From positions 39,608,252 through 39,672,251 of the forward strand of contig NC_057719.1 of the NCBI RefSeq assembly GCF_004010195.1: a stretch of 64,000 nucleotides of DNA, given 5' to 3'. Position numbers and translations under genes: made by a program. The stretch comes from Chiloscyllium plagiosum. Lineage: Eukaryota. Below the pieces are notes generated by a model. That model was not told the origin of the DNA, did not search any database, and worked only from the letters and a program-made list of their open reading frames with translations. How positions within the stretch are numbered: position 1 is the stretch's first letter; each line of letters opens with the position of its first letter. Shown piece by piece: positions 1 to 64,000 of the stretch.

Positions 1-510
1 CAGAAACAGACCCTTCAGTCCAACTCACCCATGACGGCCAGATATCTTAAATTATATCCAGTCCCATTTACCAGTATTTGTCCCATATCCCTCCAAACAC
101 TTGCTATTCACATACATATCCAGATGCCTTTTAAATGTTGTAATCATGTCAGCCTTCACCACCTCCCCTGGCAGCTCATTCCATACATACACCACCCTCT
201 GTGTGAAGAAGTTGCCTCTTGGGTGCCTTTTAAATTTCTCCCTTCACCTTAAAACTATGCCTTCTAGTTTTGGACTCCCCTACCCTGTGAAAAAGACCTT
301 GCCTTTTTCCCCATCCAGGTCCCTCATGGTTTTATAAACGTCTCTAAGGTCACCTTCATCCTCTGACACTCCAGGGAAAATAGTCCTAGTCTATTCAATC
401 TCTCCCTATAACTCAAACCCTCCAACCCTAGCAATTTCCTCATAAGTCTTTTCTTAACCTTTTCAAGTTTCACAACGTCCTTCCTATAGCAAGGAGACTA
501 GAATTGCCAA
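1..510 (-). mobile_element. CR1-clade LINE 3' fragment
   Basis: Matches the recurring CR1 ORF2 C-terminus/3' UTR sequence seen many times in this window. Confidence 0.8.
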
Positions 511-817
511 ATAAAACTTTGATTTTGTCATTCAAACTGTCAAAATTAAAAAAAGTTTTACTAAGTTTATTTAGTACTTTCATAATTCAAATTACAATCA
601 TAACTCTTAATCCTGATTTTTTAAATTCGTTTTTTAAGCCTGTACCTGAGGAAGTACCTTAACTTTCCATTAACTTTGCAGTTGAATAAACAATTCAAAA
701 ATGTATTAACTCGTTGTTAGAAGTCTGCTCTGTTGTTCAAACTAGTTTTTCAGGTGGAGACAAAACTTCTCGTCCCTTCCTTTCAGGGATCAAATTTATT
801 TTGGTTATCTGGTAATG

Positions 818-948
818 AGTTGAAAAGTGTGGCGCTGGAATAAGCACAGCAGATCAGGTAGCATCCGAGAAGCAGGAGAGTCAATGTTTCGGGCATAAGC
901 CCTTCATCGGGAATGTTCTCTAGCATCTGCAGTCCTCACTTTCTCCTA
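818..948. mobile_element. Short Penelope-terminus-derived insertion with 14-bp TSD
   Basis: GTTATCTGGTAATG at 804-817 and 949-962; contains PLE end sequence in both orientations and a degenerate hammerhead motif. Confidence 0.8.
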
Positions 949-1790
949 GTTATCTGGTAATGCGCCTCCTTTGGTTGGTAGTCAATTTAGATTTCTCCAT
1001 TTATTGCCAGTGCAATGTTTCAGTTCTTGCTGTTTTTTTTAAAGGCACATTTCCATAATTATTTACTGTAAAAGGCTCTTTGAAACTTATGGTAGTCTGG
1101 TTGTTTCTGTGGAGTAGTTTTCTCTTCAGAGCTGTTCCCTTCATGGCAGCTATTAAACCGTGTAGCCTTTCTGGCTGCTAGCTGGTCTTAAAGTTGGCCT
1201 GACAATTTGTTGAATTTTATTTCAATTCTTCTCTTCAATAGGGGATCTTGGGTCCATTTCTTGATGATCACTTCTGGGTCAACTTTTCTTGGCAGTGAAT
1301 CTCATTGCTGTCACCATCCTTTATTCATGTGAATTAATGCTTCACAATGAGATTGGATCCAAAACAGGCTAGTAAAAGAGAAGGCAAAGACAAGAACAGT
1401 CTGCAGGTTTGGACTTTAGAGTAACACTATTTATTACATTTTAATATCAAATAAAGAGATAAATGGTTGTCATAGATATCCCATGAATTAGGAAAGTACT
1501 AATCTGCCGCCTTCGTGTGTGCATGTCCATGTGCTTTCAAAACTCTATCTCTTATTAGAATGTAGTGAAGAGTGGTAGTATTCAAAGAGAGAATTATATT
1601 CTTATCTAACTTTGTGTTATTTATACTCAGTGATATGCAACTCTGTGACTTCATTGCTTTGTTGCTTCAGGATCCTGAAGCCCTTACATAACAGTAAACA
1701 CACAGTAGGTTGAAGTATAAAGGAAGAAATGTGATTGCAGCTTGTTCGGAAGATACAATGATAACCACCAGCAATTTTAGCATATTTACA

Positions 1791-2116
1791 TTAGATGATT
1801 GATTAGATTACTTACAGTGTGGAAACAGGCCCTTTGGCCCAACAAGTCCACACCGACCCGCCGAAGAGCAACCCACCCAGACCCATTCCCCTACATTTAT
1901 CCCTTCACCTTACACTATGGGCAATTTAGCATGGCCAATTCACCTAGCCTGCACATTTTTGGACTATGGGAGGAAACCGGAGCACCCGGAGGAAACCCAC
2001 GCAGACACGGGGAGAATGTGCAAACTCCACACAGACAGTTGCCCGAGGCGGGCATTGAACCCGGGTCTCTGGCGCTGTGAGGCAGCAGTGCTAACCACTG
2101 TGCCACCGTGCCACCC
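1791..2116 (-). mobile_element. HE1-like tRNA-derived SINE, full length
   Basis: tRNA-like head with A/B boxes (GTGGCACAGTGG...GGTTCAATGCC), CR1-like 3' end and (TAATC)n tail; four similar copies in the window. Confidence 0.88.
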
Positions 2117-2159
2117 ATAACCATTGTGCCACTGTGCCGCCTGGTATTGACCAGAAAAA

Positions 2160-3260
2160 TCAGATAGGCCAAGGTAGCCTAGATGTAACGTTCATAGAAG
2201 GTTTTCTGGATAGTTTCTTAAAACAGCAGGTTCTGGAGCCAATTGGAGAGCAAGCTATGCTTGACCTCATATTGTACAATGAGATAGGATTAATTAAATA
2301 ACCTCATTGTAAGGGTACCCCCATATAGTAGTGATAATCTGAATTATGAAGAGAAGCGTGAGTCCAAGATTAGTATTTTAAATTTGAATTGATTCTGCAG
2401 GCATGAAAGCAGATCTAGTTCATGTGAACTAGCAAACAAGCCAATAGAGGTGTATTGACAGACTTTTATTAGAATATTTCAGAATACACAGAATTGATAT
2501 ATTCTGAGAAAAAAAATTACAAGGGGTGGACCCATCCATTTATAGTATCAAACTTAAAGAGAACGCATATAATTGCACAAAGATAGATGCCAGATCAGAA
2601 GATTTAACAGAATATAAAAATGAGTAGTGAATGTCAAAAAGATTAATCAGGAAGTAAAAATTAAGAGTACAAGAGAAAGATAACAAAACAGATGGAAAGA
2701 CTTTCAGTAAATGTTAAAGAAATTAGCAAATATTTCTCCTTTATTCAAAATGGGAGGGTGTTTAAAAGCAGGAAACAACAGGCCAATTAACTATCATAGT
2801 GGAGGTGTCATAAACTATTATTAAATAAGGCAGAGCACTTACGAAAGTTCAGGGTACTTGGGCATAATCAACCCAGTTTTGAGAAAGGGAAATCATGTTT
2901 AACGAATTTAATAGCGTTCTTTAAGGATGTAATATACTGTGGATAAAGGGAAAGAGGTGGAGGTATTATTCTTAGATTTCCAGAATAGGAGTAAATAGGT
3001 CATTTTCTGGTTGGCAAGATAAAATAAGTAGTCTCCCATAGAAATCAATTCTGCAGTCTTAACATTGGATGAAGGGACCAAAATCACAAATGAATTTATT
3101 CAGATTAAGTGAACAAAGTTCTGACAAATAGAGCATAATGTTAGAAAATTTGAAGGGGTTGTCCATTTCAGCAGGAAGAATAACAAGGAAGTATATTATC
3201 TAAATGATGAAAGATTACAGAACTCTGAGATGCATTGGGCTCTGAATGTCCAAGTGTATA
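2160..3260 (+). mobile_element. Old, highly degenerate CR1-type LINE ORF2 fragments
   Basis: Remnants of endonuclease and RT motifs (LDLILYNE-, GKSCLTNL-, LDFQ-like) with many stops. Confidence 0.65.
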
Positions 3261-4010
3261 AAATCCTGGGCTGTTGTGTACAGTCAATACCTTGCTTGTT
3301 GTGAACAGCCAAAGGTATGAGCTTTTTTTTTCAATCCACCAGTGCTTTTGACATTATGCGTTGTGCTGGAACTGATATATCACTCAGTTGTATGATAGGC
3401 AGAATGTCATTTTGGCTTGATAGCAATATCCTAATGGTGGTGAACACCACTTGTATCTACATAGTAGCAACGTGAAACAGCTGTTCACACCAAGCAAGGT
3501 ACAAACTCGACAGCCATTCAACACTTGTAAAACTCAAAGTAGTGTCCAACATTAGATGTGATTGTGTGATTGGACAACATTGCTAAATAATCCTGATTAT
3601 GTGAAGACCTACTCTGATGACCAATTTAGGATTTTCAATGGGACTCCCTGTATGGTGCATTTGAAAGTGCTGGAAGCTACATATTAATATGTAGGCGAAA
3701 AGAACATCACACATACTGTCTGTTTCAACTCAAAAAAACTAAATGATCACCATTCTCTGGTTTGGTTCTCAAGCCATGCCTTGACCAATCAGAGTTTGTC
3801 TGCGGTGTTCCATAATTAAATAAATCTCTGCAATTAACTATCAGATGACATTAACTGGTGCGTTCTCCATGACAGTAAGTCTACCAATCAGAGTCTACTT
3901 AACAACCGATCAGCACTCTCTTTTCATATTGTTCTCCCTTTATTTTAGTCTTTATTGTGAATTGTCCTGAGTGCAAGCTAGGAAGCTTCAATAAAATTGT
4001 CTTTGTGCAG
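3260..4010 (+). mobile_element. Degenerate Penelope-like element 3' part (different subfamily)
   Basis: GIY-YIG C-terminal-like remnants (IGQH-L-NNP, LEA-YIN) and a decayed hammerhead-like end at ~3963-3990; related sequence at ~56160-56660. Confidence 0.5.
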
Positions 4011-5067
4011 CAATAAAAAAACTTACAGGTTTACTTTTGCATATGAATATATGTCTATGTCTATATAAAACTCCTCTCATGACCATTACATTGTCTTATT
4101 TCTTCTTAAATCAGATATGTTTTACATTACCATTTCTGCACCTTTATGAAACATTCTTTGAGATTGATGGGAATGTCAATTAATTCCAGTTATCATAATC
4201 TTTTTTAAGTCTTTCACATTTATTTAAGTTTCTTTGGTTATAGAGTCTTATCTGAAATGGATGGGAATCTTTCCTTACGCCCATGTTAAAATCAATGATA
4301 CATTGTGTATTGCCCATAGGGCAAGACAACAGAGTATGTCAGCTGTACATTTAAAAGGAATGTTATCTTGTTAAAATTTTAATTTTCGAATGGACTTTTG
4401 CCAGATTTTATAATAGTTGCCATTGAACACAGAATAAGCAAGATGATTGCCTTGGGAAGTTATCAGTACAAAAGTATACTGGAATGTGACAATCCTGGTA
4501 TTATATGAAAATTCCACCCAAGCCAATACAAAAAAAAATTAATAGGTGACCTGTATATGTCCAGTTAGTTCTGAACAAAGAAGACTATCAAATTCACTAT
4601 GGCCTGACTTGGTACAAATGACTCCATTGTTATTTACTACATGTCCTTTCATCAGAAAATATAGTGTTATCAAATCCACCGCATTAACTAACTCATTCCC
4701 AACCTGAATTCCCTGTCATGTGACTGAAACTGCTGTTTTACTTGAATCGCCTTTAATTTTGTGGCTCAAATTGTTTTTCTTCAGGCTGCTTATAATGCCA
4801 AAACAAAACACCTCACAAGCAGCTTCAGACTCAGCTAATGTCTGTCTCTGATTTCAATATCTCCGAAGTTTGAATTTTGGGAAAAAAACAATGTTGCATA
4901 TGCTATTGAACGTTCAGCAAGATGGACATCTGTACATAGCCAAATGAAAGAATGACAACTGAGCATTGACTTTCTGGACTTGCCAATTCTCATGAGTTAA
5001 ATTTGATATATTTGGTTTGATGTAATTTGTAACTCCTTTCTTTTCTCTTGCCTTCATTTCATGGATG

Positions 5068-5095
5068 CATGTATGTATGTATGTATGAATGTATG
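5068..5095 (+). repeat. (ATGT)n microsatellite
   Basis: catgtatgtatgtatgtatgaatgtatg. Confidence 0.8.
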
Positions 5096-5705
5096 ATGCA
5101 AACAATTTCCCGAGATACTGAATACAATTTACTTTGTTTTAACTCCTTTTAAATTGGACTTCACAAATAGGACTCGTGGAAACGTGCCATTGCCTAATTT
5201 CAAAAGGGAACAGAAAATAAATACAGGAAATATTAAAATCCAAACTCTTGTTATGGACAGGAATAGGCAATGGGAAACAATTCATTTGCCTTTCTATCTT
5301 GTCTGTGATACTTCTATCTTCTGCCTTTGCGTCTGTAGCATTGCTGATGTTAATAAAAGAGTACAAAGCACAAGCCCATTTACTAAATAAGTCAAGGAAA
5401 ATAAGTTTATTCAACCAGGATTTTATTTAAAGAAAATTATAAGTTCATCTAGTTTTGAAAAATATAGATTTATTTTATAATTATAATGCAGGAAAACCCT
5501 AGTTTGTAAAACCACATGAAAACTTGTTCACTTATCCTTAGGTATTGATTTCTGTATTGAAAATTCATAAGTAGAGATTAGCATTAATTTCTTCAACTGT
5601 TAACAACTCAAATAAATTATTTTTATTTAGGATATAGGATATTGTATAGTTTGGTGAATTGTTATCTATTTAGCTTTTGGCTTTCATATTGTTTAATTAT
5701 CCACA

Positions 5706-5882
5706 TCAGAGCTGAAAAATATGTTGCTGGAAAAGCGCAGCAGGTCAGGCAGCATCCAAGGAGCAGGAGAGTCGACGTTTCGGGCATAAGCCCTTCTTCA
5801 GGATGTTGCCTGACCTGCTGCGCTTTTCCAGCAACACATTTTTCAGCTCTGATCTCCAGCATCTGCAGTCCTCACTTTCTCC
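5706..5882. mobile_element. Hairpin (inverted) Penelope-terminus element with 15-bp TSD and hammerhead motif
   Basis: Arms ~5706-5758 and ~5801-5853 are reverse complements; TSD TAAT(T/C)ATCCACATCA at 5694-5708 and 5883-5897. Confidence 0.85.
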
Positions 5883-5964
5883 TAATCATCCACATCATGC
5901 AATCTTTTTCTTTGAGTATTTTAAATGCAATTACTTCCTTTAAATAAATACCCGTTTTGAGATT

Positions 5965-8090
5965 TTTTTTACTCATTTGATGTGGCTGTTGCTGGCTGGG
6001 CTAACATTTATTACCATCCCTAGTTGCCCTTGAGAAGGCGCGAGGGAGCTCCTTTTTTAAAATACTGCAATCCACAATGCCCTTAGGGAGGGAATTCCAA
6101 GATTTTGACTCACCAGCAATGAGGGAATGGTGATATATTTTCATTTCCATGGTGAATGATGTGGAGGGTAACTTGAAAGTAGTGTTATCATGTATCTGCT
6201 TCTTGAAGTGGTTGTGGATTTGGAAGGTGCTCTCTAAAGATCTTTGGTGAATTTCTGTGGTGCACTTTGTAGTACTTAGTGCTGCAATGGAACATCAGTG
6301 ATGGAAAGACTGAAAATTTATGGAAATGGTACCAACCAAGCGAGTTGCTTTGTCTTGGATGGTGTCAAGCTTCTTGAGTATTGTTACTGAGTCATAAGCA
6401 TACAGTACAGAAACAGACCTTTCAGTCCAACTTGTCCATGCCAATCAAGTTTCCCAAACTAAGCTAGTCCCATTTGCCTGTGTTTGGCACATATCCCTCT
6501 AAACCTTTCTTATTCATGTACCAATCTTTTAATTGTTGCAACTGTACCTGCATCTATCGCTTCTATTGGCAGTTCATTCCACATTCTGTGTGGAAAGGAT
6601 TGCTCCTCTGATCCCATTTAAATCTTTCTCCTTTCACCTTAAAGATATTCCACCTTAGTTTTGAACTCCCCCACCCTAGGGATCTATTCAGACAAGCAGA
6701 GAGTTATTCCTTCACTTCGTGACTTGTGCTTTGTGGAAGGTGAACAAACTTTGGGAAGTTATGAGGTGAGTTATTGGCTGCAGTATTCCTAGCCTCCAAA
6801 CTGCTTTTGTAGCCATTGTATTTACATGGCAAGTCCACTTGAATTTCTAATCAATCTTAACCCAGGGCATTAATAGTTGATGATTCAATGATGGTACCAC
6901 CGTTGGATGTCAAGGGATGGTGGTCAGATTGTCTCTTATTGGAGAATGGTCATTGCTCGGCCCTTGTGTGGCACAAATGTTAATTCACACTTGTCAGCCC
7001 AAGCCTGGATAATGTCCAAGTCTAATTACATTTAAACATAGTCTGCTTCAATATCTAAGGAGTCTCAAATAGTGATGAACATTGTGCAATCATCAGTGAA
7101 CATCCCCACTTTTGACCTTATGATGGAGGAAGGTCATTGATGAGGCAACTGAGGATGTTTGGACTTACAACACATTTCTGATGAACTCCAATAGATATGT
7201 CTTAGAGCTGAGATGACTAACATCCATTGATAACAACTATCTTCCCACATGCCAGGTATAACTCCAATCAAAAGAGAGTTTTCTCCTAAGTCCTGTTGAT
7301 TCCAGTTTAACTATGGGTCCTTGATTCCACACTCAGTCAAAAGCAGCCTTGATGTCACTCTCACATCACATCTGGAATTCAGCTCTTTTGTCCAGATTTG
7401 AATCAAGGCTGCAGTGAGGTCAGAAACCTCTTCTGGAGTATTGTGTCCCGTTCTGGTCGTCCTGTTATTAGGACATTATTAAGCTGGAGAGGGTTCAGAA
7501 GAGATTTACCAGGATGTTGCTGGGCATGGAAGGTTTGAATTATAAGGAGAGGCTGCATAGGCCAGGACTTCTTAACTGGTGCATAGGAGATTGAGGGGTG
7601 ACTTTATAGAGGTTTATAAAATCAGGAGGAGTATAGATAAGGTGAATGGCAGGTGTCTTTTCCCTTGGGTGGGGGTGTTTTAAGACTAGGGAGCATATTT
7701 TTAAGGTGAGAGGAGAAAGATTTAAAAAAAGACATGAGTAGTCATGTTTGGAATGAACTACCAGAGGAAGTAATGAATGTGGGTACAGTTATAATGTTTA
7801 AAAGACATTTAGACATGAATAAGAAATATTTGGAGTTATGTGAACCAGGCACAGGCAGGTGGGACTAGTTTAGTTTTGGATTATGGTCAGCACGGATGAG
7901 TTGGACCTAAGGGTTGTTTCCGTGCTGTATGTCTCTGAGTGGCCCTGGCAGAACCCAAACTGGGCAGCATTGAGCGGTTATTGATAGCATTGTTGATGAC
8001 ACGTCCCATCACTTTACTAATGATTGAGGGTAGACTGATGGTGTGGTAATTGGCTGGATTGGACTTCTGCTTCTTTTGTGTACAGAACAT
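5965..8090 (-). mobile_element. Second LINE family (CR1/L2 group) ORF2 and 3' UTR, interrupted by CR1 fragments (~6390-6680 minus; ~7425-7935 plus)
   Basis: RT motifs on the minus strand (SNPANYHTISLPSIISKVM); homologous to copies at 10-11.8 kb and 63.3 kb; nested CR1 pieces. Confidence 0.75.
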
Positions 8091-8389
8091 AAAACAATCT
8101 AATTCATAAATTAATTTATAGTTTCTAAACTGTTATGCTGTTTTGCTAAAGAGAGGGCCATATGAAATAGCACCTTGGATTTTTTTTCTTCCTCCTTTTT
8201 TTGTAGAAGGAGATGGTGATTTGATTTGAAGTATCAGTTAAAAAATTATGAAGTAACTTTGGGGAAATTTAAACTTATTCGATGCATGCATAAATGTAGC
8301 TTATAAAATTTATTCATTGCAATTAAAGCCCAGTGTACTGGGTTGTGGGTTCAAGTTCCACTCCAGAGGTTCGAATACAAAACCTGCTG

Positions 8390-8580
8390 CATCACCAACC
8401 CAAAGAAACCCAAACATATAAATAGAAAGCAGGAATTATCAGCAGTGCTTTGCCTGAGGCCCACTGAAGACCTTACCTAGTAGGGTGATGAAATGTCTGG
8501 AAATGAACCTTCCAGCTCAGCGAGCAAAGCTACATCCAGAACTTCAACCTGAGCTACAAATCTTCTCAAAACTCACTAAA
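8390..8580 (+). mobile_element. Probable Penelope-type terminus with hammerhead motif (second family)
   Basis: CCA-CTGAAGA-stem-GAAA-TGTC-TGG at 8461-8500. Confidence 0.6.
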
Positions 8581-9149
8581 ATCTATATAATTTCACCTTT
8601 AAACTAATAACATTGGAGTAGATTAGCCAGCCTGAAAGGCCTGTTTCTGTGTTGTAACTTCTATGCATTGCTTGAAAATTTCTTCAACACACAGGCTCTG
8701 AATTAAAAGATTTACACCAGAATTTCATTTTGTTTCTAAGTTACCACTAGTGGAACTGGGCAGTAAGTCTTTGGAGTTGGAATTTGCAACATGGTTCCTT
8801 ACAATTATAATTTGTGATATTTATTTCCCAGCAAACTGCGGAAGGGCCCTGGAAATGCAACCCAAACTATTGCGCAGATATTACTGGGTAGAAATGGATC
8901 CAGTTCCAAAGGTCACCTCCAAAAGTATCAGCATTCTCATTTTAAGTCGACCAAATGGTAAAAACACCAAACAAATTCAGGGTGTTGGATGCAATCATTC
9001 TCAACCTGCTATTATATTTACACTGTTCTCCATAAGGGGGTGCCATAAACTACGTTGTGTTTAATTTCTGATCTTGTCAATGGATTATTTTTATTTCCAC
9101 CTTGAACTGTATTAAGCTGCTTTATTGTCATTAACTTTTTTAAACACAG

Positions 9150-9445
9150 ATCTTGGACTGCATGTCTTTTCCCGAGGATGGGCGAATTTCAAGACTCGGG
9201 TGCACAATTTTAAGGTGAGAAGAGAGAGCTTTAAAAAAGACAGGAGGGGTACATTTTATACATGCATGGGGGTTCATGTGTGAAATGAACTTCCTGAGGA
9301 AGTGGTGGATGTGGGTACAATTGCAACATTTAAAAGACATTTGCATAATTATATGAATAGGAAAAGTTTGGAAAGAGGTGGAACTAGTTTATGTTCGGCA
9401 TGGACTTGTTGGACCAAAGGGTCTGTTTCTGTGTTGTATGATGCT
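9150..9445 (+). mobile_element. CR1 LINE 3' fragment
   Basis: NELPEEVVDVGTIATFKRHLHNYM-type C-terminus and 3' UTR. Confidence 0.8.
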
Positions 9446-10069
9446 GAAAGGTTTGTATCTTTTCTCAGTAAACAACCAATTAAAACTAAAACTGCTTCAA
9501 TGGTTAGATGTATAGTGAATGAACATCATGACATTAGCATATAGTCTATAAAGAGTGATCGGAAATAGATTTTTTACAAATGGTCCAGGCGTTCCTAGAC
9601 CCCTGATATCCTGCCTCAAGCAGCTGATTTACGTTACCATTATTGGGGGCCAGCAAATAAACCAGGACCAAGTAAAGCAGGCAAAATAAAGTAAATAGCA
9701 TTAGGAACTCAAACACAATATTTTTTCCATCTGTTCCAAGTGCTCTATATCACTGGCTAACTGACGTCAGGGAGTTGAAGAACTTAGCTGTCATGGCTCA
9801 TTTATTGTATCTTCATTCTTCTTTTCCTTTATAAGGCCATGCACAGGTCAGATTTATCCAAATCAACGACCATATCCTCAGCCACTTCCTGTTTCTAAAT
9901 CCCTTACCCTTACTCTCAATCTATGCATCATGACTTTGCTGGTCAAAAACACACATAGCATCCTTGTGACTACAGCCTTTTTTTCATTATTCATGCATGG
10001 AACATCGTTGGCTAGACCAGCCATAATAACCTTTCAGAAGGAGATGGCTGCCTTCCTCAGCCACTACAC

Positions 10070-11790
10070 TAGTGCCAAAATTGGGAAAGCTGTCTCACAG
10101 ACTAGTCAAGCAACAACCTGATATAGTCATACTCACAGAATAATACCTTACAGACAATGTGGCAGACACCACCATCACCATTCCTGGGTATGTCCTGTCC
10201 CACCAGCAGGACAGACCCAGTAGGTGGCGGCATAGTGGTATAAAATCCAGAGGGAGTTGCTCTGGAAGTCCTCAACATTGACTCTGGACTCCATGAAGTC
10301 TCATGGCTCCAGGTTAAACATGGGCAAGGAAACTTCATGATTAACCATGTACTGTCCTCCCTCAGCTGATAAATTAGTAACTCCTCCATGTTGAACAACA
10401 CTTAGAGGAAGCACTGAGGATGGCAAGGGCACAAAATATACTCTGGGTGGGGGATTTCAATGTCCAGCACCAAGAATGTCCAGCAGCAGTATCACAGATC
10501 ACGCTGGTCCGGTCCTAAAGGACACAGCTGCTAGACTGGGTCTGCAACAGATGATGAGGGAACCAACAAGAGGGCAAAATATACTTGACCTCATCCTTAC
10601 CAATCTGCAAGCTGCAGATTTATCTGTCCATGACAGTATCGGTAACAATGACCACCGCACAGTCTTTGTGGAGTCAAAGTCCCACCTTCATATTGAGAAT
10701 AACCTCCATCATATTGTGTAGCACTATCACCATGCTAAGTGGGACAGACTTGAAACAGATCTAGCAACTCAAGACTGGGCATCCATGAGGTGCTGTGAGA
10801 CATCAACAGCAGCATAACTGTACTGCAGCACAATTTGTAACCTAATGGCCCAGCATATTCCCAATCAAACATTACAGCCTTGGTTCAAACATAGACAAAA
10901 GAGCTGAATTCCAGAGGTGAGGTGAGAGTGACAACCCTTGACATCAAGGCTGCGTTCTACCGAGTGTAGCATCATGAAATCCTAGCAAAACTGGAATCAA
11001 TGGGTATTCAAAGGCAAATTCTTCAGAGATTAGAGTCATATCTGTGGGCAGCACGGTGGCCCAGTGGTTAGCACTGCTGCCTCACAGCGCCAGAGACCCG
11101 GGTTCAATTCCCGCCTCAGGTGACTCTCTGTGTGGAGTTTGCACATTCTCCCAGTGTCTGCGTGGGTTTCCTCCGGGTGCTCCAGTTTCCTCCCACAGTC
11201 CAAAAATGTGCATTGGCCACGCTAAATTGCCCGTAGTGTTAGGTGAAGGGGTAAATGTAGGGGAATAGGTCTGGGTGGGTTGTGCTTCGGTGGGTCGGTG
11301 TGGACTTGTTAGGTCGAAGGGCCTGTTTCCACACTGTAAGTAATCTCAGTAATCTAATACCTGACACATAGGAAGATGGTCATGGTTGTTGGAGGTCAAT
11401 CATCTTAGCTCCAGGACATTTCTGCACGAGTTCCTCAGGGTAATGTCCCAGGCCCAATGATCTTCAGCTGCTTCATCAATGACCTTTCCTCCATCATAAT
11501 GTCAGAAGTGAGGATATTCGCAGATGATTGCACAATGTTCAGCACCATTTGTGACTCCTCAGACACTAAAGTAGTCATGTTCAAGTGCAATAAGACCTGG
11601 ACAATATCTAGGATTGGTCTGACAAGTGGCAAGTAACATTCATGCCACACAGATGCCAGGCTATGACCAATACCAACAAAAAACAATCTAATCACCACTC
11701 CTTGACATTCAAAAGTGTTACCATCACTGAATACCGCACTATCAACATCTTGAGAGTTATTGATCAGAAAGCCAACTGAACTCACCCAGC
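10070..11790 (+). mobile_element. Degenerate LINE (CR1/L2 group) ORF2: AP-endonuclease and RT, internally deleted
   Basis: GDFN, QQMMREPTRGQNILDLILTN and NDHRTV endonuclease motifs; LDIKAAF, PQG and FADD RT motifs. Confidence 0.85.
11045..11358 (+). mobile_element. HE1-like SINE nested in the LINE RT region
   Basis: Same family as 1791-2116; the LINE sequence resumes after the tail. Confidence 0.88.
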
Positions 11791-11969
11791 ATGCCATTGA
11801 ACTGACTATTCCAATTTCCTTCTGTCTGTTTATATGAATAACAAATTTCAGGGCTTTGCCAAATATTCAGTTGTATTCAGTACGGTCATTTTAATACTTT
11901 ATGATGGCAGCAGCAAACCAGACACTCATTTTTATTTCCCACATGATTTTTATTTCCATGAAAGTCTTT

Positions 11970-12440
11970 GTATCATACAGTCCTCATACAGCCTGGAACC
12001 GGGCCCTTCAGCCCAACTCATCTATGCCGACCAAGTTTCCTAAACTGAACTATCCCATTTGTCTCCAATTGGCCCATATCCCTCTAAACCCTTTCCTATC
12101 CATGTAGCTATCAAAATATCTTTTAAATGTTGAAATTGTATCCGCCTCTAACACTTTCTCTCACAGCTCATTCCATACACACACCATCCTCTATGTGAAA
12201 AAGTTGCCCCTCAGGTCCCTTTTAAATCTTTCCACTCTCACCTTAAACCTATGCCCTCTTTGGATTCCCCTACTCTGGGGAAAAGACCTTGGCTATTCAC
12301 CTTAAACCCATGACCTTCAAAATTTTATAAACCGCTAGAAGTTCACCCTTAGCCTCCTGCACTCCAGGGAAAAAAGCCTCAGCCGATCCAGTCTCTCCTT
12401 ATAACTCAACCTTTCCAGTCCCAGTATCATCCTTGTAAAT
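11970..12440 (-). mobile_element. CR1 LINE 3' fragment
   Basis: Similar to 1-510 and 26140-26460. Confidence 0.8.
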
Positions 12441-15400
12441 CACATTCTTGCAAAAGAGGACATGTTCTTCTGTACAAATGGCAATTATGAAATTTCCATT
12501 TTAAATGCCTGAAATTTCAGTTTTGGGATCTTTCTTTATTAGATTGCAGTATGTGTAACTATCCGGTGTTAAGTATTGCATTTACGGTCCAGTTAGAATC
12601 AGAAAAGAACCAGTTCTGACTGGTTGGTCTACTGAATCATTAATTGAATTTTAAAAACAGGATTTTCCGCTTTTGGAATTCCTCTTCTCTCGTCTCTTGA
12701 TTTACCTCAAGTAAATGCTAGGTTTTTGCAGAAACAGGAATATTCTTATTTTATTAAATAATTGATTTAAATTGCTTACTATTCCAAGTTTATAAAATGA
12801 AAAGATTTAATATACAGCAAACCATTAGCATTTGAAAGTCATTAATTTGACCTTAAAGCTGGTCTCCCAAAGAACAAGAGGTGAAAGGAGTGATCGAGCA
12901 CAGAAGGAAGCCTTTGTGAAATTGAATCTTGGTTCTTGATTTGCATCTATTTATGTTTCCTAGCAACTGTTTCACTAGTCTTTGGTCACAGATAAAGAAG
13001 GCAAGAGTTAACCTGTTCATGTAGTTAACGATTAACCTAATGGATGATTATTCTTTAATGGACTCTCAAGTAATTAAATATATGTGAAATCTTTTCTGTA
13101 AGAGTAGAAAAAAAATCAAAGTTTCATACATAACTACTGATTTATTTAGTAATTTGCAACTGGTGTTTACCAAAAACTACAAAGTATTAAAAAGGTAATA
13201 CTGCATATGTTGTGAAAGAGCTATACCTTATATAAGGAGGTACACATGTCACCAATGTCAGCACAGCAAGATAGGCAGCACAGAGAAAACTATATTGTAG
13301 ATGATATTTTTATGTATCATCCATCAAAACCTAGAATTGCAAAAGCTCTGTATTGTACAGAACTTACTTTGAAAAGGAATTGCCTTTATACTAAAAACAT
13401 TTTCGGTAGGACTCTGTGAGAATTTGAACTGCGTTTTGTGCCAGTGAATCATATAATGCCGGAAACTCATAGCTTATTGCTTGATAAGTTTTGGTGTATG
13501 TAGTCTCAGTAGAGACAGTAGTCAGGTGCTACAATTAGCTCCAGTACAACAGAACAAAACAGCCATGGGTCCCACTTCAATTGCTGTCCAGTGAGCTTTA
13601 TAGCATGTCGGGAATGGACTTAGTTGTGATTTCCATGGGGAAATAATACCGAACAAATTCACATGAGGTCCAGGAGGCTCTTCCTGTTTGGAAAATTATA
13701 TCCAACATTTATCACTGCCTCAGAAAAGTAGAATTTAGGAAGGGTATCATAGAAAAAAAATGAAAAGGTATAAAAATGGTTGTTAAACAGTACCAAGGTT
13801 GAATTGCACTAATTGGATGGGATGTAACCCCCTCTGCCAGTGATGGCAATGGGGCATTTAATCAGGCAGAAGGTTGGCAGGTGGAGATCTCATTCACTTC
13901 AGCCACCAGCCCAAAAAGCACAAATAGAAAATGCTGGAAAAACTCAGCAGGACTGGCAGTATCCGCAGAGAGAAAACAGACTTAACTTTTGGGGTCTAGT
14001 GATGCTGCAAGAAGCAGTTTCTGTTTGTGTTTCTGATTTCCAGTATCCACAGTTCTCCTGTTTTTTCTCCTATCACAATGAAGTTTGTAACGGCAAGACC
14101 CCTGACAGTCCATTATCACTGCCACAGATATTAAACCAGCAGTGGGGGAAAAAGCTTGCCATGAATTGGCATATAAGCAGCAAAGCAAATAAAGTTACTT
14201 GCAGGTTTCCAGGGGATCTTGCATTCAAAGGGAGTCTGTGCCTGACTCAGCATAACAAAGTGGTGGGCCCTGCTTACAGCTCCCTCCTCCATTCACCCTG
14301 TGCTGATTCGTTGTAGTCTGGGATCCAGCAACAATACTAGCTCTTGGGTGGATGTGTACTGGCAGAGACCACTAGCTCCTTCATTGGCACTGATGTTAAA
14401 TAGAGTGCTGCCTATAGAAGCAATCTGAGGCCAACTGGCAGACAGCTCTCATTGTGGAAGATTTCCAACCTCAGGGTCCTTGACCCTAGGGCAGGCCTGC
14501 CACTGCCTAGTTAAGTGTCTTATTGCCATTGACATGGAGAATCTTGCCAACTCACCAGCTGGATAGTGGGGATAGATGGTGGTGAGACCCATTACCTCTA
14601 TTAAATACCAAGCATTAATTTCTATTGGGAAATTCTGAGCAGGCAGTGCACTGAACTGAACAAAATCATTTGAAAGTAACTAGGTGGTGATGGCTGTGAA
14701 AATGCAGCATTAGACTTCTCTGAGGTAGTGAGAAATATTTTCCATTAAAAAAACATGAAATCCACCAAGAAAAGTGCTTGGTAAATCTTATCTGATTTAT
14801 CTGGAAACATGAGACATACCAATATAAATCATGTTGAAATACACTATTATAGAATTTCATAACATTTTGCTTACTGTGCACCCTCCCAGCCTCCCACAAA
14901 TCCATTATCAAAATTAGTAATTTTTCAGTATTAAGGCAACTCTCTTTCAAATTAAGTTGTGCACAATTCAGAGCTTTTGCATTCCAAGGTTTTGATGGAT
15001 TATTCGTATGACAATCCTATATAGTTTAATCTGTGCTGTCATCCAAAACTCCATTTGAAGCCGGAAAAGAGACAGCTCCCAGTTTTTAGAACAATGTCCA
15101 AGAAATCCTAATGTTGCCTGTAAGCCTTTGTTCCCATAGCAACCAATCAGGTTTGAATAATAGTTCAGGATGAGTTTAATTTCAGTTAAGTTTTCAAAGC
15201 TTGTTAAATTGCTTCATCCCCATACTAAAAGAATTTAAAAGAGGAGTAGCACATTCATTAAAATTTATTACCAGCTAAGTTCCATTACTTCTTAGCTCGA
15301 ATAATTTAGGAAGAAATTTTAAACAAAACTCGTATTATATCAAAGTTTATTCTTGTAGTAATAAAGCCACACCTTCTTTGCAGTAGACGCTCAATCATGT

Positions 15401-15929
15401 TATCTTGAATTCAGAAATCATAGACAGACTATTTGAGAGTGACTATAACTGCATTGATTCTTAACATTTCCCTAGTTTCACAACAGGATAATTACTACAT
15501 AATATCACACACCATATAAAAATGATGCAGCATCTTTCAAAGTCCATTGCTATATGACTAAAGTAACCTAGATTCCACATTGCAAATGCGATATAAAAAA
15601 AATTATGTTACAGATTAACAGAACTTAATTGTTCAAGGAAACTAAATATCTAGTGCCAGCGGTGATGTAATTCTGGATTCTTCCGGCTGATGAGAATTTC
15701 CGGGCCTGAATCTGAAACCTTACAGTGAATTTGCCAAGTGTACCTTTTGACTTTATGGACTGACTTTTATAGGCCATACAGAGGTATGAATAGCCCACCC
15801 ACACTACTACAATTTTACAGATAGTAGAGGTGATGTTGAGTGGAGTAGCAATGTCTATCATTGGACCATTCCTCCCATCACAGTCATAACAATGTAAAAA
15901 CACTGAAATCATGTAATACTATCATACAA

Positions 15930-16191
15930 GATTAGATTAGATTAGATTACTTACAGTGTGGAAACAGGCCCTTCGGCCCAACAAGTCCACACCGACCCGC
16001 CGAAGCGCAACCCACCCAGACCCATTCCCCTACATTTACCCCTTCACCTAACACTACGGGCAATTTAACATGGCCAATTCACCTCACCTGCATATTTTTT
16101 GGACTGTGGGAGGAAACCGGAGCACCCGGAGGAAACCCACACAAACACAGGGAGAATGTGCAAACTCCACACAGTCAGTTGCCTGAGGCGG
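15930..16191 (-). mobile_element. HE1-like SINE, 5'-truncated
   Basis: (ATTAG)n tail and body present; tRNA head missing. Confidence 0.88.
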
Positions 16192-17214
16192 GAAGCAATC
16201 ACTGCTCTTAGTTTGAAATTCAATCCTCTCCTATTTGATGATGGTTCCATACTTGAAATATATTTGCTTTACTTCTGTGGTGCTTTTTCAGAATTGTTCC
16301 AGCTTCATCATTCTAAATGAATGTCAGTGGAATGTCAAAAAGCAAGGTTTAGAAGGGGCAGAAAAAGATTAAATGTTATAAAAACATGCTTTCTAAATAA
16401 GTCCAAACGACTGTAGATGCTGAAAATCCGAAATTGGGGGAGACAGAGGCATAGAGAGACAGAGAGAGAGAGAAAAATGGTGTTCACATTTTAGGTTGAT
16501 GACATCTTTCAATTTTCAGCCTGAAATATTGGGAAGGAATTTCCCACCAGAGGCAAGAAACAGAAGATGGGACTGTTTCTGTGTTCTGAACTCCCTCCTC
16601 CAGTGAGATATGGGTTGAGGTCAAGATTTTCATGTGATTATCTCTTAATTGGCCTGCAGTGTGGCCCACAGGCTCTCTGAGTTGGAGGACCGGGGACCTT
16701 ACAGCTTCAAAGGAACAGCCAGCTGCAAGGTGTGGAATTGGGTGGATTTATCCAACATAAAAGGTGTGTTCAGCCACTTTTTAAAAGTGAATAAAAAAAT
16801 ACAAAAAGCTGCCAACCCAGCATTGTGTATCCTCATCTTGGAAAACAGACGGCATTGGCACCTGTCTGCCACTGGGTACCCACCTTGATCTGTACGTGTG
16901 TCAGGACACTGGAAATTGACTGAAAATCAAAACCAAATCATCTTCTGTAATCCCTGCTCAACAAGCTTCCAAATGAGACTGAAGGCCTGTATGCCTTGAG
17001 AAGGAATTGACATTCCCACGTCACTCAAAATGGCTAGTGTCCAGAACAGAGCAAGGAATCTGGCATTCCCAGCAGTCTCACTGTTTGGGCCCTTGCTTCC
17101 TTTATCGCCAACATTGTAAGGCTCAAAAAATTCAGCCCATCAATTCTGTTTTTCTCTCCACAGATGCTGAGTATCTTGAATATTTTCTGTTTTCACACAT
17201 CCTCTCTATTCTTA

Positions 17215-17900
17215 TAGAGTCATAGATTCATGCAGCATGGAAACAGACACTTTGGTCCATGCCGAATATAATCCCAATCTAAACTAGTCCCACCTGCCTG
17301 CTCCTGGCCCATATCCCAAATCTTATCGTTTAAAGGTTACAATTGTATCTGCATCCACCACTTCCTCTGGAAGTTCATTCCATACATGAACCACCCTCTG
17401 TGTAAGAAATTTGCCCCTCATGTCTTTTTTAAAATCTTTCTCCTCTCACTTTAAAAATGTGCCCCCTAGTCTTGAAATCTCCCATCCTAGGGAAAAGACA
17501 ACTGCTATTAACTCTATCTATACAGCTCATCGTTTTATATAAGGTTACCTCTCAATCCCCCACACTCCAGTGGAAAAGTCTCAGCCTATCCAACCTTTCT
17601 TTATAACTCAAACCTTCCATACAACCCTCTCCAGCTTAATAATATCCTTCCTATAACTGGGCAACCAGAACTGCACACAATATTCCAGAATGTATGACCT
17701 CACCATGACTTCCCAACTCCTATACTCAAAGGAATGAGTAATGAAGACAACCATGCTAAATGTCTTTTTGACCACCCTCTCTGACAAAAATAAACCTCAA
17801 AACATTATGTACCTGCACCCCTAGGTCCCCCTCTTCTACAACACTATCCAAGTAATTGTGTAAACCCTACCCTTGTTTGTTGTATCAAAATGCAATATTT
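17215..17900 (-). mobile_element. CR1 LINE 3' fragment
   Basis: Recurrent CR1 RT C-terminal and 3' UTR sequence. Confidence 0.78.
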
Positions 17901-20409
17901 TTTCCTCAATCTTTTTCTTCTTTTGTGAAGCAGTTCTGATTGCTCTTAAAAGAAGATTTGCACTGCTTGCTTCAGTTACTTTTCCTATTGTTTATTTAAT
18001 TTTCCTTTTCTTTAAATCAAAACCATTAGCAAGGTCATTTTAATATCTCTCTTCCAAAGAGGGTAACTTTAATTTGCTTAGTTTTTCATCATAACAAAGT
18101 GCAGATAGGTGAAATCATTTTCAGTGATTACCTGTACAGCAATAATGTCCTTCCTATAAGGAGTTGAACAGAATTTAAGTTCTATTTTAATTAAAGCTAT
18201 CATTCTGCTATTAGAATCTGAAAATTCCAATTTGCTTTGCTTCTAAACTACGGTTATCTAAGTGCTGTCTGTTCCAATGGAGAATCTATAGATGTTCTTT
18301 GATTATTAGACTACGACTGTTTCATTCAAATGCATACCATGTTTTTGCTCCTCTTAAAATTAAATCATATTAGATATTCCTGTTTATCAAAGGTCAAGAC
18401 TAGCATTACTACAATAAAACAATAATCCATAATCGTATTTCACAAACAAACTTCATGTCAGTTTGATTAATTTGCTCCTTCTACCAAGCTTTCTGAATTT
18501 ATAAAAAGGCACCAAAGTTTCAGTATTTTAGTTCCCTTATCCTTGAAATCTAATTTGCGTATGTTGTCTGTAGCACAACCCTTGCAATCTTAAATATCCT
18601 TTAATAATTGTGCATTGGGTAAATCCTCTTCTATTCTGAAAGTGTAATATCGTTAGATCACTGACCTTCCTCCGTAAGTATGAAAGAGAGCCAGATTCCA
18701 AGATCCCAGAATTAATTTTTAAGTGGACTATACATTCCTTCATCAGTACATATACTTTAAAAGTTCTTTATTATGCTCAGCAATTTTAAATTCAATGTGT
18801 TTCCTGATTGTAAAAAAAGTGAAAACAAATTTTTTTCTGTTAAAATTTACCCAATCCTACTTAGCTAATGTACAAAGTGTCTTTTATTTATTTTCATGCA
18901 TTTTAACTTTTTGGTGCATTATAAACTACAATATTATATGTGCATTTCATGTACTCACAATGTGGTCTCTACAGGACAACTTCCAACAAACCTTTTTTTA
19001 AAGCCAGCAACATGACAATTTTTTTTGTTTGGAAAAGGAAGAGGTAACAATTTCTATAGAAATGTTAATCAACCAGTTCACATGTGTTATAACATTACTG
19101 TGGAACAATTCAGAATGGAACCCAGACCCACTGACTTAGAGGTGGAAATACAATTCCTGCAACCCAAGAGCCCAGCAGCTTTGGTATGTTGCCACCCAGA
19201 TCGTTGAATCTGCAATCTTTAATTAAGCAAATAACCAGCTAAGCTCCTTGAGGGATTAACTAATGGGCACTCTCCCAAATTCAATTACATTTTCTTACTG
19301 GTGCATTGAGTAGACCTCAAATCAGGAGCTTATCTGTTAAATAATGTTATGAAGAATAATGTTTCTAGATTTCTGTCTCCTTCCTCTCTTGAACTGAAAG
19401 ATTATGTTTGCTTCTTTCCAGTCCAATGGAACCTTTTCTGAATTGAAGGAATTTTAGAAAATTAACACCAATGCATCAACCCCCTCATTAGCCACCATAC
19501 TTCAGAAACTGGAATAAAGTCCATCTGGATCTGGAGACCCTTGATTGTTCCTCTCTCCTTTCTACCTCCTGTTATATAGCAATGACTGGAATATTTTTTG
19601 AATCTCCATAGTGAAATCAGAAGCAAAACACTTAATTTATTTTATCTGCCATTTCCTTATTATCTACTGTTAACATCTCAGTTTTATTCAATAGAGGACT
19701 GACTGTACTCTTTTGCTTTTTAAATGCCTGTAGCTGCCATTGTGACTTCCTACTTCAGTATTTCCAATCTCTGCTTTGCATTTGCTAGTTCATTTGTACT
19801 GGGCAGCCTTGTATCAGCCCTCCAAGCTCAGAAGCCTGGGCATTACCTAATGTGGATAGTGAATGCACTATCTTCCTAAAAACTGTGTCATGCTTCAGGT
19901 GTCCTACATGGCTGGGACCAGGATATATTCCTCATGGTGGGATCCTGAATCTAAACTCTTGGCCCATTGTTTCCAAAACTGAAGAAGTGTTTTACAATAT
20001 GATACTTGAAATTTGCAATCTTTAATTAGCATTTTAAAAGATGACAGTCACTGTTAGCATTGCTTGCATGCACTGTAGATCAAATCCATCAAGCTCATTA
20101 TTTAGTCTCATGTTAATCTATCCAGATTTCCCTGATTCACAACATTGTTGTACAATTTTCCATAACGTTTGCAAGAGCAGTATCATTGCATTAAAAAGAG
20201 CATATGCCCTCAGGCAGAGGTTAGGGTCAAGGGATTTCTTTCTTGAATGCTCAAAGCTTCGGCTTGAATGCAATATAGGTCATTGCCTCAACATTTTAAA
20301 TTCTTATGCTTACATTTAAATTCCTTCCTGGCCTAATTCATTCTGTGAGAATTTGGTGGCTAAAGCATAACTGTTTTGAGCACCTTTGCTCTAAGATCAA
20401 TTAGAAATG

Positions 20410-21335
20410 AGGTGCGGACTGATGATTTGCAGTGATCCATACTATTTGCAACTTCTCAGGTACTAAAGCAATCCATTACTGCACGCAACAAGACCTGAAT
20501 AACAATCTGGCTTGGACTGTGAAGTAGCAAATAATATGTGCCACAGAAATGCCTGGCAATGACAACCTCCAATATAGAGAATTTAAGCATCTTCCTTTGT
20601 AATCCAATTCCATTATTTTAAGCATATCCTCCAATAAACTCCTGCAAGTTATCTTTGACCAGAAACTTAATGGACCAATTCTTTAAGAAATGCACCAATA
20701 TAATTGAATACATATTTGGGAATCCATTAGATAAATAACTGTTTTATAAGTTTTGATATTACACTTTGATAGCAATATACTGTGTTTACAAGAATAGGTC
20801 AGAGGTCAGGAATTCTACAATGACGAACTCACCTTCTGACTCCCCAAAAGCCAGGCATAAGTCAGGAGTGTGATGGAATGCTGTCTACTTGCCTGAATGT
20901 GCACAGCTCCAAAATCACTCAAGAGAATCAATACTATCCAAGACAAAACAGCTGCTTAAGTGACATCCTATCCACCTCATTAAATGTTACCTTGCACTAA
21001 CACTTTAAATATTAACTTGCAGTGAAAGTGGGTACTACCTACAAAGAGGCATTGCAGATCTCATTAAGTCTCCTTTAGCAGCACCTTCCAACTGGTTTCT
21101 TTATCATGTAGAAGAACAAAGGGTACAGAAACATCTTTGTAAATTCCTTTCCAAATCACACATCATCCTGACTGCCCACTTCAGTGTTCCTTCACTGCCA
21201 ATGCCTCAAAATCCTGAAACTAATAACTTAGACTGTAGTGGTTCAAACTGGATCACCACCACACTCGAGGATAATTAATGATGGGTGACCTAGACAGTGG
21301 AGCTTATATCCTGTAAACTAATGCAAACAAATAAA
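20410..21335 (+). mobile_element. Degenerate 3' part of the second LINE family
   Basis: Homologous to 11500-11790 and 31100-32600; ends in the shared 3' tail. Confidence 0.65.
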
Positions 21336-21859
21336 AAACTTCAATCCTTCAATCCAATCCAATCCAAACTTTAATTATATACAGCTTATCCTTCGGTGAT
21401 TACGTGGGAACCAAATCATTTAATTCTCTAAATTGTTAGATGTGGCATCATCTCCACGTGACTGTCCCACAGGTGCAGTAGCAACTGATGCTCAGAATTT
21501 AGAACCTAATTTAATATCAAAGATCCCTTGATACACTGCACACATCTGCTCAATAGTTTCTTGGTGGTATTATCTTAACTTCTATTATGAATCTCAAACT
21601 AATTGAAACAGATGGGCAAACAGTCCGTCTGAGTCACTGTAAGCTCAGTACAAAATACAAAGCATTTCCTCTGTGCACTGTCATGACAACAGTATTCATG
21701 CTAAAGACATCATAATCAGATCTTCTTCCCCCTTTTGTGATAAAGCAATGTTACAAACACAGTTAGGAGGCATTTTTAAACCTAATGTCCCTGTTAAGAC
21801 TGGGCAGGCAGGCAGTTAATAATCACCAAATAAATGTATTGGTTCTGAAGTCTCCAAAT

Positions 21860-22418
21860 TCCAAGGCAGGGGAATGTGCCAGGAGGGGAGGGTGGGTTGT
21901 TGGGACCTGACCAGATAGTCATGGAGGGAACGGTCTTTGCGGAAAGCGGATAGGGGTGGGGAAGGAAATATATCCCAGGTGGTGGGGTCTGTTTGTAGGT
22001 GGCAGAAATGTCAGTGGATGATGCAGTTTATGTGGAGGTTGGTGAGGTGGAAGGTGAGGACCAGGGAGTTCTGTCCTTGTTGCTGTTGGAGGGGTGGGGT
22101 TTGAGGACGGAGGTGTGACACATGAATGAGATGCGTTAGAGGGCATCATCAACCATGTGGGAGTGGAAATTACAGTCCCCTGCCACTGCAGGAATTGCAA
22201 AGCCTACACCCATGCCATCCCCCCCAACCTCCAAAGGAGCCATCTATATCCAAAGTTTCACCTGCACTTCCACAAATGTCATTTATTGTATCCATTGCTC
22301 CCGATGCTGTCTCCTTTACATTGGAGAGACTGGACGCCTTCTAGCAAAGCATTTCAGGGAATATCTCCAGGACACCCGCACCAATCAACCCCACAACTCC
22401 ATGGCTGAAAATTTCAAT
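21860..22418. mobile_element. Penelope-like element: inverted 5' segment (~21860-22175) joined to a plus-strand GIY-YIG segment
   Basis: SFTCTSTNVIYCIHCSRCCLLYIGETGR..FREY is a PLE-type GIY-YIG endonuclease; the upstream part is the reverse complement of PLE ORF sequence (compare 37416-37510). Confidence 0.85.
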
Positions 22419-22807
22419 TAGGGTAACTAGGGAGAGAATAGGGCCACTCAAAGATCAGCAAGGCAGCCTTTGTGTGGAGCCACTAAAAATGGGGGAGATA
22501 CTAAATGAATACTTGCATCAGTATTTACTGTGGAAAAGGATATGGAAGATATAGACTGTAAGGAAATAGATGGTGACATCTTGCAAAATGTCCAGATTAC
22601 AGAGGAGGAAGTGCTGGAAGTCTTGAAACGGTTAAATGTGGATAAATCCCCAGGACCTGATCAGGTGTACCTGAGACCTCTGTGGGAAGCTAGAGAAGTG
22701 ATTGCTGGGCCTCTTGCTGAGATATTTGTATCATCGATAGTCACAGGTGAGGTGCCGGAAGACTGGAGGTTGGCAAACGTGGTGCCACTGTTTAAGAAGG
22801 GTGGTAA
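22419..22807 (+). mobile_element. Young CR1 LINE ORF2 segment running into a gap
   Basis: Open frame ...VDKSPGPDQVYLRPLWEAREVIAGPLAEIF..GEVPEDWRLANVVPLFKKG. Confidence 0.9.
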
Positions 22808-23732
22808 NNNNNNNNNNNNNNNNNNNNNNNNNNNNNNNNNNNNNNNNNNNNNNNNNNNNNNNNNNNNNNNNNNNNNNNNNNNNNNNNNNNNNNNNNNNNN
22901 NNNNNNNNNNNNNNNNNNNNNNNNNNNNNNNNNNNNNNNNNNNNNNNNNNNNNNNNNNNNNNNNNNNNNNNNNNNNNNNNNNNNNNNNNNNNNNNNNNNN
23001 NNNNNNNNNNNNNNNNNNNNNNNNNNNNNNNNNNNNNNNNNNNNNNNNNNNNNNNNNNNNNNNNNNNNNNNNNNNNNNNNNNNNNNNNNNNNNNNNNNNN
23101 NNNNNNNNNNNNNNNNNNNNNNNNNNNNNNNNNNNNNNNNNNNNNNNNNNNNNNNNNNNNNNNNNNNNNNNNNNNNNNNNNNNNNNNNNNNNNNNNNNNN
23201 NNNNNNNNNNNNNNNNNNNNNNNNNNNNNNNNNNNNNNNNNNNNNNNNNNNNNNNNNNNNNNNNNNNNNNNNNNNNNNNNNNNNNNNNNNNNNNNNNNNN
23301 NNNNNNNNNNNNNNNNNNNNNNNNNNNNNNNNNNNNNNNNNNNNNNNNNNNNNNNNNNNNNNNNNNNNNNNNNNNNNNNNNNNNNNNNNNNNNNNNNNNN
23401 NNNNNNNNNNNNNNNNNNNNNNNNNNNNNNNNNNNNNNNNNNNNNNNNNNNNNNNNNNNNNNNNNNNNNNNNNNNNNNNNNNNNNNNNNNNNNNNNNNNN
23501 NNNNNNNNNNNNNNNNNNNNNNNNNNNNNNNNNNNNNNNNNNNNNNNNNNNNNNNNNNNNNNNNNNNNNNNNNNNNNNNNNNNNNNNNNNNNNNNNNNNN
23601 NNNNNNNNNNNNNNNNNNNNNNNNNNNNNNNNNNNNNNNNNNNNNNNNNNNNNNNNNNNNNNNNNNNNNNNNNNNNNNNNNNNNNNNNNNNNNNNNNNNN
23701 NNNNNNNNNNNNNNNNNNNNNNNNNNNNNNNN
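22808..23732. other. Assembly gap (N run)
   Basis: Run of N. Confidence 1.
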
Positions 23733-24422
23733 CCCCCTCACTTCCATCCAAGGCCCCAAAGGAGCCTTACTTATCCATCAAAGTTTCACCTGCATTTCCA
23801 CCAATGGCATTTATTGCATCCATTGCTCCCGATGCGGTCTCCTTTACATTGGGGAGATTGGACACCTTCTTGCAGAGCACTTCAGGGAACATTTCCGGGA
23901 CACCCACACCAATCAAACCTACCGCCCCGTGGCTGAACACTTCAACTCCACCTCCCACTCTGCTGAGGACATGCAGGTCCTGGGCCTCCTCCACCACCAA
24001 CCCCTCACCACCCAAGGAACAATAACTCATCTTCCAAGTTGGAACCCTTCAACCCTAGGGCATCAAAGCAGACTTCACTAGTTTCCTCATTTACCCACCC
24101 CCACCTGACCCCAGTTCCAAACTTCCAGCTTAGCACCATCCTCATGGCCTGTCCCACCTGTCAATCTTCCTTCCCACCTATCTGCTCCACCCTCCTCTCC
24201 GACCTACCACCATCCTCCATCCACCTGTTGCACTTTCAACTACCTTCTCCCCAGCCCCAGTTTATCTCTCCACCCGAGCTTCCAGCCTCATTCCTGATGA
24301 AGGACTCCTGCCCAAAACATTGATTCTCCTGCTCCTCGGATGCTGCCCGACCTGCTGTGCTTTTCCAGCTCCACTCTAATCTTGTCTCTAATCTCCAGCA
24401 TCTGCAGTCCTCACTTTCGCCT
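23733..24422 (+). mobile_element. Penelope-like element 3' part (GIY-YIG, 3' UTR, degenerate hammerhead, terminus)
   Basis: FTCISTNGIYCIHCSRCGLLYIGEIG..FREH..VAEHFN; ends ...CAGCATCTGCAGTCCTCACTTT. Confidence 0.9.
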
Positions 24423-25261
24423 AGCAAGGATACTTGATTGATCCTCATCACGTATACATGCTAGGGCTTAACAGGCTATTCCAATAAAATAAAATTGGCC
24501 CAGAAAATCTCAAAAGGATTGATGTTTTTCTTCCTTTTGAGGAGCAAAGAATGCTCATTTAGGATCTACATGGTCAGGCATCAGTTACCCCAGACTCCTC
24601 CTGCCACCTCAGAGAGCAAAGCCTTGAATAAAATGCTTTGATTTCTGCTACATGGCTCACATGGCTGCCTTAATTCCTGCTGACTTCTGCCTCAAAAAGG
24701 TGGGAGTGAATTGGTGTCAATATTATTCTGGTCCATGATGTAAAACAGCCTCGGCCTGACTTCTGCAATGCAGCAAGTTTCACTCCATCACACATCCATC
24801 CAGAGTCGACATGCACAGCCCTTGACTGCTTCTACCATTTAATAAAATCATAGTTGATCTGATAGGAATCTGAATATGAGGTTACAATCTTTCCTGTACA
24901 GGGCAAAATCTGGGCTATGTATCCTACATGAATCATAAGTTATTAGAAAATTTACAAAAGTATGTGCTACCGAGAGCATGGTGCAAATGATATAATGCAT
25001 TCTCATTTTAAATGGAAAATGAAAATAAAATTCCAATATAATGAAAAGTAAAATACTGGAAATCTGAAAAGAAAAAATGCTGGAAATACTGTGCAGGTCT
25101 GACAGCATCCAGAGTGGGTTAAATATGACTTTTATTCAAAATTGAAGGGATGAGAAATGTGGGAGATGTTGAAAGAAGAAAGGGATTGGAATAAAAGAGA
25201 TGGTCTAGAGGAGGGTTAAGAGAGATTAAGTAACAAATATGGACAAAGGTTGTATTAAAGA

Positions 25262-25785
25262 GAGGCAATGGCCTAGTGGTATTATCGCTAGACTGTCAAT
25301 CCAGAAGGAGAAAGTGAGGTCTGCAGATGCTGGAGATCAAAGTTGAAACTTTATTGCTGGAACAGCACAGCAGGTCAGGCAGCATCCAGGAATGGCCTGT
25401 GGAAGGAAGGGCCTGTGCCCGAAACGTCGAATCTCCTGTTCCCTGGATGCTGCCTGACCTGCTGTGCTGTTCCAGCAATAAAGTTTCAACTGTCAATCCA
25501 GAAACCCAGTTTCAAATCCTACCATGGCAGTTGGAGTTTGAATTCAGTAAACATCTGGAATTAGAATCTAATGATGGTCATGAGTCAATTGTCAGAAAAC
25601 CTCATCTGGTTCACTAATGTTGTTCAGGGAGAGAAACTGCCACCCTTACCTGGTCTGACCTACATGTAACTCTAAACCCACAGCAATGTGGTTGACTCTT
25701 AAGTGCCCTCTGGTCAATTAAAGATGGGCAATAACTACTGGCCTAGCCAGCAATGCCCTCATCCTGTGAGTAAATCAACAACAAA
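25262..25785 (+). mobile_element. tRNA-derived SINE, second family, interrupted by a PLE hairpin element
   Basis: A-box-like TGGCCTAGTGG, B-box-like GTTTCAAATCC, body CTGGTTCACTAATG...; 3' tail shared with the second LINE family. Confidence 0.75.
25307..25488. mobile_element. Hairpin Penelope-terminus element with 15-bp TSD
   Basis: TSD ACTGTCAATCCAGAA at 25292-25306 and 25489-25503; ~50-bp near-perfect inverted arms. Confidence 0.88.
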
Positions 25786-26139
25786 AAGGTTGTGGTAAAG
25801 GAACAAAGCAATTGACCTAGAGTGAGTGTTAATAGCAGGATATTGAATAGCTCTCTCTCAAAGCAACAATTTGACAAAGCAAAAAACCTAAAACAGATAG
25901 CAGAGTTCATGGTTGGAGGTTGTTGAACTCAATATTGAGTCTAAAACACTGTAAAGCACCCTAACGGAAGATGACATACAGTTCCTCAAATGCACATTGA
26001 ACTTCACAGTAGCAGGCTAAGGTTAGAACTGAAAGCATCACAGCAAGGCAGTGTATTAATATAGAAAGAAACAGGAAGCTCAAGGCCAGTTGTGGAGTGA
26101 GCAGGGGTGTTCAACAAAATGATCACCCAGCCTGTCTTT

Positions 26140-26830
26140 GTAGAGTTATAGAGTAATACAGCATGAAAACAGGCCCTTTGGCCCAATTCATCCATGCCAA
26201 CCAGGTTTGCTAAACTGAACGAGTCTCATTTGTCCCGTATCCCTCTAAACCGTTCCTATCCACATAACTGTCCAAATAGCTTTTAAATGTTGAAATTGTG
26301 TCCACCTCTACCATTTCTTCAGGCAGTTCATTCCATACATGCACCATCCTCTGTGTGAAAATGTTGCCCTTCAGATCCCTTTTAAATCTTTCCACTCTCA
26401 TCTTAAACCTATGCCCTCTAGTTTTGGATTCCCCTACTCTGGGAAAAGGACCTTGGCTATTCACATAGTACTCAAAATGTGGCTTTACTAATCTCTTGTA
26501 CAGCTATAACAACCCCTGTACTCAATGCTCTAACCAATGAAGGCAAGCATGCCCAACATCATCTTCACCACCCTGTCTACCTGTGATAACTTTTTCAAGG
26601 AACTATGTACATGTACCCTTATGTCTCTCAATTTGACAACACTCCCAGCACCCTATCATTAACTGTGCAAGTCCTGTCCTGGTTCCTGACGAAGGACTCA
26701 TCCACAAAACATCGATTCTTCTGCTCCTTGGATGTTGCCTGACCTGCTGTGCATTTCCGGTGCACACTTTTCAACTCTGCCTTGGTTTGTCTTACCAGAA
26801 TGCAATACCTCACATTTATTAAAAATTAAA
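26140..26830 (-). mobile_element. CR1 LINE fragment with a PLE-end insert (~26680-26780)
   Basis: ESKTRGHRFKMRVERFKRDLKGNIFTQRMVHVWNELPEE is a CR1 ORF2 C-terminus. Confidence 0.82.
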
Positions 26831-27949
26831 CTATCTTCCATTCCATTTGGAGACCGTATTTCAATATTTCACCTATATAAAAGTGAACTCATAAACAGAT
26901 ACAATAAGTGCTTAGCTCACTAATCTGTTTAAATAGTTTTTCATCCCAACTCAAACTGGAGGCAGTGATACCATCAACATGGTAGAATCCTTTGCTTAAT
27001 ATAACAAATCATGCTATTAAATTATGTGACACTACTTCTGATAATGTATTGTCAGAATTGAATTGGAATTGCATCAAATGCAGATTATCAGCTCTATTAA
27101 CCCACACTGAATTTGGGATCAAATATCGTTCATTTGCAGAAGATAAGAACTTACTAAGAAAATGCTATGAATTTTTATTCACAGGCTGCAACAAGAAAGT
27201 TAATTGATTTCATTGTCTTCACATCTTATCGGAATAACATTGACCCCAAAGTATTTCATTTAATGATACATATTGAATCAACTCCATGATAAATAGTATA
27301 TTTAATACATTATATTCTGTTTCACACCTTTACCCATGGTTTGTGGGAAATGTGAAATGATCCAAACTAGTCATGAACATTATAAAATAATTTTAATTAG
27401 CAAAGATAAATACAGAATTATAAACATGCTTTACAGCATTGATCAGTGCCTTAAAAAAACTGAAATGCTCTATTTTCACTTGATTGCTTGCAAAAAGGGT
27501 ACAAAACATAAAATTAAACACAATCAGTATAAAAGTGCATAGTTCAAACTAAACTATGCATATAAAATCAAAGTTGAACACAAAACTTTTCACACAAAAT
27601 CAATTTTTCACCACAGAATAAAATATCAAGCACACTAAATATTGTTTGACCTAAAATATGAAATGAGAGACCTGGGCGTCAATGTTAACTCAGAGTTGGG
27701 TTCATAATAGGGGTGGTGGTCCCTAGGTGGGAAATCCAAAACAACTCTCCACTGAATCTGTCTGTCACATTTTAATGCTGCAATCAAATTATAACTTTAC
27801 TATTGGGTTCAGTGCAGAGCTGAGAGAAACACAATCTCATTTGGAATATTTCAAGGGTCAATCCAAAAGGTAGAATTTGGAAGACTAGTAGTTTCACATG
27901 GATTCAGTCATGGACTGTCTCAACATACTCAAGAACTACTTGATATACT

Positions 27950-28660
27950 GTGGATACAGTGAGAAGAAAAATAGATAACAAGTGAGAGCATTAGGCTCTT
28001 CCTCAGTAATGAGTAAGAAAGGAGGGTAGGAAGCTCAGAAGAACAGCGGAATCTTGGGAAGCTTAGCCACAGAGTCCTGGAGGTGGCAAAATAGGTTAAT
28101 AAAGGTAGTTACAGGACACTTACCTTTGTTTATCATAGCATAGATAAGAGCAGTGAGGTTATGTTGGAGTGGGACAGGACTTTGGTTAGGCCACAGTTGA
28201 AGTACTGGGTGCAGTTCTGTGATTGCACTGGAGAGGATGCAGAGAAGATTCACCAGGATGTTGCCTGATATGGAGCAGTTTAACCATGAAGACAGGCTGC
28301 AGCAGCTCAGGTTGTTTTCTCTGGAGTAGAGAAGGCTAAGAGGTGACTTGATTGAGGTATATAAGATTATAAGGTCTTGGACAGGATGGATAGAAAGCAG
28401 CTGTCCCTCTTAGCTGAATGGTCAATCAATGGTGAAAGCAAGAGGTTTAGAGGGGGCTTGATGAAATTGTTTTTTTACCGAGAGGCTGGTGGGAATCTGG
28501 AATGCACTGCCTGGGAGGGGGATTGAGGTGGGTCTCACAATCTGTAAAAAACACTTGAATTGTCATAACATTCAAGGCCAAGGGCCAAATGCTAGAAAGT
28601 TGGATTAGATTTAGTGTAGATTTAGAATAATATTTTGTTGGTGCAGACTCAATGGGCCAA
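27950..28660 (+). mobile_element. Degenerate CR1 LINE 3' part
   Basis: LVRPQLKYWVQF and LERMQRRFTRML motifs. Confidence 0.75.
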
Positions 28661-29747
28661 ATCTTGGAAGAAAGCAGATGTTGAAGAAGTCAACAGCAGC
28701 ATGAAGCTGATTTTCCTCTGGGTTTTGGTATCCCAATGTTAGAACCAAAATGAAATTATCCCAAGGTAGAATTTTGGCAGCAAGATTAGCAGCAGAATCT
28801 TAGTGTGGTCTCTTAATTAGCCACCTTTGCATTTGCCAACATCTCAACGTTTGACAGTTGAACTCCTAAAGCTACTGGTTTGGAGAGCAAACAGAGAGAT
28901 GGACACTGCTTAGACCATTCAGGAACCATGAGGCTGCATCGATATGGGAGATCTGCTCATCGGTCAAAAGGCAAACTGCATGGTCTCCCAGTTAACTGGT
29001 GACAGAAATAAATCTCAGTGACCCATGTCAGACATGTTACCTTGACTTCACCAGCAAGTGAAATGTGATCATCTTGATAACACTAAATTCCAACTTCCAT
29101 ATCTTATGATACTCTTTCTTTCCCCAAGCCTTCACACGTTCAGTAGCAGTCAATGGCACACCTGGATGCCAAATCCTTCAGGATTGCACCATCACAGGAT
29201 TCATGTTTGCTGCACAACAGTAGAGATACTCTCAGTCCTGTGGGTCCAGTTAGACAGACAGTTAGGATCCACATGTTGAATCAAAATTAATAAGTGAGCA
29301 AGTGCAAAAAGTTGCAGAAACAGGTATGGAGAGTGCACATTGGAGGGCAACTCTCCCTTAAGTTCTGTTTGGTTAAATACAGATGTTATAACCCAGGGGC
29401 TACTGATAAAAATAGATGCAGATAGTATGCAATGTAATGTATTGACATGTTGTACACTGTCCACAATGGCAGAAACAATGGAGGAGGCTAGTTCAAATTT
29501 GAGAGAGTTGCACTTGCATGTACAAGGACGTCATCCTCCTCCACAAAAAGATCAGCAACTCCCTGGAATATCACCTGAATCAGAGATCAAAGTGAACTTA
29601 TGTAGGCCTTGGGCATATGAAGACCCTCCATTTCAAAGTATTTGGTGGCTTAGCTAGGATGGCAAACATCTTGGCTTAACAGTGAATACCTGATCAACAT
29701 GTAGTGCTGTCGAGCAGGGTGGTGGGAATGAATGGCCCTGTGACTTG

Positions 29748-29970
29748 GAAAAAAGTAAGGACTGTGGATGCTGGAGAGTCAGAGTTGACAAAGTGTGGCA
29801 CTGGAAAAAGCATAGCAGGCCGGGCAGCATCCGAGGAGTAAGAGTTGACTTTTCAGACAGCATCCTTCGGATCCTCTTGCTCCTCGGATGCTGCCCGACC
29901 TGCTGTGCTTTTTCCAGCGCCACACTTTATCAATTTTGACTCCCCAGCATCTGCAGTCCTCACTGTCCCC
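29748..29970. mobile_element. Near-symmetric palindromic Penelope-terminus element
   Basis: Two ~95-bp inverted copies of the PLE end with a short spacer. Confidence 0.82.
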
Positions 29971-30814
29971 TAGTTGCTGAAAACCATACTACAAAGCCTC
30001 TTCGAAGGATGCCCACTTTGAAGATTTCCTCCTCCATCTGCAAAGATCTCTGAGTCTCTCTCCAACCCCAACCCCCTGGATCATTTCTCCCACCTTGAAT
30101 ATCTTCAGCCACTTTCTGAAACAATTCTATTACTGTAGCCATGTCTCCTTCCTCAGTACCTGTGTACATCACCAGGACAACTGCTACCTACAGCAAATCC
30201 AGAGCCTCTGGAAATGGTTCTTGCTCTGAATCATCAGCTCCACACTCGCAGCCATGCATCAGCACCTACACACTCTGCAGTCGGCCTTCCCCAGCTCAGG
30301 GCCTCACTCTTCCAGACGTACAAAGGATCTCTGCTGTTCTTCATCTGAAAAGGATCCAAATCCTGAAAAAGGGTCCTGCTCGAAACGTCGGCCTCTCTTG
30401 ACTTTTGGATGCTGCCTGACCTGCTATGCTTTTTCCAGCACCAAGCTTTATGAATGTTACTGTTCTGTGAGGGGGAATATGGTGGAAATGGACATGGGAG
30501 AGAGAAATTCATTCAAAGCACTCCCAAGTTTCACATGTTGACTTACCTCCCCCTCCATTACTTCAGCTCCCAACCTGTTACTTTAGCTCCTGATATCCAT
30601 GTATGGTGTTGTACAGATGCAGATGGGGCAATCTGTGTCAGGGTCTTAAAGTGTGATCCCAAGGGGATGGCAACCTAGAGAATCTGAAATATCACAACAA
30701 GGATGCCACACATAAAAGGCAGTAGTGCAAATGAAAAATAAAGCTTTTTACAAGGACCTGAACATAATAATTGTTAGTCATCATATTGGACACTCACAGA
30801 TGCTTACTAAATGA

Positions 30815-31000
30815 CATGTCCAGACCTGCCTAGACACTGAAGTGCATTGGAAGCTTGCCACTGACTTGCTCAGTGACACATCAGATGGACATCCAAGTGT
30901 TGTCGTATGGCTCTTAGTCTTCACTGGTGAAATTCCACACAGGTATCATTAACCAAGATTGAATGGAGTCTCCTTTGTCTCTGAGCTAGCAGCCCTTCAG
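30815..31000 (-). mobile_element. Fossil PIF/Harbinger transposase fragment
   Basis: Manual translation LKGC*LRDKGDSIQSWLMIPVWNFTSED*EPYDNTWMSI*CVTEQVSGKLPMHF/CLGRSG resembles the Harbinger DDE C-terminal motifs GDxGY...WLMTP...YN...R..IEQ..G.LK.RFRCL. Confidence 0.65.
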
Positions 31001-31079
31001 TTTGCCTGCTGGTCTCAAGAGGTCAAGCTTGGTCTGTCACAGGAGAAAAATCTAGCCATTACCCCTTGCTGCTCAAGAG

Positions 31080-32605
31080 CACTTGTTTGGCTGAATCACC
31101 ACCATCAACATTGCGGGGGATTTTGTTAAGCAGAAACTGAACTGGAGCATGCTGTGGATACAAGAGCAGGTCAGAGGCTAGGAATCCTGCAGTAAGAAAT
31201 TCAGGTACTGTCTCCCCAGTACCTGTTCATCATCTATAAGGCACAGGTCATGTGTGAAAGAACATTCTCTACCTGTCTAAATGAGTGTAGTCCAACAACA
31301 CAAGCTTGATACCATCCAGGAAAAAAGCAGCCCACTTGTTTGACAGTGTTGTCATACCTCACAACAGTGTTGAGAAAGTGGGAGACTGCAGAAGGACTTG
31401 GACATCCAAGGCAAATGGGCAAAGAAGTGTCAGATTAAACACAATGTGATGGAGTGTGAGGTTATACATTTTGGTAGGAAGAATATAGGTGTAGGCTATT
31501 TTCTAAACTGGGAAGATTTCAGAGTACAAAGGGACTTGGGAGTCTTAGTTCAAGATTTTGTTAAAGTTCAAATGCAAGTTCAACTGGTGGTTAGGCAAGT
31601 AAATGTAATGTTAGCAATCATTTCAAGAGGGCTAAAAAAAACAAGAGCAGAGATGTACTGCTGAAGCTGTATAAGGCTATGGTCAGACCACATTTAGAAT
31701 ATAGTGAGCAGTTTTGAGCCCCGTATCCAAGATGTGCTGGTTTTGGAAGGGGCTCCAGAGGACATTTACAAGAATGATTACAAAAGTGAAGGGCTCGTCA
31801 TGAGAGTGGTTAAGGACCCTGGGTACTCAGACTTCAGAAGGCTGAGGGGAAAATCTCATTGAAACTTACAAAATACTAAGAGGCCTGGATAGATTGGACA
31901 TGGAGAAAATGTTTCCACTATTAGGAAAGACAAGGACCCAGAGCACAGCCTCAGGGTGAAGGGAGAACCTTTCGAACGGAAAAGAGAATGAATTTCTTCA
32001 GCTAGAGAGTGGCCAATCTGTGGAACTGATTGCCACAGAGAGCTGTGGAGGTCAAGTTATTCAGTGTCTTTAAGACAAGAGATACTTAGGCTCTTGATAG
32101 TAAGGTGACCAAGGTTATGGAGAGAAGTCAGGAGGATAGGGTTGAGGAACATTTAAGCTGTGATTAAATGGCAAGTCAATGGGCTGAACGGCCTAATTCT
32201 ACTCCAATGTGATATGGATTTATTCACTCCCTTCATCACGGTGGCAGCAATGTATACCATCTTCAAGAGACACTGAAATAACTCACAAAGGCTCCTTCAA
32301 CAACACTTTTTAAACCTGCAGACCCTACCACCTAGAAGGAAAAGATCAGATAAATGGCAATACCACACAACTGGCATGTTTGCCTCTGCACACTCTCCTG
32401 ACTTGGAACAGTATTATCTTTCTTTCCCTGCTGCTGGGTTAAAATCCTAGGACCTCCTTCCAAATAGCACGGTGGGTGTCCCTCCACCCCAAGGACTGAG
32501 CAGTTCAAAGCAGTAGCTCACCACCACCTGTTTAAGAGTAATTAGCAATGGGTAGTAAATGCCAATCCAGCCAGCAACACTCTCATCCCATGAACAAATA
32601 AAAAG
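31080..32605 (+). mobile_element. Second-family LINE 3' part interrupted by a CR1 fragment (~31370-32220)
   Basis: CR1 motifs CEVIHFGRKN and QRDLGVLV inside LINE sequence that ends in the shared tail. Confidence 0.75.
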
Positions 32606-34479
32606 GATGAAAGCAGATTGGCAACTTCCTGGGAATCTAGTGCATTTATAAATAAAACATTTGAACCCTAGTTAAATATTAATAGAAGAGATCCCCTCAT
32701 GTTTTACAAATATGCCTGATTCATCTGGGATGGCAACAATTGTCAAGCGTAGTCAATGATGCTCTGACCGATTAGAAGCAGGACAAAGCCACAAACCAGA
32801 GTATTTGCTCATCTTGACTGTTATCATCACAAGCAAATCTGACATCATTCTCTGCCTGGCAATACATCCATTAATAATTTGCTTTATGCATTAAAATGCA
32901 ACCAACATCAGAGATCCTGCAGGATTTTCCAATAACATCTTGAAAGCAAATAAGTTGAGGAAAGTGATCAATTTCACAACTCCTGGTAATGAATTTCTAA
33001 TAGGTCTGCTTCTACAAGGCTGCAAATGTCTTCTTTCATCCAATATTCCATCTGCATTTGAATTTGAGTCAAGAAAACTAAGCCTTCACCTGAATACCTG
33101 TTAACATTGCCAGTGCCTCATTGCAAGGTCTCTCCCTCTGCTGCTTCTTGCTCTGATCATGTGAAGGCCATTGTTGCTATTGTTGATGGTGATCCTGCTT
33201 TCATCAGCAGTCTAATCCACATTAGCCATATCACCATCCATCTTGAACTTAGTGTATCCAAATTGCACAAAACAACCTCTTGCCATGAGTATTCTGAACA
33301 AATCCTTTCCCACTGTACAAGGTAAGAATGCGGTAGCAAAGGCTGAGTGCTTACAACTACTTTGAATGACTCATGTAAATTCCTGTCTTATTCTTACCTT
33401 GATTTCAATACAAAGTTTCATGGAGTCCAGCACACACTGCTAATTTTAAATGCCTGTTAATTTAAATTGGCTAATTTGGCTATTGCAAATATTTTATTAA
33501 ATTGATGGCTCATCTCACTGGGAGCAGAATGCAGACATGGCCTTTCAGTGACACTAATATTTTCAACAAGTTAAACATTTTCTATTTGCACCTAAACCTG
33601 TGATCCTCAATGTTAAAATTTCTCAACACACCACCACCCAGACCTAGAATGATTCAAAGTGCATAGTGCGCAAACAAATAGACTAAATTAAACAGTGAGG
33701 GTCAGAAGGTTTGACCTGCAAACCCCCAAGAGGTAGATATATTGTAATTCTTCCAAATCCTAGTGACACCAATAGGTCTCCAACTTGCATAATCATACCT
33801 TTAGTTGAGTTGTGATTATTGAAATCTATGTATAAAAGATTAGTTTATAAATCCACACAAGTGTTTTAAAATTTCCAAAAATGTTAAAAATAGATTATTT
33901 CCAGTCGAGGTAACATTAGAGATTTACTTTCAAAATCAAATTTGGACGTCATCTGTAAAATACAAGAATAATATTAATTTAGAGATAATGTTTGCAACAG
34001 TAGAGCTTACTTTTCTTATTCTTTGAAACCTACATGACCAGTACAAATAGAACAGGCCATATTACTTATTTTTATGCCATTAAGCTATTTAATATTATTT
34101 ATGTTAAACTGTAATAGTGAGATTTAGATTACAGCTCTTAATCTCCCATTTGCTACTGAATATTCAATTTCTACTGTTTTCTTTTAAAACAAAGATATAA
34201 ATACATACAAGCCTGTCTTTATATTTGATGCAATTTGAGGAGACCTTGCAAACCAAAGTTTGAAAAGGAAATGGACTTCCCTCCTGAGAAACTAAACTGC
34301 ACAATTGCAACATTAATAAAATTAATATTAGGATTCATTACAAAACTGAATGTGTGCAGATTCATCAATGTAAGCATTCAAACAACAGAACTAAAATGAG
34401 AAGATTGTATTAAAGTTATTGAATTTTCTTAAAGTTATTGAATTTAGCAAAGCAAAAGCATTTAAGTAATGGCAATAAA

Positions 34480-36500
34480 GGGGAAGCCAGTAGATGTCAC
34501 ATATGTGGATTTCCAAAAGGTCATTAAGGTCCTGAATATAACCTACTTATTAAGATAGAGTCCATTGTGTTGGGCGTGGGGGGGGGCGTGGTAATAGGTT
34601 CGCATGGATAGGGAATTGATTAACTAATTGAGATAAAGGGGCATTTTGAGGATGGCAGCCTGTAATTACAGGGATCAATGCTGGGATTACAATTACTTAC
34701 AATATACATTGGTAACTTTGATGATGGAACTGAATGCATTAAATTTGCAGATGAAAGAAATTGAGTGAGAAGGCAAGAAGTAAGGATGGCAAAGAATCTA
34801 CAAAGGGATGTAGACAGGTTAAATGAGTAGGCAAAAACATAGTTGATTGAATGTAAAATGTGGCAAAATGTGTTTATGCATTTTAACTGTAAAAATAAAA
34901 GACCTAAATATTATTTCAATACGGGAAGACTGCAGATAAATGCAACACAGATTTGAAGATCCTCATGCATGAACCACGAAAAGTTAGCATCCAAGTGCAG
35001 CAGGCAATAGCGAACAAAAAATGGACTGTTGGCCTTTATTTCAAAGGAAATAGTTATAAAGATATGGAGGTCTTCCTAAAACTATAGGCAAGAACACAAC
35101 ATAACATAGAAACATTGAAAATAGAATCAGGCATTCAGCCCTTGAGCCTACTCCATTGTTCAGCATGATCATCCAACTCCGTAACCCTATTCCCACTTTC
35201 TCCCCATACCCTTTGACCTTAGTGAAGGAAACATATACTGGTATTGAAGGCACTCCAAAGAAGGTTCACTAGGTTGATCTTGGGTATGGAGGGACCATCT
35301 TATCCACTCATTGGAGTTTAAAAGGAAGTTTAAATGCACTAATTAAAACATACAAGATTCTTGAAAGTTAGTTTCCCTTTGTAGGTCAGTTGAGGACCAG
35401 AAGCTTTAACCTCAGGGTAAGGCATCACACATTTAAGTCAGATGGCAAGAAACCTCTCCTGAGGATAGTGAAGCTGTGAAATTATTTATCACAGAGGGCT
35501 GCTGAAGTTGAGTTTTTGGAGTATATACAAGGTTGGGATAGACAGAATTTTAATCAGCAACGGAATCCAGGTTTATGGGGACAAACATAAAAATAAAAGC
35601 CAGAGTAGATAATTTGGCCCTTCAAGCTTGCTCTGACTTTCAAAATGGTCATAGCTGATGATTAAATGCAGCACAGGTCAGGTATCCTCTATGCGCAAGT
35701 CCAAAAACTTAAAAGACCTAAAATCAAGACTGGGCTCAAATGAGCCTAAAAAGGGAAGTCCCCCCCTCCCCCACAAAGTGCCTCAAACAGACCTATTACA
35801 GGGTAAGTGTATTCAAAAATATCCTTTCTCTGAAAGCCGTTTGGTCTAGAGGTTTTTGAATAAAAAATTCCTAACTTGTGCCTTCCTCTCATTTTCTCCC
35901 CGTACCCTCTGATCCCTTTAGCCCTAAGATGTATAGTGTCCTTAAACTGTGACTCCACCCATCAGGAACATTCTTCTTTATCAATCGTACACATAGTCCT
36001 TTAGAATTTTATAAGTTTCCACATGACCCTTCATTCTTCTAAGTTCCAATCAATGCAATTCTAACCAATCATGCCTGTCTTCATACATCAATCCTGCTAT
36101 CCAAGGAACGGGTCTGGACTCCCTCCATTGTGGACTCCCTCCATAGCCAGAACATCCATCCTGAGACAAGGAGATCAGAACTGCACACAATACTCCAGGA
36201 TGTGGTCTCTTCAAGGCCTATACAATTGCAGGAAATGCTTTCTTCACTACTTCCTGCACCTGAATGCATACTTTCAGTGACTGGTGTTCAAGGACACCCA
36301 TGTCTCATTGCACCTCCCCCTTTCCCAATCTATTGCTGTTCAGATAATGATCTGCCTTCCAGCTTTGCTACCAAAGTGACAAGGCAGTAAAGTGGAGTTA
36401 AGGACTATCAGATAGCCATTACCTCATTGAATGGCAGAACAAACCTTGCGAGCTAAATGGTCTATTTCTGTTCCCATATCATATGGTCTTAGGATTGAAC
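34480..36500. mobile_element. Cluster of nested, degenerate CR1 fragments on both strands
   Basis: DFQK and KFAD RT remnants on plus; CR1 3' pieces on minus (e.g. 35590-36370). Confidence 0.65.
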
Positions 36501-37415
36501 CCTAAATCAGATTTACAAGAACTTTCCACCCACACCACATTTAAGTCCATAGAGATAATGAAATTAGTTTTTAAAAAATGAATCAGGAAATAAGGCACAA
36601 CTATAAATCCTGATATAAATGTACTACAAAGTTACTTTTTATAATCACCAAGAAAATATATTTGCTTTCAATTCCTACAGATCTACACACAGGTATCTTT
36701 ATCATAAGGTCAATGAGTATTATGTCTATACTTTTTCTGAACAGTGAGTGAATGAACTATCCTGGATTGTAAGTCTACAAGGATGATCTTAGGCAAGCTT
36801 GCCCAGAAACAAATTCTTTCATTTTGGCCAGATTGATATTCTTTATTGGAAGCTAGCAAAGTGAATGTTTCACCTTCTCCAACTTATCTTTGCTAACTTA
36901 TCCATGCAGCTATGTGGAACGAGTTTAGTTTGGGAACACAGTCAGTGTGGACTAGTTAGACTGAATGGTCGGTTTTCCATGCTGTCTGACTCTAATATCA
37001 AATTTACCACTGTACTCAAAGCAAATAATTTCAACTTACTTTTAAAGAATGATGCAGGTCTTTGACTGACTTCTGGAAAGTTGTGGATGTACTCTAGACT
37101 CAAATATTCTGTGGGAAAAGTGAAAAACTGAAAATACAACCTGTTAAATAATAATTACCCTTTTTAGAAAGTAATATTTTAGACTACAGTTTAAGAGTAA
37201 TTTAAGATGGAATATATGGGAATTGTAGCAAGTTTAGGTGGTTCCTAAAACTTGCAATCTCTAGGGTATTTTCCTCAGTTCAGTTCCAGGAGTGTTGTGG
37301 ATTAATTGACAGAGACTGATTGCCATGATCAGTCAACAACTCAAATATTGCATTATTTATATAGCCAGTAAGGAACACAAATTCCTCTGTTCCTGACTTT
37401 GGTTAATGTGGGTAG

Positions 37416-38530
37416 CCGTTCCCTCCGTGACTACCTGGTCAAGGTCCACGCCCCCCTGCAACCCACCTTCCCATCCTGGCACCTTCCCCTGCCACCGCAG
37501 GAACTGCAAAACCTGCCCCCACACCTCCTCCCTCACCTCCATCCAAGGCCCTAAAGGAGCCTTCCACATCCAAAGTTTTACCTACACATCCACTAATATC
37601 ATTTATTGTATCCATTGCTCCCGATGCGGTCTCCTCTACATTGGGAAGACTGGACGCCTCCTAGCAGAGCGCTTTAGGGAACATCTCCGGGACACCCGCA
37701 CCAATCAACCACACCGCCCTGTGGCCCAATATTTCAACTCCCCCTCCCACTCTGCCAAGGACATGGAGGTTCTGGGCCTCCTNNNNNNNNNNNNNNNNNN
37801 NNNNNNNNNNNNNNNNNNNNNNNNNNNNNNNNNNNNNNNNNNNNNNNNNNNNNNNNNNNNNNNNNNNNNNNNNNNNNNNNNNNNNNNNNNNNNNNNNNNN
37901 NNNNNNNNNNNNNNNNNNNNNNNNNNNNNNNNNNNNNNNNNNNNNNNNNNNNTGGGGAGACTGGACGCCTCCTAGCAGAGCGCTTTAGGGAACATCTCCG
38001 GGACACCCGCACCAATCAACCACATCGCCCTGTGGCCCAGCATTTCAACTCCCCCTCCCACTCTGCCGAGGACATGGAGGTCCTGGGCCTCCTTCACCGC
38101 TGCACGTCTGGAGAAGAACGCCTCATCTTCCGCCTCAGAACACTTCAACCCCAAGGCATCAATGTGGTCTTTAACAGTTTCCTCATTTCCCCTTTCCCCA
38201 TCTCACCCTAATTCCAAACTTCCAGCTCAGCACTGTCCCCATGACTTATCCTACCTGCCAATCTTCTTCTCCACCTATCCACTCCACCCATCACCTTCAC
38301 CCCCTCCCCCACTCATCTATTGTACTCTATGCTACTTTCTCCCCACCCCCACCCTCCTCTAGCTTATCTCTCCACGCTTCAAGCTCTCTGATGAAGAGCT
38401 GATTCCTGATGAAGAGCTTTTGCCCAAAACGTCAATTTTACTGCTCCTTGGATGCTGCTTGAACTGCTGTGCTCTTCCAGCACCACTATCCAGAATCTGG
38501 TTTCCAACATCTGCAGTCATTGTTTTTACC
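37416..38530 (+). mobile_element. 5'-truncated Penelope-like element with 13-bp TSD, spanning a gap
   Basis: GTFPCHRRNCKTC...IYCIHCSRCGLLYIGKTGRLLAERFREH...; TSD TTAATGTGGGTAG at 37403-37415 and 38531-38543. Confidence 0.92.
37783..37952. other. Assembly gap (N run)
   Basis: Run of N. Confidence 1.
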
Positions 38531-39269
38531 TTAATGTGGGTAGAGTAATATTATGTTCTCTGAACCTTTTCACACAAATTCTGTTGAAATACTGTCCGAA
38601 TATTCAGAGGTGGTTTTAAGTTTAAGTTGAAACAAACTTAATTTTTCCCCCCATGCTGAGAAAATGGAACTGGCTGAACAAATGAACATTAATAGCCAAC
38701 CCCCAGAAGATAGTCAGCAGTTCCTAATCTTTTTATTATAAAGGTCCCAGGTTTCAAAACATTTTTATTATCAGCCCACGTGTTTGAGAACAGAACCCAC
38801 TTTGGAAACATAAGTTTGCACAGAGAATTAGCTGCAAAGATAGGGACGTATCTACTTGTTACTGAAAACAAACTTCACTACCTGTGGTTGACACCATGAA
38901 AGTCGAGCTCAATTTTAAATGTATAAATAGCTTAAGTATAAAAGTTAGTTAACTTTATTCTTAAAAAAAATTTGAATTAAGAAACCTTAGAAACATGCCT
39001 TTAGAATGAATCTAAAGGTTTCTGTAATCTATCAGCAATTCAGTCTTTAGCAATAAACTTGTGACTTTCACTGATTCATCAGATCTCCCAGAACCTCAGT
39101 ACAAAAGCTGTTGGATTGGGTATATAATTAAATAGTACATATTCTCAAGAGAGCATAGTACTGCAGATGCTAGAAATCTGGAACAAATAGAAAAACACTA
39201 AAGATAATCAGGAGGGCTGGTAGCATCCATGGACGGGGTAACAGAATTAATAATTTTAAAATCTGATAT

Positions 39270-40610
39270 GAGTTTAGAGTCAGAGTGTTACATCATGGAA
39301 ACAGATCCTGTGCTCCAACTCGTCTATGCTTAGATTAGATTACTTAGTGTGGAAACAGGCCCTTCAGCCCAACAAGCCCTCCAAAGAGCAACCCACCCAG
39401 ACCCATTCCCCTACATCTAACACTACGGGCAATTTTGCATCGCCAATTCACCTAACCTGCACATTTTTGGACTGTGGGAGGAAACCAGAGCACCCGGAGG
39501 AAACCCACGCAGACACGGGGAGAATGTGCAAACTCCACACCGACAGTTGCCTGAGGCAGGAATTGAACCCAGGTCTCTGGCGCTGTGAGGCAGCAGTGCT
39601 AACCACTGCCACCGTACCACCCAGATATCGTAAATTAATCTAGTTTGCCAGCATTTGGCCCATAATCTCTGTAAAACTTTCCCATTCATATGCCCATCCA
39701 GATGCCTTTGAAATATTATTGTACCAGATTCCACCACTTCCTCTGAAACAAAGAAGTTAATATTAGTAATTATGATGATGAAACTACTGAATAGTCACAA
39801 AATTCAATTTCACTGGTTTCCTTTGAGGAAATTTGCTATCCTTACCTCATTCCATACAAGCACCACCCTCTGCATGAAAAAGTTGTCCCTTTAGGTCCCA
39901 TTTATTATCTTTCCCCTCTCACCTTAAACCTCTGCCCTTTAATTTTGGTCTTTCCTACACCCGGAAAAAGACTCTAATCAGAGTCATGGAAATGTACAGC
40001 ACGGAAACAGACCCTTCTTGCCTCTCAAATTTTATAATGACCTTCCACAAGATCACCCTTAAACCTCTGACACTCCAGGAAAAAAAATAGCCTTAACCCA
40101 TCCAGCCTCTCCCTATAGCTCAAAACCTTCAACCTCAGCAATACCCTTGTAAGTCTTTTCTGCATCCTTTCAAGTTTAAATGACATCCTTCCTGTAGCAT
40201 GAAGACTGGAATTGAATGCTGTATTCCAAAAGTAGCCTAAGCAATGTCCTGTACAGCCACAACATGACCTCCCAACTCCTGTATTCAATGTCCTGACCAA
40301 TAAAGGCAAGCGTACCAAATGCCTTCTTCCCTACCGTGTTTTAAATGGTGACTTCACCTTCTAGGAACTATGAACCTACACCCTATGATCCCTTTGTTTG
40401 GCAACACTTCCCAGAACCCTACTATTAAGTATACAAGTCCTACCCTGATTTGCCTTTCCAAAATGCAACACCTCACATTTATCTAAATTAATCTCCATCT
40501 ACCATTTCTCAGCCCATCTGATCAATATCCCATTGTACTCAGAGATAACTTTCTTCACTGTATACTACACCAATTTTGGTACAAGCTGCAAATTTACTAA
40601 CTGTACTTCC
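39270..40610 (-). mobile_element. CR1 LINE 3' region with nested insertions
   Basis: KLERMQKRLTRVL..LSYRERLDGL CR1 ORF2; contains a SINE and a templated insert. Confidence 0.8.
39330..39620 (-). mobile_element. HE1-like SINE nested in a CR1 3' UTR
   Basis: Same family as 1791-2116. Confidence 0.87.
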
Positions 40611-40984
40611 TGTCAGTTAAAACTGGATAGGAGAAGAAGTCATATCAAACTCAATGTTCATGCTGTTTCTCATCACAGATGCTGCCAGACCTGCCGAATC
40701 TTTTCAGCAATTATTATCTGTTAGTGCATTTAATCAATTGTATTTTTGACCCAGCACTCATTGTTTTAAAAAAGTGTTGAATGAAGTACCACAGTTAAAC
40801 AGCTATAGCTGGTCACCAGTATCAACTGCCATGTTTCAGAATGTGGAGGAGCAGATCATAAAGGCCCTCAAACCCACTTCATTATTCAGTAACATTACAG
40901 TTAAGCTTCCACGTTAATTCCACTTTTCTGTTCTATTCCATTATGACCTTAGTTGGAGGTAAACATTCAAATCCAAATTTTACA

Positions 40985-41315
40985 GCAGTAATGATGTGGG
41001 TATACTAGCATACCAGTTGACGTTACTGGACTTCAAATCCTATAGCAGCTAGAAAATTTACTCATAAGAAAAATCTGAAACAGAAAAGTTAATATTAGCA
41101 ATTATGATGACAAAACTACTGAATAGTCACAAAATTCAATTTCACTGGTTTCCTTTGGAGGAAATTTGCTGTCCTTACCTCACCTGACCAACTTCAAGCC
41201 CATTGAGATCTGGTTGACTCAATAGCCCTCTGAAATGGCACAGTAAGCCATTCAGTTAGAAGTCAATTTATATTGGCAGTGTCCATAATGCCCACATTCC
41301 ACGAGTGCATAAAGT
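40985..41315 (+). mobile_element. Degenerate second-family tRNA SINE
   Basis: Similar to 25262-25785 and 49120-49470. Confidence 0.6.
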
Positions 41316-42584
41316 GAATAGACAATACAACTGGCAGAAGAACTATAGGCTAATGAATGGTGCACAACAGCATGGAGAGAAGAACAAATTAAATAACACC
41401 AGAGCAACATGCTTCCAATTTTGGCCGAGGCCATAATCCAAGGTACTTATTGAGTCTGTTATTTGCAATGACTACAGCAGCACTTGTGTGCAAAAATAAG
41501 CAATTTGTTGAAATTTCCAGATTTACTTTCATGCTTTTTGCAAGACAAATCTGGAAATAACGTATTCTCAGCTGCTTTAGGAAAAACCACATGCAGGATT
41601 TGAAAGCTGATCAAGGTTTTAGATAATGATAATTAATGTGAGCAGAAATGTTTGTCCATTTGATAAGACATGATAAATTTTACCATATTTTGACTCTTCC
41701 CTTTCCAAGTCAGATAGAGTGAAATTCTGTTTATGTTCCAATTACTGCAGCATGTTCAATCATCATATCCTCAGACAAAATTTGAATGAAGTATTTAAAG
41801 ATATTGCAAGCATGAGTTATCATGTCATATTCAAAATAGACAAAGAAAGATTTGAGGTAATGAAAAGCAGTTATTAATACCAGACCTTTAAACAATACTT
41901 CAAAATACAATTTATTAAAGCAACTAACCACAAAACTTGGAGTTTAGAGAAGTTATAAAATTTGTAAGAGGTTTTGTTTATATTCAATACAAGTCTTTTT
42001 GATACTGCAAACTGCTCAAATGTGAAAACTGAAAAAACAACAAAATCAATCTTAAGTGGAGGTGAATGTAATGATCAGGTGCTAGTGAAATGCAGCTGTA
42101 GCAAGATTTCCTGGATATATTTTTTGAAACCGTATTGATGATGAGAAGAATTGGCTTAAAAACCACACTAGAAATAGTATGTGTAAATAGTGTAAAGTTT
42201 TACATCACTGCAACAACCAGAGGAAATTTTTCAAGTTTACCTAAGGAAGAGGCAGAGTTATTCAAATTTGTTTAACTCAGTACTTCACCCATCTATATTC
42301 AGAGCACAGTAATGAATGAGTTGACAATTGCCTTAGTTCTTGAAGCAGACAGCCTGATCATTATGAAGTGCATTATTGTGTTATAGCTAGCAAGAATGCA
42401 TCTACAGAGAGAGAACCAATTAAAAAAAAGTGACCAACTCACAGGATACCATGTGGTATTGACAAAACCCATTCATCTTTAAATGGTTTGAGTAATAGTG
42501 AGGGGGCAGGAGAGAAAGAAAAGTTTAAAAAACCTTGACAAATTATGAACATTTTTAGTTGCCCACCCCCAAGTTCCTACATTC

Positions 42585-43050
42585 ATAGTCATTCAGCACA
42601 GAAACAGCCCTTCACCCCAACTCATCCATGCTAACCAAACATCCCAATATGACTTAGTTCCATTTGCCAGCACTTTGCTCATACCCTCTTTACCCTCCCT
42701 ATTCATATGCCCATCCAGATTCCTTTGAAGTGTTGTAATTGTACCAGCCTCCACCACTTTCTCTGGCAGCTTGTTTCACACATGCACCATACTCTGCGTG
42801 AAAAATATTACCCATCAGGTCCTTAATATTTTTCCCCTCTCACCTTACCTATGCCCACTAGTTTTGGATTCCTTCACCCTAGGGGAAAAAAAAAGGAAAA
42901 AAAAAAGATGGTCTATCCATCCTATCCATGCCCCTCATGATTTTATAAACTTCTAATGTCAACTCTGTATTAATGCTCCAGAGAAAAAAGCCGCAGCATC
43001 CTTGCAAGTCTTTTCTGCAGCCTCAAGTTTAATGTCCTTCCTTTAGGAGT
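42585..43050 (-). mobile_element. CR1 LINE 3' fragment
   Basis: Recurrent CR1 3' sequence. Confidence 0.78.
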
Positions 43051-43848
43051 TCTTTAATCCACCTTCAGATGCCACTATACCCATGTTTAGACGACTAAAT
43101 GTTTCACAAAAGATTAGTTGGCTCAGAATTGCCAAAAGAAAAGTGACATTTTACTACCGACAGCAATAGCTTTTTAAATTTGTACAGCCTTTACATTTAA
43201 AAAAAATTGGCTGCTTGCTCAACTTTACAGTCCAAAAAGATGACAGAAAAGTAACAAGAGGTTCTTAAATAATTAAAGACTGATGAGGTAGACATGGAAA
43301 AAAAAAAGAAAGTGCTTCCAGAAATTAGGGAATTCAAAACAAAATTGAATAGTAACCATATCCATTAAAAGGAAGGCGAATTTCAGTTTCAAATTCTAAC
43401 TAGTGTAGAATTGTTTCACAAGGAGTTGCTGAGGTAAATAGCATAAAATGGGTTTATTCTAGACAGCCACAAAGCAGAAAAAAGAAAGGTGTAGAAGGTT
43501 GGACGGATTGTTTTAGTGGAGGTAGGATGGCAGAAGGCATGTGGAGCATAACACAGCCATTGATCATTTTAACAAAAACCTGTTTGTGTCAAACTCAATA
43601 TGATGCAGAAGAAATCTAATCCCAACATTAAAAATTACTCCAATTACAAAATTCAAAGGCTCATTTGTGTGTTACTGTTTGAATAGACCTGGTATAAATA
43701 GAATTTAAGCAGGAAACAACTTAGGAGTGAGATACTGAAACCACCAAAGCAGTTAAAAAAATGCAAGCTACAATAGCTGGCCCATAGAAAGGCTTAAGCA
43801 AGATTCTAAGAAAATTACTATGCACTCATTTGTGAGGACCAAAGTATA

Positions 43849-43854
43849 TTTATT
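43849..43854 (-). terminator. Candidate ckb polyadenylation signal AATAAA
   Basis: First minus-strand AATAAA I found after the stop codon, ~175 nt downstream. Confidence 0.6.
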
Positions 43855-44028
43855 CATTTTAATTCATCAGAATAACAATGCAGTGATTATAATTTGAAGA
43901 CTACTACATTTATGGAAGATATTTTCCTAAAGACAACACTTTCCCAATCCAGACTGGCATCTTGAGGTTTTCATAATATTATACAATATATCCATTGAAT
44001 AGTTTAGAAGTTGTGCGATAAAGTGACT

Positions 44029-44207
44029 TTACTTCTGAGCTGGGATAAGATCATCGATAGCCTGACGCTTTTCAAGGCGTTTCTCCATTTCAATTAGCAG
44101 CTTCACACCATCGACTACCATTTGAACCAATTCGACCTCAGAGAAACCCAAACGATCAGCATTGGAAATATCAAAAATACCACCAACTGCAGCAGTATCA
44201 ACACCAC
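44029..44207 (-). CDS. ckb: ckb exon 8 coding part (179 nt incl. TAA): [59 protein letters not shown]
   Basis: Acceptor TTGTTAG|; typical cytosolic CK C-terminus PAQK followed by stop. Confidence 0.97.
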
Positions 44208-46979
44208 CTAACAATGAGAAAGCAATAAATATCACTAAGTTAGAGTTGTAATGAAATACTAAAATCCAATTGACCCAAAAAGACAAAGCAGTTTCCCTTT
44301 CAAGTAAATTTAAAGTCATTAAGATACATTGTCTGTTTTAGGATGTGAATATGCCAGACAGGCAGGCAACAAAAAGTGGGATTTAATTAACAATTGCAAT
44401 AAAAAAAAAGTTTTAAATTACACCAAGTTCCTTTTAAAAGATAAATTGCACAGGCAAATTGCAAAAGCAACACATCCACAAAAGCCTTTCAACAGTTTTT
44501 TTGAAACTGATCCATAAAATAAACAAGCTTAGCTGTGTCATGGAAAAATAGAATGTAGAAAGGAAATGAAAAAGACTAAAAAAAACTTTTACTTCAGTAT
44601 TTTTCCAATATTGTAATGTAGTCTGAAGTGAATCATGCTTTAATCTTGTGACAGTGCTTAAAATTACAAAATAAAAATAGCAACTACATACACTAGATCT
44701 GCGGGTGGGGGGGGGGGAAAAGAATGTCAAATCAAGTGATAATCCAAAGACTGGTTTAAGTTTATTCACAGAATCCAAATTAGGCCCAATAGATAAACCT
44801 GATCTCTCTCAAAAGGATGACACGAACAACCAACGTACAAGTAGTTTCCAACACCAATGCAGAAAATAATGGTCTTTCTTTGTAAAATTGGCTTTGTTCT
44901 AAACTACTGTCAATCTCATCTCAAAGGTATGAGCTTTGATTCTTCATATATTTGTTCTTTTCCTTGAGCATTTTATTTGTAGATCCCCCCCACCCCCATC
45001 TGTTTGCTAGCAAGCTAGGCAATTGTTTAAGACATTAAAGTGCTTTTGAAAGCAGTAAATCTAAGCTGCATTGTAGGGATGGACTTCATCCTCTCCCACC
45101 AGAAGTGTTAAAGGCATATGCATACAATTCAGCAGCTAGCTTTTCTAGCATCTACCAGCTTTTCTGACATCAGAAAGGTGTTGGGTAGTTTGTCTGCTCA
45201 AGGGCCTATTAAAGCCTTCAAAATGCCTCAGATGATCACACAGGATTCATCCCATCACCTACATTTTGCCTGTCAAGAAAGACCACTGCCATGTGGTGGC
45301 CCAGCAGGTGAGCAGAATGTATATTCTTTCGGTTCCCCAGAGGCACTCTCCTTCTAGAAGGGGACTTTTGCCCCATTAATGTCCTTAACCCTCTGTCTGG
45401 CCTCTTGAACCCAGCTCTCAATCCCAAGTAATGGGTAACACGTGGTCAGAGCAGTGACCACTGCTCTCAGCTGACAGTGCTGGCACAGATGCCTGGTAGC
45501 TTGCAAATCAGACTTCCTCCAAAAGGAAGGGCTAGTCTCACGTGCCTGGATAGACTCGGTTCCAAACCTTTAGTCAGGACAACCATGGAGAACATAACAG
45601 GAAAAACAGCAACCTAAACCTCATGCATTCTGTCTTACTTTGTAAAGTTCAGCTTCTTTTATATGTACTTTAAAGATGGATACAGAACCCCATCCTGGAC
45701 TTGCCATTTAATAAAAGAAAAAATTTGAGTTCTCATCACTTATCTTAACCAGCTTCCATAAAAGAGGTCGAGGCACCTCAATTCTTAAATAATCAGGTGG
45801 CAATCTGAATTCTAGGAATGAGTGACTGTTATATCCACTTTATCTGAAATGGTTCTCTGGTTTGTACTTGAAGGATCAATCACTAATTATGCAGACCAAA
45901 AATTTACAAGAGTGCTCAATTCATACTTTGACGGTCTCAAAGTGTTCTGCAACAATTGTAGAATCTTGAAAAATAATTGTTTTCACCATTTTGCCAAATG
46001 CATGTTGTAGATTCAGTTGCCAATAAATTTAGAATCCATATTTGGCTAAAAAATTAATTTAGAAATGAATGGATGGTCAAGGATAGCCAGTATGATTCAT
46101 TATTAATTTTGTGTCAAAGAGAAGATGCATGAAACACATGTATATGACTGCCAGTATGTTGCACAAGTGGCCTTTTCAGAAGGGCACCAGGAGGCAGCTT
46201 CCAGTTAGATTGGATGCTAACATTGAAGATGGCATCCTCATACCTAATTTTCCAAGTCTCACAAACTAATTTAGAAGAAGTTTATTCCACCACATCTTGT
46301 TGTTTCAAGATTAAAAAAAGGAGGTACTGGACTTGATTTCAGGCACAGGTATTGGTCACTGTTTAAAACATGTCAGAGACGCAGGATGTACTTGAACATC
46401 TATATGAGCTTCCAGCCAGAATGCAGGAAATGAGATCACAGATGCCAATATTCCAGAAAACAAAATTATTAATCTGCAGCATAGCTGGAGGGCAAAGTGA
46501 AGAGCAAGCTACAGCAGAAGGCTGATGGATTTTGCACAAAGTACTTGAGGTCTCAAGAAGCCTGCCAAATGGAATTGGGACAATGTCACGGAGCAAGGAG
46601 GAATCCAGAACCAACTTGGCACAGGACTTTTTAAAAAGCTTGGAACCCGTCTGTTCCAGTCTTGGAGCAGTGGCCAACTCCATCAGCACATTTGTGAATT
46701 CCAATATAACTTTTCATTTATAGCCAACATCACAACTGCATTCCCATCACATTATAGCTACCTGGAATCTCTTGCTCTACTGCCTGCAATTAGGATGCAT
46801 TGAAAAGATTTGCAGGTTGATGTTCAACTGGTTTGATTATGTCATGAATACATGTTCCTTGGCTATTAGGTCCTGGAGCAGATCTTGAACCCATGGCATC
46901 TAATTCAGATTAACTTGGTTCAAGTCTGATCTTGCATGATAACAAAGTTGTGGCTAATATTGTTCAAAAAGGCTTGCAG

Positions 46980-47310
46980 GATCTTAACTGTAGAGCTAGT
47001 TGCTTCCTAAGATGGTAAGGATACTGCTCTGGACAAGTTACAGTGGACCATGACTCAAAAGCTAGTTGTCTTCTTGAAGGCATCTTTCATCTTCATACCA
47101 CCACACGGTTGATGCCCATCCAAGATGGTGCACCTCTCAGGGCTTTCAGAGAGAGTTACTTGGTAATCTTTCAAGTTCATCTAGGAGTGTATATTTCTCA
47201 TGGACTGTTAGCAGCCTTCCAAAATCCAAGATAAAGCCACTGAACATTGCTTAGATAATAATAGAGGAAGGTCACCAAAAAGAAATGTTGTAATGACTAG
47301 TGACAAACAT
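46980..47310 (-). mobile_element. Possible RTE-clade LINE remnant in ckb intron 7
   Basis: Minus-strand segment weakly resembles the RTE C-terminal LRWAGHVxRMxDxRxP motif. Confidence 0.35.
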
Positions 47311-48157
47311 AGGCAAGATGTCAGAATGTTGTTAAATGGAGATTAAGAATTACTGGTATCGAATTGAAGATTTCGTGGACAGCCTAACCATTTAAAAAAA
47401 AAAAGGGGCTGGCTATATTCTAGCATCTCCAACAACCCATTTTTAGTGTGCTAATAGCAGTGTCCTTGTGTCACTGGGGTTTTGTACAGCATGCAAACCA
47501 CCAGCAGTCTTGACATGCACTACAGAAATCCCCTCGAGTGGAGGTTTCAGCACTGAAAGCATTACTTCAGCATGTCAATGCTCTAATCTGATTAGATCTT
47601 ATTTCCTAATTTTATGTATTGTGCATGTAAATGTTGATTGTGGCTGATTGACAATGTGCACATTGACAGCAGTTTGCCTTCATTATAGCTACCCTATCTC
47701 ATTATAGTGGCTTAATGATAGCTGGAACAGCAGACTAGAAACACAATGAATGCTTGCCAGGAAACCAGGAAGTGCTGATGAACAACAAATTGGAGAAACT
47801 CCACAGGTCAGTGACACAGACACATCAGTGAACCAGTAAATATTGCAAATAACACTAGCATGGTAGAGTCAGAATCATAGAATTTGTTGCCACACAGTCT
47901 CCTTCACAACTGTTGGTAAATGTAAAGGAGTTTACAGCTTTCCTGGAGTTTCTTAGCCACAAGAAATTCTAAAGCAAAACTTCTACCAATATGATTGATT
48001 GTAAGAGTTACTTGTTTGAAGAAGAAATTCTATTGTGCCAAATTCTTACATTTGGTCAGTTCACCTTGGATTATCTGTCTAGCACTTTATTGCTAGAATG
48101 TACTGTATAATATTCAGGGCTTTGCAACAATGTACTTTCTAGGCAAGATCAACCTAC

Positions 48158-48347
48158 CTGTACCACGTTTCTGCAGTCGCAGCTTTTTCAGAATTTCACC
48201 AAAGTTTTCATTTTTGCTGAGATTAGGAAGCTTCACATGGACGCCAGCACGGAGACCTGTTCCCAGGTTAGAGGGGCATGTCAGGATGTAGCCAAGGTGC
48301 TCATTCCACATAAATGCACGACTATTGTTTTTGAAGACATTTTCGAT
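48158..48347 (-). CDS. ckb: ckb exon 7 (190 nt): [63 protein letters not shown](G)
   Basis: Acceptor TTCTAG|, donor CAG|GTAGG; CPSNLGT active-site signature. Confidence 0.97.
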
Positions 48348-48435
48348 CTAGAATTTTGAAAAGACAAAAATGTATTCAAAAAAAAAACCACCACAGGCTT
48401 TTGGCTTTTACCAACCCAATGGTACAGATCTGTAC

Positions 48436-48559
48436 CTTTGTTAGCCCTGTACAGAAACGGGTGAAGACTTCTTTCATATTTCCACCTTTCTGCATGGAAA
48501 TGACTCGAAGATGATCTTCTTCATTTACCCAAACTAAGAAAGTCTTATTGTCATTGTGC
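48436..48559 (-). CDS. ckb: ckb exon 6 (124 nt): [42 protein letters not shown]
   Basis: Not in the ORF track; read manually. Acceptor TTTTTTAG|, donor AAG|GTACAG; NEEDH catalytic motif. Confidence 0.97.
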
Positions 48560-49119
48560 CTAAAAAAAGAGAAAACTGATTAATTTGTAACCAATCAGTA
48601 ATTTTCAATTTATTAAAGTCAGTGCTAGTGTATACAGTCACAACTAAATATTGTGCATTCGACAAAAACTCAATTAAAATAATTACATTTGACTTGTCAC
48701 ATTCATGTGAGCTCCAGGCTAGTCCCATTTATCTGTCCTTTCCCTGTAGCCCTGCTAATTTCACTTCACAATTGTCCAATTTCCTCTAGAAAGCCACAAT
48801 TAAATTTCTACCCACCATCTCCATAGTGTATTTCAGATCCTAGCCACTTGCAGCTTAAAGACAAAACAAAAACTCATGTCTGGCTCTTATGTCAATCAGG
48901 TTAAAAACTGACACTAGTTTTCAACCCTTCAGCCAATTGAATCATTTCTGCCCATCTACTGACCAACCTCCATAATTTTGAATACTGCAATTCAAGTTGC
49001 CTTTCAGCATGCTCATCTAATGAAAGCATCCACAGCTTCTCCAATTTAATTGTGCAACTGATATTGCTCATTCCAGAATCTCAAATATTTCCAGTTCCCT
49101 CTCCAATGCACTTATGTCC

Positions 49120-49470
49120 TTCAGGTAGTGATGAGTGATGTCACTGGACAAATAATCTGGAATCCCTGAGTAATGCCTAGGGACATGGATTCAAACTGCA
49201 CCAGGATAGTTGGAAGAGATTTAATTGTCACATTAAAAAAAACACATAGGGAATGAAAGCTACTCACAACAATGACCACAAAACTACTTAATTGCTGTAA
49301 AAACCCATCTGGTTCTCAAATATATCTTAGAGGGAAGGAAATCTGCATCATTATCTAGTCTTGCCTAGCTACACATGACCCAGAACCACAATGCAGTTGC
49401 TTTGGATACTCTTGAAGGGATATTGATGGACAAGAAATGCTGATCTCATCAGCCATGCTCACATCCCACA
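49120..49470 (+). mobile_element. Degenerate second-family tRNA SINE in ckb intron 5
   Basis: AAAACCCATCTGGTTC...GGGAAGGAAATCTGC body and shared tail. Confidence 0.65.
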
Positions 49471-50547
49471 ACTTGTGTATACCTAAACGTGTACACAAAT
49501 ATTCCAATGAGACCAAACCAGTGTTTTTTTTAGATACACATTTGTCATAATTTCCTTACTTTTGCAAGCAAAGGAACTGGCTTTAAATTGTGGATTTATA
49601 TTTACTCCCTTAGAGTGCACTTCTCTGGTCTTCTAGCACTTGCTCATATTCAGGCAATGTTGGAAGATTACAGCCAACACTTAAAGAAAAGTAAGAATGG
49701 AAGTTCTGCATGTGTTGGTTTGGATCTCAAGTCCTGGTGTCTTATCAGGCAGAAGTTGGTTTGTCCAATCTATTGTTAGCAGAAGTTATATATTTGTTTT
49801 AAAGAATCAAACCAATATATTCTGTAACAAATTCAAAGACACCACCTTCTTTGAGAGTGTTATGTTGCATTGCGTGAAGACAGTCTGCACTTGTGTTTGC
49901 AACATCGGTTGGGGGGAGGGAAGAAGAGGAAGGCAAGCAGTAGCACCTGCTAGTATTCAAAATTTGTAAAATGCCTAAACTCACTTTTACACAATCCACC
50001 ATAAACACTTGCAAGGTTATTATATAGGAACTTGTATTGGTTTAATTACCAATACAAAGTTCTTTCCAACTAAACTACGGAAATAAATTAAACCATGTTG
50101 GTGACCAAAAGGAGGAAACAGACTACATTGCGGAAACACCGACTTCTGCATAATAAACCTAACAATGAGTAATGGCTATACAGTGCATGTACATGCAAGC
50201 CAATTGAAAAGTAAGCTTCTAAAATAAAAGTCCAAACAGCAACCCCTTCCAGACCATCTTTGCAGAAAGCTGAACTTTCTCCCAAACTGTCCTCCACTTC
50301 AATATGGCTTGTATAACTTTCTAACTGCACAGTTATTTGCTAGTAGAGACAGAAAAACTACTAGCTGCTGGTTAATTTTAAAAAAAAAGCACTTTAGGCT
50401 AACTTTACTTCGGAAATTGATAAACCCACCCTGCATTCAGTACATTAACTATTAATACAGTGCTTCAGCAACCAGCATTCAAAAGAGATGAAATAGTTTC
50501 AAATAAGCAAGCATTTCATTAGTTCTCGATTCCCACCAAGAACTGAC

Positions 50548-50719
50548 CAGATGCCTCTGCCATCAGGCCAATCACGTGCCATCCCAGAAGCCAACAGCAG
50601 TGGAGACACAGGCTTGTCAAACAGGAAGTGGTCATCAATTAGATTCTGCTGCTCCTGGTCAGTCATGTTCTTCAGGGCGTAGTATTTTCCAGTAAACTCA
50701 CCATCCAGACTTCCCAAAG
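50548..50719 (-). CDS. ckb: ckb exon 5 (172 nt): [57 protein letters not shown](W)
   Basis: Acceptor TCACTAG|, donor [17 protein letters not shown] and ARDWPD motifs. Confidence 0.97.
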
Positions 50720-50727
50720 CTAGTGAA

Positions 50728-50764
50728 TAAATTATTATTATTATTATTATTATTAATAATAATA
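50728..50764. repeat. (ATT)n/(AAT)n microsatellite next to the exon 5 acceptor
   Basis: taaattattattattattattattattaataataata. Confidence 0.85.
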
Positions 50765-51609
50765 AAAAAATTACTTAAATTAGACTAGAGAATTTCCAAA
50801 TTTAACAGTTTGGCTTGATTACATTGTTAAGTCAAAACCTCAAATGAGAAAAAGGAAAATTAAGCAAAATATCAAGGTTATTTAAGACATGGCAAATAAA
50901 AGATTAAATGACTGCCATTAACTCTTATTCAGAAGACTAAATATTGGGCTTGGAGAGGCTACATTTTAATCAAATGAAAACATGTGCAGCTGTCAATTAA
51001 ACAAACACAGATTACAGGGACCAAATGATGCAAATTTTGAAAGCTTGGGCAAGCAGGTTTCCCCTAAAGTTCATTAATTTGGGCAGAATTGGTCTTGAGT
51101 CATGAGAGATGTTTCAGTAAAAACCTGATGATAGTCAACAGCAGGGATACCTCCAGAGACTGCAGGGCAACAGAAAGGTTGCTTTACTCTCAAAAGTGAA
51201 ATCTAATGTATCTAGGCCCATGGTTCTTAATCTTTGGTCTCCTTGGGGACTCCTGCACAGACCTTTCAAGAATTCTACAATAGAGGATCAACACACAGGT
51301 GTATGATTGTATAGGATGCCATGTTTGAGGATAAGCAAGCCAGCAAAGGCTTGCTTTGTTCTCCATGCTCACTATAGTATACTTCCCAGTTATTCACTAC
51401 CGTCCCCTTACACTTTTACTGTTCTGCTGTTCCTAGGCTGAAGTCCTCTCAGGATCTTGCTGTGGATAAAGTGACTCTGCAATGAAAAGTGAGCATTTTT
51501 TTCACTCCAATGTAATGTAGTTGCCCTTTTTCCTTAAAAGTGAAGGCATTGTATCCAAGGGGGTTCACAAGTTTATAATATTTAATTTAGAGGAGAGTCT
51601 GAGTACTTC

Positions 51610-53100
51610 CAGTTAGTTGTACAGCGCAGAAACAGGCCCTTTAGTCCAAATCATCATGCTGACTAAATACCCTAAAATCAATCTAGTCCCATTTGCAAAC
51701 ATTTGGCCCATATCCCCCTAAACCTTTTCTATTCATATACCCATCCAGATGTCTTAAATGCTGTAATTGTACTAGCCTCCACCAATCCTTCTGGCAGCTC
51801 ATTCCATACATGTACCAACTTCAGAAAAAGTTGCCAACAAATCAGTTTAAAATTTTTCTCCTCTCACCTTAAACCTATGCTCTCTCGTTCTGGACTTCCC
51901 TATGCTGGCAGGGGAAAAAAAAAAGGAGACCTTGGCTATTCACCCTATCCATAGCTCTTTATTTTCTAAGCCTCCAAGGTCACCCATCAACCTCTGATGC
52001 TCCAGGGGAAATAGACCCAACCTATTCAGTCTCTCTTTTTGCTCAAATCATCCAGCCCTGGCTTTTCAGGTTTAACAGCATCTTTCCTATAGCAGGGAGA
52101 CTAGAATTGAATGCAGAATTCCAAAAGTGGCCTATCCAATGACTGTACAGTCACAATATGATTTCCCAACTTCCATACTCAATGCACTGACCTATAAAGG
52201 CAGTATACCAAATGCTTTTTTTTCATTACTGTGTCAACCTGCAACTCCACTTTCAAGGAACTATGAACCTGCACCCAGTGGTCTGTTTGGTGACACTTCC
52301 CAGGGTTGGATCATTAATCCTGCATTGATTTGTCTTATCAAAAATGCAACATCTCACATTTGTCCAAATTAAACTCCATCTGCCACTTCTTGGCACAATA
52401 GCGCATCTGACCAAGGTCCCATTCTGCTGAAATAACCTTCTTCACTGTCCACTACATCACCCATTTGGGGTCACCCACAAACTTACTAACCATTCCTCCT
52501 ATATTCATAGGAAAAAAGCAGTTGTCCCAACATTGCCACAAGGATCAAAATCACTGATCATAGGCCTCCAATCTGACCAGCTCTCTACCACCACCCTCTG
52601 TCTACTACCATCAAGCCAATTTTGTCCAAATGACTAGCTCTCACTGGATTCCATGTGATCTAACTTTGATGACCAGTCTACCATGCAGAACTTGAAGGTC
52701 TTGCTGAAGTCCAGAAAAAGCCTCCAGTCTTTCAACATCTCACCCATGGCTATTGATAAAAAAATCTCTCAGCAAGGGGGCCAGCAATCTCTTCACTTGC
52801 TTCCCACAAAGTTCTAGAAGTGTGTCCTGGAGATTTATCCATCTTTATGCACTAAGACGACAAGCATCTCCTCGACTGTAATAAGGATACTTAAGATATC
52901 ACTATAAAATTTCTCCAAGTTCTCTAGCTTCCTTATCCACAGTAAGTATTGACAAAATACTCATTTAGTATCTTATCCATCTCCAGTAGTTCTACACAGA
53001 TGGTCTTGATTATCTTCAAGGTGCCCTATTTTCTCTCTACTCTTTTGCCCTTAATGTATTTGTAGAAAATTGCTGGATTGTCCTTAACCCAATTTGTCAA
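51610..53100 (-). mobile_element. CR1 LINE (RT to 3' end) in ckb intron 4
   Basis: ~1.5 kb of degenerate CR1 ORF2 and 3' UTR. Confidence 0.8.
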
Positions 53101-54909
53101 AAAAGAATCTAGCAACTACAGAAAAAAAGTTAGAAAATCACTTGATCTGAATTTTTGACAATTGCAGAATCTTTCAATGCAACTCAGTTGTTTCAATAAC
53201 TTGCTTAAAATTAATGGAGAGAAAGTCACACTTACGGAGATGACCCCAAGGTGAGCCACATTTATATCACCTGACAAAAGGAGCCATGCCCAATATTCAT
53301 AAGCATAGTTTCCCAAGCTTTGCCAGGTTCTGCGATGGCCAGAATTGAAAGAAAGCAATGCTAGGAAGCCCCACTTTATCCTAAATGTCAGTGTTGATGA
53401 TGATTGAGCTTCAGGTAGGTGTAGTTCCCACCCACACAGGTTATCTGCAGCCTGATGTGCTGTATGTGTGTACTCCAGCCTAATTATAAGCCACTCCAGG
53501 ATAGTATGTGAAGGGTAGTGTAAACAGTTCAGGCTGTATGTTTCCATTTTTAAACAAAATTGCAAACCTGCCACTTAATTAAATTACCGTCACTCTTGCT
53601 GAAAGAAATTGTCTCAATGCTGGTGTTGAGAACTAGAAGGAATCCACATCCCTCTTTAGCATATGAGCAGCGATTTGAAAAAAATGGAAGAGCTGGGAAC
53701 AAACTGAGGATACCAGCTTGCTAACCTTCATTTATAGCAAGAGGTTACCTCACCTGAATATAAAAGGGTACAATGTAATTTTTCCTCAATTCGTCAGTTC
53801 TGTTTTGAATAATTCAGTCAAAGTTGAAGCCAAAAAGAGATTCCTGCAATTATGCAAGTCATAAAATAATTTCATCAAAAAAAAGCAATTTTAAGAAATT
53901 GCAGAAGACTGAAAACATTCCTTTTTTCATTTTCTGAGCTATGTTGTGGGATTATAGTGTAAAGTAAATATTCAGGGCTTTTCAGATTTCATTTAAACTT
54001 TGTAGGCTATAAACTGAAACACATGATTCCTAGAGCTTTGGCAATAAGTCAGTTACATTATTGCTTTCAGGGAGTGTCAGCAGCACCAAGAACTTGTTAT
54101 TCACCCATTCATGCTATATTTGTACTTCAGCCCATGACCTTTATATTACTCACTTGTACCAGATAGGAGGAAATAATTATCTGGTGACAGCTCAAATTTT
54201 ACTGGGTTTTCAAGCAATTGAAGTAGATACATTTAAACATCTTTCTTTATAGGAAAGAATGACTTTTTTTACATATAGAGGAATATTCTCCTCTTTTGGT
54301 TTTAAGGCACACAGTTAACATTACATTCATATACATTGGCTGTTTCATTCCAAGAATTAATGTGTTTAAAATCCACATTGTTTGAAACAAGAGGTCACAA
54401 GCACAGAGTACAACAGTCATTCTCTTCCATAAATGGATAAGTATGTGGGTTACAGTTTCAGATGTAGTATTTACAGTTAAGTGGAGCATTAGATTTGCCA
54501 GAAGCTGCTCTTAGCTTGAAAAAAGTGTTTAAGGAAGTATACTGAAAAAGGAGATTATTCCAGTTCCCATTTCATGCAAGACTCATGTTCTGACTGAATT
54601 AAACTAGTAGGAGCTTTAACTTTTGGGCAGAAGGTAATGTAGAATTTTTGAAAAAAAAACACACCAGCATTGGAACTTGAAAACAATAGAGAAACACCAG
54701 GGTAGGGGCAAATGAATATTAAAAGACAATAAAGATAATTTAAAAACTAGAGTAAATTTAATTATAGACTGTACTATCAAATAATTGAGCTCAATGCTGG
54801 TTTTAGATGATACTTGTGAAGTAAAACATTTTCCAATGCCTTTGATGGTTCAGATTAAATATTAAAGATAAAATTGAGCAATTCAGTGACATCATCCATT
54901 TGACTTTAC

Positions 54910-55042
54910 CTTCCTCTGAGAGTTTCTCAATAGCACGACGCTCCCCTCTACTGCAGTGAGGGGGAAGGCAGAAGCCACATATACTGCGACCTGTGCGGAC
55001 TCTGCTGCTCAGCACATAATTGGAATCTAGGTCATCACCACC
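54910..55042 (-). CDS. ckb: ckb exon 4 (133 nt): [44 protein letters not shown](A)
   Basis: Acceptor TTTTAAG|, donor AAG|GTAAAG; nucleotide-binding SSRVRTGRS motif. Confidence 0.97.
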
Positions 55043-57139
55043 CTTAAAACAAACACAATCATATTTATTTCTTCCTTTGTGGGTTGTTAATCTATTAAAA
55101 ATGGAATAATAGATGCAAGTGACCTCAATATTAACCAGACTTAATTACAATCCACCAAAAAGGGAATGCAATGCCAGCTTGGCTAGGCTTTTTGCTCACT
55201 TTCCAACTTATAACCTTATTTGGCAGCAGTTATATTGAATCATGTAGAAAAGCAATACAATTTCACATCTAGCATTAAAATTGGCAAGTAGCCAAATGGG
55301 CTTAAGTATTCCTAAAAACAGCAGTATGACAGAATACAAACTCACTTGCAATGTCAGTTCATTCAATAAATAACTCCAAGTAAGTAGATCAAGTTTAAAA
55401 ACTAAATTGCTCAAGGCGTTCAGATGAAAAGGTGCAATACATAAATACCTTTAACTGGATACTGTCTGTAATCTCAGAAATATAAAAAAAAAGTGGTGAA
55501 AATGACCAAATAAAATCAAAGTTTAATTTCCACACAGAGCAATAGGAGGAGGCAGAAAAAGGGTTTTCCTTGAATATAAAGTTTGCAAAAAACAACAATC
55601 CTAATTTGATTATTGTCCTACAATGCATTGATGTACATCTCATTTTATGCATGAATACTTCTTTGCATTCTCCTTCAGTAGAAACAGGCTGACACCAATG
55701 CAGCAGAGGGAATGCTGCATTGTTAGAGCTGTCCTCTTTCAGAAAAGACATTCAACTTTCTAAGCCTTTCTGTTATCACATTGAAACAAAGACCCCTGGA
55801 CCCTCTTGAGAAAGGAGAGAGAGAGAGAGAAAATTGTCCCTTGTATTTGAGTGGGTTAAAAAAAAAACACTCTGATCATAGTCATGCTGCCATTGGCAAA
55901 CTCTTGCTACGTGCAAATTGGCTGCTTTATTTCTACACTACAGGATGTCAAGTGTACCTAGTTTGCTATAAACGAACATTTCTGGTATGGTCGGTGGTCA
56001 TGTATGGTACGATATCAAGACAAGTATTTTTAGTTCCATTTAATACTAGCTAATCACAGCTAGTGTTGAGCTGTAGTATTGTTGGACATTTTATCAAAAT
56101 CTTTGTAACTTGTACTACTCAAGTGTATTAAATGAAAATGTCAAAAGAAAAAGGAAAACATTTTATATTGAATGGGAAGTACATGCTGGCTGGTTAAGAA
56201 GTTAGCAAAGGCATTGCTGTTGAGAATGCACCAGTTAGGTGACTGACAGTTAACTGCCAAGTTTTTTAAAAAAAAATTAGTCAAAGCAATACTCCAAGAA
56301 TGGTATCAGAATGGGTGTAAGCTATTTCACTAAGTTGAAACAGGCAGTGTATATACATTCTCCATGGCAGCAGTTCTACTAATCATCCACAGAATACTCT
56401 AATGGTCTCACTTGACTATAGAAAATGCTGAAAAAGTGACCAAATGAATTCAAGAGGGCAATTTAAATGTTTAATTTCCATGTAAAACAATGTCGGAGAT
56501 AGAGAAAGTTTTCCTTTAAAATAATTTTTTTTTGCAATGAACACTTTTACATTGGTATTCTTTCACATGGGGTTGGACCGAAGGGTCTGATTCCATGCTG
56601 TACATCTCTATGATGGTATGTCCTGATGAGCATAATAAAAAGATTCAACAAAAATACCTCTCAGTAATACTATCATTTGTTAAAACTAGCATAGGGAGAT
56701 CACAAGTCAAGCCTTGCCAGTCCCATTAAAGGCATCATAGCAAGTTACAAAAATTCCTCCAGGCAGCGATTCTCGATGTTAAAAAAGTAGCATCAAAACT
56801 GAAATCAATAGATTCTTCACAAGGTTGCACAACATTAAAATAATGTTAGCAAATGCTCTGACAATCATTTAGCCTAGTAGAAGTATCTATGTAATGCCAG
56901 TTAAAATCCTTCCAGGTCAGAAAGTGTATAGTAGCAATTTTACATTCATTTACTCTTAAAATGTTAAAAACAATCCATTGTATTACTTGCACAGGTGCTC
57001 AACCCACAGGAGATTCAAGGTGGCAGTTCACCACAACTTTAAGGAGCAACTAGGGATGAACAATAAATGCTGGCCAGCTAACGACATCCACATCCCACAA
57101 ATGAATTTTTAAAAATTCAATTAGGAAGAGATCCCTCAC

Positions 57140-57294
57140 CTTGAGATTCTCATGGTTAAGATCAGTTTTATGCTTATCAGTAGGTTTGTAGCCACCGTGA
57201 CGATCCCGAATGACTGGATCAAAGAGGTCCTTAAAAACCACATATGATTCTTCATCACCAGCTACACAACCTACTGTCATAATAAATGGGTGAC
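57140..57294 (-). CDS. ckb: ckb exon 3 (155 nt): [52 protein letters not shown]
   Basis: Acceptor GTACAG|, donor AAG|GTGAG; CK motifs GHPF and RHGGY. Confidence 0.97.
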
Positions 57295-57564
57295 CTGTAC
57301 AGAAAAAAAGCACTTTAATGAATTTTAAAAGTAATCTGTAGCATCAGAAATATGTTGCTTTTAGCTTTTCTAATTGAGAACAACTTTTTCCAATCTTAGA
57401 ACTGGATTGCAATACTGACCATCAAGTCTTCCAAAATACTTGCTTACTTCAATTGAGGTATACACGTTGATATAGAAACCATCGAGACGGTCGTGCAATG
57501 ATATACAAGGATTGGTCTTACGTTCCTTGACAATAGCGAATTTATAAGCAGACAAGAAAAAAAA

Positions 57565-57620
57565 AAATCACTCAAGACTAGAGTGGTGCTGGAAAAGCAC
57601 AGCAGGTCACGCAGCATCCG
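57565..57620 (-). mobile_element. Penelope-terminus fragment in ckb intron 2
   Basis: GTGGTGCTGGAAAAGCACAGCAGGTCACGCAGCATCC matches the PLE end. Confidence 0.75.
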
Positions 57621-57712
57621 CCAAAAATGATCACCCGGGCCACTAAGACAATCGAGTGGAACTCGATTAGTGAAGGAACTGGCCACTCATTCAGCCGATT
57701 GAAAAGTTTTAC

Positions 57713-57863
57713 CGGGGTAATCAATCTCTGTAAATCATCGAGAGTAAAGCCAATGGGATTGGACTTGAGTTTCAATGTCCAGCATTTTGGCCATGTGGTT
57801 GTTGCGTTTGCTCAGATCAGAGCATTCTTCTGGGTATAATCTCTTCATCTTGAACGCGGTCAT
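57713..57863 (-). pseudogene. Degenerate duplicate of ckb exon 2 (pseudo-exon) within intron 2
   Basis: Translates MTAFKMKRLYPEECSDLSKRNNHMAKML, then GFTLDD in a shifted frame, then TEIDYP(G)|GTAAAA. In-frame TGA at 57737-57735; the acceptor-like tract ends in CAC rather than CAG. Confidence 0.88.
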
Positions 57864-58214
57864 TTAGAGGTGCAGGGGGAAAATCACAACTACATTGAAA
57901 TGAAAGCATAAGACGGATCATATCCCGGGTACCATCTACTATCTCTTCACAGAAGGTCGCTGCCGCGCAGGTATAATCCAATTCAATAATGCTTAACAAC
58001 CTAGAGGCTAAAAATCAGAAGCATACTTTAAATAGTGTTTCGATTTTAAATTAATGATCCAAATCAATTATGTAATGGGTCGTCAGGGCAGGCTTTAAAC
58101 ACAACCAATATAAGGTCGGGGTTAGTATACATTTCCCAATTAATTTCTTAATGTTTTTTTGTAGAGCAACGCTTCTGTACGGAGGAAAGCAGATGGCTCA
58201 CAGTACGGGTTTAC

Positions 58215-58407
58215 CTGGGTTGTCAATCCCAGTCTGAATGACATCGTCAAGGGTAAATCCGCTGGAGGTTTGCTTATCTCTCAGCTTGCTATACATCTCC
58301 AGGGTCAGGACTTTAGCCATGTGGTTGTTATGTTGGCTCAAATCCGGGAATTCTTCTTTCCCGGAATATTTCATCTTCAGAAGGTTGTGACTATTGCTGA
58401 ATGGCAT
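58215..58407 (-). CDS. ckb: ckb exon 2 coding part (193 nt; exon starts 58420): [64 protein letters not shown](G)
   Basis: Acceptor TTCGCAG at 58422-58421, Kozak-like ACCATG, donor CCAG|GTAAA. Confidence 0.97.
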
Positions 58408-59452
58408 GGTAACCACTTTACTGCGAACACAAACAAGAGTTTTAGAAATCACATTTTAAAAGACGGACTTTGAATAGTTTTGGTCCCAGCACTTCAAATA
58501 TAATGGAGTCCCATTTGCGGCTATTAAAAAAACACGCTATTCAGCTAGAAAGCTGCTTTATAAACCGTTAATTCGAGAACAAGTTAACCGAAATTTGTAT
58601 AGTGCTTGAAACAAATGATGTTAGTAAACTTCTGGACGATAACAGCAAAGTCTCTAGCATCTTTCAGACACTTTTCTTTCATTTCTAGGTCTCGGTCTCC
58701 GAAAATAATTTACGATTTCGTGATTTTATTTATTTGAAAAAAATAGATTTTTGACATTGAGCTTTTAATACTTTTGCCCTTCCGACATTGTGGATTAGTG
58801 AACAATAATCTCTTGATTATTTCAGAATTCTTTCGTATTGCTGAAGACACTATTGGATTCTCAAATAACCTTCCGATTACGTAAATTCCTCGTCCTTCAT
58901 GACCCTTTCCCGTTGTATTCTATGTAAATTTGAGGACAACTCAAGTACAGCAGCTATCTACGTGTTAAAATCCAGATGTTACAGATTAAAACCAATGGAT
59001 TAGCACAAATACCGTTCTTGATCCTTTCAGGCTTGCTGGATTCTCTCTTAGATGCACAAAAATTAAATTTGAATGAAGTTTCCAATATTAAAAGCATTTT
59101 ACTTCCTAGGAAACTTTCATCAAGATAGAGACAATCCATGAACTCTAATAAAATTCCTTCAATCCTGCTTTATCAGTCAGTCAATGCTCAGGAGAACGCT
59201 CGGAGCCAAATTGCATCCGAGTGAATTATTTTAGAGGTAGGGAACGAGGAGTATAAATGTACAACTACAGTTGACTGTTTCGTTTCATTTCAAAATTATT
59301 TTAATTCACCTTTTCGAATGCTTTGCAATTTATTATATTTGCACTGATGCATCTTGCTAGAGTTTGCATTGAGAGTAAATACATAATAGCTTTGAAGCAA
59401 AAGATTGCAAATTATAGGATAGCGTTTAAACTGTTTTTTTTAATAACCTTAC

Positions 59453-59540
59453 CTGAATGATGAGGATTTTTTTTGTTTTAAGAAACCAGTTTAATTCTCA
59501 GCCTGCTCTTCCCTCCTCAGCCTATCTCCACGCTACCCTG
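59453..59540 (-). other. ckb: ckb non-coding exon 1 (5' boundary approximate)
   Basis: Strong donor CAG|GTAAGG (GT at 59452-59451) lies ~120 nt downstream of the TATA/CCAAT cluster. A non-coding first exon is the known CKB layout. Confidence 0.7.
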
Positions 59541-59670
59541 ATTGGTGTCCAAGCGTTCCACACGTCCCCATTGGATTATATAGCGCGGCGAGAGTGCACT
59601 GCTATTGGCTGCTACTTTTAACCCCACTCACACCACGAACTGTCAATCAAAGTGGAGCCGATTACGTCAT
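59541..59670 (-). promoter_or_regulatory. ckb proximal promoter: CRE/ATF-like TGACGTAA (59669-59662), CCAAT (59608-59604), TATA CTATATAA (59583-59576), CCAAT (59574-59570), CCAAT (59545-59541)
   Basis: Motifs read directly; they are clustered, oriented toward exon 1, and lie in locally CpG-enriched sequence. Confidence 0.75.
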
Positions 59671-60507
59671 CATCACTGGCCCAAGGGCATGTCGTGTGAC
59701 ATCATCAGTGTGCGGTCGGAGTCCACTTGTGGTGTGGGGGTTGGTGAGTTTCTCCTTTTTTGTTATCACGTGTGTTCGTATAAGTTCTTGAAGAAAGAAG
59801 CGTTAAAGGTAAAACCTGTAACGGTTTGCCGAAGCATTCATTAAGATTGCTGGCGTTCAGAGGTTATGTGTGTGCTCCTGCGTAGGACGTTCCTACTAAT
59901 GCAGGTGGTTTTGCGAGTGTGTTATTACCAACACTCGGTTTGCCCCAGACTACCTTAGGTTTGTTTTACACACTGAATTTCAATTTAGCTTAGGTCTGGG
60001 CACCTATGAGGCGGCTTCTGGGCCACCATCATCAGAATTGTATTCAATAACAATATGTAAATTCATTGCCGTGTACATCTCTCAGCCTACCATGTCACCA
60101 AACCAGAGAATTGATCAGCTGAGAACATATGCCGCAGCACCATATATTCCTTAGAATGAGTTGGTGTCACACTCATCACAGGCATGTACCCTAAATAGCA
60201 TATGTGATGGACAGAACAAAGTATTCTGCAATCAGTGGATCAGGTCAAAACTCTGCAGTCCTGCTATGTTTAGTCATATACAGTATAGCAGAAGAAAATT
60301 AAACCAATCAGTAAAGGAGACTGTGTGAAAGTCACTATCCTCATTGATTGGAGCCTGCATGTCAGTGCAAATGAAACTTAAAGCATTTCAACTATCTTTA
60401 GCCAGTAGAGTGAAGAGGATGGTGCATCTCAGTCTTTCCTGAGGTCCCAAACATCACATACTAAACTTTTTTTTTAGGGAAGACAATTTATTATCCTTAC
60501 CCTGACT

Positions 60508-61003
60508 GACCTGTGGCTCAACATTTCAACTCCCCCTCCCACTCCACCAAGGACATGCAGGTCCTTGGACTCCTCCATCGCCAGACCATAGCAACATGAT
60601 GGCTGGAGGAAGAGTGCCTCATCTTCCGCCTCGGAACCCTCCAACCACAAGGGATGAACTCAGACTTTTCCAGTTTCCTCATCCTCCACCCCACCCCACC
60701 TTGTCTCAGTCCCAACCCTTGAACTCAGCACCACCTTCCTAACCTGCAATCTTCTTCTTGCCCACCCCATCACCCCCACCTTATCACCCTCACCTTAACC
60801 TCCTTACACCTATTGCATTTCCAATGCCCCTCCTCCCTACCTTTTATCTTAGCCTGCTTGGCACACTTTCCTCATTGCTGAAGAAGGGCTCATGCCCGAA
60901 ACGTCGATTCTCTGGCTCTTTGGATGCTGCCTGACCTGCTGTGCTTTTCCAGCAACACATTTTCAGCTCTGATCTCCAACATCTGCAGTCCTCACTTTCT
61001 CCA
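60508..61003 (+). mobile_element. Penelope-like 3' fragment with an intact hammerhead core, inserted into a second-family SINE remnant (~60470-61145)
   Basis: VAQHFNSPSHSTKDMQVLGL; CTGAAGA-A-GGGC-TCAT-GCCC-GAAA-CGTC at 60878-60905. Confidence 0.88.
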
Positions 61004-61639
61004 GGCTTACATGTGACCCACAACAATGTGGCTGACTCCTAACTGTCCTCTGTGGAGGCCTAAAAAGTGACTCAATTCAAGGAAAATTGATGAGTAACAA
61101 ATCCTGATCTTGCCAATGATGCCCACACTCTTATGAAATAAAAAAAATGCCAGTTTTAATCTATTACAGACCACTGCATGTGATATAATGGCTAAAGATT
61201 ATGAATAAAACTATAAGCATTGACAGCAATCTGGTGTTAGTTCTGAAGATGTCATCCAGAATTAGCCATGCCCCTTGCCAAGATGTTTCAGTGAAACTAC
61301 AACATTGGCATTACCTGCCCTCCAAATCATTCACCATTTTTGTCTTCTCTCCAAAAACCGATCAAATCTAATTTGGCCAATTACCACTCCATCAGTGTAT
61401 TCTCAATCCAGTGTAATGTCAGGAATTGCATCATTGAGTGTGCCTTCAATTGGCACTTAACTCTGTAATAACCAGTCTGTCAGTGGTTTGTTTGAGTTCC
61501 ACCAAGGTTATGAACCTCTGACCTATTTACAGCTTTGATCTGAACATATTTAATAGAGTGGAAATCAACAAATGAGGTGAGAGTACTGGTCCTGAATCAG
61601 AGAGTACTTGTTGGATGTAGATTCAAAGACTAAGTCAAT

Positions 61640-62560
61640 GCAATCTTGGAACATTCTTCGTTGGTTGGAATCAACCAATTAGGAAATTGGTTGTTGTAGT
61701 TTGAGGCATTTCATCTGAAATTCAGAACACTAGGAGTTTCTCAGAGTAGTTTCCTAGGCCTGACCATTTTCAATGTTTTTCTTTATCATAGTGTCACAAT
61801 TAGGGATATTGCCAAATGATTTCACAATAATCATCATTTGCAATTCCTCAGATACTGAAGCAGTCCATACCACCATATTACCAGCTTAGGCTAGTAAATG
61901 GCAAGTAATGTTTGTGCCATTCAGGTGTCAGGTAGTTAGTATTTCTAACAAGGCAAGATCTATCCATCTTTCCTTGACATTCAACTATATTACAGTTGTG
62001 AAATTCCCTATCATTGATATCCTCAGGTTACATTTACAAGAAACTTAGTTGAACCAGCTATATAAATACTTAAGCTCCAAGATCAGAACAGATGTTAGAT
62101 GTTTTGCAGTGAGTCATTAAGCTCCAGACTCCCAAATGCATATTCACATTTGTGAGGTGCCTTGGAAGAGTGATAGAATACTCTTCACTTAGGCAAAAGT
62201 GAGGACTGCAGATGCTGGAAACCGGAGTTTAGATCAGTGTGGTGCTGGAAAAGCACAGCAGGTCAGGCAGCATCCAAGGAGCAGGAAAATCGACGTTTTG
62301 GAAGGACGTTTGCCCGAAATGTCAATTTTCCTGCTTCTCTGATGTTGCCTGACCTGCTGTGCTTTTCCAGCACCATTCTGATCTATACTCTTCACTTGCC
62401 TAATGAGGGTAGCTCAAACAATATTCAAGAATCTAAATGCCATTCAAGACAAAGCCCTTGATTGGCACCCCCATCCACCACCTTAAGCATTCCTTCCCTC
62501 CATCCCACCACCACAGCATTTTGGCAGCAGTATATCCTGTTTACAAAACACACTGCAACA
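61640..62560 (+). mobile_element. Degenerate second-family LINE RT/3' part
   Basis: Homologous to 11370-11790. Confidence 0.65.
62191..62384. mobile_element. Hairpin Penelope-terminus element with 13-bp TSD
   Basis: TSD ATACTCTTCACTT at 62178-62190 and 62385-62397; inverted arms meet at decayed hammerhead halves. Confidence 0.85.
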
Positions 62561-63329
62561 ACCCACAGCTGGTAGAACTAAAGGCTGCAGACCTGTGGAT
62601 AGCTATTTAACTTTAGTTACATTTGAAGCAGACTGTCCATCAGTTTAGAATTTATTGGTAAACTCTGAATTCAATCTGATATTGTGAATTTATGTGGTGT
62701 TCAAAGAAGTTCTGTAGCGTAGAATTCTTTGGTTTAGTGTCAGAAAGTGCCTAGTCAGATGTATTACATGGCCAAGAGCAGAATAATGTACCCTGTGCTT
62801 TGGAATCTAAACCACAAAGCCTCCTTGTATTTTCTTTTGAGTAGGAAAGTCATTTTCTTTTGCAATTTAGTGCCAAATTAAGGTAGTTTTGTTTTGAGAA
62901 ACTGCTTAAGCTCAGTTTGCCTAAGAACCTTGCCAAACAGTGTGGGATTGTTTATCCATTCAGTTGTGAATGGGATTTGATCTTGTAGGTAAATAGTTTA
63001 GAAATTCAGGGGATGTATGACCTAGTTCCCAATGACAGATAATTTTTAAAGCATAATATTGTACTTAAACTTAGATGCCAGTGACTGCAGCATGAGTAAC
63101 ATTGCATATTAGTAACCCTATTTGCACATTTATTGAGAGTTGGAACTAATGAAAGGTTATCTGTGTATATTCTGAGCTGTGATTCTAGTAGCAGTGTTAA
63201 GGGGTTTATTGTGCTAACTTGCAATGAGCAACATATTAAGTCCACATGAAACAATTGTTTCTGCTACTGTATTCTTGACACAAGTTTCATTACATCCAAT
63301 AAATTAAAGTTGGATGCCTTGGCAGTCTA

Positions 63330-63830
63330 ACTTTAACAGAATTAAAGCACTTGAACAACTAACAGAAGGGGAGCTAAGCACATTAGTGCAACAGACAAGG
63401 CTGAAGCAACAGCATTTATCCTCAACCAGAAGTAATGAGTGCATGATCCATCTTAACATTCTCCTGAGCTCCCCCATTGATCTAATCTCAATCATCAGCG
63501 AAATGGTGAATGAGGTTGTTGATGATATTTTCAAATGGTACTTGCAAACGAATGAACTGCTCACTGATGTTCAGTTTAAGTTCTGTAAAGAACACTGATA
63601 TCCTGACCTCTTCCCAGCTTTGGTCTAAATATGGACTAAAGAACTGAACTCCAGAGGTGAGGTGAAAATGACTGCCCTTGACATCAAGGCAGCATTTGAC
63701 CAAATATGGCATCAAAGAGCCCTTGCAAAACTGGAGTCATTGTGGAGAGTGGGGTGGGTAGAGGTGGGGAAATCCCTCCACTGGAAAGGACAAAGGAAGG
63801 AGACTAAGGAGGTCAGTCATCTTAGCCCAA
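63330..63830 (+). mobile_element. Second-family LINE RT fragment
   Basis: NELLTDVQFKF and MTALDIKAAFDQIWHQRALAKL motifs. Confidence 0.8.
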
Positions 63831-63834
63831 GTTC

Positions 63835-64000
63835 TGAATCAGTGGTGCTGGAAGAGCACAGCAATTCAGGCAGCATCTGACGAGCAGCAAAATCGACGTC
63901 TCGGGCAAAAGCCCTTCATCAGGAATAAAGGCAGAGAGCCTGAAGCGTGGGGGAGAGATAAGCTAGAGGAGGGTGGGCGTGGGGAGAAAGTAGCATAGAG
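63835..64000 (-). mobile_element. Penelope-like 3' end, running off the window
   Basis: Reverse complement of 38330-38490; hammerhead-like CTGATGA..GAGA. Confidence 0.85.

Follow-up and report, generated by a model that had tools for sequence, protein, structure and literature searches.

The creatine kinase (CK) gene in the window, that is, in the whole 64-kb stretch of Chiloscyllium plagiosum DNA that was analysed, carries a broken second copy of its first coding exon, which raises the question of whether a pair of alternative exons was once present here. In 1990, Wirz et al. reportedly described two alternative first coding exons in the chicken B-CK gene, from which the isoforms Ba and Bb are made, and this pair is usually regarded as a chicken peculiarity. 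The original prediction for this locus held that the dual-exon design may have been inherited from the jawed-vertebrate ancestor and may have decayed in this lineage.

The CK gene is located on the minus strand at about 44032–59551 of the window. It could be identified as ckb because of its synteny: a GCD14-family gene (PF08704, GCD14/TRMT61; C10:39.68–39.71 Mb, plus strand) lies head-to-head with it, and a MARK kinase with its KA1 exon at C10:39.596 Mb (plus strand) lies tail-to-tail. The same TRMT61/MARK gene order is presumably found at the human ckb locus. The features considered here are listed below.

59453..59551 (5' limit approximate), minus strand: non-coding exon 1 of ckb (X6 contig 59453–59551, joint 59453>58420; 20 raw reads of X21)
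58215..58420, minus strand: functional exon 2 encoding the long (Bb-type) N-terminus, ATG at 58407, 64 codons + 1 nt (sequence; spliced on both sides in RNA)
57890..57891, minus strand: candidate cryptic AG located 26 nt ahead of the relic ATG, behind a T-rich tract (sequence; substitution at 57891 in X17)
57870..57871, minus strand: AC closing a pyrimidine tract and presumed to be a dead acceptor, at 6 nt from the relic ATG (same in organism C)
57713..57869, minus strand: relic, a pseudoexon that was probably once a short (Ba-like) first coding exon; its ATG at 57863, TGA 57737–57735, donor GTAAAA 57712–57707
57572..57620, no strand assigned: very high-copy repeat fragment in intron 2, about 90 nt past the relic donor (depth about 10^6, loose ends in four of four runs)
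57140..57294, minus strand: exon 3 of ckb, the first shared exon (joint from exon 2 in X6, X17, and X21)

Functional exon 2 is preceded by an AG at 58422–58421 and followed by the donor GTAAAC; its coding part, from ATG 58407 to 58215, consists of 193 nt and ends in phase 1. Silent sites at its 3' end (58215–58260) were strongly conserved against a bird-like metagenome locus (L021, 1092–1137), with 19/30 third positions identical in the core, and this conservation may reflect splicing-regulatory sequence. A second very high-copy repeat fragment was observed in intron 3 (57050–57120). Runs of N occupy 22808–23732 and 37783–37952, and the remainder of 1–44000 and 59600–64000 contained, by eye, repeat-like reading frames only.

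The coding part of the relic extends from ATG 57863 to 57713 (151 nt) and ends at a phase-1 donor. It lies 351 nt downstream of the working exon 2, close to the approximately 350 bp given in the original prediction, the coordinates of which all held (193 versus 151 nt, both phase 1; TGA at 57737–57735; exon 3 starting at 57294). Local DNA alignment of the relic with exon 2 scored 104.5, compared to 31.7 ± 5.4 (maximum 57.4) in 1000 shuffles, and one copy of the relic is present in the genome. When the relic was aligned with the 178-nt (59-codon) short exon of other vertebrates in a frameshift-aware manner, four net deletions of 3, 11, 6, and 7 nt (27 nt) were required, two of them in frame and two being compensating frameshifts, while the ATG and the phase-1 donor were kept. 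The two compensating indels had been foreseen, but the two further in-frame deletions had not. Similarly, the AC at 57871–57870, presumably a former AG, is present as described, but a second candidate acceptor AG exists at 57891–57890. The stops, the frameshifts, and the lost acceptor are real lesions of a pseudoexon.

A profile search listed at least 120 of 298 matches, and those listed were mostly bird gene models in which both exons are fused, the long one first. The chicken record P0032 was among them and contains both exons, long before short, which bore out the chicken N-termini and their order as stated in the original prediction. Many public bird CKB models (among P0002–P0120) erroneously fuse the two exons, in many cases by translating intron sequence, and miss a portion of the shared region; this is a systematic annotation error caused by the exon pair. 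A second exon in non-avian species, which had been sought by the prediction, could also be found. In the whitefish Coregonus (P0271) and the two cyprinids Anabarilius (P0283) and Cyprinus (P0416), both exons stand ahead of the shared part in the same order, and the short start is present in a 376-aa lizard isoform and in one eel protein. Of 52 matched metagenome loci, 11 were examined, and the order long exon, short exon, exon 3 was evident in the DNA of two, one bird-like (L021) and one teleost-like (L023). The gaps from the long donor to the short ATG and from the short exon to exon 3 were 473 and 485 nt in the bird-like locus, 476 and 122 nt in the teleost-like locus, and 351 and 418 nt in the shark. 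The distance from AG to ATG was 10 nt in the bird-like and teleost-like Ba exons and 6 nt, counted from the AC, in the relic. Thus the relic sits between the long exon and exon 3, as the Ba-type exon does.

In Albula (P0097) and Bagarius (P0282), whole short-type CK units follow a long-type unit. In these models, as in P0189 and P0208, a long-type unit is followed, within one fused model, by one short-type unit or by two; these are possibly tandem gene copies that retain the short exon only, a splice-isoform separation, or they could be annotation artefacts. In a teleost-like M-type CK from a metagenome (L070), an additional intron appeared to interrupt the first coding exon behind the HMAKV motif, and P0183, P0384, and P0385 are broken at that point as well. 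Protein and metagenome searches returned no intact cartilaginous-fish short exon. A search of longer proteins with the 42-aa relic frame gave no candidate (weak evidence), and a search of proteins of 16–91 aa gave 112 matches among 133 candidates, none of which resembled an intact shark short exon on inspection. In exact look-ups, the window exon frame and the frame of a CK-like gene on C9 were absent from the protein collection. The relic had weak PDB matches, which gave no indication of exon type, and the ESM Atlas search returned generic phosphagen-kinase clusters only.

The age of the pair was evaluated in a tree built without the relic (13 rows, 192 columns, one outgroup row), in which the Bb and ckm exons formed a clade (96/98) with the bird and teleost Ba exons outside. 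In the same tree, a teleost-specific duplication was rejected (p = 0.002), while a bird-specific duplication gave p = 0.086. Because the long exon is placed with ckm exon 2 and the short exon falls outside, these sequences indicate that the exon pair probably predates the ckb/ckm duplication, and a short exon would be expected at the relic position in the shark ancestor.

Three cytosolic-type CK genes were detected in the genome (C10, C41, and C9), and a MARK KA1 exon stands tail-to-tail with every one of them; the fourth MARK gene, on C45, had no CK match. The ckm gene has the long exon only, and the closest PDB match of this exon was 1vrp, an electric-ray CK, in line with a cartilaginous fish, an assignment on which the proposed age of the exon pair depends. 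No second first-coding exon was found in ckm (5.4 kb scanned) or in the C9 gene (14.9 kb scanned). The latter (G000:C9:39655068-39674323; L003, L009, and L010) is complete but divergent. Its single first coding exon has the length of a long exon, and the N-terminal block scored 36.6 on a broad, partly circular Ba profile and -0.3 on the Bb profile; the exon is Ba-like with a five-codon extension, and P0219 may be related to this gene. The RVRTGR, NEEDH, and CPSNLG motifs of the window gene read QVSTGR, NKEDH, and CPSDLG in the C9 gene, the product of which may have altered activity. The exon content of these genes fits an ancestral pair that was shared out among genome duplicates. The order of ckb, ckm, and C9 was not recovered in a gene tree of exons 3–8, several rows of which had mis-modelled tails. 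Two further CK genes, nearer the mitochondrial type, are located in tandem about 50 kb apart (G000:C40:16133365-16206592; L004 and L005). Short N-termini were also seen in invertebrate-like matches, and the short form may simply be ancestral. The short ckb exon is not known from mammals. There is about an even chance that the pair predates the genome duplication which separated ckb and ckm, with ckm keeping the long exon only, the C9 gene a short-type exon, and ckb both, and with the short exon kept in birds, lizards, and teleosts, moved to separate tandem genes in some teleosts, and lost independently in mammals and the shark lineage.

The relic probably descends from the short (Ba-type) first coding exon of ckb and is its decayed orthologue. 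The strongest alternative, which is unlikely, is that the Bb exon was duplicated independently, and long ago, in cartilaginous fishes. This copy would have been functional for a while and would then have changed its N-terminus or dropped 18 nt behind the Met before dying, and the true Ba exon would have vanished without trace; in a variant, the relic would be a Ba/Bb mosaic produced by gene conversion. The relic ATG stands in the Ba register at Met 1, followed by K7-R8-L9-x-P11-E12, and each of codons 1–12 is 0 or 1 base from a residue present at that column in seven named-record Ba-type exons (six steps in total). The N-terminal codon likelihood ratio favoured Ba over Bb by 1–3.3 bits. With profiles from (mostly) named records, codons 2–12 scored +5.7 for Ba and +6.6 for Bb shifted by one codon. 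The shifted register aligns K-M-K, which is common to the relic and the Bb exon, as is AAGATGAA, and it equals the Ba score once the Met is left out, which is in favour of a Bb duplicate. However, simulated decay of the shark's own Bb exon reached the Ba score of the relic in fewer than 0.5% of runs, and did so together with a Met in register in fewer than 0.02%. Whole-exon profile scores with cheap gaps (108 for Ba, 115 for Bb, and 115 for M) left Ba and Bb unseparated. A stronger contrast (+16 versus -27/-2) came from a Ba class pattern written after the relic had been seen, which was partly circular, and this profile was replaced.

Among the DNA trees, the log-likelihood was best in the Ba register (-1927.2, versus -1931.2 and -1939.3), leaving the Bb duplicate 4 units worse; here the relic fell outside the starred clade of Bb and M exons (98/99), and its union with the own Bb exon was rejected (p-AU 0.025). 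The other three of the four DNA trees joined the relic with the own Bb exon at supports of 71–82 (one-codon shift, 78/61; Met + 18-nt gap, 82/64; core only, 71/80), and the 'Met + 18-nt gap' alignment rejected its union with Ba (p-AU 0.025). This weak grouping may be explained by shared base composition or conversion. One protein tree placed the relic with Ba, C9, and P0219 at 92/92, a placement that moves with the alignment and the rows, and the protein trees did not reject the relic with its own Bb exon (p = 0.17 and 0.31). Where teleost Ba and Bb differ in the core, the relic sided with Bb at 13 sites, with Ba at 7, and with neither at 3; the corresponding counts for birds were 5, 5, and 4. 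Judged by sequence alone, there is a modest vote for the relic as Ba. The trees follow the N-terminal alignment, and Ba orthology rests beyond this on position, order, and parsimony, including the clade of long and ckm exons in the tree without the relic. A Bb duplicate would need a second duplication in the same place and order, an exact in-frame 18-nt deletion, and the replacement of four successive codons.

A further explanation is very improbable, namely that a small share of transcripts still includes the relic, which could act as a poison exon entered via the AG at 57891–57890, or that the exon works and its lesions stem from assembly errors. To its credit, this explanation has the kept donor and net phase, the second AG, and the scope of the RNA data, as assembled contigs lose rare variants, 25 weaker joints fell outside the joints listed, and one raw RNA run was sampled at about 2%. 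Four of 24 listed sequencing runs were aligned to the locus, of which X6 and X17 behave as RNA; X6 is from the same organism in an independent study, and the X17 contigs carry the change of organism C at 57891. An X6 contig matched 57591–58160 with one difference and no gaps, so the lesions are not assembly errors, a point which the original prediction had left to raw data. The joint from exon 1 to exon 2 was present in X6 and in 20 reads of X21, and the joint from exon 2 to exon 3 in X6, X17, and 11 reads of X21. The predicted test junctions, from exon 1 to the relic and from the relic to 57294, were absent among the joints listed for X6, X17, and X21, and none of these listed joints connects the relic to exons 1 and 3 in place of the long exon. 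The relic had the depth of the flanking intron, 32.6 versus 2234–2350 in X6 and 15.8 versus 2535–3109 in X17, and 0–0.7 versus about 20 in the raw reads of X21. Contigs of X6 and X17 crossed both relic edges unbroken at intron depth. Because no such joints were listed and the depth was that of intron, it is a relic rather than a working Ba-type exon.

Related organisms also speak against residual splicing. A contig of organism C covering 57591–58242 had 26 substitutions and 10 gap letters, none of the gaps within the relic coding part, and organism C therefore has the same relic deletions. Organism C has lost the AG at 57891–57890 and has a change at position +3 of the relic donor. In organisms B and C, codon 10 of the relic reads TAA, and both have a G that preserves the conserved Val after the two Asp of the relic. 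The contig of organism B had 14 inserted bases, by length, still unplaced, with its indels partly displayed. Against organism C, the relic differed at 5/151 positions, the flanking intron at 21/471 (p = 0.65), and the exons at 3/351 (p = 0.057), all small counts, with functional exon 2 differing at 1 of 192 nt; the relic evolves at a neutral, intron-like rate. About seven changes were counted at otherwise invariant relic codons, near 10% of replacement sites, compared to 2% per lineage for the split of organisms A and C (by hand), which roughly places the death of the relic five times further back than that split. The relic is real, dead, and skipped in the runs examined.

The relic had long been a separate, selected exon before it decayed, as indicated by an excess of third-position changes and by the depth of its split from the working exon. 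In 30 unambiguously aligned codons, the two differ at 12/30 third positions and at 10/60 first and second positions (p = 0.02). At four-fold sites they differ at 6/7, and ckb and ckm at 5/8. Third-position identity was 18/30 between the relic and the own Bb exon and 19/30 between the own Bb exon and either bird or teleost Bb, so that the relic is as far from its own exon as that exon is from those of birds and fish. A recent local duplication of exon 2, dead on arrival, is the least probable explanation of all, as the shared donor start GTAAA and the proximity are outweighed by these differences, by flanks without similarity in the alignment, by a total identity of 68/90 to the own Bb exon against 74/90 between that exon and bird or teleost Bb, and by the occurrence of the relic in three organisms about 4% apart.

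With the relic taken as the Ba orthologue, a history of the locus can be proposed. In the ancestral state, the common non-coding exon 1 would have been joined to one of two exons, the long one (64 codons) or the short one (59 codons) further downstream. Either would have supplied an ATG of its own and continued into exon 3 through an identical phase-1 donor, so that one enzyme would have come in two N-terminal versions. Inclusion of both would break the frame (1+10 nt lie ahead of the second ATG in the bird-like and the teleost-like locus), and this may contribute to their exclusive use. The short exon would have been abandoned before the split of organisms A, B, and C, and the loss of the acceptor, the four deletions, and the stops presumably followed. 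In the RNA runs examined, the relic is constitutively skipped and the long form alone appears to be made, and no protein product of the relic is expected. If included, it would encode a 42-residue peptide here and meet a stop at codon 10 in organisms B and C, and the downstream junctions should trigger decay of the transcript. The predicted inheritance from the jawed-vertebrate ancestor with decay in this lineage is supported in that the copy is not recent, second exons exist outside birds, and the lesions are genuine; one-to-one orthology with Ba appears likely.

This would make the two-exon design at least as old as the jawed vertebrates. If true, the Ba/Bb pair is more than 400 million years old and was retained in some lineages and lost in others. 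The relic is a clear example of exon death and perhaps of duplicates dividing up isoforms; it reveals no new mechanism and is an evolutionary footnote. In the accessible part of a study of muscle CK, lysines K8 and K24 of a weak M-line binding site are located in the N-terminus near the dimer interface (PMC2175123). Exon choice swaps the N-terminal region that bears this site in muscle CK, so that conservation of the short form suggests an unexplained role in targeting or dimerisation. A literature search, from which subscription journals were mostly absent, found no publication that treats how this exon pair evolved. The words 'ckb' and 'creatine' are absent from the main text of PMC4494069 and from PMC9741552 and PMC9013439, and the pair, inside or outside birds, is unmentioned in the accessible portions of PMC3080659, PMC8070484, PMC2175123, and PMC4494069 and in the small supplement files of PMC4417111. 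The relic and its deep age may be unreported, while the fish and lizard short forms are already in public annotation.

Comparison with known systems begins with the survey of Abascal et al. 2015 (PMC4494069), the accessible part of which describes ancient, mutually exclusive tandem pairs of homologous exons, many dated to jawed vertebrates, and the separation of splice isoforms after gene duplication, where duplicates retain one exon each; unlike the present analysis, that survey, in the same part, starts from human events. In Albula and Bagarius (P0097 and P0282), in contrast to the shark, the short type begins CK units of its own, arranged in tandem. The teleost and squamate short forms (P0271, P0283, P0416, P0421, and P0281) resemble the relic in having a short exon behind the long exon; in them it has 59 codons and a start of the type basic-basic-Leu-x-Pro/Ala-acidic, but they are intact and are known here as gene models alone. 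Annelid glycocyamine kinase, the alpha and beta chains of which presumably arise from two alternative N-terminal exons, is likewise a phosphagen kinase with an N-terminus varied by exon choice, and both chains were among the matches. Like the shark locus, the chicken B-CK gene has a tandem of paralogous first coding exons, the long one ahead of the short one, and either exon brings an ATG and ends at a phase-1 donor (P0032 and the bird-like contig), whereas the second exon of the shark is broken and skipped, and the long form is the only one seen in the shark.
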